Assembly: GCA_964035545.1 (NCBI GenBank)
Contig: OZ037766.1
Location: 22,680,767 to 22,744,766, forward strand
Reading direction: 5' to 3'
Length of the DNA: 64,000 bases
Source of the DNA: Bugula neritina
Taxonomy: Eukaryota > Animalia > Bryozoa
The translations under genes and the position numbers were made by a program. Shown here piece after piece: positions 1 to 64,000 of the stretch. The notes beneath the pieces were generated by a model. It was not told where the DNA came from. It ran no database searches and was given only the letters and a program-made list of their open reading frames with translations. Positions within the stretch are counted from its first letter, which is position 1, and each line of letters opens with the position of its first letter.

Positions 1-864
1 GCATATCAGCAAAAACTGGTCATCAAACTATTATGAAGCCATAATTTTTAAATAGTATGGTATTAGTTTAACCTTCTAATACTGATGTCCCTATTGATCT
101 TTTTTTCTCACGAATTTTTTTGTAGATCAAGTAGTATTTATATAAAATAAACACATGTGGTTGGCTGCTCATTAATTTATTGAAACTAAAACCTTAATAT
201 TGTTTTATACATCATATTGCAGGAATTTTGAGAGTATGTAAAAATGGGGTAGGATAAAATAAAACTTCTTTCTTTTAAAACTGAAATAAATAATAAAGTT
301 ACAAAGTATATAATAAAGGTGGTGCAGTGGCTGAGGGAAATATACCTCCCAACCTCCCATGTATAAATATCTGGAACAGAAGTCGTGATATTATATTATA
401 AAAGTTCCAAGAGACGATAACTCCGTTAGTGATGCCACAATTCTATGTGATGATAAGTAAAACAAATGACAATTACACCTTATAATATCTGAAAGTCACT
501 ACTGAGATTCAATCTCTCCAGCCTCGTGTACTAAGCCAGCACTCCAGTTACTGAGACGAAGCAGTGGGAACTTATATATTATACACCGTTGGCTATGCCA
601 TAATAATAATATTATAAGGCAAGGCTTCTTATTTCTTGCAAAGGTTATTTTTTATAGTTAGAGTTGTACTCTCGGGCTATAATATTTTGTATATAGTATG
701 CTATGGAAACTCGCTATTCTTGCGCGATACAGCCCACTCCACGTTGCAGTAACATCGTCAATCATCATCAATCAAATTCAAAGACTTGTTGACGCTGAAA
801 CTCACATTGACATTGGCGCTGGCTTTGAGCAATATTCGTACGGTATTGCATTCGCCTTTGATGT

Positions 865-1397
865 ATGAGAAACTTATATCGAATGAACAAGGTGTTAACC
901 AAATTTTTCAAGGAATTCTGTGTCAAGCCTCCCAATAGAACATTCAGCTGTACCAGAATCAGAATGGTTTGTAAACAGTTTCAGTTTATTTTTTTTTTAA
1001 CTTTCAATCAATTGTATTAGTATTACATTTTCATTATAATTATTATATTCATTATACTTATACTTACAGTTTACACTTTAACTTAATCTTGTACTTAGTA
1101 TTATTATTACTATTAGACGATTACTATTACTATTACTATTAGTATAAGTCACTAAGTGCACTATAAGACTAAGTATAAGTGTAACTAATAATATTATTAT
1201 AAGATTAACTTTAAGTATTAATAATTATAATTTGGTATTGCCAATAGGCAATAGGCAATACTCATAGACTTAGAGTCATACTGAATAGTGAATAGTCTAG
1301 TAGTATTACTATTACTATTAGTACTACTACTGCTACTGCTACTGCTACTACTACTACTACCACCACCACCACCACCAGTAGTAGTAGTAGTACCACC

Positions 1398-1434
<37 letters not shown>

Positions 1435-3012
1435 CCGCCAGTAGTAGTAGTAGTACCACCAGTAGTAGTAGTAGTAGTAGTAGTACCACCAGTAGTAGTA
1501 GCAGTACCACCACCAGTAGTAGTAGTAGTAGTAGTACCACCAGTAGTAGTAGTAGTAGTAGTAGTACCACCAGTAGTAGTAGTAGTAGTAGTACTCCGGG
1601 GTAGACTCTAACAATATTACTATTAGTTTACTATTAGTCTTAGTTTTAGTAATAGTAATAGTAATACTAATAGTAACCTATACTTATGCTTATACCTATA
1701 GTTATACTATAACTTATAGACTGTAGACACAGTTGATAGTACTAGTAAATGTAATAGTTACGCTAACACTTCGTCAAGTTTTACAGTAATCGTCGTCATC
1801 AAGTGATCATCATAATCATAATGATGATCAACTTCAAGCGATTTGTGATAATCAGTAAAGATGACTAATATCATTATGATTATTATTATTGTCATGGCCA
1901 TGCTGATGCTCAAATTTGCTCAGTTTCAGTCTCTCATTAACCCATTCCTGAGTTTGATAGTGTTGTAATGTAACCTGTCATACTCAATCACATTGTCTAT
2001 GATTATGATAATCTATACGATTTTGATGGACACTTTCATTTTTTTCTAATTCACAAAGAGTTCTAACTCAGAAACTTTAACATAGCATCAAAGCAACGTT
2101 TGGCAATCTTACCCAATATATACAATATACACAGCACTACAATTTACACGTTGTGTTCAATATTTTTATGATTTTGCTTGTATTAATTATTGGTAGATGC
2201 AGGTTGGTACCATTGGTTTGAGTACTTCATAACACTTGCTCCATCTTACTGCCAGCATCTTGTGTTCTAGTTTTATAAATCCTCACCTGCTCATAACCTT
2301 TCTGTTACACAGTTTTTTTGTTCTAAAAGGCATCGGAAAGTAAAAGATCAAAGTTGGAAGCAGAGCTTCAGCCACTAAAAGAGCAAGGATGGACTATGGT
2401 TAATGGTAGAGATGCACTGTACAAAGAGTTTTTGTTTAAAGATTTTAATGAGGTTAGTGCAATCTTTTTATGTGATGAATTGTATTTACATTGTACATTC
2501 ATGTTGACGTTCTTTTTGAAGGACTAGTCAAGCTAAAGAATCGTGTACCTAATTATCCATACATGTGAAGTGTTTATTTAATATAAGAAATAAGATTTGG
2601 GGAGATAGATATCCAAAATCTGAAGCAAGTTGGGATTTTACCACTCAATAACTAAGCTAAAATTTGATGTAAGCCAAACCACTATTGAGAAAGATTGTGG
2701 CTATCTTTACTATCATAAGTTGGTGTTGTATTTAACAGTTCAATTTTATTTTTTACAGGCGTTCGGCTTTATGACGAGAGTTGCTTTGAAAGCAGATAAA
2801 GATGATCATCACCCTGAGTGGTTCAATGTCTATAATAAGGTGCGAATCCTTCAATAAACTATGTAGTGCAAGTCGTGCTTTATCTTGGTATGTTTTCTCT
2901 ATTAAATCTTTTCTCGTTTTAGGTGCAAATTACTTTGAGCACTCATGACTGTAATGGACTTTCCCAGAAAGATGTAAAACTGGCTAACTTTATTGAGTCA
3001 GTTGCCAAGTAA
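865..3012 (+). CDS. PCBD2: Pterin-4-alpha-carbinolamine dehydratase (PCBD/DCoH), 4 exons, with N-terminal extension
   Basis: Exons 865-966, 2330-2452, 2759-2839 and 2923-3012 have GT-AG boundaries and splice in phase 0. Translation: ...[74 protein letters not shown]; [12 protein letters not shown] is the family signature. Exon 1 and the PCBD1-versus-PCBD2 label are less certain. Confidence 0.9.
1300..1594. repeat. Compound trinucleotide microsatellite (CTA)n-(CCA)n-(GTA)n in PCBD intron 1
   Basis: Directly visible; it accounts for the three low-complexity ORFs at 1262-1614. Confidence 0.95.
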
Positions 3013-3595
3013 GCCATGGTATACATATATTATTTTGTCGTAGTTTACTGTTAGTTTTTACATAACGCAGTCGTCTATCCAGACATACATTTTTATGGTA
3101 ATACCTTTTCTATATTGTTCTAATTTTGGAAAGCATAAGTGTTATAGTTTTTACTATTTTACTGTTTAGTTTTTCTTTAACATTTAGCTATGTTATTAGA
3201 GTATTCCTATTGTGCAATACTAACACAGATTTAATAATAAATATTAATAAAATCTAAAGTGCTAGTAGTTTAGAATTTCCAACCAGAAACGCTATATATT
3301 ACAAAAATAATTTCTAAAGCTTAAAGGCAAAATAAGAATGCTGAAATATAGTTGAAGGGGTGAACAATTTGCTGGGTGCTATAACAGTAGAGAACGTTTA
3401 TTAATGCCACCAGAAATCAGGCTGAAGTATAAATAATCATTGAGAATTTTCTAATTTACAAATTTTCCATGGTATTTGGAATAACAGATTAAATATTTTA
3501 AACTAATTTTTTAAAGAGAAAAATGGTTATGAAGTTAAGCAAAATTGAAGAATATTTAGGAAAGCAAAGTCAAAGATAACACTGCAAACTGGTGC

Positions 3596-6500
3596 TTAAA
3601 AAGAGATATTCCAAAGCTGAACAATAGAATCATGTCCTGCAGATACTAGTTCATTGTCGGATCTCCATGATAGACTTGACACCACACTCATCTTGTGTGC
3701 TTCTGAAAACATACCAGGAATTATATTGTATATAAGATTACATTAATGCTTCATATAGCTGCTGTACAGGCATATGAACTGTATTTAAAATGAAGACTGA
3801 GCAGTACTTTCAATAAACTTCCAACTACCATTTAGTAGACATAAATTAGTGTTTTTAACGTTGACCATTATTGCCAATATAACAGCTGCTTTCACTACAT
3901 ATCAAATAAGCAGGACGAGGTTACTATGAACATCTACTAATACAAGTAAAAACCAGCTTTATATTGAGTAAGTGGAACCTATGATCCCATGACTCAAAAA
4001 ATAAATCTTAAGTCAAACTTGAAAACCTACTTTTTATAGAAAGCCGAGCAGCATGATTGTTGACATCCCATATATTGATGTCGGTGTCTAATGACCCCGA
4101 AGCAACGTGCTGACTATTAGGTGACCAGGCAAGACACATAACTCGAGCAGTATGAGACACCCACTGTGTGGAGATCACCACCTGTATAAGACATGTACTA
4201 AACTGTATGTTATGTAGGTACAGATACTAACATCACAGTACATTAATAACTAACAAATTCAATATGATCAACATGCAGTTTTACTAAAACACTTAAAAAA
4301 CCTTCCAACAAGACAAACTATTATTTAAAATACACTTCATAAGCAGCCTTTATCAACAATTGAAGTAGATGTGTACAAGAACCATTAACTACAAGTTGTT
4401 TAGTTGAACTTACCTCATACTCTGGACCGCTGTATAACAGCACTTTTCTGTCAGAGCCAGCAGCAAGATAGGCACCATCGGGTGAGTAGCTGACACAAGT
4501 CACAGCAGCAGGCGCGGAAAGAGTTTTAGTTTCTTGAAGCGTACCACTGCTCAATGAGTAAATGTGAATCTTGGAGTCCTGCATCACCAAAATATATTTT
4601 GCAATATATCGAAAACACATTTATTTCATGTGTCTGCAACATAATTTCAATATATAGTGTACCGATGAAGAAAATGCATTACTTTGTACTTAGTAAAGTC
4701 TAGTGACAAAATGAGTGTTATAGTTGTGTTAGAAGAGTCCAGTAACAAATGAATGTATGGTGCAATAAATGTCTTTAATAATGAGTAATATAACATATAA
4801 TATAATATGTAGTAATATATAGTATAGTAATAATGCATATATAGTATTTTTATAGCTGGGGCTACCTTTTATAGTGTACTACATAAGTTACTGGTTCATT
4901 GATGACAAAGAAGATGAATGAGTATCTATAATTAGTTCCACTTTGGTTCACAACATGCAGGTACTAGCATATATCATACAACTTAAAAAAATACAATCTA
5001 GACACAAAATTATACCCAAAAAACAGACAACATATCCTGAGCCTCTCGCGTTCCATATTGAATAGTATTCAACTTGCCAAAAGTAAACCCCTGAGCAAGA
5101 TCTTTAGTTAATAAAAGCATCTCCATAAATAACTTTAACCAAAGAATTTCACCAAATTCTCGAACTATTTATAAACACATAAAACTAAAAAAAGATGCCA
5201 AGTAGAATAATTATATGGCTGATTATTATGTTTCTTTTTATAGAACAGCCTGGAACAACTAAACATAACAGTTACAGCAACCTATGAGACAATTATTTCT
5301 CCTATATCATGAACCTATGAGACGTGTGATAAACACACACCAACCACTGCACATATCACTACAAACATCACACATAATTTACCTGGCCTCCGCCAACAGC
5401 TATTTCAGACTGGCTTGGGTGAATAGCGACACATCTTGGCTCATATTTCACATCTTGTTTAAACAGGAGCTGCCCGTTCTGTATAATGTCGACACTCTGA
5501 AGGCAAGCCACTACGATGTGTCCATCTGCACTCGTAGCAACGCATTGTGGTTGAGAACCCATAGCGATTGATATATCACTGTAAAATATAGTTATACAAC
5601 AGCTGTGATAGTGGCTGTACAATATCTCAGTAGAATAACACAGCTCCACAGACTGGTAATGTTGTATAGAGATACACACTGCAAATTTATCAACAATAAA
5701 CTAATTACTAACAAACACTCCAAGCAAAACATGCTAATGTTTTAGCATTTCCAACTAAAGACTTGGCACATTGCAAACAAATAAAATATGTTCTCAAGGT
5801 CGTGTTGTGCAAAATACACGTGGTGGTTATTTTAAGACACATACATGTAACACACCATGGTCTAAGCCCTAGGCCCTAGGAGTTAGCATGCTTGACTTAG
5901 TAAACACGAAACAATGGGTTTGAACCCAGTAAAGGCCATTGGTGATGTTAGGAAGAGCATCCAGTTATAATTGCTACTGTGCCACATATGAATAAGTCCT
6001 TAGCCTGCTTTAAAAAAAATTCCATCAGAAATTCTCACAGGGATAGTGACTAAAAATTGCTTGAGTTTTTATACATGTAACATCTATATAACATGATTGC
6101 AGGCTAACTCACCTGTATGACTGAGATGACACATCAACCACTTTCACTGTATCATCTATGGCACAAGTGATAAGCTTGTCGTCCATAAGAGAAATGCTTT
6201 TAATTTGAACCGAGTGACCTTTTCCAGTGACCTCTGTACAAGTGCCAGTGTTGGCATCCCAGACACAAATTTTACCTCCTGAATCAGCAGAGTAAAGTGT
6301 ATCACCAGCAGCAATAATCCCCTCAATCTGCTTGTTGTGCCCCTAGAATGTTACAGATTAACTTTACTAAAACACAGCAGTATTATAAATAGGTATTTAC
6401 AGTGGTTATTTCTTTAAGACTGTCATATCAGAAAAACAACTCTTTGTTTTAGAAAGTCATCAAAAATTGCTATAACGCTACGCTAAATATAGAAATAAAT

Positions 6501-9500
6501 TTAGAAAACAAAACCTTTCAGACAGAAACCAAATTGAAAAGTATTATAAAATTTTAGATTAAGCGTTATTAGGCTAACGAATACTTAGCAACAATAACTC
6601 TGAAATCTCTCACGATAAACCGACCTTTATGATTTGTGAAGGAGATGATGGGTTGTTTCTGTCGAGATAGTTTATGTTACCAGACAATGACACGGTAAGG
6701 ATAAAATCGCCAAGCCACAGACACCCAACTTGCATATCAAGGAGAGCAGTGCCCAAAGTGAATTGACTACAAAGAAGTAAACTTTATCATAACCATGACT
6801 TTAATGGTGTACTTGTTTTCAAAGCTTGATTTTATTAACTCCAAATAAAATTTCTTATAAACCCTAGGAATTCAAATGGAATGGCAGAAAACAAGAGAAG
6901 ACAAACCCAACGATATTTTCAAGCAATCCATTATGGCAAAGCTGGTGCTTCACAAAAATTTTTTGGCTTGATTTATTTATTACATAGGTAACACAGAAAT
7001 AAGAACACATTTTAAAATCCAGTGTAAATACTGGCTATATTAAGTAGGCATGAACAAAATTGAAAAAAAAGTCAGAACCCTGTTGGATCACTTAAAATAA
7101 AAGATCATTCAAAGTATTTACAAGGTGTCGTAAAAAATTTGCTAATGACAGTGACAGGAAGTGACAAAACAGAAGAAGAACTAACTGAAAGACTTACCAA
7201 ACATTCTCAAACGTCTCCATGTTCCAAATCTTTGCTGTTTTGTCAGCAGACACTGTTAGCAGCTCTAGGGAGTTGCTGCTGAAACTAATGCCATAGATTC
7301 CACCTTTATGTGCAGGAGCTCCGAGTTCTCCCACTTTTTCCCCAGTTTTACCATCATAGACAAAGGCCTGGTAACATACACAAAGACAATATATAACAGA
7401 TCTCAAAACAATATTAGTTGTGAACGAAAAATAATTTGCTGACTCTATTTAAGTAACAATAGTGTTGTATGACTTAAACATTCACTTGTGTGAGTTGTGT
7501 TCTCTCTCACGAATTTTAACAGTGGTAATGCTTGCACTATCTTACAAAACAAAGTGGATGTAGTATTAATAACATTCCACTGTACCAAAAAAATATTTCT
7601 CTGGTTGAAAGCTAATTGCTGGAATCTTTGTCTAGTGGACACATAATCTAAACGAATTGATCGAATTTAATGAGGAAAAAATGAACACCAAGTTTGTGTG
7701 TATGTGTGCATATATGCAAACTTGCACACACGCAGGCATATATATGTATGTACGCAAGTATAAAATTATAGCCTGCTTCAGCCAAAGCAAGATTATATAC
7801 ATAGACATTGTTCATATTATTGGTACTGCCCTCTGCCCAACCAAAATGTATATATTAATGCTGATGACAAACAACCAACTCTAGAGTCATATTGGAATTT
7901 ATTGCTGGCATATAAAAAACGAGGTACTGTGAGCACATACTAGTATAATTGATTTTATATTAAATATTTTCAAAGTAACAATTTTAGAATTGATCAATGA
8001 TAATTATACCATTTAAGCTACATTCTGCTATATTAGCAATACAGTAATGTACTATAAAGATGCTACTGATACTGTTTTACAAAGTTTCTCTATTTGGTGT
8101 GATAATTCTAAAATTGTGGCTTGCTGATAAATACGATGTTAAGCTATAAAATTTAAGAGCCTTAAAGGATATATTAATGTACTATTTGATAAGTGACCAA
8201 TTAAAAGTTGCGTCATAAAATGGCTTCAACATAGTGATGATTAACTCTGCCACACCCAGTTTTCAAGTTTCCTAAAGTTTTAAACACCCAAAAGCTTTGA
8301 AGTTGGTCTAAGCTATAACACCAAGAACTATCAATGTAAATGAATAAACTACTGACTTATAAAATAATTTATTACACTCTCATTTCGGTGCATGTGACTG
8401 TTGCTTTTTCATCTAGCAAATTGAAGCCAAAACTGCACCGTGAGAGCTGTTGAAAAAAGAGCTACTAATATAGCCCAAAATCTAACCATATCTACTACAG
8501 CCATAGCTAAAGGGAGATTACTTACCTTTCCATCGGCACCACCAGAAACAAACTTCTGACTATTTGGTGAATATCTAACACAATTCACGAAGTTCTTGTG
8601 GTCCTGTAAAGAAAAATGTTGAGAATAAAACTTGCAAAGTTCCATCAAGGCATAGCGAAGGAAGATTAAGGGCATATTTCTTGCATTTACTAAAACTACC
8701 CAGCATGATGAAAATTAATTTTTATGACTTCATAAACAGGAAACAAGCAACAATTAATAACTTTAACACTGCAATAATAGTTATGAGTGAATAGCAAGTT
8801 ATCTCAACAACGCTGCATGGGTTCGATATACATAAATATAAATATATGTGCGTGTTTATATGTATCTGTATTATATTATCAGCCAAGTCTTACATGAATA
8901 GTATGATGAAGCTTGAATGGCGGTCCTTCAAAGAAGCAGAGAGTTTGGTCTTCAGAAGCAGTGGCTATTCTAAATGGGCGATCCTGTTTAAAGGAGACTG
9001 CGTTCACAAACTTTGATTGGCCGAAGACATCACCCACACTAGTGCCAGTGTCAGCATTGAAGACATGCGCATACCTGGCAGTAAATACTGAATATAGAAA
9101 GATGGGCATGATGTATCACACTACTGGTCTAAATTAGAAAATGCTAAAGAGTTCTGACAACTCCAGTACGTGTACAACAGCTTAATTTAAAGTAAAATAG
9201 CATCACTGTTGAACACTCCAATTACACTACAGTTGTTGGTGGAAAAAACTATTTTAAAAAGCAATATATTGGTTAACTAAACTATTGCACAATTGCATTT
9301 GTTGCAACATAATTATCTCTTTATTTGTGCACTAAAAAATTCATCAAACATCACAATTCTGGAGCAATATTTTGAAACGAGTTGGCAACAAGGCTTAATA
9401 AGCAAAATTCTACAGCTGTAAATGCTAGATGCCTCTTGCATTACTAAAACTGAACCCTAGTTTCCTAATAAAACCCTAAAAACTCACTTTTCTCGACCTT

Positions 9501-11531
9501 CACCACCAACAACTATTCTTTGGTTATCTCCGGACCAACACAGATCTTTGATTGAGCCTGAAAGTGGCTGAAATTCATTCTTAAGTATGTGTTCAACATT
9601 CACAGTGTCCCAGATTCGAACTTTGCCAGCCGTATCTACCCGGGGCACAGAGACACAGTATTGAATAGTAGGTGAACATAACGCAATTCAGGATGCAGAA
9701 CAGTCTTACACAAAATATGGAGATTAAAGATCCAATACTTTCAAATAAAAAACAGTATAAAACAAGACATAAATACCGAAAAAAAAAACGTGTAAACTCT
9801 GATGCATTATTTACAAAATTTTGATACAGAATTTGAATTATCAACAACCACCACCATCTGCTTGCAAACTGTGTAGTAAATATTGAAGAATTTTCTCTAT
9901 ATATTACAGACACTTGAAATATGAGCTAAAAATTTCAAAGTCAATATGGCTAAATATAAAAAATCTAAAGTAGAGTAGATTTTGATCCGAAAAATAAATA
10001 CCTCCAGAAGCTATGTAGAATCCGCTTGGAGAGTATTGCGCGACAGTGGTGGTTTTACTGTGCTCAGTATAAACATCACATATCAATGGGTTCTACAAAA
10101 TAAATACACGTAGTCGATCCCAAGCATACACCACAACATTGATTTCAATTCAGAAATGTCAGCATAACAGAAGCATGCAGGGTATAATGGTTTCTAATGC
10201 TAAACCTACTTCAATGTTCCTTAAGAATACATTGCTGCCATGGACGTAAAGAAAAGTTTTCTTATCCGCTCTACCATTGAGTACAATTGGTTGACCTCGA
10301 GCTGTCCTTGGAAGAGGCGCAAATGCAGCTTCTAACAAATTAAACAAGCAATTTTTAACTTCAAAGATACAAACTACTAGAATAAAACCAAAACACAGAT
10401 AATAAAATAATAACTATGACAAATGTATTGCAGCTCAAATTAATTTGAAATGTAAATGATTTTATTATATTAATAAGTTTAAGAACATAACATTTTGGCT
10501 GGTGCATTTTATTTGCATATAGTTAAAACTTGTTATTGAAAATTAAGTCCCCTTTATTACTTTTTGTTTAAAATTTAATGCCCGTGAAAATGTAATGTTA
10601 GGTCTTTTATAGACCTTAAATTTTTTATACTCCAAGGATAAAACATTTGTGGTTTGTGTAAAAACTTACTTAAGCCGTCACAATCAAAAAATATTCTATA
10701 CAAAAGTTATCATAAACCACAACTATAATTTATAATAAAGCTATAAAGCCTGCAGTTACAACCAAAAAAGGTTCATTTCGCACATCTTACTTCAGTCAAT
10801 TTATTCGACTGTAAAAATTGTAAATACATTTATCAAAATTATAGAAAATGAAATCTGAAAACAACATCTGCTACTTAAAATCACTTACACTTCTGAATTA
10901 CCATTATAAATACAATTGTGACAGTGTCCAAATTGTACTTTAACTTATATTGCCTAGTTAATCACCCGGATTCATACTTTAACATTAAGTTTAACTAACC
11001 ACATAAAATTTAACTACAGTACATGATTAATTAATATTAGCTAGCTATCATTTATAACTCTACAGTTTGTTATATTTATTTTGAAATTTCAATTTTTTTC
11101 CTAATAAACATAGTAGTTCGTTTCCAAACTTCCAATTTGAATTTACTTTTATTTTTGCATCATTTTAAAATTTACTTATAACTTTTAAGCAAACTTGAAC
11201 TTTAAAATGAACTGAGTTTCACTAAAACCAACTTTTAATTTAATTTATATTCCGGCTATTGTCAGAGTTCGTGGTTAAAAAAGAAGCCTAGTTGTATTAC
11301 TATTAGTATTACTACTATAAGTGAATTCATCATCACCATCAGTATCACCATCACCATCACCTGATCACCACAGCCCATGGCCCATAGGCTGTGGGCATGA
11401 TGATGATTATTAAAACTGAAAGTGAAAGTAATCGTAAAACGCGGCCTATTTCATTTCAAACAGTATAACTGTAATAGATAGTAAAATACTGCTAAATTTC
11501 AAAAATTCTACTTACTGAGCTCTCCTGGCAT
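3596..11531 (-). CDS. WDR1: WD repeat protein 1 / actin-interacting protein 1 (AIP1), about 13 coding exons
   Basis: Start [23 protein letters not shown] (ATG at 11531, donor at 11515). Exons encode [77 protein letters not shown] and [14 protein letters not shown], with the stop at 3598-3596. Confidence 0.95.
5875..5990 (+). mobile_element. Degenerate tRNA-derived SINE fragment in a WDR1 intron
   Basis: B-box-like GGGTTTGAACCC followed by ATTGGTGATGTTAGGAAGAGCATCCAG; a related reverse-complement piece lies at ~28757-28805. Confidence 0.45.
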
Positions 11532-12429
11532 TCTTAAAAATAGTAAAACAAACTGTTGGTTCAAAAGAAATTTTGCAGTAATCTAATCGCGACTTCACTT
11601 TGTAATTGTTATATAGGAAGTAGATTTCAGTTTTTTCTCCATATATGGCAACTACGATAACCTTGACGTAGTTTCAATTTGACGACTATAAACAATTAGG
11701 AGCCAGACTAGTGTTTTCGCAACTGTCATTTGATTCGTCAATCCATGAATCATGCTTTCTCAACCCAAGTTGCGCATTAATCATGATGATGATAGTAAAT
11801 TATAATCTTACTCTTTTTAATACAACTTCACTACAACTACAAATAATGAAGTATTACTATTACTATTAGGTATTACTAATAAGTTGTAAAGTTATTACTT
11901 ATAAGCTTATTATTGAGCTATTATATTTAGTATAGTTCTAGTAAACTATAACTATAAGTATATTTATAATTTACTTTTACTTTTAGTTTTAGTAAGTAAT
12001 AACCACTGACTGACAGTGACAGTGACTGAGCTGGAAAAGATATTATTTATTTAATAATTTTTTGAGTTCGATGGTAATAACTTTAAATACCAAGTAGAAA
12101 TTTCATTACCACACTAGAACTTGATGGTGATTAAACTTAATCACTTTTTATGATTATCATTAAGTTTAACATTATGATTATCAATAGCATTATGGTTATT
12201 ACCACTGTTTCAATTTGTCACTTGAGCCAGTCGTTTTGCATTGAATGAGTGAACTTTATGTTTAAAACTAATAACAATACAACTAATATTATAAAATAAT
12301 CATAATCATAATGATTAATGACTAATGAGCTACATTTTTATTTCCATTTTGATTGGATTTTGAGTTACATACTGATAGTGATACACTTTGACTTATGGTT
12401 AGGCCTACTCTTACAAGTTACAGTGATAT

Positions 12430-12734
12430 TGTTATGTTTTCCAGATTTAGGGTCGATGTGCCACCAAGAGAGTCTATTTATCACTAGAGAAACTTCACCG
12501 AGTTAAGTCGAGTAGATATCGTTATATTTGAATACAAGAATACATAATAAAATCTAATATACAACAGTAATAATACGCACGTCTATTTAATTTACAGCAC
12601 TATCCTCAACTGAGCTAGTAGCGCGAAGCTGCTACTATTACTCATAAACAGCCTAGCTAATTGGCTAATACATTGTTCCGGGTCAATACGCAACCTTGCG
12701 TATTGTGTTGCTGGTAGCTCCACGAGCCACCACA
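12430..12734 (-). repeat. 3' LTR of element A
   Basis: Direct repeat of 17133-17437; preceded on the minus strand by GGAGGGGGCAG (PPT-like). Confidence 0.95.
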
Positions 12735-13004
12735 CTGCCCCCTCCAGCAGAAAGCCCTCTTTCTGATAAAAATATAATTTACATAACAAAACGTATACTT
12801 CGTTGTGGAGAGAGAGAACAGTATAAAAGTATATACAAAAAAAAAAAAACAACCGATAAAATATACAGGTATATATAAAACGTGCACAATGTGTAATATG
12901 TAAGAGAAGGTCCTATTTACATGTAGAGTACGTGCCACCATAACGGTAGGGAATGCCACAGAGAGGTAGGGGAAGAGTAGTATGGAGTTGGAGATAGACT
13001 CATG

Positions 13005-14076
13005 TTAACTGCGGGCCGCACGCTTCATGCGTTTAATAGACTCCTGTAGATATTTGAGTTCACTGGATGCAGCCTGCACCCGCGGGGCCAGTCTGTACAC
13101 TTCTTGCTCCAGGTCGTGTGCCCTAGCTTCTACTTCACGTAGGTTGCGGGCCAGGGGGGACGAACGAGAGGAAGTCTGCTGTCTGTGTCTTCCGTTCTGA
13201 GGATGGAAGGGAAGGAGGGAGTGTATACGCCTTCGTGTCTACCCTCTGTAGTACGACACGGGGAAAGGTATGCGGGTGGCATAGAGGACTGTAAGGTGGA
13301 GAGTTAGTTGACTGTATAGGTTTATCTGCGGCTCCAGAGATGATGGGTCGCGGGGAAGGAAAGCCTTGCTCCAGGCGAGATAGCCGAGCTGGGTCAGTGA
13401 TGAGGGGTTTGATGGCGTTGAGAAATGCGGGATAGGATGATTCGTCTACTTCATAGACGTGTCCTTGATAACACTGCATAGTGCGTTGGTGACGCAGTAG
13501 GTAATCACGATTGTAACTATATTCTCCGCAGGGGCAGAACGTGGTGATGTAATGCTGCGGCAAGTGTACTTTCAGCCTGCGGTGGGTTGTAAATCGCTGC
13601 TGGCAGAGGTTGCATTCGCGGTTATCATCACCTCCTTGATGAGTCCTAATCTCTCTCTCTGTGGCAGGGGTAATCCAGTTGGAGGTTGCTTCCAACTGGG
13701 GTGGCAGTTGCCTGGTTGTAGAAGTTGTTGGGGCCGGCTCTGGGTCCCACGCCATCTCTAGAGAAGGCATGCCCGGAGAGACGGGCGCGAGTGTGTCTAC
13801 AAAAGTAGAATTATTGTTAGATCGCGGTGGATCTTTACAACATAATTCTAGTGACTGTCGACTGTTACTAGCCTGAGAGTCACAGCTTTTGGAATGCACT
13901 CGAGGAACCGATGAATCATGTGTGGACTGACCAAGAACAGTGTCTAGCTCCAGGTCTAACAGACCGTCGGCCATTACAGTGTCCTCATCGTCATTCACAT
14001 GAAACGTGGTTCCCAGTAATTCTGATTCAATCTGCTGAATTAGTTCAGAATTTACTGGCATCGAGCTCGTTTCCAT
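13005..14076 (-). CDS. Element A accessory ORF: acidic region, two zinc fingers, and a frameshifted coiled-coil tail
   Basis: 313-aa ORF 14076-13135 with CNLCQQRFTTHRRLKVHLPQH and CPCGEYSYNRDYLLRHQRTMQC. An adjacent frame continues LREVEARAHDLEQEVYRLAPRVQAASSELKYLQESIKRMKR* to 13005, matching the C-terminus of element B. Confidence 0.8.
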
Positions 14077-14109
14077 GAATAGGAATATAAGACTTATACT
14101 GGCTTACCT

Positions 14110-16284
14110 GGTCACTGGCGTCCGTGTCGAGGATGTACTCCAGAGTGGGGTCTGGGTAGGCCAAGATGGGCGCCGTTAGTAGGCAGCCCTTGAGGCGGTC
14201 GAACGCTCCTTGTTCGACTGGGGTCCACTGCCACGTCACTCCCTTTGCGGTGAGCCGGTTTAATGGCTGGGCTATGCCCGCAAAGTCCGGTATGTATTGC
14301 CTGTAATACCCTACCAGCCCCAAGAAAGCCCGGAGTCCGGTCAAGTCTTGGGGGGTGACCCAGTCTTCTACCGCCCGTACCTTTTCGGGATCCGTTGCCA
14401 CGCCGTTTCGACCGACAACGTGCCCCAGGTACTTGACCTCCGGCTGCAATAGAGCTCACTTGGAAGGTTTGAGCTTAAGACCGGCACCTCGGAGTCTCTC
14501 GAAAACCTCCTGCAGACGACTGACATGTGTCTCGAAGTCTGGAGAGATTACGATGACATCATCGAGGTAGACCAGCAGTGTCTTTCAATGGAGTCCGCTA
14601 AGGACTTGTTCCATCAGCCTCTGGAAGGTGGCTGGGGCGGAGGTTAACCCGAAGGGCAGCACCTTCCACTTCCACAGCCCGTCCCGTGTGATAAACGCCG
14701 CTTTCTCCTGGGCGTCGGGACTCAGAGGGACTTGCCAATAGCCACTCAGCAAGTCTAATGTACTGAAGTACTTGCTGCCGGCTAGGGCGTCCAAGGACTC
14801 GTTAATACGAGGTAGAGGGTAGGCGTCCTGTATGGTTACGTTATTGAGTTTACGGTAATCCACACAGAACCGCCAACTGCCGTCTTTCTTCCGGACCAGT
14901 ACGACCGGTGAGCTCCACGCACTATGGGCGGGCTCTATGAGGCCGCGGTCCAGAAGATCCCGTACTTGTCGGCTAACCTCCTTCTCTTTTTCCGGCCCCA
15001 GCCTACGTGTGGGTTGCCGGACAGGGACTGTCCCCGCAGTCAGCGGTATTTCGTGTCTGACAACTCCAGTCAGCCCCACGTCATGATCTCCGCTACTGAA
15101 CACATCACCGTAGTCGCGTAGCAACTTCGCCATAGCTTGGCGTTCCTTGTTGCTCGCGCAGCCGCCACAGGCTGTTTCATATAACTCCCGGAGATGTGTT
15201 GGGGCTGCCCCTCGTCCCTGAATAGGGTGTCGAGGGGGTGCCTCCGTCGCGTCACCCAGCGACGGGCCCACGTCCTCTTCCTGGACGGAGTGGAACCGGC
15301 CCAGCATTGACCCAGCTGGGAGCTCAATGGGCTCGGTAAAGGGGTTGACACACTGCACTAAGACCTCCCCTCGCTCAGTTAGTCGGTTTAAACTACTGGC
15401 GAGTTGGATCCTTTCGTGCGCGCCTTCAACGACCCCGAGCCTGGCTATCCGGTTGCTGTTCACTCGGCAGTGGATAGTAGCTCTGGAGCGTCCGGGCACG
15501 GTGCAGTTTCGAACTACCTGAACACCGCCCACCAGAGGACGCCCAAACTTATCCACACAGGCGAGTTCTCGCCCGCCCATCAGCACCACCGACTTGCTAA
15601 AGTCTATTCGGCACTGGTGTTGCTTCAAGAAGGGCATTCCGAGGATAGCGTCTTCTTCCAGTTGGCTTATGACAAAGGTCTCCTGTACAGCCTGGTCTCG
15701 GACACGCCCAGGGAGCTCGATAATACCATAAAAGGGAATACATGACCCGTCTGCCAGGGTGCCATGTTCCCCAGTATACGGTCGTACTCTATCCCTGTCC
15801 CGGCGGGGCAGTGCCTCAAAGACTCTCCGACTGAGAAGGTTGGTAGTACAACCGGAGTCGAGCAGGAAAGTGACGGCGTCGCCGGCCACCTTTCCGGGTA
15901 GGAAATAGCTCTCTCCATGTGGTTGTACTTTCACCCCCCCGCATGTGCTGTCCTGGATTGGTAGGACGGCCGGGGTTTCACCCGTGGTTTACGGGGTTTC
16001 CGGCGGCGAGGTTGGTGCCGGTGGGGTTTGGGGCTCTCCACTGGGCCTTCTGGCTCCATTTCAGTGGCGGGCTCCTCTTCCCGAGGTAACCGGTGGAACC
16101 GGTTGGCGAGTGGCAGGGAGAAGGTACTCGGCCGTTGTGCGGGCCTACTAGTCCTGCGTGGTACCTGCCACTCGGGTGGAGTGTTCCGTCGTGTCCGTAC
16201 GGACAGACGACGGCGTGTCCCACCATACTCCTTCAGTTGCGGCCCGCGGGGAGGGAGAGTGTCCGCGGGCCGTGACAGTTTAAC
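14110..16284 (-). pseudogene. pol: Disabled pol (protease, RT, start of RNase H) of element A
   Basis: Protease LLDSGC and RT motifs WRFCVDYRKLN, LPFGLTSAPATFQR and YLDD are present. Lesions: frame break at the G7 run 15934-15940, TGG>TGA nonsense at 14585-14587, and deletion after DTDASDQ. Confidence 0.93.
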
Positions 16285-17099
16285 GCCCCCTGGTATTGGG
16301 GTCGTCCTTTCTGTCCCTGGTCCTGACCAGCACTACTCCAGCCCTGCCCCACAGGCGTTGGGGGCACCCGCAGGGCCTGACCGGGGCTAGCACCGGCCAG
16401 AATGGTTACCAGTTGTCCCAGCATCTCTACCATACGGTCCACTTCGGCTTCCAGCGGGAGGGCTTTGGGACCTGTCGTAGCCCTGGCAGCGCTGACTCCA
16501 ACTACTGGTGGGTTCCGTTGTGCTCGATGCATTTGGGTAGCCAACAGGTAAGCTTCTCCAGCCTTCAGGGCATCCTCTATTCTGGTTATCCCTTTAGCTC
16601 GTAGTTGATGGTGTAGGCCCAGGTCGTTTAGTGACTGGACAAAGGCGTCATAGGTGTAACGCTCTTGGTGTTGTGCTGGCAGATCGCTATACGCAATCTG
16701 CACCAGCTTCTTCACCGTCGCGGCATGTTCTTGCAGCGAGGTCCGCGGGGTGCGGCACAATCTCTCTAGCTTGGTCCTAGCGTCTATTGCGGAGATGCCA
16801 AAACGGGCCCGCAGCGCAGCCAGTATCCCGTTTACGTCCGTTCCCACTCCGTACGGCTTGGCTTGTTCCGTCACCGCTCTCCGCAATTGGATAAGGGCCA
16901 CTCTATGCGGCCATTGAGCAATCTCCATTACCTCTCTAAATTCTTGTATAAACTGTTCGACATCCTCTGACCCAGTAAAGGTGGGAGCTTTCAAGCAATA
17001 TCTATAAGCTTCTTCTCCCTCACGATTCACAGGATTAACATCATTTCTACGCTCACCTTCTACTGGGGGTGGTTGCATTCTAGCATTTTCAGTCTCCAT
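16233..17099 (-). CDS. gag: Gag of element A (288 aa)
   Basis: Open ORF just after the PBS; clearly homologous to element B gag (PTFTGSEDVEQFIQEF versus PTFGGDGDVEQFIREF). Confidence 0.88.
   Translation of the reverse strand: METENARMQPPPVEGERRNDVNPVNREGEEAYRYCLKAPTFTGSEDVEQFIQEFREVMEIAQWPHRVALIQLRRAVTEQAKPYGVGTDVNGILAALRARFGISAIDARTKLERLCRTPRTSLQEHAATVKKLVQIAYSDLPAQHQERYTYDAFVQSLNDLGLHHQLRAKGITRIEDALKAGEAYLLATQMHRAQRNPPVVGVSAARATTGPKALPLEAEVDRMVEMLGQLVTILAGASPGQALRVPPTPVGQGWSSAGQDQGQKGRPQYQGALNCHGPRTLSLPAGRN
16240..16284 (-). promoter_or_regulatory. -1 ribosomal frameshift signal of element A (G TTA AAC plus 10-bp stem)
   Basis: Heptamer at 16284-16278 in the gag frame, 5-nt spacer, perfect stem CGGCCCGCGG/CCGCGGGCCG. 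The -1 frame reads EWQVPRR...PLANRF, homologous to the pol N-terminus of B. Confidence 0.8.
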
Positions 17100-17113
17100 C
17101 TTTGATGTACACT

Positions 17114-17131
17114 ATCCCACCGCTGCCACCA
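17114..17131 (-). promoter_or_regulatory. Primer-binding site of element A (tRNA-Leu)
   Basis: TGGTGGCAGCGGTGGGAT, complementary to the 3' end of metazoan tRNA-Leu(AAG/TAG) (...ATCCCACCGCTGCCACCA), 1 nt inside the 5' LTR. Confidence 0.9.
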
Positions 17132-17132
17132 C

Positions 17133-17437
17133 TGTTATGTTTTCCAGATTTAGGGTCGATGTGCCACCAAGAGAGTCTATTTATCACTAGAGAAACTTCA
17201 CCGAGTTAAGTCGAGTAGATATCGTTATATTTGAATACAAGAATACATAATAAAATCTAATATACAACAGTAATAATACGCACGTCTATTTAATTTACAG
17301 CACTATCCTCAACTGAGCTAGTAGCGCGAAGCTGCTACTATTACTCATAAACAGCCTAGCTAATTGGCTAATACATTGTTCCGGGTCAATACGCAACCCT
17401 GCGTATTGTGTTGCTGGTAGCTCCACGAGCCACCACA
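17133..17437 (-). repeat. 5' LTR of element A
   Basis: Direct repeat of 12430-12734, adjacent to the PBS. Confidence 0.95.
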
Positions 17438-17709
17438 ATATCCAGTCAGAGATACTTGATCTTATTTAAAACTATAAAGTCAAAGTGCTTCTTTTGGTTT
17501 ACAGTTTGGAATTTGTTTGACTTGCATCTACTGTTTACTGTTAGTGTTAGGTGGAAATTGTGTTAAGTATGTTTTATGGGTTTCCTCTGATGTCTCTCAT
17601 CACTAATGATCTTGGCAAGAAACTACCATGATATACTAATGAGTTTGTGTATATAGATGTTAGATCACCTTGAGCAGCAGACCTTGTGGTTAACTATAAA
17701 AAAAAAATT

Positions 17710-18010
17710 CTCTGGGACTCGAATCTTATACCTCCGTCTTGCAAGCAGGCGCACTAACCATTACATCACAGTGGCCACTGGTTAAACTCAACAGTGCATT
17801 TCACTCAGTTCTCAAGAACTCCACTGGCTTCTCTACTACTCCTTCAGGCTTCCCTGGCCTGTCAATTCTACTGGAGTACTACTACTATACTTCATTAATG
17901 GCCAATATAGCTTATAAAACTTTTCCTTCCACTGGGATTCAAACCTGAGATCTTCACCTTGCAAGCAAGCATGTCAACGATTACAGCACAGGGGCCACTG
18001 GGTAAACTCA
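17710..18010 (-). repeat. tRNA-derived (TGC anticodon-like) ~220-bp tandem repeat or SINE, ~1.4 units
   Basis: tRNA-like heads at ~17713 and ~17933 (minus strand TAATGGTTAG...CTTGCAA...GATTCGAGTCCC); a homologous copy lies at 47320-47560. Confidence 0.65.
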
Positions 18011-18039
18011 TCAACATATTTTGGCAATTTCTTGTGATA

Positions 18040-18860
18040 ACCAGTATTGAATGTTGTGATGGAAGATTTTTATTTTGCTCGGTGATTAAACCAATTTTTG
18101 CCCCTCTGAAATCCATAAATTTTACACAACTCTCAATGCATTATTGATACGATGTGGTCGTGTCTTATAATGTATTCTCTTTGTGCTAACTTCTCACATT
18201 AACTAAATCCATGTATCATGCTTTTGTCTTTTGCATTACACATCCAACACTTGTTGCTACCTTGTTCTTTCATCACGGTCACTTCGTAATTTCTAATAGG
18301 AAGTTCTTGATTTTTCGCAGCAGCCAACAACATTCCTTCTGTTAACCAACCAAATTTTACCAGTTCCCTATGAGCATTTTTTGTCTCTTTTGGTGTACTA
18401 GTTATGTAGAGCGTTTTCTTTTTATCCATCAGTTCTCTATCACTTTTCCATTCCTAAACTATGCTGCAATGTTTTCTCCTTCAGGAGGTTATTCAGTATA
18501 GTATATCTATCTATACTTGTTATTTTGAAGTAATCTGACAAGTTGGATTCTTCAATCTTTGCACATTTTTTCATTGGCTCCATTTTTCTGCTATCTTTCC
18601 TTCTGCTAACATGTGGCCTGTCCACATCTGCTCTTGGGTGGAGTGCACGATTTATTGTCATAAGCTTCCTTGTCTTTCTGCAAATGTCCTTTAGCTCATC
18701 AACAGCCCTGTCAAGTATTCCAGCACTGCTGACACTGCTCATCTATATATTGTTTTTATTATAATTCCCTTCATTCGGTTTTGAGTGCAGAACTTTTCTT
18801 ATTCATCTATAGTACTCCTTCTTGATCCTTTCTTTCATTTTTTCCATTTTTATTCTATTT
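18040..18860 (-). mobile_element. Degraded non-LTR retrotransposon fragment (R4/Dong-like post-RT region)
   Basis: Broken frames read KTRKLMTINRALHPRADVDR, TEGMLLAA..NQEL..RNY, KCWMC..KD..IH and CEKLAQREYIIRHD, typical of the region between RT and the CCHC/endonuclease of these elements; multiple stops and frameshifts. Confidence 0.7.
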
Positions 18861-19150
18861 GTCTTGTAAAATCCAATGAATATTATTTTATCTGTTATTA
18901 TGAATAATATTTTATGATTATGAATATTAAATATAAATATGAATTTGATGAATAATATTTATATATTACTATTAAATTTAATAAGTGTTAATATATTTTA
19001 AATTTGTGTAGTTTACTCTAATTCTGCAAACTTTTTTCTGTAATTTTTGAACTTATTATAATTTAATTTTGCTTTTAGGTGTTGAAAATCATCAAAAGCC
19101 TAAAGCAGAAATTATCAATATGCAATAGCAAATAATTGTAAACAGCTATT

Positions 19151-20100
19151 ATGTACACACTGCTGTCTGGGTTGTATAAACATTTAACTCAAAAGGATCA
19201 GTACTACATTCTAATCCTTGGTCTTGATAATGCTGGTAAAACGACGTACCTGGAGCAGACTCAAACTAGATTCAATAAAAATTACAAGCCTACAAATCTG
19301 GCTAGGATCACCGCTACAGTTGGTCTAAACATTGGAAAAATAGATGTTGGAAAAATGACATTTAACTTTTGGGATCTAGGTGGTCAAGAGGAATTGCAGC
19401 TGTTATGGGACAAGTATTACGCTGAGTGTCATGCTGTAGTCTATATGATCGATTCAGCAGAAACATCTCGGTAAGTTGAGTAGACTTGCAATCACTGCTT
19501 TTTCTATAATGGGTCTGTTTATATGTATGTCATAAGAAAGTTTGATAAGGCCAAAAAAAAATTCTTTGCAACAATACTTTTATGCAGTATCACAAGTGGG
19601 TAAAACAAAAAGATAAATGGAAAACATGCTACCACTATTTTTTCCATTAGGACTATGAACAGTGTATTAGCTTTGTGTCATTACAGAGAAAAGCATTAAT
19701 TTGCCTTCCCATCATTAAAACAATTTATTTGTAAATTTAGTCATATACCAATCATGGTTGTTGAATGTGACAACTAATCTTATCAGACGTAACAAATATT
19801 CTGATATTGTTAAGGTTGCAAGAATCGCTGGAATCATTTAATAAAATGATATGTAATGAACATTTAAATGGAGTGCCGTTGTTGGTGATTGCTAATAAGC
19901 AAGACCTGGAAGAGAGTGTACATATTCCTGATATAAAGACAGTATTCAACACTAGTGCGCAGAAGATAGGTCAGAGAGACTGTAGTGTCATGGCTGCCAG
20001 TGCACTTAAAGGGGACGGCATAGATGAGGGCATCGAGTGGCTTGTGAAATGCGTGGCTCGTAATAAACACAATCGGCCACCTACCGAACCTGATCAATGA
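19151..20100 (+). CDS. ARFRP1: ADP-ribosylation factor-related protein 1 (201 aa, 2 coding exons)
   Basis: Exons 19151-19470 and 19815-20100. Motifs MYTLLSGLYK, GLDNAGKTT, TVGLNIG, WDLGGQEELQ and ANKQD. A splice acceptor at ~19078 implies an upstream 5'UTR exon. Confidence 0.96.
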
Positions 20101-21339
20101 CAAATTTGTTTTTATTTTTGTCCTTGACTTTGCTGGCAACTAATAAAAAATATGGTATAAAAATTATTTATGAATTTTCAAGTTATAATAATTAAAAGAG
20201 TTTTATATAACTGTCACCTGTATTATATGACATGCTCATAATATTTGTAATACTATCATGAGTCTGTCATGTAAATGCTATGTGTCAAAGGATGTGTTGA
20301 AATTTTAAAGTTTCTTGAATTGTTACATCATATTTTATTGGTTTAAATATTTTTCTTCAGTTGTAAGTAAAATATGTCATGTCTTGTTTTCTCCAGTCTG
20401 TTAAGTTTAGTTTGAATTGTACAATTTTTTAAGTGAAATATGGAAAATTTTGGAAATAATTATGACTTGAATCAAATGTAATATGCCAATGCTGTGAAAT
20501 GCAGGAGTAGTCATGAAACCAGTAGTACTGTAACTATTGAGTCAACATATGCAGTGCTTAAATGATTTTTTTAGTAAATTATTTCTATCCACCAACTATT
20601 TTGTTATAGCTTATAATGCCATTGCCCATTAGCTACATTTAGATGTGGTGCAATATAAATAAATACTGTTTTATGCTGATATTGTTGAATAGTTGGCTAT
20701 TGTATCATTTGACTGTACTTAGCTATAAGTGATGAATATGTTATCAGTGTATTAGAATTATCGTTTTTGCATCTTAAAAGTTGAATTGAAACTTATGTTG
20801 TTTCTATTCCAATATTAACAATGTACGTCTTAAGTTTCAGTCATTTTAAAATGTATTTGCACTACACTTGAGCAGTGCTAATTTCACTTCTTAGGTAATG
20901 CTGCAAACCATATTAAATAGTGAAAAAACATTAGGTAACAGAATAGTTTTTGCTCATTGTACCACATCACCATTTATAATAAAAAATAAAACCTCTTTTA
21001 TAAACAGAACTCATCAAAAGTTGAGAACAGACATAAAAAGGAGATGAAATGAATATTATATGTGAGACATTGATTGTAAAAATGGGATATATCGTCACCC
21101 AGCTGCATTGGGTAAACTGAAGTTGTCTTTTCTTAGCATAGTTTAGGAACAGCGTGGGACTGTTTTCGTGTAGTAACGGAATTACGGCTTGGTTGTTCAA
21201 GCTACAATCTGTGGAAGCATTTATACAACCGTTTACAAATCTTTACCTGCAGAAACATAAATCAATCAGAAAACGGATAGTTTGATAGAAAAATTTCAAG
21301 TTGAAGGGTCTAAAAAAGAAGTTTCAGTATGCTATCACA

Positions 21340-24300
21340 ATGAAGAAATTAGTTTTAAGCTCTCCACACGTGCCTAGCATAACATATACTTGTAAAGTCA
21401 GACTTTTTCGAGATAGTGATTTTATCAGCGTGTCGTTTCAAGTAAGTTATACTGATACTAATAGTAATAGTAATACTAATAGTAATAGTAATGTTGATGT
21501 TATACTTATAGTTATACTCATACTGGTTATAGTTATAGTAATTCAAGGAACTAGGAAGTACTCGTGTATGATTTATTACATTTACTAACACTAACATCAA
21601 CACCTATAACTTAAAGTATACTGTTTGAGTTACACTAGTATACTTTCATTATTACTATGATTATGGCTGAGTATCAGTATGAGTATGGCAATCGCAATTT
21701 CACGATCACAATGACAATGTCAAGCCAATGGCAATGCCAATAGTCACACTCATAGTGATAGTGATAGAGTTAAACATTACGGTTACCTCAGATTACCCCA
21801 GATGAGGTAGAACTTCTTTGCAATCTGTGTTTAGATCTGATAGGAAGCCTCTTGTTAGATACATTGTTTGGGCAGGTTATATATATTGCAACAGCACAGT
21901 ACTGTTTCGTGTCTTGGTTGGTGAAAAAGTTTTGTTTTACGAATTGATTGACTTATAAGTTATATAACTTAAACTTGATTTACTAAAGTTATAATCAACT
22001 AATAGTGATAATCATAATATTATAATTATAGCACAAGCTATAAATATAAATATGGAAAAGTGTTTTAGTTGTACTAAATCTAATTATAAGTATAGCCATA
22101 TTTTAGTTTTTTAACTAATACTATAATGATGAATTGGAGTATAACTTGTTATTGTAATAATGTTGATAGTTGCTCCATATAATGTACCTGTAGGTATTAC
22201 TATTCTTATTATTACGGCTAAATATAATGTAGTAAATATTAAAGTGGTAGAAAATTTGTGCTTCACTCATCAATTGCACAATTTTTGTTGATTTTAACAT
22301 TAAAACTGGTAGAGGTTGCAGCTATAGCTAACACTAACCACAAATATAGTAATACAAGGAGTTGGTATGATAGTTGTGAACCACTAAATAAAACAGTTTG
22401 TCATTTGGTGTAATGGCCTGTTTCCAATGAAGTTGTTAAAGCTAAATAGGGTAAAAAGTCTAGGCTAAAATCTTATATCAACAACATGAAACATGTAATA
22501 ATGTAAGAAATAAAGCAATACAAAACTGCCAAAAAATACAAAAACTCTCAAACTTGATTTATTTCAACAAATACTTTCTATTTTCAAAATTGAACTTGTG
22601 CTTCAGAACAAATACAAATCTGGTACAAAAATTCAAACAATGTGAAAATTTATGCAATTTTTTATTACTACTGATTCAAATTTAAAATCATATCCCATAT
22701 TTAGGAATTTAATTTTACTCAACTGTGATAACTGATTAGAAACCTTATACTAAGGTTTGGAGATTTGCCTGTCTGATTTATATTTGTTTAAAATGGAATT
22801 TATAGTGGACCATGGGGGGTTTGGAGGCTATAAAAGATATTTAGCCAAGTTGTTGGTGGATAAATTATCGTAATCCTTGTACAGTTGGCAGCTTAATTTA
22901 CCATCTGTGTGCTTATCTCTGTAAGCTCCTGTTAATCTAGGAAATATATTTGAATCAACAATTTTTAAGCATACTGGTAATAAAATATTTTACCCTGCTG
23001 TAGCTAATGAAAATAAATACATACGTTTATAAATAAGTTTTCTAATTGTAAATAGTCATATTCACTGTACTTATTCATTTACGTGCCTGCTGTAATGATG
23101 GACTTTATGATTTACATGCATGGTCTAAAATCATTGCATGTATTTAAAAAAAACCTTCTTATAACGTTGAGAAAGTTTTATTATTATATTTTGTAAATTT
23201 CGATAAATCTATTCATCTTGCGTAACATGTCTTGTAACGTAATTATATGTATCATGTGTATGCGTTTGGGTATATATACATGCATATATAATATGTATGT
23301 ACCGGTATGTAGCTTTATGTATAAATAAATATTGGTATTCAATAAATAGCAGCCAATGTGATGTACTGCATGTTTTAATCATATAACTTGCAGGATCGGT
23401 GCCTCAACTGCCTTTCATGCTGTCAAACTAAAGAATTTTGTTTTTATATACTCTTAGTTGTGTGTTGAAATATTATACTGAACTCGCCTACTGCGAAGAC
23501 CACTTATAATAAATGTCAATTGACTTACTATTGCCAAACTTCATTTGGAAGCATTTGAAGATTTAAGCTGCCTTACTTTATAAAGCTTGTTATATTTGAT
23601 TCTCTCTTGACTCTCTCAACTGCCTGCATTATGTCTAAACTTGTTAATATCACATGTTTTAGAAACAAGTAACAGGTCAATGGTTGCTGGATTACGTCTG
23701 CAGTGAACTCAATCTCGTGGAGAAATATTATTTTGGCTTACGGTATACTGATCAGCACAGCAAACGTGTAAGCTGATTTATAAACTGATAACTTTTTTCA
23801 ATATTTTGTCCATGATATTTGTAAAGGTCACTTATTTATGTTTTTTATATAGCCTAACTGACTCGCAACAAAGTTACTGGATTTAGCACAAGAGTGTGAG
23901 AACAAAAAGTTCCAATTTATTTAGGGGTAAAAAGTCATGCGGGTTTTTATGCAAGTTATCTGATAAACTGATGGTAAATTTTTTTCACCATTTTTGTTTT
24001 CCTACTTAGCATTATGTTGGTTGGAATTAGTAAGTACCAAGCTTTTTTATGATATAACAAACTATAGTTTATAGTTTTTGCCTAATCACAAAATGTAATT
24101 AGTAATTGAGTCATTAATGAATAATACTGCATGAGTAGCCCAAGTAGCCACAAGTTTGAAAACTAAACAAGTGGAGTTGTAACTGTTTCATCTTTAGCTT
24201 GAGGGACTACTAGTACCCGAACATATTTACGAAATTAGTGATAGAAATAGTGTTATGTAAGTGAACAGTTTTATCTGTTACTATTTATACAGAGTATTAG

Positions 24301-27300
24301 ACTATCCTCTGGTAATGAAGTATAAGTACTGGTGCAGTTTTCCTCTTATTGTTACAGTTTGTCTCTACTTGATTATGTAACATAATTTTGTTTTTATTTT
24401 CTTCATCTTTTGATATTGTACCACGGTCTACTGCTGCACATTTGTGTAAAATGTAGTTCTTATGGAAGATAAATTATTGGGTGTAAAAATTATTATAATC
24501 CCATTCAGGTGTAATTATTTACCTAACTCTGAGACTTGAAAAGCACTAATCCGTATTTTGAGTTCTTACATTATCATTACTTTCTGGTATTATCCCATAT
24601 TATCATGTATCTTATTGGTATTATGTTTATGCTATTTTTATATTCTGCAGAAATGGCTAGATTTGAAGAAGCCTGTACTGAAACAAATCAAAGGTAACCC
24701 TTCTAGTTTAACATTTGATAGTAGAAAATCTTGTTTTCTACTGGATGTTCAATACAGTTGGAAGAAATCTAAATGTTTTTTTTAGTGATCTGTAAAATTT
24801 ATAAACTAAGTTGGTTGTTATTGGTGTTACTTGAGTCTGTACTATGTGTCACTGTGTGTCAAAAGTTGTAGTTCAAAGCATTTGACACCCTATAGCAGGT
24901 GCACTAGAGACTCTTAAGTCCGTTATAAGAGGCTTTACTCAGCCCATTGGTCAACAATTTATAACGTTTTATCTGTTCTCTCTTTTTTACATTTTCGGTT
25001 TTACATGTTGCTTCACTTCATTGCATTTTATGCACTCAGTTATAGGTCATAGCTTACAATACAGCTCCTGGCATATTGGCATTTCTTCAAAAACACTCTA
25101 AATACTGTGGTATCATGGTGGTATAAGTTTTAGATTAGTTTAGGTCGGCTTGATCTCACTCCATACTATCATACCATCATAATTTCCAGCTTCTTCACCC
25201 ACTTACTATCTGCTGCATTCCTGCCAGTGCTAAACTGTGTATCATTGTCCATCATCAGTATGATTCAGCAGTATGCATTGAATATGTTTTGTATTTTAAG
25301 TGTTGCAGCCATGTTAAATCTCTTTCTCTAATGTTCTTCTTTGGATAAAATCCTTGTTTTTTTTCTTGTGGTAAACTCATATTTGATTTTACAATGTGAT
25401 AGTTCTAGGTAGACTACAGTTATGTTATACTAGGCTACATTTGCAATGCATTGTTACTGACATTGAGCATGCTATTTTGTAGACCCAGCCCGGGACTCCA
25501 TTTATTTCCGAGTTAGGTACTACCCAGCTGTGCCTGAGCTGATTCGTGAGGAGATAACCAGGTAACCTACAAATTTCTTCTAGGTGTCAGCTATATCCTA
25601 GGTTCTGCAGCACTAGCTCCATAGCTCTTCTGTGTGACCCATTCCTTGCTCAACTATTTAGCCTTAAATAAATTCCTATCAACTATCATTTTAGTAATTG
25701 CAAATCAGAATATTAGCTGTAAATGCATCTTCTTTCTCAGTATTTTGTAGGGTTTTAGTTTAAAATATACCTGAAACTACACTGAAACTTGTTAGGTAAT
25801 CTTTATGTAAAAGGTAGTAGCCTTGTTTTTGCAACCATTTTCTTTACAATATATTTTGCAAGTATAAATTGTTTGCTACAATTAAACCCCAGATGTGTAT
25901 GTGGCTTTATCATGACTAGTTTTATATTTGTTGGACTGCTTCTAATAGATCTTCTTTAGGCAATTAGCTGATGCAAAATATATAAATCCTTGTGATATAT
26001 ATACAACATGTAAGGTGAACATTTTAGCTACCAGATCTACATGCAGTTGCGCAGAGACGTGTTCCATGGTAGACTTATACCACATTCCAATGATGTTCCC
26101 CTTTTGGCAGCTCTCATCATTCAATGTAAGTCTACATGCAGTTAGCCTATCAGAGATACCATTCTCTCTAACCTATCTAACTGTATTTAGTATAACTAGC
26201 CATGGTTAGCGAACTAGTTCATTGCTGTGAACAACTGCGCCATTCTTAATTTTTGTTGCATTTGCTGTTTCAATTAGAATTAAGTTATATTTAAGCAAAT
26301 TAAAAATTAGTCAATATGGAATGATTGAATATGTGTGATTCCTTTGTTTTTTATTCTGAAAATAGTAATATGATATTACTCTGAAAGTTTTACCTGATTT
26401 TGGCATATATAAAACTGTAATTAGACTGCTGTTTTATTATCTATATGTATCCATGTATTTATAGTAACTGAGGTGAAGGAATTGCACAGCTTTTATTGAT
26501 AGCTATTTTAAATCAATTACAATAATTTTTCCCAGTAACATTAGGCGTTCTCTCAAATACCTTAAGCCAATTTACAGTATAGACTAGTTGCATGACTATT
26601 AAATTCAATCGAATTTTATTAAATACCTTTGCATCACATATTGGGTATGTTAACAGTGATTAAAGCCTTTACAGTGGTCAATAATGTCAATACAGATTTA
26701 CTTGTTGTGTAATGAAAATACTCTTGCAAGTCAATTTGCTAGATTATATTCTTTCTTTATACACTGCGTTTCCATGAAGGCGAATGAATGCGTACGGATG
26801 CCCGTACGGATTACATCGAAGGAAAAACCACACGTTCCTATGCAATCCGTACGAAGTTATCTTCTCTTTGCAACTGTGACGGCTGAACTAAAATGATAAT
26901 TAATATGGCCAACTTTGAGTTTGAGTTCATGCACAACGACAATTTTTTAATTCTGTCTCTATTTTTGATAGATTAAATTAACTAAATACACAAACTTTGA
27001 GTCAGTTTATTTAAAATAAAAAAACCATAAACCAATGAAAGCATAACGTATTTCTTGATCGATAAACAAAAGCTTAAAAGTAATTTAAATTTTCAAAGTG
27101 AAAAAGCTGTCAACTTATTTTTAGCTTGAGAAAGCTTTGGCTTGCAGAATAGTTTTACAAATTTAAGATGATTAGTAATTATTTTAAATAATAGCAGCTA
27201 TAATAAATAAAATAATTTAAATTTTTAAAAGTCGAAGTACACTTTAGCGTAGGTTGTAACCTATAATTATTGTTAGCATCGCGTAACTATGTAACTAGCC

Positions 27301-30300
27301 GCCACAAATGCTGATCTCTGCCTCCGGCACAAAAGGTTTCATTCGATTTAACCGAAGGAACCATTTCCATGATGCGCATAATGCGAAGGAAAATTTTCAT
27401 CGAAGGAGCCGTTCGGTGTAATTTCCGGCTGCGGTTTTGCTTCGATGCAACTGTTTCCATAGGGCGAATGAGCAAATCCATTCGCATAATGCGATAATGG
27501 AAACGCAGTGAAAGGCTTGTGTGTAGCATAATTACTTATGTTGTACTTTTGATACATATTATTTTATCTTATGAGCTCTACCATGCTCTTATTTCTATCT
27601 TAAGATTGCAATCATAGCCTAATTTTTAAAGTTTACTGAAGGAAAAGGTGGTGTGTGTATATGTTACCATACTTATAAAATAGGGAGCGAGGACTTTTGT
27701 AGTGTGCTCTTGAAAAACTAGAGTGTTTATGTATGCCGCAGCGAAAGAGATATTTGATACGGATTGATTTTCGTTGTTCTAATAGATAGTATTAGGCTCT
27801 GTTGAAATCAATTGATTTACAAGCTACTTTTTTTAGTATTTTGTAATCTGATACTTTGAGTAGTTTACTGTCTTCCTAATGCTTTGCTTGAAACTATTTA
27901 GTATGATATATTGGTATAGCCAGCCAACAAGCTTGCCATTTACTCGACATTACTGCTATATTCTAATGTGCTAAGTCACCTCAGCTACCAACTGGTGATG
28001 GTTTGCTTAGCGATCAGCTTATAGTAACCCAGAATGAAGTGCTGTAAATAGATTGTGATCTTGACTTGTGTTTTAGCTGAGTTTGGTGACTATGAGGATG
28101 TGGAAGTTGACGATGGGTTCACTAAAGACATAGATTTGATGCTAAAACAGGCTGCCCCAGTAGAATACAAAGTCATTGAAGCGTGGAAAGAGCTTAGGTA
28201 TATGCACAACATCAACATAAGTAAATACTGTGAATAAAGCTGCATAATTTTTCAGCATTTGTCAATATTTTTCAGCTAAAACACTGCAGAGTGTTTTAAT
28301 GTTTGTCACCATTGCTCACTCGAATAAGATTGGTTTAAAGAGATTTTACAGGAGGCTGATGACTTTTAGTCTAGGTGCAATCTTATAGCTGAGGTGCTGA
28401 GCATTTCAGTAAATACACGGAATAAATATACATAAATAGAAAATATTAAAAGAACAAAATTATTAAAGTATTTTCCAGAAGCTGTTGGTCAAAAATATTA
28501 AATTTATACTAAACTTTACCTTGTAGCAGCAGATCAACCTATTCTTTAGGTTGACCTGCTGTTACTATCTGTTTCTTTAATAGGGTTGCAATCTTCATTT
28601 TGGTAAATTAATTTTGGTGTGTTTATGTACAAAATGTGGCAAATGCACTAAAATAAGTTTCAAGCTGGGTTTCTACAAATTTTCTCAATAGCCTACAAGT
28701 TTCTTTTTACTTTAAGCCATGCTGGAAAAATAGCATAAGAAATTCAAATTAGCAAATTGGCATCTGATGCCCTTCTTGGTGTCACCAATAAACCTTACAG
28801 GTTTATCAGATGCTGATGCTAGCTGTGTGCCCCAGCTACTCTCTGCTTATTGCAATTGTCATTAAAATGTCAATATCTTGAAGGCAAAATATTTAGAATA
28901 TTTAAAATCAATATCATTGTATAGTAATGAATAAAAACCACTCATACCAACACAAAAAGAGTCTGCCATATTTTCAGTAATGCATTAGGAAATTGTGTTT
29001 AAATGTTCATCTCAGTCACACAAAGCTTTATTCTTCTTAAACATTTTAGTGGCAGCTCAGTAATTGGTTTTATTATTATCCTCGCAGCCTTATAAAGTTG
29101 ATAGGTTCTTCAACATGGGGTTTGGAATCTTCCGCATATGTTTTAACTAATTTGATTAATACATTTTCTCATTGTAATTCATAAAAGCATGATTTTTAAA
29201 CTTCAAGTTATAGAAGCATTTAAAAGAATTGCTTAGATGTTTTCAGTCAGCTAGCACTTATTACTGTTTGAAAACGGAAAAACATGCCGTTTGATACCAT
29301 GAACAAATAAAATTAGCCAAATGTCCAAACATATATTATTATTAAAGTATCATTTAAACTTACATAAATACATTCATTAGAATACCTCTTATAACGTCCA
29401 AATTGTTCTGGTGCGTCATTTTTTAATATTTAAATTCGATAAGTCTCACTCTCTAGTGATGTCAAAAAATACCAATTAACAAAATTTATTTTTGAATCAG
29501 GTAAATTTCTATTTCAAATTTTAATTTTAAGCCTGGCAATTAAAGTTTGGCTGAATTTTTCAGTAGAATTGAAATTTAAACATTTTCCTTTTCAAGTATA
29601 ATAATTGTAAGTTAAATGTAGATAAATGTGATAATATTATAGCAGCTATATATGTCACAGCTGGAAATTTAAGTTATTTTTGCAGTACTTTGATAGAGTT
29701 TTCTATATTCAGGAATATTTTTCACACAATATTTTATCAAGTTGGATTAGTATTAGCTAACTCCACCTGTTATAGCCTGCTTTCTTGGCCTGAGTACAGT
29801 GCAATTCTCTAGTGTGTACAAGTCAATTGACGATTGATTACTCTCAGTGTATCCATTATATTTATATTATGTAAATCAAGTCCTGTGCTAATACCACTTT
29901 TCATACAGTACTATGTTTTGTCTGGTGTTCTCGTGATATTGTATACATTACTTCTTTCCAACAACACTCATGCTGGTAGAGAATAAAAGCTAGTGGTAGT
30001 TTGGCTTCACTGTTAACCACATTGTGTTATAGATGTAGATGTAGGTATACTGTAACATCATTTGCTATTTGATTAGTGCTAGTAGTTACTTATGTTTGGC
30101 GCTTTTAGAATGATTCCATTTACAATGGTTGCATCGTGTATCTTTCAAAACGCTGAAAATTAGTGAATGATAGCTAAATCATATGTTGAACTTCACATTG
30201 TTCAGTCACAGTTTATAGTGTATTTTGTTGTATAATAGCTTTTAAAATAACGACCACAGTTGAATGCTTTTAGCAATTTTAAATTTTCAATAAATAATAA

Positions 30301-33300
30301 AATACAATTTAACCATTTTCCGTGATCAATCACTCATAGATCAAATATTTTTTTGTACAGCAACTGAAAAGGGTAGTGAGTAGTGAGAATTGTACTTAAT
30401 CATGACTAATTTAAGAGCCAGCTGCAGTTGTCTACTTTCCTAGCTGTTGCTTGACATTTAAGAACTGGATAAATATCAAAACTAAGCCATCAGTTTATTT
30501 TTACAATATAGTCTATTTTTACTACTTTGCTTGTGTTATTGTAGGATGCTTGTGTTTAGAAATTTACTGCTCCTCTACTGCATTATAGCATTATTTCCTC
30601 CCTTCTATCTATTGATAAATTTAGCTGGCAATAAGTATCCAGTATTTTCTGTCAAACTTGGAGTTGTACCCACTTTATTTTAGGCCATTGCAAACCAAGT
30701 TGTTGGTTTACTACTTTTTTACTAAATATAATCTGTAATTTGTATTAACATATTCAAATTAGCTAATCATTGATATATCAGGGCACATAATTCCGATCAA
30801 GTAATATATTAATGTTTCAATAGTATTTCCATATTCAGAGTAGTTATTATGTAGCATAAGTTTTTATTTTTATTATACAGTGGATCTACTCCAGCAGAAT
30901 GTGAGGCTAAGTTTATTGATATTGTGAAAGTTTCTGAAACTTATGGAATTGACCCTTTAGTTGTGAAGGTAAACATTACTGATGTCTATATAATGTCCAC
31001 TATTTAATAATGGATAACGCAACTTGGAGAGGCTGATATTTCAACCTCTGCTGATAGCCACAGCACCAGACTTTGATAGTCAATAGGAGATTGGGTAGTT
31101 TATTGATGCACCCCTTACTTTGGGTTTATATTTTAGTACTAAAAGCTTTCTAAATGCGGTTGGGAAAATAATTTTTTCGGAGCACTAAAGTTTTCCAGCA
31201 TTTTTATAATCTAGATCAGATAGCAGAACTAACACTAAATGAATGCATTTCATTTTAATTTTGGTAAATAAGTCATCAACTATTTGGAAGTTATTTAGTT
31301 TTTATGCAAACAGAAATGATGCTGTTACACTCTACTAGAATGTACATACAGATAATCTCACTTTTAGTATAGTATTAATATCAGTAGCTTGTGTAAGCCT
31401 CAAAATTCTGCTAGTAGTTCTGGAATTTTAAATGTTGCTTGACCATGACTGTTGACAGGAAAAGAATAAAGGAGATACTTTTCACATTGGTGCTAATCAC
31501 GCTGGTGTTTTGGTGTTCTTAGCATTTCGTAGAGTCCGACTCATAAAATGGTAAATACTTATTGATATTTTAATATGAAAGTAAAGTTGCATGTTGAAAA
31601 ATCAACAAGCCTGGCCTAACATTGCTTAGCAGTACATCATAACCTTTAACCATGGCCTTGCCAACTAATGCAAATTTTCTTCAACCTCCTACTTGCAGAT
31701 ACTATTATCTTATACTTATTTTAAAGTCATTCTTGCATTCATTATCTTTTTATGAAAACTTCTATAGTAAAGAAACGTCACGTTCTGTTTTTCTCTTCTG
31801 TTGAAACTGGGTGGCTATTTGGCTGATTCATTCATATATTGTGCTAGGACTGTTCAATAAGAGTTGAATCTAAGAGCAAGTTTTTCCATTGTGAAGTTTG
31901 CATATGAGCTAAGAATTTTGATGTTTAAAGTCTAACAATTTCAACTTCAGTATAATTTTATAACATTAATTTCTTATATTATAGGGACTCAGTAATAAAG
32001 TGTAGTTTAGATGGAAAATATGTCTCCATTACTACTAGTGCCAGCCCTGTTCAAGAGGTATGCTCCTTTTACTTTTATGATTTAAAATAATCTAATAATA
32101 GATATTTAATTTTTATTACTTGATAAAGTATAATAATAAAAACATATTTTGTCTCATATTTCATGACTTTGGAAATTAAAAAGAATCTAACAATTTTCAA
32201 AAGTTCTGTTGGTATTTCTTTTTCTAGAAACATCCACGAGAGGTACTCAAGTATAAGTGTGCAGAAGAAACAGATGCTAAACTCCTGTGGGCCAATATTC
32301 TTGACCAGCAGTCGTTCTTTACTCTCCACAGCACTGAGCAAGTGAAGAAAATAAAATCTGGAGGACTATTCAGTCGTACTAGTAGCTTTAGGTTCAGGTT
32401 TGTAGACTTTTCCGTAGTTTGTATCAGTTTAGCTGCTCTTGGACTCATGTTAGCTGGTCTGATTGTCACTCAGTCTTATTCACCAACCATTCATTTATTC
32501 AGTGTCACTCACAAATCATTCAATCACTAACTATCACTTACTAATTGCTATCAACTTCATTGCTAACCATTCAGTTTCTTAGCTCTTTTATTCAGCTTTA
32601 TTCAAATGTTCTTACAACTGCTCACTAATCACAATCAATTTTATTGCTAACCTTTAATTTTTTGTTTTTTGTTGTTTCTTCAAATTGATTCCAATATTCT
32701 TACTTTATTCTAATATGCTTACAACTACTCACTATTTGTCACTCCTAACTAGCCATTTTACTATCAGCCAACAACTGTCTTGCTACAGTGGTCGATGCTA
32801 CGACGAAGTGGTAACAACCAGTAGGAAGATCCTTCGAATGGCTCCGGATTTCGTGAGAGCTTCTTCCACCTCTCTGAATCACAGTCTCAACATCCGCACT
32901 TCTAGAAAGCGGCTTGCCAATAACAGACATTCCATTGGCGCTATTCCCCATTCTAAATGTACGTATATACTGTATAGTGTATATACATAATGATACGACG
33001 TATCTGTGGAATGTGAAAGTTTACATGTGTAATGTTACACATACTGCAGCAGCTACTTTTCTTAGTTATTTTTGCTAATTTACAACACAGCTTCATTATA
33101 ATTGTAAGTTTTTTTTAAAGTTTTATTGCTTATTTTTAGCCAGAAAATTTTAGTTGAAATACTTTCTGTTTCAATTTGTAAGAATTGTAAGTCATCTCTG
33201 CAGTTCACATTGAATAGATAACTCCACAATTGGATAATTAATAACTTTTATGCAAAAGATGATGTTTATATAATTTCACAATATAATAATTGTGATTAGG

Positions 33301-34816
33301 ACTTTTGTTATTTTAAAGTGTGTCCATAATATCATTACCTCACAACTAGTGAATAAATAAATACTTTAAAAAAATGATTTTTATCTGTAAGCACTGAATA
33401 CTTTTATAGCTATGCCCTTGACCTCAGACGCCCAGGCCGGCCTATCAGATTCCGGTATAAACAACTCGGAAAGTGCATCCTCAAACCACACCCTCTCTGC
33501 TTTGGATGAGACTTTAGAACGACCCTTTAAGTTACCAGCTTTTTTGGAAATTCCTCCTCCTTCCAGTTCACTCGAAGATGCAGCAATTTCTCAGTCTTTA
33601 AAGCCTCCAGGTAAAAGTTGTACCCCAGGAAGGTATGAAAGCTTGTTTGACGTACTACAGCTACACACTTTATAGCCGCACACTACTTTATAATGTGAAC
33701 TATGTGTGTGTGCTTAGTATGGTGCATGGTATGGAATATTTGCAATACAATAGTTTCTTTAGTATACACCCATTGCCTGATGTGCACACTGTGATAATGG
33801 GGTATTTAAATTCCACTTTATTTTCTTAATCGCACAATACAGAAACCATGATATATATAATAATTATAGTATTCACTAAATGTTTACTTGAGACAACATA
33901 CGCACATTAATGTCTCCATGATGTATACACAGATGACTTCATCAGCACACTATGTGTACCAAGAAGGTTGCATACTGACTCTCAATTTGTGGTTCCAGTT
34001 GGAAGTGGAGAAGGTTCCGGAAGTTCAGGTGCAGACGAGTTTGAAGATAGTGTGGATTACGATGAGCTGACAGATTCCCTGCTTACTTCCACTTTTCTTA
34101 CCGCCACACCAGCTGTTCAAACTGAAGCATGTTTCCAAAGCAGTCAGCTCCTTGCTGTCCCACCAGACAATGGTATCTCAGACCAGTTGCAGTTATCTCC
34201 TCGTGTTCAATTGGATAACACTTCATTATCTCCCCCACCTCCTCAAGATGAAGTGGATAGTCATGATACAATACATGATAAAACTAAGAGTGATAGTCAA
34301 ACTGATCCCAAGACAAAAAGTGATGATAATTTAATGAAAACTAATGGGAGAATGCCACATGGCGCCATCCCCAATGAGGAGCAAGCAAGTGGGTTGGTTC
34401 CTGGTGCTCTTGAAGACCTTTGTCTCCCAGGGTACATTGTAGGGACTACTGTACCTCCTCTGGTAGACTGTGAACCTGACATTACATATGACCCCCTTAG
34501 TGAGTCAACCAAAGGGGAACTCAGGCTGTATCTTGACCAACTAGAAGAGACGGAATCAGAGCTCGGATCTTCAGTGTCGGGTCGTTCTGGTCGGCTCACT
34601 CCCATCTCTACACCAAGATCTCTCATTCATTTTTTCACAATGTTCTGTTTAATAACCTTTGGTGTTATTTTACTTCTCGCTTATATCCTGTTTGAGTCCA
34701 GCTGGCTTAGCAACCAGTTGGAGGGTTTAAAACACTCAGAATCCGTGTTGCTTGCAAAGGAAGTGTATTATACTCCAATTAGAACTAAGCTTCTTTCACT
34801 ACTTGGTTATGCTTAA
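21340..34816 (+). CDS. FRMD5: FERM domain protein, FRMD5/FRMD3-like, with C-terminal transmembrane segment (~13 exons)
   Basis: Exons: 21340-21441 (YTCKVRLF), 23663-23767 (GQWLLDYVCSELNLVEKYYFGLRY), 24651-24693 (KWLDLKKP), 25483-25561 (YFRVRYYP), 26028-26125 (YQIYMQLRRDVFHGRL), 28078-28198 (EFGDY), 30881-30968 (ETYGIDP), 31460-31550, 31985-32057, 32228-32397 (GLFSRTSSFRFS), 32789-32957 (GRC), ~33410-33632 and ~33932-34816 (hydrophobic FFTMFCLITFGVILLLAYILF). Confidence 0.88.
26762..27510. mobile_element. Non-autonomous DNA transposon (MITE, Harbinger-like TIR) in a FERM intron
   Basis: Perfect 14-bp TIR CACTGCGTTTCCAT (26762-26775) / ATGGAAACGCAGTG (27497-27510), GC-richer subterminal repeats and an AT-rich core. 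The TSD is not clean. Confidence 0.7.
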
Positions 34817-36783
34817 AGAATTCAATTCTTGGTATATAGCATGAGCAATATTCTATCTCATTCCTGTTTTACAAGATAACAAAGTTTATTTAATCAAAAT
34901 ACGTTTATGTCGTTACCCAGTGATTTGACGTCAAGGTTTTAGTCAGCATTCTTGGTGACTGATAAGCAATTTCTATTCCAATAGTCTTTTCAATGTTGAG
35001 CCGATAAGGTTTTTTATTGGCCCAGTTGTACTCAGTTATTTGATCATTAATCTAGTGAAGGTTCTTGTGTTCAAGCTACGACCTTTTTATATGTCCTGAA
35101 TTTGATTGTCCTAGTCCTTTGACGCTGGTGTTTCACTCCTGTTTCACTGTCTCACTATACTCTGCTTCAACTTTCGATGGCTGTTTTGTGTTTTAAGCAG
35201 GGTTCAATGTGAAATATTTGAATGTCTGCATTCTGCTGAGCAATATTTTCAGATGTCTTTTACTATTTGTATCAGTTTTCACCTTACATATATATAGCAT
35301 AGCATGCCTTTGTTCTGTCAAAATATAGTTTTTATATATATTTTATATTTATTCATGTTTTATGTGTTTTCTTGTCATCAGTTCATTTACTCTCTCACGA
35401 TCTAGATATGATATTTTTATTTATGACTTGTCATTTTATTAGAATTTCATCAATACATAGATGTACATGTAGTTTTACCTAAGCTTGTTGTTTTGAAATA
35501 TTTCCTATAAGTTATATAGTTAAATTATGTACATGTACAACTGCTATAAAACCTTATTCTTGATCTCTGAAATAATCTCAATAAGTGCTCAATTAAAACT
35601 TTTGCAAATTCTTATTAGGCAACTTGGAAAAAAATTATACTCAAGATCAGAATGATTTTCAAAACTTCCCAAACATTACTGTTGGAGTAACAGGTGGGCA
35701 TAGCAAAAACTAGGGAAAGGATTGCAAGAGCATGATAAATAAAAACATTATATTCCACATAGATGAATTATAATACGAAGAACATATATAGTTATATTAA
35801 TACCTATGTAATTATAGCATATTTTTATTACTATTATAACAATCTAGTATGACTGTACATTGCTGTTTATAGTTATATTTTATTTAACCCACTGCTAAAT
35901 TCATATCCGGCAGTGTTTCTAATCTTAGAGTTGTGCTCTTTTTAAGAGTTTTCGATTGATAATGGCCCCACTTGGTAACGGCCAAAATGTTTACTGGTTG
36001 CTATTATAGCGCCGCCTACGAATTCATCAACATGAACACCCACGTTTGTTGAGCAACCCTATGTCGATTTGAATACTGACGGTGAGTTGCACGGTGTACT
36101 GTGTTGCAAATAAGCACCACTGAGGTAGTTGCAAAACGCTCTGTAAATGTACTGTATAAAATCACATATACCGTAGCTAAAAACTGCAAGTTTAAGTTTA
36201 TATTAAAGATAACTCATTACGGTTATGACTGTAACTTAAAGTTACTAATGGTGATGCTAATACTAATACTAATAGTAATAGTAATGGTAATCAATATTGA
36301 ATTTAATATTTTATTTAATATTTGTTGAATAATTGTATTGAGATCTATAAACATTTGTTTAAAACAGCAACTATTTCAAGTCTAGTTATGTATATTGAAG
36401 TTGGCACACTCAATGATTATTTCGAAGTGCTTTCCGTTTAAAATGTCCATCTAAAACATTTGGTTTCATTCAAGTTCTAAGTCTTGAAGTAGACTTATAG
36501 TTGCACAGTATACTGAATTTAATTGTCATAATGATAGTCATACAAATTGCTTTTGTAACTATTATGATTATTGTGAATTAAGATTATGATTTGAATAAGA
36601 ATTTTAACCCAGTTACTGATTAGCGCTAGTACAAGTAACACTGTAAGTATACAGTTAATTATACTTAATGCCATTAAAACTAGTATTAACGAATGATTAC
36701 TAATGTGTTACTAATTTTGATTACTTTTATTCTAAAAGAATACGTTTAGAATTAATTTCAAAAGTTATAATAAAGAAAAATAT

Positions 36784-37132
36784 TGTGATAGATTATGCCT
36801 TGGTTTGTTCTTTTGTTCAATAATGTTAATTGGGGTCCGAAATTCGGAGTTCCGAGTTTCGGCTTGACCGAAGATCGGTTCCCCCGATCTTCGGGCCTGC
36901 CGAATTTCGGAGCTACCGAACTTCGGGCCACACACACAAAAGATTCTTTGTTTTATGTTCTTTTGTTCGCTGTATATAAAAGCAGGCGAGTTACGGTGTT
37001 AAGCCAGTCTACTACTGGAGCTCGCCTAGACAAGTTGACATTATTTTTATACTATAATAAACATTTGGAACTCTACTACTTCAACCTATCTTGTTCTGCA
37101 CTAAGTTACATTCAACCCACAAGTTTATCACA
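36784..37132 (+). repeat. 5' LTR of element B
   Basis: Direct repeat of 44227-44575; TATATAAAA at 36973-36981 and AATAAA at 37056-37061. Confidence 0.96.
36837..36926. promoter_or_regulatory. Array of six CCGA-N3-TCGG palindromes in U3 of LTR B (also at 44280-44369)
   Basis: Copies start at 36837, 36852, 36868, 36884, 36900 and 36916. The array itself is directly visible; a regulatory role is inferred from its position upstream of the TATA box. Confidence 0.75.
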
Positions 37133-37133
37133 T

Positions 37134-37151
37134 TGGTGGCAGCGGTGGGAT
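37134..37151 (+). promoter_or_regulatory. Primer-binding site of element B (tRNA-Leu)
   Basis: TGGTGGCAGCGGTGGGAT, identical to the PBS of element A. Confidence 0.92.
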
Positions 37152-37178
37152 TCTGAATACTAGTGTAAGAAGAACAAG

Positions 37179-38084
37179 ATGGCTCCAGGGGATGAGGAGG
37201 CAACCCCTGGAGCAGCCGCGACACCAACCCTCACTGTGGAGGCTTTGGTGACAGCCCTCCGAAAGTTGCAGGGGACAGGGCAGGCGCCACCTGGTGACAG
37301 GTACCGCCTCAGTCCCCCAACTTTTGGAGGTGATGGGGATGTGGAGCAATTCATCCGGGAGTTCCAGGACGTGGCCACCATCGCTGAATGGCCAGTGCCG
37401 GTGCGCGTCCTCCAACTCCGGGCCTGTTTGACAGGCCGGGCCAAGAGTTTCGCTCTGGGGCCCGATGAAGCACACATCTTACGTGCCCTAAGGGCCAGGT
37501 TTGGCATGACGTCAGAGGAGGCGTCTGACCGCCTACAGGCCCTGAGAAGGGACAGGAGGACATCATTGGAGGACCACGCCAACGTGGTGGAACGCTTGGC
37601 CCAGGCTGCTTTCAGCCAGGCTACCGGAACGGAAAGACAGCGCCTGGTGTACAACGCGTTTTTCCGGAGTATAAATCATCCTGACCTCCAACGCTATTGG
37701 ATGGCTGGCAAGGTGGGCAGCCTGGACGAAGCTCTGGAAACGGGTAAAGCCTATTTCCAGGTAGAAGAGCTTCAAGGACCAAGATTCGCCGCCCGCCAGG
37801 TGGTCGATGAGGAGACCGCCCTGCCTGCTAAACCCCAAGTAGCGGCCGCAGCAACTAAATCACTCGAGCAGACGCAGCTCACCATGTTAATGGACATGAT
37901 GAAAGGCCTGCAGGCTACAGTGACGAAGTTGCAGAGCGAACAGGCGGATAGGCGGGCTCCCCGTTCACGGGACAACCCTGTCCGCCCATCTCTACTAACC
38001 TGTTGGGGGTGCGGGGTGCAAGGGCATGTGAGGAGGCACTGCCCTAGAGGCCAAGGGCCTTTAAACACCCAAGGCTCACGGTAA
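37179..38084 (+). CDS. gag: Gag of element B (301 aa) with CCHC zinc knuckle
   Basis: CWGCGVQGHVRRHC (CX2CX4HX4C) near the C-terminus. Confidence 0.93.
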   Translation: MAPGDEEATPGAAATPTLTVEALVTALRKLQGTGQAPPGDRYRLSPPTFGGDGDVEQFIREFQDVATIAEWPVPVRVLQLRACLTGRAKSFALGPDEAHILRALRARFGMTSEEASDRLQALRRDRRTSLEDHANVVERLAQAAFSQATGTERQRLVYNAFFRSINHPDLQRYWMAGKVGSLDEALETGKAYFQVEELQGPRFAARQVVDEETALPAKPQVAAAATKSLEQTQLTMLMDMMKGLQATVTKLQSEQADRRAPRSRDNPVRPSLLTCWGCGVQGHVRRHCPRGQGPLNTQGSR

Positions 38085-38104
38085 CTTCCGCCAACCGTGG
38101 GCCT
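38060..38104 (+). promoter_or_regulatory. -1 ribosomal frameshift signal of element B (T TTA AAC plus 11-bp stem)
   Basis: Heptamer at 38060-38066 in the gag frame, 5-nt spacer, stem 38072-38082/38094-38104 with one G-U pair. The -1 frame is open into pol. Confidence 0.87.
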
Positions 38105-41100
38105 CACGCCAATCCCATCCGGGATAGGACTCGAAGAGGAGAAGAAGAGACCTCCACAGGGTCTGCCGATACCGAGTGGCAGAGGCCACGGAGACCTCGG
38201 AGACCGCAAGGTCTACCCGATCCTCCGGCCGTGTCACTCGAGACCCGGATGCAGCTAGAAGAAGCAGGATGGCAGGCACCTCGGAGATCTCGGAGACCGC
38301 AAGGTCTACCCGATCCTCCGGCCTGGCCACTCCAGAACCGGTTCGCGGGGTTGCCCGAGGAGGTTGTGGAGGAGGATTCAGCTTACTCGCAAGAGTACCC
38401 CAAGCTACCCTCCCGACCTCAGAAAACCCCCGTTGTCTCTAAGACAAAGAGGAGGCCCGCTGTGCGGACCCAAGTTGTGTCTCCCCCAGAGACTGACCGC
38501 TCCAGGAGCGCCCAGCCGTATGGAAGCAGCTACTTTCTGCCCGGAAAGATTTCGGGTAAAGCTGCCACATTCCTACTGGATACTGGGTGCACTACCAACC
38601 TGCTGAGTAGGCGTCTCTTTGACACTCTTGGTGCACGAGAGCGGGCGAGCCTCGAGCCGTATGAAGGTGCGCATGGTACGTTGGCGGACGGATCATGCAT
38701 TCCTTTCTACGGCGTCATTTCACTACCTGGACGCGTCCGTGATCAAGCAATTCACGAGACGTTCATAGTCAGCCAGCTGAAGGAGGACGCCATCCTGGGA
38801 ATGCCGTTTCTGGAGAAACACCAGTGTCACATGGATTTCCAGAAGTCAGTGGTGGTGATGGCTGGGAAGGAGCTTGTCTGCGTCGACAAGTTTGGAAGGC
38901 CCTTGGTGGGCGGAGTCCAGGTAGTGCGGGACTGCACGGTTCCGGGAAGATCCCAGGCGACTCTTCGCTGCAGAGTCAACTGCAAGGGGATCGCCGGCCT
39001 GGGGGTGGTTGAGGGAACGCACGGAGCGATCCGACTAGCAAACAGCCTGAATCGGCTAGATTGTCGGCAGGAGCTCCTCGTGCAGTGCATCAACCCCTTC
39101 ACGGAACCTGTCCGATTATCGGCTGGAGCGCTGGTGGGGAAGTACCACTCCATCCAGGAAGCGGATGTGGGTCCGGCACTGGAGACAGTGGCCGACACCC
39201 AGGGGAACCCCCCTCACACCAGACGAGGAGCAGTCCCGGAGCATATGGCTGACCTGTATGATGGGGCGTGTGGAAACTGTACAAGTAGTACTGAACGCCA
39301 AGTACTGGCTCAACTACTTGCGGAGTACAGTGATGTCTTCAGTCGTGGAGATAGAGACATGGGGCTGACCAAGGTCATCTCCCACGAGATACCCCTGGCA
39401 GCCGGCACCACTCCCATCAGGCAGCCTACCCGGCGTCTAGGCCCGGAGAAGGAGAAGGAGGTGAGCCGACAGGTACAGGATCTTCTCGACCGGGATCTGA
39501 TTGAGCCTGCCCACGGTGCGTGGAGCTCTCCAGTAGTCCTGGTCAAGAAGAAAGATGGTAGCTGGAGGTTCTGTGTGGACTACCGCAGACTCAACAGCGT
39601 TACCATCCAAGACGCCTACCCTCTCCCACGGATAGATGAGTCTCTGGATGCCCTCGCGGGTAGCAAGTACTTCAGTACTTTGGATCTGCTTAGCGGGTAC
39701 TGGCAAGTGCCTCTCAGTCCTGATGCCCAGGACAAAGCAGCATTCATTACTCGCGACGGGCTCTGGAAGTGGAAAGTACTGCCATTTGGACTAACGTCCG
39801 CCCCGGCAACTTTCCAACGGCTCATGGAGCAGGTCCTCAGTGGATTACACTGGAAGACCCTCCTCATCTATCTGGACGACGTCATTGTCATCTCGCCAGA
39901 CTTTTCGACTCATGTCAGTCGTCTGCGGGAGGTCTTTGACCGCCTCCGGGCAGCTGGACTCAAGCTGAAGCCCTCCAAGTGTGCACTCTTGCAGCCGGAA
40001 GTCACGTACCTGGGCCATGTGGTGGGCCGTGATGGGGTCGCTACCGACCCAGAGAAGGTACAGGCTGTGAAGCAGTGGACTGTCCCCCGTGACCTCCCTG
40101 AGTTGCGCGCATTCTTGGGCCTAGTAGGGTACTACCGGCAGTACATACCTGGCTTCGCAGGAGTGGCTCAGCCGTTAAATCGGCTGACCGCAAAAGGGGT
40201 CCGGTGGCAGTGGACGCAGGAGGAGCAGCAGGCATTCGACCACCTCAAGCAACGGCTAATGGAGGCGCCAATTCTGGCGTATCCTGATCCAGCCAAGGAG
40301 TACATCCTGGACACCGACGCCAGTGACCACAGCGTGGGAGCTGTCCTGTCTCAAGTCCAGGGTGGAAGTGAGGTGGTCGTGGCTTACTACAGCAAGACTC
40401 TCGCGGCCGCCGAGAAGAACTACTGCACCACTAGGAAGGAACTCCTAGCAGTAGTCAAGGCGGTCAAGCACTTTCGGCCATATCTGTATGGGAGAACGTT
40501 CCGTTTGCGAACAGACCATGCATCACTGATATGGCTGTGTAAACGTGCGGAGCCCTCGAGCCAGGTAGCTCGTTGGCTAGAGATTCTTGCCGAGTTCTCT
40601 TACCGGATAGAACACCGTGCTGGCCGGAAGCACGGAAACGCCGACGGCATGAGCCGCCGGCCGGTAGAGGACTGTAAGCAATGCCTGCACATTGAAAAAC
40701 GGGACGGGGGACCCGCTCGCCTTGACGTGGAAACAGAGTTAGGGGAGGGCGCCGTCTATCGGTGGGAGCACGGCCATCTTCGGACCGAAACCCACTCAGA
40801 CGACGTCCAGGCGCTTCACGCCAACCCCACTCTGTACCAGAATGTCAAGGAGCTGTGCCGACTCCAGGAGACGCTACCCGGCCCGGTAGCGGACATTTTC
40901 CGGGCCAAGAAGGAGGGCCGACGACCTAGCGAGGAACAGCAGCGGCAGGGAGACGTTGAGTTCCAACTCCTCTGTCGTCGCTGGGATGCCCTCAAGGTCA
41001 GTCCTGATGGCCTCCTGATGATAACGTTAGCAGCAGACAACCGTCAGCAGGAGAGGGACCGCGTCGTCTGTCCACGCGCCCTCCGACGGGAACTGATCTG

Positions 41101-44017
41101 GGACACCCATAAGCAGGCTCATTCTGGAGTCAGTCGGGTCATCAGGTGTCTGCGGCTGCGTTGGTATTGGCCCGGAATGACTCGGGACGTACGACTGCGG
41201 GTACGGCAATGCGAGGTCTGCCAAGCTAGCAAGCATGGCCGCCCCACGGAAACCACTGGTCGACGCCGGCTGTACGCTGGTCGACCGTGGCAAGTAGTGG
41301 CGGTAGACCTTGTCGGGCCTATGCCGTTATCCGCCAGAGGGAACACCTGGATACTGGTGCTCACGGACCACTTTACCCGGTGGGCGGATGCTCTGGCTAT
41401 CCCAGACGCAACTGCCCCCACGGTGGCCCGGACCCTGGACCAACATGTGTTCTGTTACCTCGGTTTGCCCGAGCAGATACATACGGACCAGGGCGCCCAG
41501 TTCCAGTCCCAGCTCATGGGAGACCTCTGCCGGATATGGGGGGTGAACCAGAGTCGGACCACCCCATATCACCCACAAGGGAACGGAGTCGTCGAGCGGA
41601 ACAACAGGATGTTGGGTGACGCCCTCAGGAGCCTGCTCCTTGGTCGAGGTCAGGAAGAATGGGACGTGGTGCTGCCACAAATCATGCGGGCTTACCGCAG
41701 CACACCACACTCCACCACACAGGAGACCCCAAACTTCCTGATGCTAGGCCGGGAAACGCGGGTTCCGGAACACCTGACATACCACGTTCCCGCCCCCGAA
41801 TCGCCGGTACATGAGTACGTCGAAAGACTGACAGAGATCATGGGTAAAGCCCATGATGCACTGCGGGCCCAGCAGTGGCAGATCCGCACAGAGGACTCAG
41901 AAGAGCCCCCATTGTATCAGGTGGGAGACTGGGTCTGGATGGTGAGCTATCGTAGGCGACGCGGACAGTCGGCTAAACTTCAGCCCAAGTTCGTGGGTCC
42001 CTACTGCGTGGTGGAGGTGCTGGCCAACCACACATACCGTGTGGAGCGCTCTGGACAGGTCTCAGTCCAGAGCGAACAGCGCCTGAAACCATACCATGCC
42101 AGCCCAGACGCGGTGGGTCAGGCTCCACCCCTCCTGGAGCCCAACCGCCAGCCTAACCAGCGGGGGAGAGCCACCCGGCCCCGGGAGGTGGAAATTGTCA
42201 TCCGAAGGGAGGCAGAGCAGGAGCAGGCTGCCCTACGAGAACAGTTGGAACAACAACAGAGGCAGGAGCAGCAGCAGCAACACGCCCCAGAGCCACCACC
42301 CCTCTGGGGGGAGGACACCCCCACCCGTATTACGGGTGAAGGCGGGGACCCCCCTACGGTGGCAACTGAGGAGCAACTGGCACCACCAGCACCCACACCG
42401 CTGGAAAGGAGCCAGCGAGCGAGGAAACCACCCAGATATCTGGCAGACTATCACATAGGACACCTAGGGTTGCCCCCCCCAAGTGGGAATCCATCTGTCC
42501 AGGGCCATTACTCCTCCTTAGTTAGTAAATTCTTCCAACCTCCTGGAGAATCACTACAAAAAGGAACAGTTGCAAACCGAAATTCGGAGGGCACGCGATT
42601 GTCTGAGTTGTCCCTTCAAAACTCGATGGGAATTCCCCACGATCGCGTAGCAGGTAAAAATATTGAAACACGAGGCTCGGCCATTTGCACTACTACTAAC
42701 CCACTAGTAACACGCAATTTTAAAGCTGAAACTTGTAATCGAATTAATCACGAATTGGATATGGGTATTACTCTTCCCGGTAACAACACTACAAACACAG
42801 GTATTTCATTAGAGTCAGAGCCTCCCGTACCGGAGTCTGACTCAACTGTAATTAATTGGGCTAGTTTAGATTTGTTAGAATCTAATTTATTAACGGAGGA
42901 AGTCGATGTGAGTTTTGGAGAAGACTCTCTAAATGAGTTTTTATTAGACCAGGACATAGGGTCAGTCACTCTCCATGACTCACCTCGGCTCCCTACCACC
43001 CACAAAGTACCCTATAAGGCGATGCCGAATTTCGGCGACGGCGAGACCGGCCTTACTCGGCCTCTGCTGTCTATTGTAGACACTGCAATGGAGTGTGATG
43101 AGGTGGAGGTCAGTCGAGTCGACTCCCCCCCTCCACCAGCCCCCGTGACGGCTCCTTGCAGCCCGCGGGTCGCCACAGACCGGACTGAGGTGCTATCCAC
43201 CATGAATAGTGACCCTGTCGCCAACCCAGTTGAGCTACAATTAGCCGCCGGGGAGGAACAGGGAATACTATGCGGTGTGCCCTCCTCTACTCGAGCTGAA
43301 GACGGTGACACCCCCACCTTGGCTCTACCCCAGGCACTGGTCGCCCGCCAGTCCTGGGTCTCTCGCGACACTAATCAGAAGATTAGTGAAGCATGCGGGG
43401 CAGCGGGCAACCGCATCTGCCGGCAATGTCGGAGGAAATTCTCCTCCTCCCGGCGGTTGCGTGTTCACGCCCCACAACATTTCATCAACGTATTCTGCCC
43501 TTGCGGCGAATACTCCTACCAGCGGGATTATGTGCTGCGCCACCAGCGCATCTCGCGCTGCCACCCAGGTCACGTGTTCACCGTGGATCAGGCCACATTT
43601 CCGGAGTTCCGGGACCTCATCCTGCCGCACGTCGCGGACCCCCACAAGCGTGCCACCCTCGGCCAAGGGTTTCCGGCGTGCAGAGCAATTCAAGAAGAAG
43701 ACGGAGAACCCGCCGCCGCCCTCCAACCAGCAGCCACCCAGCCTCTTCGGGTCATGCTGACAAGGGTCGGGGATGGTGCCAGACCCGGTACATCGGACCT
43801 GGACCCCCGCTCCTCGGCGGCAAGCAGACACCACCCAGAGCACAGACAACACCCGGAGCGCAACACACTCCGCTCCCGACCGCAACTAGAAGAGGAGGTG
43901 CGCCACTTACGGCGCCGCGTGGCACGGTGTGAGGAAGATCTGACACAATTGCGACGACGACTGATCCGGCTGGAACGACGTCAGACCGACAACGACGATG
44001 GGACATGGAGGGAGTGA
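38060..44017 (+). CDS. pol: Pol polyprotein (PR-RT-RNase H-integrase) with ~520-aa C-terminal accessory extension
   Basis: Protease LLDTGC; RT YLDD; RNase H DTDAS/ELLAVV/TDH; integrase H-H-CxxC (HKQAH, CEVC), D-D-E (VDLVG, TDQG, VERNN) and GPY. After RSQRARKPPRYLADY the frame stays open through zinc fingers and a coiled coil. The ORF track starts at 38231, but the frame is open from the slippery site. Confidence 0.95.
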   Translation, partial: FKHPRLTVTSANRGPHANPIRDRTRRGEEETSTGSADTEWQRPRRPRRPQGLPDPPAVSLETRMQLEEAGWQAPRRSRRPQGLPDPPAWPLQNRFAGLPEEVVEEDSAYSQEYPKLPSRPQKTPVVSKTKRRPAVRTQVVSPPETDRSRSAQPYGSSYFLPGKISGKAATFLLDTGCTTNLLSRRLFDTLGARERASLEPYEGAHGTLADGSCIPFYGVISLPGRVRDQAIHETFIVSQLKEDAILGMPFLEKHQCHMDFQKSVVVMAGKELVCVDKFGRPLVGGVQVVRDCTVPGRSQATLRCRVNCKGIAGLGVVEGTHGAIRLANSLNRLDCRQELLVQCINPFTEPVRLSAGALVGKYHSIQEADVGPALETVADTQGNPPHTRRGAVPEHMADLYDGACGNCTSSTERQVLAQLLAEYSDVFSRGDRDMGLTKVISHEIPLAAGTTPIRQPTRRLGPEKEKEVSRQVQDLLDRDLIEPAHGAWSSPVVLVKKKDGSWRFCVDYRRLNSVTIQDAYPLPRIDESLDALAGSKYFSTLDLLSGYWQVPLSPDAQDKAAFITRDGLWKWKVLPFGLTSAPATFQRLMEQVLSGLHWKTLLIYLDDVIVISPDFSTHVSRLREVFDRLRAAGLKLKPSKCALLQPEVTYLGHVVGRDGVATDPEKVQAVKQWTVPRDLPELRAFLGLVGYYRQYIPGFAGVAQPLNRLTAKGVRWQWTQEEQQAFDHLKQRLMEAPILAYPDPAKEYILDTDASDHSVGAVLSQVQGGSEVVVAYYSKTLAAAEKNYCTTRKELLAVVKAVKHFRPYLYGRTFRLRTDHASLIWLCKRAEPSSQVARWLEILAEFSYRIEHRAGRKHGNADGMSRRPVEDCKQCLHIEKRDGGPARLDVETELGEGAVYRWEHGHLRTETHSDDVQALHANPTLYQNVKELCRLQETLPGPVADIFRAKKEGRRPSEEQQRQGDVEFQLLCRRWDALKVSPDGLLMITLAADNRQQERDRVVCPRALRRELIWDTHKQAHSGVSRVIRCLRLRWYWPGMTRDVRLRVRQCEVCQASKHGRPTETTGRRRLYAGRPWQVVAVDLVGPMPLSARGNTWILVLTDHFTRWADALAIPDATAPTVARTLDQHVFCYLGLPEQIHTDQGAQFQSQLMGDLCRIWGVNQSRTTPYHPQGNGVVERNNRMLGDALRSLLLGRGQEEWDVVLPQIMRAYRSTPHSTTQETPNFLMLGRETRVPEHLTYHVPAPESPVHEYVERLTEIMGKAHDALRAQQWQIRTEDSEEPPLYQVGDWVWMVSYRRRRGQSAKLQPKFVGPYCVVEVLANHTYRVERSGQVSVQSEQRLKPYHASPDAVGQAPPLLEPNRQPNQRGRATRPREVEIVIRREAEQEQAALREQLEQQQRQEQQQQHAPEPPPLWGEDTPTRITGEGGDPPTVATEEQLAPPAPTPLERSQRARKPPRYLADYHIGHLGLPPPSGNPSVQGHYSSLVSKFFQPPGESLQKGTVANRNSEGTRLSELSLQNSMGIPHDRVAGKNIETRGSAICTTTNPLVTRNFKAETCNRINHELDMGITLPGNNTTNTGISLESEPPVPESDSTVINWASLDLLESNLLTEEVDVSFGEDSLNEFLLDQDIGSVTLHDSPRLPTTHKVPYKAMPNFGDGETGLTRPLLSIVDTAMECDEVEVSRVDSPPPPAPVTAPCSPRVATDRTEVLSTMNSDPVANPVELQLAAGEEQGILCGVPSSTRAEDGDTPTLALPQALVARQSWVSRDTNQKISEACGAAGNRICRQCRRKFSSSRRLRVHAPQHFINVFCPCGEYSYQRDYVLRHQRISRCHPGHVFTVDQATFPEFRDLILPHVADPHKRATLGQGFPACRAIQEEDGEPAAALQPAATQPLRVMLTRVGDGARPGTSDLDPRSSAASRHHPEHRQHPERNTLRSRPQLEEEVRHLRRRVARCEEDLTQLRRRLIRLERRQTDNDDGTWRE

Positions 44018-44226
44018 GACCCGCCTCTCCCTGACTGGTGGCATGACAATTCTCTGTTATACATATTCGTTGTCCCTTATACTATGTACTTGGTGTTTTG
44101 TTTTGTTTTGTTTCTTTGTTCTCTCTCTTCTGTTTCTTTTTTTTGTTTTGTTTATTGTCTGTCTCATTGTTATTATGTTATTATTCGCCCTCGTATCGGA
44201 AAGCATGCTTTCCGATAGGGGGTGTG

Positions 44227-44575
44227 TGTGATAGATTATGCCTTGGTTTGTTCTTTTGTTCAATAATGTTAATTGGGGTCCGAAATTCGGAGTTCCGAGT
44301 TTCGGCTTGACCGAAGATCGGTTCCCCCGATCTTCGGGCCTGCCGAATTTCGGAGCTACCGAACTTCGGGCCACACACACAAAAGATTCTTTGTTTTATG
44401 TTCTTTTGTTCGCTGTATATAAAAGCAGGCGAGTTACGGTGTTAAGCCAGTCTACTACTGGAGCTCGCCTAGACAAGTTGACATTATTTTTATACTATAA
44501 TAAACATTTGGAACTCTATTACTTCAACCTATCTTGTTCTGCACTAAGTTACATTCAACCCACAAGTTTATCACA
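44227..44575 (+). repeat. 3' LTR of element B
   Basis: Direct repeat of 36784-37132; preceded by AGGGGGTGTG. Confidence 0.96.
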
Positions 44576-46095
44576 ATATCAATTTGTGCGATGTTATTCA
44601 CCAGACATCTAAGCAAGAAAGCAAAGAGCTTATCATCTCATCTTTTTTTACTTTGCCAAGTTTTTTAGCAGCGCCCATTTCCTACTCCTCTTTAGTAAAA
44701 TTAGATCCAAATATTTTCCATGATAAACTTGTGAAATGGGCTAAGAAAGGTTACAGTGCAGACTTCCTTAATGATGGTAAACCGTAAATGTTCTAAACTC
44801 TAAACTCTAGAGCTTTAATGCTAATTCAAGTATGCCTCAAAGCTCAGTTTTTAGGGCCTATTTTTTACTTTTTATAAATGGCAGGCTTTTTTGTGTGAAT
44901 GATTCCATCTGCGGATTATATTATGTCAATGACATCTTGTTTAGCATAAATGTCACAGTTAATGTCAGAAATTGCTTGACCACACACAATAAAGCTAAAC
45001 AGCACCAAATGAACGGCCTATAAAATAGCGCATGATCTTTAATCCAACTTAATGTGCACATATGAAAATAGGACAAACCATTTCAATTTTCACTCTATTT
45101 TATCAACAACCCTGCAATACTACTTGTCTTAAATAGAAATAGTTTTTAACAGTGGAGAAACTTAATAAACAGTGTCAATGTGCTAGGCTAATAAATAATC
45201 ACATGTAATGGCAAGTTCAACGACCACAATCTACAACAGCTTACAATGCAGTTGCTGTGTCTAGTCAGGGAATATAACATTATACAGCCAGTCCTGCTTT
45301 CATATATAACCAATAGTTAATAACTAAGCTGAAATTAGTTCAATGTTGAATGAAGCGTTGGTGTTATAGAAGTTTTACGCAGCATCACAATGTAGCTAGA
45401 TGTTGCATTTTTTAGAGCGCTGAGATTGCTTCTAACAATATTGATTTAATTAAGTGACTATGTGTTAGTTTTAATCATTATATTTTGCTTGAAATAGTAT
45501 GATTGCCCTACATGGTAAACTAGATCAACTTTAATTTTCTTTGTATATTTATACAAAAGGTCTTAGATCAGTAACATACTACGCTTGATGCAATATAAAA
45601 ACTATATATCTTTGTGTTAATAGTTACAGTACCTGACTAATGATAATATATTTGAGACTTTACTACTCACTTACTCATTTAGTTATTGCTGCACTAAAAA
45701 TTGTACTTGCTGCACTAATAATATCATATTTTGCATTGGTAACCTTTATCCAATAAACGTTCTTGTATAATTATAATATTGATAAGCGGTCTTATAATTT
45801 AATTAAATTTTTAATGATAATGTAATCTGTTATGTGTCCAAGGTGAATGATACTAAATTGACATTGAATCACTATGGCACTGCCAACATTTTATTGATTA
45901 ACTTGCGGTTTAGCTGTTAGACATACTAATAAATGGGTAGCGGTTTCAGATTTAACATTAATTATCATTTATTTTTATAAAATAGTATACAGACTTATAC
46001 TTTTAATGTATACATTGGTGGCTGTTGATAAAACCGAGACTTCAAGTCTTCAAATTGATTTTGTTACTGCTCTACTACCTTCACCTTGCTCATAA

Positions 46096-49586
<3,491 letters not shown>

Positions 49587-50813
49587 TTTCACCTGTTGCT
49601 ATAAAAGAATACTTAGATTTGTATTTAGCCTTAAATTAATGAGATATATTTTAGTTAAACCAACTGTCAGTTAACTGTTTTCGATATGCTGTGTTTGCAT
49701 TGAGCAAGCAACTCTAAAGCTGTTTGAATTAAGATTGTCTTTTATAAATTTGTGCATTGATTTAGATAAAAACAACTATTGTGCATATTGTTTGATTTAA
49801 AAAAATTTTCTGCAAGTGTTTTGCTCCAAAAATAATATACTCGTAAAGATTTTGTAGGTAAGAATGGATGTGTTAGCAAGTTTACGTACACTTACTGTAG
49901 TTAAACTCTGTTTGGTCTGTGATTCTCTAATGGTACTGTCACTACTATTATATATTTATCATATTTAATGCTGATTACAAGACTCAAGACTGTCATATTA
50001 TATTTATGAAAACTTTTCGTTTGTAGAAGCAAGACATGAATTATTATATTTTTGTACCGTTGTATTGAGCTTATTACTGCAAGTTATAGTTATATCATAA
50101 TATAGTACTAATTGTAGACAGAATTAGCTGGTCATGGGCTATGTATGCATAGGTCATGTGCATTATCCATCCTTGTAGCATGATGTTTATTTAAAAAAGC
50201 TAAATAATTAATACTATAAGTTCTGAAGTAGTAATACAAAATTACTTAAAATCTGCATTATAAATGATTTATGAATTTATTTACTTTTAGTTTACCTACA
50301 TTTGATAATGGCACCAATCTATAAAATAATTTATTTAAAAACAATTGAAGGTATTTGTTTCCAACACAAATTATAATAATTATATTGAAAGATACTATAA
50401 TTGCTTGTTAATGCAGTGCACTAAATATCTTTTACAAAGTATAGTTACCATTTTACAGCTTACAAACCCTAGCTAGGTAAAGAAATTGATTTTTGCTTAT
50501 ACCATGCCAAGTTGTATTCTCTTCTTTTACCCCGTCAGACACCTGTTAGCGCACAATGTTGGCCATTGGGTGGAACTTAAAAATGTATAACGCAGTTGAT
50601 TGGTACTGCTTCGATGATGTCACAATTTTCTTCCACGCCTATGTTGGCAACTCGTACGAATCGGGATTGGTTAGTAAAGTTGTGGAGTTGGTAGTACTAG
50701 TAGTGCACCAGCCAAATTAATAACTTGGCGCTTTAGATCTCCCATTCATAGCTGATACTTGCCTCTTTTTTAAAAGTAACTCAAGCTCACTTGAGACGCT
50801 ATCAGTATACAAA

Positions 50814-53800
50814 ATGTCAAACAACAATAATCAAAAAGTTAGAAGAAATGTTGTGTCACCATCCATAAGACAAGGCCCGCTTCGTGCTACCCAACAATTC
50901 GCTCTTGTTGGTGGCACTGGCAGTCCAGCAAGAAAGCATATCAGCAAGACACACACGTCTTCTCCAACGTCAAAATCTCAAGCAGCAAAAACAGCTAAAG
51001 CTCGATCACACTCAGAAACGGGGTTTGTGAGTGAAAGGCGCAGTCCTACGCCAAGTATATCAAGCTGCAAAGGTGAGTGATGCAACATGATCATAATCAT
51101 ATTCATAATGATGAAGTTAAACATTCGTTGAAAAGTTGACCGGTCTGTGATCATTATCACGGGCGTGTGAAAAGATTAATATTTCAAAATAATTTTAATC
51201 TTTTGTTCCAACAAACAGTGACACTATTGATACCATACTGATACTATTAGACTTAGTATTTATAATTAATAACTATAAGTATAACAAATCAATAATACTA
51301 ATACTAGTAATAGTAATACTAATCAGCAATTGTAAGACTAACTCTAAGAGTAAATGTGAGTATCGGTATCACAATAACAATGAGTGATTCGATGGCTACG
51401 AGTATAACTATAACATAAAACTATAACACTAACTAATAACTATCTTTATCTTACTCTTACTCTTACTCTTACTCTTACTCTTACTCTTACTCTTACTCTT
51501 ACTCTTAGTATCTAAAAGTAAATCAGAAGTTAACTCTTGAACAATATCAATATTGTGATCAATATCAATGGTTTATGACTTATGGGTTTATTGCTAATTG
51601 AAATTAACAGATAATTTACTTTTATTGATCAACACGCAATTAAAATCAAACTGATTACTAAGCTATCTCTACGCCTGGAACTGCTATGAAGACTTTGCTT
51701 TTAGTTTCTACAATCATTATAATTACCATATATAAATTAAGACTTAAAGCCTGGCCACACGATCGTGAGAATCACACGAAATCGTCTATTTGACGCAAAA
51801 AAACATTCGTACGAGAAAATTTGAGGGAATTCAAACGAAATCGTCATCGTTGGGTGTGTTTAAAAACTTTACCAATAAACAAAACTAAAAAAATGTACAC
51901 ATAAAACACCAAAAAAAATAACAAATGACAAAATTTTTCCTTTATAGCTTATATAAACTTGCGGTACCAATCTCGGCATAATGACTTCTCGTCTAACGAG
52001 CATGTGGCTGGTCAATACGAAAAGATAACTCACGAAAATCGTCACACAAGTTTTGTGTGATTCTCACGATCGTGTGGCCAGGCTTTTAATGTTTAAGAGT
52101 ATCAATATGAAGTGAATATGGCCGATACTGATGTGAGTATATAAGTATAGCTTTACTACTTCTAGCTCAAAAATTGTCTTGCTGATAATAGTACTCATAC
52201 TGATGGCACTCTCTGTAGGTGATTTTGTTTATCATCTGTATAAATGATCTCATTACTTTTATCCCTTATTCATCACTACCATTAAGCCCAGATTTAGTTT
52301 ATCATTCTCATACTCTATAAATAACAAACCCTGCTGACTATTAGGTCTAGTACTACACAGTTGCTTTTGAATAGTCTATCATGAAGTTCGGAGGATGTTC
52401 AGTTGTGATTTATCATTCATTTTGGGTTTAATAATGCAATGATGGTCACAGCTGGTACTAGTTCTGCTAGAAACTTGGAACTGTAAATATAACTATATTT
52501 AAATGAATGGTTTGTTTACTTCACGGTCGTAGGTGGTGAAAGGTACTGTTGCTAAGATATCATTTTAAATGTTTTTTATGTAAAAACGTCGTTATTTATG
52601 GCCATTACCCTTAGATTAGCTTTATGAGTTATGTGATTTGCTGAGCAATTTTCATCATCAATATTATCTTGGAAAATTGAAAAATTTATTGTAATAATTA
52701 TATAAAATAAATCGTGCTCATGACATTTCATTTCTTTTTTTTATCATATCAAAATTTAATATATCATTTAAAAAACAAATCAATAATATTTATTACAGTT
52801 ATAATAGTGCATAGCAGGCTTTATTTTCTAATGTATTTATTGTTTTTTAATAGTCTATTAAAGCTTGAATGGTGTTCAGTTGTGACAAGCAATTCAGTGT
52901 GGGCTTATTAGTTCAATGGTGTCACCGCTGGACCAAAGTCATTTTTGCAAGTCAAATTCATGTAAAGTAGAGCTGCTTAAATTTAATTTAAGTTGCCTTG
53001 CAAGTTTTTGATTATGCAATACAAAATTGAATGTAAAATGTATTTAATAAAAATGGTAGAATATATGCATTCACCGAATCAAATGAAAAAATTCTCAGCA
53101 ACCAGTGATTTAATCAGTTTAAAATTAATATCAATTTGTATGCGATACTAATGGTGAATATGTCACTTAGTTTCAATGGTTTCATCCCAGTTAAACGCTT
53201 CCCACTTGGATGTTTCCCAGTTGAACGCCATTTTTCATTTTGGTACAATATAATTTATGTAGTAAGATACATATACTCGTATATACCCATATTACTGTTG
53301 TATTAGTTGCTAAACATAAAATATTAGTTAATATGAAGCCTCTGGAATAATTTTCCAATTTTTACTAATTTATGTGGGACAAAAAACAGGAATACGTTAA
53401 TAAACATTATCTTTAATGAATATTTCTTATTGAAATATTGTTTCTTCAAACAAGAAGTATAGAAAATGCACAATTAATAAGTTGATGCAGATCAAAGGAA
53501 TTTATTTTTGTGCTAAATAGCAAACAATTGATCCCAATTTATTTAAATATGCATATATTTCAATAATATTCAAATAAACTGCATATAAAATACATATAAT
53601 GATATTTTACTAAAATAAATAACTAGCGTCTAGTCTAACTGGGAAGCGCCTATCTAGGATGACACCGTTTCAATAATCACAAATTATATCCATAGTAGTA
53701 CTAAAGGTATGGCTGATTAATTTAATTATGTGGAGCAATTCCCATTTGGAGACCAATATTCCTACATTATTCTTTAGCAAATTCATTAAAACCTTTGGTG

Positions 53801-56800
53801 TAAATGCTAAACATACAATTAAGAATATTCGATTTTATTTTCGTAAATTTCAAAATTTTAAAGGCCTGCAGTCAGTCAATGCACATTTTAAGTTATAAAC
53901 TAAACAAATTATATTATTCAAAACGAAGCAAGGGTCTACACCCAGCTCTGAATAGAGCATTAAGTACTGTTCACCAATTACTAGACAACTGTTGGGTTGC
54001 CTTTATTTGCTGCTAATACCCCCCACATACGATCATGCAATTTCTAAAAAGAAATTCATCATTATGGTGCTAGAATGATAAAATGTTTGCACAGTGTATA
54101 GATTTAGTAAATTAGGTTGAAGCTTCAAGAAAACTAGTTGCCTTATATAGGTTCGAGATTCTCAGTGCTACCATTTCAGGAAAGTCAAAACATCACTAGC
54201 GAATATATTTTCCAATGTAACGTTCTTTGACTAAAAGAGAATGTAAGTTTTAGGTTGCATTTTAATTTTCGGAATTTTACCAAGATAAAAAGAGTGAAGT
54301 AAATTGTTTGCAGAACTAATGTAGCGCAATTTTTTTTTTTGTAAATGGCTAATCACCCCCAACTCTAAAATAGCACATATGACATAAACTACTATTTTGA
54401 TGAAAATACAAACAAACAAACAAGCACATAAAACCTTGATTTGATGAAACTTTGCTGTCCTTTAAATTATACTCGTATACTTGGTTTTTTTCTTTTGTGC
54501 TAGATTGAACCTGGAATAGCTTAAACCTATGCATTTTCTAAGATTCAGTATGCTGCCTTTCTCTGTGACAAAGACTGTCCCAATTTTATTGCAATATTGT
54601 CGAAAAATTCTAAAGCTAAAATAGGCTCATTTTCGAAAACGTTCCGGTCAATTATAATAAAATGCTCATATTTTATACTACAACTTGTTTGAAAATATTT
54701 TTTAAAAGCTGGGCTTGCCAAAACAGGCATTCACAGCCTACATTTGCCAGATTGTGACTACTTTCATCTTTTAAGTCAATTGTCAGTGGGTTTTAGAAAC
54801 TTGTGGCAGTACTGTAATAAAATGGTCACAGCATGTGTCATCCTTTTGGCGTAGCACAGATGAACCCTATTTTGTCAACTATTTTCGTAAACTCAAGTTA
54901 AATCTCATTACTGAAAACAAGAAACGGTGTGAAAGCAAGGAAAAATTTATTATTTCTATTTTTAAAGATCATTTTTTCTGGCAGTCTTTTTTAAAATGGT
55001 CATTTTATAAGTGTTTGTTTAAAGCATTTGCTTTTTAATATTCATTACCTATTTATTTGATATGTTTATTTTTATGACAGAATAATTATACTTGGTCAAG
55101 AGCGTTCTCAAAAGAAATTATCTTATCCATTTAATAGAATCAAACTCAAGGGCTAATTATAAATGAAAAGTAGTTATTTAGAAATTATAAACAATAATTA
55201 TATAAAGGTGTGTTGCTATAAAGGTGCGTTACCTTAGCCACCCTCAACCTGATCAATACGCTATTTGTTATTAGTGGAGAAGCCAAAAGCTTTAAGAGCA
55301 GCAGGCTCTGTTGACAACATCAGCTTCTACCTGTCTGGTCAATGGCCAAAAGATGGCTGTGCTAAGCATAAAGGTGCTCATGATGTCAATGTCGTTACCA
55401 GCAGTACCAACACTCCGATTGGCTCTACCGGTGTTACAAATACTCCTATTGGCTGTAGCTTTATTCAATCAAATTTACGATGCAGTCCGCTGACATCCTT
55501 TGATAATCAAGACATATTTATTAAAGATCAGGACACACAGGTGAGAAATGGTTCCAATGTATCAAGAGATGTGGCTAATTTGTTCAATGATCTTTAATAA
55601 TAGTTTTCTTTGTGCTCTCAAGGTTCTTTCCAGTATTTTATTATTTCAACCAAATTTTATAAAGAGCCAATAATTGGTTGCAATATAAGACGCAGTTATA
55701 AGTAGCAAATGGGTGTATTGCTGTATATGATGTTTTATTTACTGTTGTAAGTGATATATTGACTGTTTTGCATGCTGTATTTACTGTTGTATGTGCTGTA
55801 TTTACTGTTGTATGTGCTGTATTTACTGTTGTATGTGCTGTATTTACTGTTGTATATGCTTTATTTACTGTTGTATATGATATATTGACTGTTTTGCATG
55901 CTGTATTTACTGTTGTATGTGCTGTATTTACTGTTGTATGTGCTGTATTTACTGTTGTATGTGCTGTATTTACTGTTGTATATGCTTTCGTTGTGTTATA
56001 CTCACTGTAGTTATTTTCGTTCTGTTTAGACTTCCGAGGACTGGGAAGACGATCTAAAGAAACCCACGAGCACCTCTAGCAAGAGTTTTGTACCTTATAA
56101 AAGATCAAAGTCAGTTGGAACCAATGAAAACTGGCTTAAATCAAAAGATGTAGGCTATTACAATCATAAGTAATGAAAACAAGTGCTTCTAAACTTGGAT
56201 TGCGCTAATTTACCCAAATTCTGTGCACTGAATTGGTTTTGGCGATCTTAGTGGGATAACAGAAACCTGTATGCTAGTGTAATACTAGTATACCATTGTT
56301 TTGAGAGCAGCACAATGCATTGCAGGGTGTATGGGTGTTGACTGCTGATATAAATTACTCCAAAATACAGCATAGTTGATCATTACACACACATGTAGTA
56401 CATCTGCTGTTGATTATATTTGAGTATTATGTAAAGTAGCGATGCATTTCATTACCAGTTCACCAGGCATTCAATTCAGTATGCAGTATGTAGGTGTAGT
56501 TCGTACTCACTCAAGCCTATCTCCACTTCACTTACACATTACTACCACAATCTATATCACACTGTAGCCAAGTGGCTGGTATAGTCACAGTGGGCAAATT
56601 ATTTGCTCTATTTGTTATAACCTGTTATATCACCTCATCCATCACACTACTTTATCTCTTCCTACTCAGTATCTCGTAGATCTTCCCATCTACCGTAGAT
56701 CTTCCCATCTACCCGTAGTGTATTTTGTTGTGTTGTGTCACCATGGCAAAGTGTTGTGATGTTTATTGCAGATCAAAGCAAGACTCCAAAGGAAAGATAA

Positions 56801-59441
56801 TTCTGGAAGAAGCGGTCAGACAACAGCACAGCGATTCAGTCCTGTTCCCATACTTACTAACTCTCTGTCACCTCGTGCCAGTGCCTCTCAGCCAATCAAA
56901 ATACCCGTACCAATACATGAAAATGGCATGCTCCGTGGCACTCCGGGAAAGGCCAGGGCCAGTGTGGAAGGCCTTAATCCAGTATGTATTACTTGCGCAC
57001 TGACAGTGGTTATGTCTATTAGTTTCCTACTGATGGGCTCATTTACACTTGGGAGCAGCTGTGGAGAAATTGTGATGACCTAAGTTCTTTAAAATTTCTT
57101 TATAGATTTTGGTTTGGGGCGAGGGCTGAATTTTTTGCGAGAATATAACTTCTTTTGCTGCATTTCTAATCTAGAACACAGGCTTTTTTCAATTTCTTCG
57201 TTACTGTGCCTAGTAACTCAGTGTCAGTCATATTTACTGTTAGTCGTACCCACTGTTGGTGTGTAGCTACCATTGTACATCTTTGTAATATTTAGTTAGT
57301 AATTAACATCATTAGCATGACGATATCTTCATATAGGAATATATCAACTGATGAGATATGTAGGCATGTTAGATAATAGTTTTTGTGCCTAGCATATAGG
57401 CGCCTTGTAGATACTTTAGAGTGTAATGCATACATACCACATGCTATTAAATGTACTGTCTTTTTATGTGTTGATGATCTTCTTGTAGGAGATTGAGAAG
57501 TTGATCATATCAGCAACTTCAGTACTGAATAGAGAAGAAGAGAGTGGGACTTGTGGGCCAGTATGTTAAACTTCACTGCTAGCTTCTAGTTGTAGCTTGT
57601 TATCTGTACACATGTGTACTGGTGATTAATTAACAGTTTCTTTGTAATTGCTGATGCATTCTTCTTTCATACTATTATCATGGTCAACAGAGCAACACTG
57701 GCTGTTGGTTTCATTGTAAATACAAGGTGGCACCAGGAGTTGGTGGGTCAAGTGGAGCACAGGTGCTACAGCAGTGCTTTCTATTGCTAGTATGCTGTGT
57801 ATATTATCCTAGCTTTACTGCCAAGTTATATTCTGTATTATATAATGTCACTGCCACCTTATTTACAATGTGTATGGTGCTATCATTCTCTTCAACATGT
57901 TACTAGTACTAGTACTATTAGTACTACTAGCTACTGCTACTACTAGTGCTACTAGCTACTGCTACTACTACTACTAGTACTACTAGCTACTACTAGTACT
58001 ACTAGCTACTACTAGTGCTACTAGCTACTGCTACTACTACTACTACGACTGCTACTGCTGCTTTCTATACAAATATTCTTTATAACAACAACTGAAAAAC
58101 CACTTTTTTTGCGTTCTCCATGTTCTGCTATGACTACTGTTCTCTTTGCCCGTATAGATACACCTGTATGAACATCCTGACGGACATAGAGCGCCAGGTC
58201 CAGAGTCCCTGAACTTCATACACGCCAACACGCAGACCCCCAGCCAATCTGACTCATTTTTGGGCGGGGACTCGTTGGTTGAGTCAACTCTATGTGACCA
58301 TTACAGTGGGGGTTTGAGGACCATCAGTAGGGCCTCCACCGATACAGAGAGTGCTAGCAGCAGACCTCAGTCTATCAGCCCCTCCCCCTTCCTACTAGGT
58401 AAGTTGTAGCAGCTGTGGATGTGTGTTAGAAGCTAATCTGACTACTCAATATACAGCCAATGTTTTCATGTCATTGCTGGCACAGCTTATACTGTGTGGT
58501 GTGGCTTTTGTCTCGAATTCTTCTCTACTTGATAGCTTTCTCTATTGTTTATACATGGCAGTAATCATAGACTGGTATAAATAACCTGGTATCTACATGA
58601 CTTAACCAATGACCATACTGCTTTATACTATATACTAGTACTGTACTCTTATTGTATGTACTTTACCTGTACTACTCTATACTAGCACTACTCTATACTC
58701 TGTACTAGTACTACTCTACACTATCTACTCTACTACTCTGTACTATATACTAGTAATATTACTGTATGTACTCGTACTACTCTGTACTAGTACTAATCTG
58801 CTGCTGTATGCTTGTAGGACCACTGGATATTGATGAGCCAACTTCAGATACTGGTATGCATAAGTATAATATTCAGTCTTTGTTGTGTTTGCCACTGTCT
58901 ACTATTCAGTTGATGTGACTTGTCATTCTACTGACCCTGTTACCATGATTACATAATATTTTAGCCACTAGTCCTAGACCAAATAGTGCTGGCTTTGTCA
59001 GACTTCCACCAGATGGCGCTGAGAAGTTGAAGATTGTTACTGAGATGTGAGTATTACTGCTGTATTTTACAAAATAAATCATATCTATAATTTAAGGGTG
59101 TCTGCAAGGGCCATTAAATGTCTCAAGTCGCCACTGCACTTTGACTAATGTAGTCTCTATGGATGTTGCTATGTGTTTACTTTGCTAATCTACTGGCCTT
59201 CATTGGTGTTGTTTGCATCATTATTTACACACAAGTCGCATTCCTAGTGGTTGGTTTACACTTGCGTGTTTTTAGCTCCTCACTACCTCCAATGAAGGCT
59301 ATTATTACCCCCATCACTGCCATCAAACTGCAGCCCAGTGAAACCTCCGCATTTAGCAGTCTATCAAGTAAGAGGGCGTCACTCGATTTGCCGTCTGTCT
59401 GTCCAAGTGTTGCTGCTCGGTTTGTGGAGGAAGGCCATTGA
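50814..59441 (+). CDS. GLCCI1: GLCCI1 / FAM117 family protein, multi-exon
   Basis: Family motifs occur in order on separate GT-AG exons: SVDNISFYLSGQWPKD (~55310), KDQDTQ/T, IKARLQR (56772), SVEGLNP/EIEKL, PDGHRAP (~58176), FVRLPPDGAEKLKIVTE (~58994) and LQPSETSAF. Stop at 59439-59441. Confidence 0.8.
51449..51506. repeat. (TTACTC)n hexamer microsatellite
   Basis: About 9 perfect units. Confidence 0.92.
51747..52085. mobile_element. PIF/Harbinger-type MITE (339 bp)
   Basis: ~31-bp perfect TIR AAGCCTGGCCACACGATCGTGAGAATCACAC; TTA TSD at 51744-51746 and 52086-52088. Confidence 0.88.
53176..53669. mobile_element. Degenerate MITE with imperfect inverted ends
   Basis: Left end ATGGTTTCATCCCAGTTAAACGCTTCCCA versus right-end reverse complement ACGGTGTCATCCTAGATAGGCGCTTCCCA; AT-rich interior. 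Confidence 0.5.
55720..55987. repeat. 21-bp minisatellite (TGCTGTATTTACTGTTGTATG), ~12 units
   Basis: Directly visible; it accounts for the repetitive ORF 55759-56010. Confidence 0.93.
57900..58062. repeat. Degenerate (CTA)n/(CTAG) microsatellite; a similar tract lies at ~58620-58800
   Basis: Directly visible in introns of the GLCCI1-like gene. Confidence 0.85.
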
Positions 59442-61259
59442 ATGATTTCTCACCAGACTGCCATGTTCTATACAAATATTCTGTACCATGTGATTACGCC
59501 AACCCTTGAGTACTGTATTATTATATGCAGTTATAACTTTCTAAAAAGAGCCCTTAATCTGTATGAATTGGTGGAATTATCAGTTAACTAATTCATAAAA
59601 TATTTATCAGTATTAACTTTATAATTATACTGCATGACATGATTTGAATATCATAGTTGTAATATGTTATATACTTTATATACTCTACTTCCTTTAGACT
59701 TAGCATGTAGATAGTGTCACTGTAAATTGTCAGACTTTAAGTGCTCTACTAGTATGATGTAGCATGTAATATTGAATCTTAACTCCAGATTAGTATGATC
59801 TCATTCAATCAACTTCTTTGTATAGTTTTTGTTATTACTATTATTGTTATTCCTATTATTCATTAGTCAGTATATTATGTTGCTGACTTGTTTTCCTCTT
59901 AGGCAGCATGTTTTATGTCACTTTAAGTTGGTTTGAAAGCTGTTATTGTTGAATTATTAATGCTGAACCTGGTCAGCCATATGCCACTGTTAGGCAAGAA
60001 AGGTACCTCTGCTTTTCATATTTCTACTCAATGTGTCAAGTTTTTGTCTATTTCTATCATCACCCTTTAACTATGAAAACAAAACCTTGTCGTAACAGTA
60101 TCTGATGTCTGAATAGCTGTTTGGCCAGTTCTTTGCTTTTTTTCTTTTTCATTCTATTCATTGGTGTAGATAATATAATGCTAAGGGAAAAATCAATGAA
60201 TGCCTTGTTTAACCATGAGTTGTTATAAAAACAGGATTATTGGTTCTGACAATAGTCCAGCTCATAATAGAATGTTAACCGTTGAATTCATAACATGTAG
60301 CTCTGTTATAAAGTTACTTAGGATAACAGCATACACACTTGAAAACATTTGTACAATACTTGAACGGCCTTGCTAGAGTGTGGCAATATACCAATTATGC
60401 AAATACGGTGCATTTATGCTTTCAAGTTATTTACATATTGCTATGGGAACACAGTTTGGGTGAAAAATATATTATGTGCAGATATAAAATTCTTTAATGA
60501 TGAGGCACCCACTCTATTTTATTTTTATATTCTTTCAATTATAATTGAAATAACAAAAACTTCAAAAATTTCTATCAAACACAATGTATGATGCTGGTGT
60601 TGTTTATGCCAGAAGTTGAAGAAGAGTAAACGTTTTCCTACAAATTTTTGCAACCAATTGGTAATTTTCATTCACAGATGCTGTATGTATACTTTTGAAC
60701 TTCATTTTTAAAAAGTTGTTCCAAGAACGTTCAGGAGGCCATTAGAAGTATATAATGGCTAACTGCCAATTGAAAAGCCATTTTAGAATATAATAATAGC
60801 TTGAGTAAGTCTTGCTGGCAATTCAAATCACTTGGAACTTAAACCTGAAACCTAAACTTAATATGAAAATTTTCAAGCGAAAAATAGTTTGTAACATATG
60901 AGCGAATTATTGGCTATAATGAAGTGCAACATTGCAATACTTTATGCTTGAGCGTCTGAGAGTATGTAGATTGTAAATGTATGAAATTGTTGACTACAAT
61001 CACAGATGCAATAAGAAGAAAAGATGATTTATTAGGTCATTATTTATAGTCAATAAGTGGATTGTGTGGCTACATATAATAATATTATGATGAATTTTCA
61101 TAGAAAATCACATATATTGACGAAAATAGCTTAGTCCAAAGTCAAGTAACTGAGATCAAAATTTGTCTAACACTCTTGTACTAAATTGATAATTTTCTAT
61201 GAAGCGAGCAGTCTAGGCTCAATGTGATCATCATGCAATAATGCTTTGGAAAATCTGTT

Positions 61260-64000
61260 TCAAGTTTTATTCATTGTGCTACGATAGTCTTTCATAACAT
61301 CGTATGACCATTCATCATACCATCTGCATGAGCCATGGTGAAACTCGTCACACGAAACCATCCCGATATCTGGCTCTCTGGGTGGAAGAGGAGGGGCTTC
61401 CATTCTCTTTCCTAGAGTCCAGAAACTTTCATAATAGTACCTAAAAATATAATTTGAAATAACAAAACTGTAAACGAAAAATTTAATTATTCATAGTTAT
61501 TACATGCAGAAGTATTAAGTTAATAAAACTACATAGATTGAGTTTACACACTTGCTTTTCACTATAGTTGGTGCAACAAATCTAATAATACATTGAAGAA
61601 TAAATATTATGTTCGAAAACAATTTTTAGGGAATACAACTCCAAGTTTATACAATGAAAGGTTTATTCCAGAGAGTCTTACCATCTTTGAATAATGTATT
61701 TTTGCCCCTTCGTCACTTTGCTAGCTTTATGTACAGATAGAGGTTCACATTTACCAAATTCATTCATGTTGTTCCACACTAGAGCTCGTCCTTTCTTAGG
61801 CTTAACCCAAATTCCCAATTCTAAAAAGGTAGATTAAATAACAATTAATCAGCTTAAATAAGTTTTTGATAATTATTGTGAACTAATTAATTTGAAAAAA
61901 GTGACAATAAATTAAGCTACTAAACCTTCTGCTGCAAATTTAAATCTGGTATAAAAAAAGTTATTCTTAATTATTGAACAGTGACACTTGCTATCTGTTA
62001 TAATAAATAAAACATTTTAAAAATTGCATATAATTATTATGTTGTCATCGTGTAGCACACAGCAATTGTCTACCCCATTAAATTTATAACCTATTTAGTC
62101 TGGGTGATATCATAATTCATCCAATTTTAAATGTAAAAAAGAATACAATATGAAGAAAAAAATTATTGTACCAGTAAAGGCAGTTTCACCGCCTGACTCA
62201 ACGTCATCCAGATAGACTAGTACAGTGGCAAATCTGTCCCGAAAATGGGAGTTATCTTCTACACAATCTGTGTGTTTTTTATAACCTGAAATCAATCAAA
62301 ATAGATATAGCAATCATAGATAAATAGCATTTACAAGTATGCAAATGTCTTTTTAAAGAAATAATTTATACCAATATGCTGTGGATAAGATGTAATTTGA
62401 AATTTTCCACCATTTTCCTGTTTTAATGAAGTTGTTTCCTGGATGAGAGCAGCCATTTTCTTTGAGAATGTTGACTCTCCGAAATAGAAAGCTGTACTGT
62501 AGCTCCAGTTGTAATTCAACCAATCAGCTACTTGTAATGAGAATGTCTCATTCAGACAGTATGTACCTAAACAGTAATAAATCTATGTGTCACATCAAAT
62601 GTTATAAAGAGAAACAAATAAACATCAAGTGGCAAACATTAAAAGAACACCTCCAAATGTAAACTGTGCAAGACATTAAAATATTTTAGTTCAATAAAAA
62701 TTCATTTATCACATAACCAGCAGCAAATATCAGCAGAAAACATTGCTTTGTTACACAAAGTTAATTTCTAGCTATAGTTGGCTGCAAAAAGCAGGCACAG
62801 CTGAATGTGTACAATATTGTAAAGGCTTTAGCAGTACCCATTACCGTGTACAATATGAAGAGTGCAGCACACATACAGTTTATCAAAAAAGTTGAAAAAA
62901 GAGAAAAGTAAATGCCTACAATAGTGAACTTGAAACAGTGCAGAGAAAAAATCTAACAAGAAGCAAAAAAAAATGTATGGCAAATCAAGCACACAACACA
63001 GTAGAGATCTGATACCAATCTGTAGACAGAAGAGAGGTCACAGCTGCAAGTAGAAAGGTTACATTGCGGAAAACTGCCTTGTAATAAATGTTATGTGCTA
63101 GACATGTATATGTATGAAGGTATATGTAAAAAAATGAGCTGACTTGACAATTATATTATGCAGTCTTCATCGTTTTACAGTATTGAGAAATTTAGTTACA
63201 TGTACATGTAGTTTAACTTATCATAATATTGTATTGCAATCATATAAAAAGCTAGTATAGCACATACTTATAGAATGCAATATGACTATACACCTTCAGT
63301 AAAATCCGAAGCAGAGACTGTGACATGTGATCTGTTGACACTGTCTAAGTTTAGCCTCAGTGTCTGTAGGTTTTCAAAGCACAATATGGGGGATTGTGTG
63401 CTCCCTGACTTTACATGCTTGTTATGCGCAGACCTCAAACCATCGCATTCATCAGCAGACAGAAAATCCTCGAACATAAAGACCCTGCATGCAATATTGA
63501 ACAGACATTCTTCAAACATATTTTTTACACAATTGAAGCGGAATTTTAGTTATTATGATACTAAATTGCCTGAAATGTGTTTTTATTCACTGCACCATCA
63601 CACCAACCATAAATGAAATAATGAGAGCTCACAAAAAACAACACAGGGCACTTCGACTCATTTGCCAATGGGTAGTAAAAACTAGCAGCTATGTATACTG
63701 CTGCAGTAGCAGCGATGTGCCAAGCTACCGATAACTATAAAACTATGGGCAGGTTAGGAAAATCCATAACTATAGGTCCTATAAGTTGCAAGCAGTGTGT
63801 AGGAATCAGGAGCTATATAAAACACAAGATTTGTTTACCGGCACAATTTAATCAACTCAAATTCTTGAATTTTAAAGCTGCCAAATTTTTTTTCACACTT
63901 AAATGATAAAATATCTTTTGCCCTGGTACACAAAAATTTTCCCTCTGTCTCAGTCAAAACACTTCACAAAATTCTTTCTGCAGATTACCTGCAGAGCTCA
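61260..64000 (-). CDS. Prolyl 4-hydroxylase-like 2OG-Fe(II) dioxygenase, 3' part (gene extends beyond the window)
   Basis: Exons ~63988-64000, 63293-63487 (VFMFEDFLSADECD), 62371-62566 (FQITSY), 62172-62285 (YKKHTD...RFATVLVYLDDVESGGETAFT), 61682-61820 (VKPKKGRALVWNN...SVHKASKVTKGQKY) and 61260-61441. The HxD...H iron triad and 2OG-binding Lys are present; stop at 61262-61260. Confidence 0.88.

Follow-up and report, generated by a model that had tools for sequence, protein, structure and literature searches.

The palindrome repeated six times in the U3 region of each long terminal repeat (LTR) of a bryozoan retrotransposon also occurs inside its pol gene, and the question raised by this locus is whether the coding copies are an accident of the encoded protein or part of a regulatory system. 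The element occupies 36784-44575 of the window, a stretch of 64,000 nt from Bugula neritina, and is an apparently intact, young Ty3/gypsy LTR retrotransposon; the first-pass annotation was right to call it an invertebrate retrotransposon. Its LTRs are direct, end in TG...CA and are bordered by a short target-site duplication, as in Ty3/gypsy (Metaviridae-type) elements; the 5′ LTR is followed by a primer-binding site, and the 3′ LTR is preceded by a polypurine tract. Pfam matches in Pol follow the Ty3/gypsy order of protease, reverse transcriptase (RT), RNase H and integrase, and protein searches, for which gag and pol were each used as separate pieces, returned gypsy-type Pol relatives in the thousands. 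The duplication, core-promoter elements, AATAAA, primer-binding site and polypurine tract listed here are readings of the sequence only.

36780-36783 (left) and 44576-44579 (right), no strand: target-site duplication ATAT
36784-37132, plus strand: 5′ LTR, 349 bp, TGTGAT...ATCACA, identical to the 3′ LTR at 348 of 349 positions (single mismatch at 37076)
36837-36926, no strand: U3 array of six dyad-symmetric CCGA-NNN-TCGG sites, starts 15-16 bp apart
36973-36979, plus strand: TATA box TATATAA, 46 nt 3′ of site 6, the end of the array
About 30 nt beyond the TATA box: Inr-like CCAGTC, putative transcription start site (TSS)
37056: AATAAA in the 5′ LTR
37134-37151, plus strand: primer-binding-site-like 18-mer beginning TGG, one base past the 5′ LTR
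37179-38084, plus strand: gag open reading frame (ORF), 301 aa, with a C-x2-C-x4-H-x4-C knuckle close to its end
38048-44017, plus strand: pol open frame, ending with a 608-aa extension after the integrase
38060-38066, plus strand: slippery heptamer T TTA AAC in the gag frame
38540-38815 (approximate), plus strand: protease
39542-40021 (approximate), plus strand: RT
40211-40597 (approximate), plus strand: RNase H
41072-42055 (approximate), plus strand: integrase
44214-44226, plus strand: polypurine-tract-like GATAGGGGGTGTG, a G-rich purine run directly 5′ of the 3′ LTR
44227-44575, plus strand: 3′ LTR with the same six-site array (44280-44369)

With the -1 frame, that of pol, free of stops from 38048 on and the heptamer at 38060-38066, pol is probably expressed by a -1 frameshift. 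The CCGA/TCGG half-sites are invariant in all six sites of the LTR array, with differing central bases and spacers, and 9 of the 12 half-sites contain TTCGG. A repeated motif with kept cores and divergent spacers, placed 5′ of the core promoter, is the arrangement of a U3 enhancer, and invariant half-sites between differing spacers are the mark of a dyad-symmetric site kept by selection for a protein, not of recent tandem duplication. The Su(Hw) array of Drosophila gypsy and the 21-bp Tax-responsive repeats of HTLV-1 are likewise regular arrays of one short motif, but they differ from this one in motif, host and geometry, the bryozoan array consisting of dyad-symmetric 11-mers every 15-16 bp; we know of no exact copies of those two arrays within pol.

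The motif CCGANNNTCGG occurs 15 times in the window, with six copies in each LTR and three within pol, and is absent from the 56,206 bases of host DNA.

39112-39122, no strand: loose internal site CCGATTATCGG, codons xxC CGA TTA TCG Gxx (R-L-S)
42577-42587, no strand: internal site 1, CCGAAATTCGG, identical to LTR site 1 (36837 / 44280), codons AAC CGA AAT TCG GAG (N-R-N-S-E)
43025-43035, no strand: internal site 2, CCGAATTTCGG, identical to LTR site 5 (36900 / 44343), codons CCG AAT TTC GGC (P-N-F-G) inside the conserved block PYKxMPNFGxS

Sites 1 and 2 lie 5.5-6 kb downstream in the element, match the best consensus CCGAA-N-TTCGG exactly, share 13-mers with the LTR sites and are reverse complements of each other. 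The sequence bears out the first-pass annotation in its report of exact copies of LTR sites 1 and 5 at these positions; its further remark, from a scan that was not exhaustive, that no other copy was noticed outside the LTRs holds for the host DNA but misses the looser site at 39112. We compared the number of sites with two null models, using a motif defined beforehand from the LTR and not from the coding region. In 5000 dinucleotide shuffles of the 7092-bp element interior (58% GC), 0.0022 strict sites (CCGAAWTTCGG) and 0.144 loose sites are expected, compared with 2 and 3 observed, and none of the shuffles reached two strict sites. In 20000 synonymous-codon permutations, which alter neither the Pol protein nor its codon usage, the expectation is 0.057 strict sites (P(≥2) = 6e-4) and 0.29 loose sites (P(≥3) = 0.002). 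Chance does not account for the recurrence of the palindrome inside the element, even when the encoded protein is held constant. The one loose site at 39112 is within chance.

Both strict sites fall in the part of pol that follows the integrase, which had been described as a separate accessory region. This is not the case: the pol ORF (38231-44017) has 1928 codons without a stop from the integrase to 44015, and in place of a separate transactivator gene of the foamy-virus type there is an in-frame C-terminal extension of Pol. The ATGs proposed as starts at 42626 and 42761 do exist, but as internal Met codons in frame with this ORF.

42191-44014, plus strand: Pol C-terminal extension, 608 aa, in frame with the integrase
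42551-42950, plus strand: AT-rich island in coding sequence, GC3 0.27-0.38
43328-43675, plus strand: tandem C2H2-like zinc-finger domain, conserved, AF2 pLDDT about 95
43877-43996, plus strand: C-terminal helix, 40 residues, pLDDT 91-95

The AF2 model of the extension has a helix at residues 2-30, a disordered linker at about 40-375, a folded Cys/His domain at 380-495, a second disordered stretch and a long helix at 563-602. In the translation, the first finger has the C2H2 spacing C-x2-C-x3-F-x5-L-x2-H-x3-H and is followed by a CxCG...H unit, and its ligands C41, C44, H57 and H61 are invariant in an alignment of 20 sequences. The domain matches no Pfam family at E ≤ 0.1; a phmmer search of the PDB gave C2H2 proteins only, at E 0.05-1, and the best Foldseek matches are mostly C2H2 DNA binders, at E about 1. 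The terminal helix is a candidate coiled-coil dimerisation helix, and the linker is acidic with a short amphipathic helix, so that the predicted layout of disordered acidic linker, tandem C2H2-like domain and terminal 40-residue helix resembles that of a transcription factor. Both internal sites encode predicted disordered linker (pLDDT about 40-50), where constraint on the protein would leave room for nucleic-acid signals.

The AT-richer segment that the sites had been said to flank is real, with a GC content of 0.41-0.46 across about 42450-43050 compared with about 0.6 elsewhere, and a GC3 of 0.27-0.38 (codons starting 42551-42910) compared with 0.6-0.75 in its flanks. The term "flank" is loose, however, since the island includes site 1 and ends about 75 nt before site 2. 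The island is translated and conserved in sister fragments, with the same amino-acid bias there (FYMINK 0.21, GARP 0.19). Its origin as a host-derived or private insertion is ruled out by the sisters, which keep its protein sequence and bias, and a MITE-like insertion with the 11-bp inverted repeat at its ends by the lack of a target duplication, the open frame and the conservation as protein. A simple intron at 42654-42947 (294 nt, in frame, CAG/GTAAAA ... TTTTTATTAG/) is unsupported, as the segment is translated and conserved in the sisters. A donor-like GTAAGA is also present farther 5′, at about 37167.

Relatives of the extension were obtained by an exhaustive HMMER search; a word-index protein search with the extension within full-length Pol gave no match. 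In the sister fragments, site 1 corresponds to D-R-I/F-S-E-G-T (conserved peptide motif DR[I/N]SEGT) and site 2 to PYKxMP[N/K]FG, with conservation spanning PYKxMPNFGxSxxG and thus more than 11 nt. At site 1, 3 of 5 sister fragments have amino acids incompatible with the DNA motif; at site 2, 17 of 37 do. Neither the palindrome motif nor a comparable palindrome array is present in any of 80 related loci, and at least 22 relatives share the zinc-finger module without this palindrome. The gene calls of several sister fragments start at Met codons homologous to 42626, 42761 and 43022; two of the calls, P0241 and P0249, come from the same contigs in different frames. Another relative, L006, repeats 17-20 nt of the R region of its LTR three times inside pol. 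A metagenome scan for Pol relatives yielded elements at ≤56% identity only, and viral contig scans with Pol, the two-site pattern and a degenerate PYKxMPNFG pattern gave nothing related. L082 (a Cytophagaceae MAG from the genome contig scan) and L001 were rejected as chance matches.

On these grounds we tentatively favour a reading, reasonably plausible although far from secure, in which the dimeric factor that recognises the six U3 sites also binds the internal ones, which make up an intragenic regulatory module. The six CCGA(A)N(T)TCGG palindromes of U3 would bind a dimeric, sequence-specific factor and act as an LTR enhancer just 5′ of the TATA box, and the two perfect-consensus copies in the linker-coding sequence would be further putative sites for the same factor. 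The module would be overlaid on short conserved peptide motifs, giving a dual-coded sequence in which a disordered linker carries putative DNA signals within its protein code, and could enhance transcription from the LTRs or act as an internal promoter. The analysis establishes the sites, their excess over chance, the layout of the element, the protein context and the transcription factor-like architecture of the Pol extension, and we infer the binding of a factor, its effect on transcription and its identity. The factor could be a host protein, and a DEAF1-like SAND protein reading TTCGG is one lead. The reported binding sites of DEAF1 are repeats of the half-site TTCGG(G), with an essential CpG, a need for multiple half-sites and 6-11 nt between CpGs (PMC4274154). 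In the bryozoan array the spacing of CpGs is 5 nt inside one palindrome and 6-7 nt from one palindrome to the next, and the half-sites form inverted instead of direct repeats. DEAF1 is a lead only. The second candidate is the element's own zinc-finger and helix module, released from Pol.

The most serious competitor is that the sites are a by-product of coding, the linear motifs DR[I/N]SE and MP[N/K]FG happening to spell the palindrome with no function at the nucleic-acid level. As both sites lie inside conserved peptide motifs, the DNA motif is about 25 times likelier there than in random DNA and coding explains part of their sequence; given P-N-F-G, codon usage alone yields the motif with a probability of about 0.04. 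The conserved peptide blocks reach beyond the 11-mers in many sister fragments, the motif is missing from all the related loci, and the loose site is not only within chance but also not conserved in the closest relative, P0001, which has R-L-G at this position. Against this, the joint probability of the two strict sites given the protein remains that of the synonymous permutations, the motif was set in advance from the LTR, and both sites use rare codons (CGA 16% of Arg, TCG 12% of Ser, CCG 19% of Pro). The element also has Asn (AAT) at site 1 where the sisters have Ile, a change that is non-conservative for the protein but neutral for the palindrome, ATT being the sole alternative to AAT at the central codon that preserves the strict palindrome in frame. 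We consider a pure by-product rather unlikely. A recombination footprint, with the island a mosaic from an AT-richer sister lineage or host RNA and the palindromes its template-switch points, would account for the sharp drop in GC3, and the L006 repeats show that LTR-derived pieces can move inside these elements. The island protein sequence and bias are common to many sister fragments, however, and the island is thus ancestral and not private; its borders do not coincide with the sites and lack duplications, and the frame is open, making this account highly improbable.

Two further explanations give the sites a function of another kind. They could be upstream activating sites of an internal promoter, whose transcript would be translated from Met 42626, 42761 or 43022 into the C-terminal portion of the ORF product, and a zinc-finger/coiled-coil transactivator would bind them and the LTR in a foamy-virus-like loop. 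The downstream product is predicted to be transcription factor-like, its terminal helix could dimerise on a dyad-symmetric site, the AT-rich island could favour promoter opening, and the starts of the sister gene calls fall at the homologous Met codons. Those starts may instead reflect stops or frameshifts in decayed copies, as in P0241 and P0249, and the module could be freed by Pol processing without any internal promoter, its frame being continuous with the integrase. A motif scan found no TATAWAW from 37670 to the 3′ LTR, which is weak negative evidence on an internal TSS, and near the internal sites there is no core-promoter element and no convincing Inr or DPE. Site 2 is also downstream of two of the three candidate ATGs, and the relatives that have the module without the palindrome argue in the same direction; an internal promoter of this kind seems improbable. 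Alternatively, the internal 11-mers might be RNA signals that pair in cis or in trans, either with each other or with U3 sites 5 and 1, which the genomic RNA carries at its 3′ end; such pairing could close a domain, cyclise or dimerise the genome, or serve in packaging. In the MFE fold of 42560-43052, and in the centroid fold as well, site 1 is paired with site 2 and a further 5 bp lengthen the stem, which closes a domain of about 450 nt, and the single-stranded U3 array folds as one long hairpin (z = -8.7). However, any two strict sites that differ in their central bases are bound to be complementary, and the chance of such a difference is 50%. The z-score of the region (-4.4) is ordinary for the element, other windows of which range from -1.3 to -6.7, and was dropped as evidence; we regard an RNA role as quite doubtful.

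The favoured reading, an intragenic module for the factor of the U3 array, resembles known systems only in part. As in foamy viruses, with their internal promoter and Tas, it would place the same regulatory protein at the LTR and at a second, 3′ site, upstream of sequence encoding a putative DNA-binding protein, but this likeness is in the idea only: the bryozoan element is Ty3/gypsy and not a spumaretrovirus, and has neither a separate transactivator ORF nor env. Ty1 of yeast has intragenic activating sites in the gag region and an internal Ty1i promoter, the sites being just downstream of the 5′ LTR and bound by known host factors. Both are thus LTR retrotransposons with transcription factor sites in coding sequence, functional in Ty1, which has an internal transcript, and putative here, where the sites lie much farther downstream and are exact copies of the U3 motif. 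LTR retrotransposons are generally thought to depend on host factors at the LTR. Complex retroviruses are typified by internal promoters and by transcriptional regulators of their own. An invertebrate Ty3/gypsy element in which exact copies of U3 sites precede a transcription factor-like Pol extension would be a tractable test case for the origin of such circuits. A bolder possibility, which we think has little chance of being correct, is that a Ty3/gypsy clade fuses a dimeric zinc-finger module to Pol and that in the bryozoan lineage this module recognises its own CCGAANTTCGG sites in U3 and in coding sequence. If true, the element would encode its own transactivator, or a protein for self-recognition, translated from an internal transcript or freed from Pol, and this would form an autoregulatory circuit in a Ty3/gypsy element; to our knowledge, such circuits have so far been found only in complex retroviruses.

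The interest of the zinc-finger module stands independently of the promoter idea. Chromoviruses are a Ty3/gypsy clade with a chromodomain fused after the integrase, and the extension would likewise be a clade-wide, non-catalytic module at the integrase C-terminus with a putative role in binding chromatin or nucleic acid. It differs in consisting of a tandem C2H2-like domain and terminal helix, in the disordered linker of about 335 residues that follows the integrase, and in having no Pfam family. The chromodomain is cited as a known accessory domain of Ty3/gypsy elements (PMC6338049). We regard the conserved zinc-finger module fused after the integrase, of which our searches found 223 representatives, as a candidate for a new accessory domain of Ty3/gypsy Pol.

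The element is a Ty3/gypsy retrotransposon whose two LTRs differ at a single base, end in TGTGAT...ATCACA and have an ATAT duplication on both flanks. A primer-binding-like site beginning TGG lies between the LTRs, and a purine tract directly ahead of the 3′ LTR. Gag has 301 aa with a CCHC knuckle, while the pol ORF (1928 codons) has the domain order of Ty3/gypsy elements (protease, RT, RNase H, integrase). At 38048-38084, T TTA AAC in the gag frame is found 16 nt ahead of the gag stop, with the pol (-1) frame already open at the heptamer, an arrangement that reads as a textbook -1 frameshift site. The near-identity of the LTRs and the open frames point to a young copy that is apparently intact. 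The GC content of the element is ~58% compared to ~30-35% in the host region, with a CpG o/e of 0.74 versus 0.53 in host DNA; metagenome relatives of the element have 45-52% GC.

Features of the element (window positions)
36784-37132: 5′ LTR, 349 bp
36837-36916: starts of the six-site palindrome array, 5′ LTR, start spacing 15-16 bp
39112: third internal site, a looser match to the pattern
42191-44014: Pol extension after integrase, 608 residues
42577-42587: internal site 1, CCGAAATTCGG, read from the sequence
43025-43035: internal site 2, CCGAATTTCGG, read from the sequence
44227-44575: 3′ LTR, 349 bp
44280-44359: starts of the six-site palindrome array, 3′ LTR, start spacing 15-16 bp

Internal sites 1 and 2, reported in the first-pass annotation as exact copies of LTR sites, agree in coordinates and identity, matching array sites 1 and 5 of both direct repeats. 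Of the 15 copies of the motif CCGANNNTCGG in the window, 12 are inside the two repeats and three between them. The first-pass annotation, in a scan stated not to be exhaustive, noticed no other copy outside the LTRs; this holds for the flanking DNA (0 occurrences in 56,206 bases) but overlooked the loose site at 39112, at which the closest full-length Pol relative, P0001, has a different residue. In dinucleotide-preserving shuffles of the 7092-bp interior (n = 5000), 0.0022 strict sites (CCGAAWTTCGG) were expected against two observed, and 0/5000 shuffles reached two. Because this null ignores coding and both sites fall in conserved peptide motifs, synonymous codons were also permuted with the Pol protein and codon usage fixed, which raised the expectation ~25-fold to 0.057 (P(≥2) = 6e-4); the same permutation gave an expectation of 0.29 for the loose pattern (P(≥3) = 0.002). 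The excess over chance survives the protein-fixed null, though far less extreme than with shuffles. The recurrence of the LTR palindrome inside pol is statistically real, and the single loose site at 39112 is unremarkable.

The accessory region of the first-pass annotation is not a gene of its own. The pol frame is stop-free from integrase (end near 42055) up to 44015, and both candidate ATGs, at 42626 and 42761, are present as in-frame Met codons of pol. Pfam has no family for the 608-residue extension, and a word-index search limited to the extension part of full-length Pol gave no matches. An exhaustive HMMER search with the extension found 223 representatives, all short fragments of metagenome or sequencing-run assemblies, the closest with 73% identity. 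A ~100-residue module at the Pol C-terminus is kept in at least 22 more distant relatives, with invariant ligands and, in its first unit, the canonical spacing C-x2-C-x3-F-x5-L-x2-H-x3-H. The AlphaFold pLDDT of this finger module is ~95, and PDB sequence and fold searches with it returned mostly C2H2 DNA-binding fingers, every match below significance. The conserved tandem C2H2-like module (43328-43675) has no Pfam family and is a Pol C-terminal fusion throughout one clade of Ty3/gypsy elements (relatives P0004-P0111), a clade abundant in metagenome assemblies, marine ones among them. From N to C terminus, the extension is modelled as a helix after integrase, a long disordered part, the folded finger domain, further disorder and a terminal 40-residue helix. 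Both DNA sites and the AT-rich island fall within the first disordered part (~335 residues), as does one acidic amphipathic helix, which is short. As predicted, this layout is that of a dimeric transcription factor; it might also fit a targeting or nucleic-acid-binding integrase appendage.

The AT-richer segment that the sites were said to flank is real (GC 0.41-0.46 versus ~0.6 elsewhere), but site 1 lies within it and site 2 ~75 nt past its right edge. At third codon positions, GC is down to 0.27-0.38 over codons starting at 42551-42910, from 0.6-0.75 outside. A private insertion was rejected, the protein sequence being kept in sister fragments (homologous to the extension) about as well as the flanks. 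The island composition of these fragments is 0.21 FYMINK and 0.19 GARP, compared to 0.11-0.14 and 0.29-0.36 in the flanks. The GC3 drop shows an added synonymous-level bias in this copy.

In the nine-site alignment, CCGA and TCGG are invariant and CCGAA-N-TTCGG is preferred, with unconserved spacers. The array, with TATATAA 46 nt downstream of its end, looks like a binding-site set for a dimeric factor; we infer that it is the LTR enhancer. One candidate factor is the finger-plus-helix module of the element itself, the other DEAF1. This SAND-domain protein reportedly binds TTCGG(G) half-sites that are repeated and unmethylated (PMC4274154); the geometry differs here, so that DEAF1 is just a lead. 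The array (36830-36932) is also one imperfect 100-nt inverted repeat (S1:S6, S2:S5, S3:S4) and, being built of palindromes, would form a long hairpin in a single strand. Predicted as a single DNA hairpin (-39 kcal/mol), it may extrude to give a cruciform, or fold stably as a hairpin at the RNA 3′ end.

The most likely reading, which we hold tentatively, makes the internal 11-mers further putative sites for the U3-array factor; they would be superimposed on conserved peptide motifs, themselves short, of a disordered Pol linker. That they are a by-product of coding is possible but doubtful. Site 2 codes P-N-F-G within PYKxMPNFGxS, with P-[N/K]-F-G retained in 20/37 aligned fragments, and site 1 codes N-R-N-S-E, for which sister fragments have D-R-I/F-S-E-G-T. 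The codons at the sites are rare (CGA 16%, TCG 12%, CCG 19%), and a site 1 residue that is Asn (AAT) here is Ile in sisters, ATT being the sole other codon that keeps the strict palindrome in frame; both lean to nucleic-acid constraint. Leaning against it, the conserved peptide blocks at both sites exceed 11 nt, and amino acids rule out the DNA motif in 3/5 sisters at site 1 and 17/37 at site 2.

An autoregulated internal promoter resembling that of foamy viruses, as proposed in the first-pass annotation, appears unlikely. In several sister fragments the gene call begins at the homologue of Met 42626, 42761 or 43022, which is suggestive, but such starts may reflect decay, as the contigs behind these fragments are short and some carry frameshifts. 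TATAWAW is absent from 37670 to the 3′ LTR, no convincing Inr/DPE pair was found near the sites, two of the three candidate Met codons precede site 2, and Pol processing could free the module without an internal transcript. An alternative to such a promoter would be a spliced subgenomic RNA, with donor-like GTAAGA a little ahead of the gag ATG and acceptor-like TTTTTATTAG at 42947; 42654-42947 is in frame with splice-like ends, but is translated and conserved in sisters. RNA pairing of the two sites is improbable: they are mutually reverse complementary and the predicted fold pairs them, enclosing a ~450-nt domain, but this is expected of any pair of strict sites whose centres differ, and the folding z-score of the region is ordinary for the element. 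A recombination footprint is very improbable.

Among relatives, P0001 has 74% identity over RT-IN and diverges after integrase. The 80 related metagenome loci (≤56% identity) have neither the motif nor a comparable palindrome array, and no related element was found in the viral and genome contig collections scanned. In one metagenome locus, L006, a 17-20-nt piece of the LTR R region has three copies inside pol. The repeated stretch (L006 3857-4018 and 7117-7140) has an ATGC-N6-GCAT palindrome, directly downstream of the LTR TATA box, and the pol copies lie in a 54-bp tandem repeat where the reading frame changes. L006 thus shows independently that LTR sequence can recur within a coding region.

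Elsewhere in the window, a second pair of direct repeats, identical to each other (12430-12729 and 17133-17432), is spaced 4703 bp apart, and the minus-strand ORFs between them have protease and RT domains. This is another, shorter LTR retrotransposon, apparently truncated or decayed, from which CCGANNNTCGG is absent. A 282-aa plus-strand ORF without a Pfam match (33968-34816) is upstream of the element. The host ORF at 46135-47295 is ZNF474-like with four zf-C2HC_2 domains and 96% identity to a Bugula neritina protein, so that the host is a bryozoan near the sequenced B. neritina, though perhaps distinct from it. Host tandem repeats are present at 1374-1594, 49273-49355, 55736-55986, 57901-58056 and 58616-58789; they are an AGT-rich 27-30-bp array, a run of (AT)41, 12 repeats of a 21-bp unit, and 19-23-bp arrays rich in TAC.
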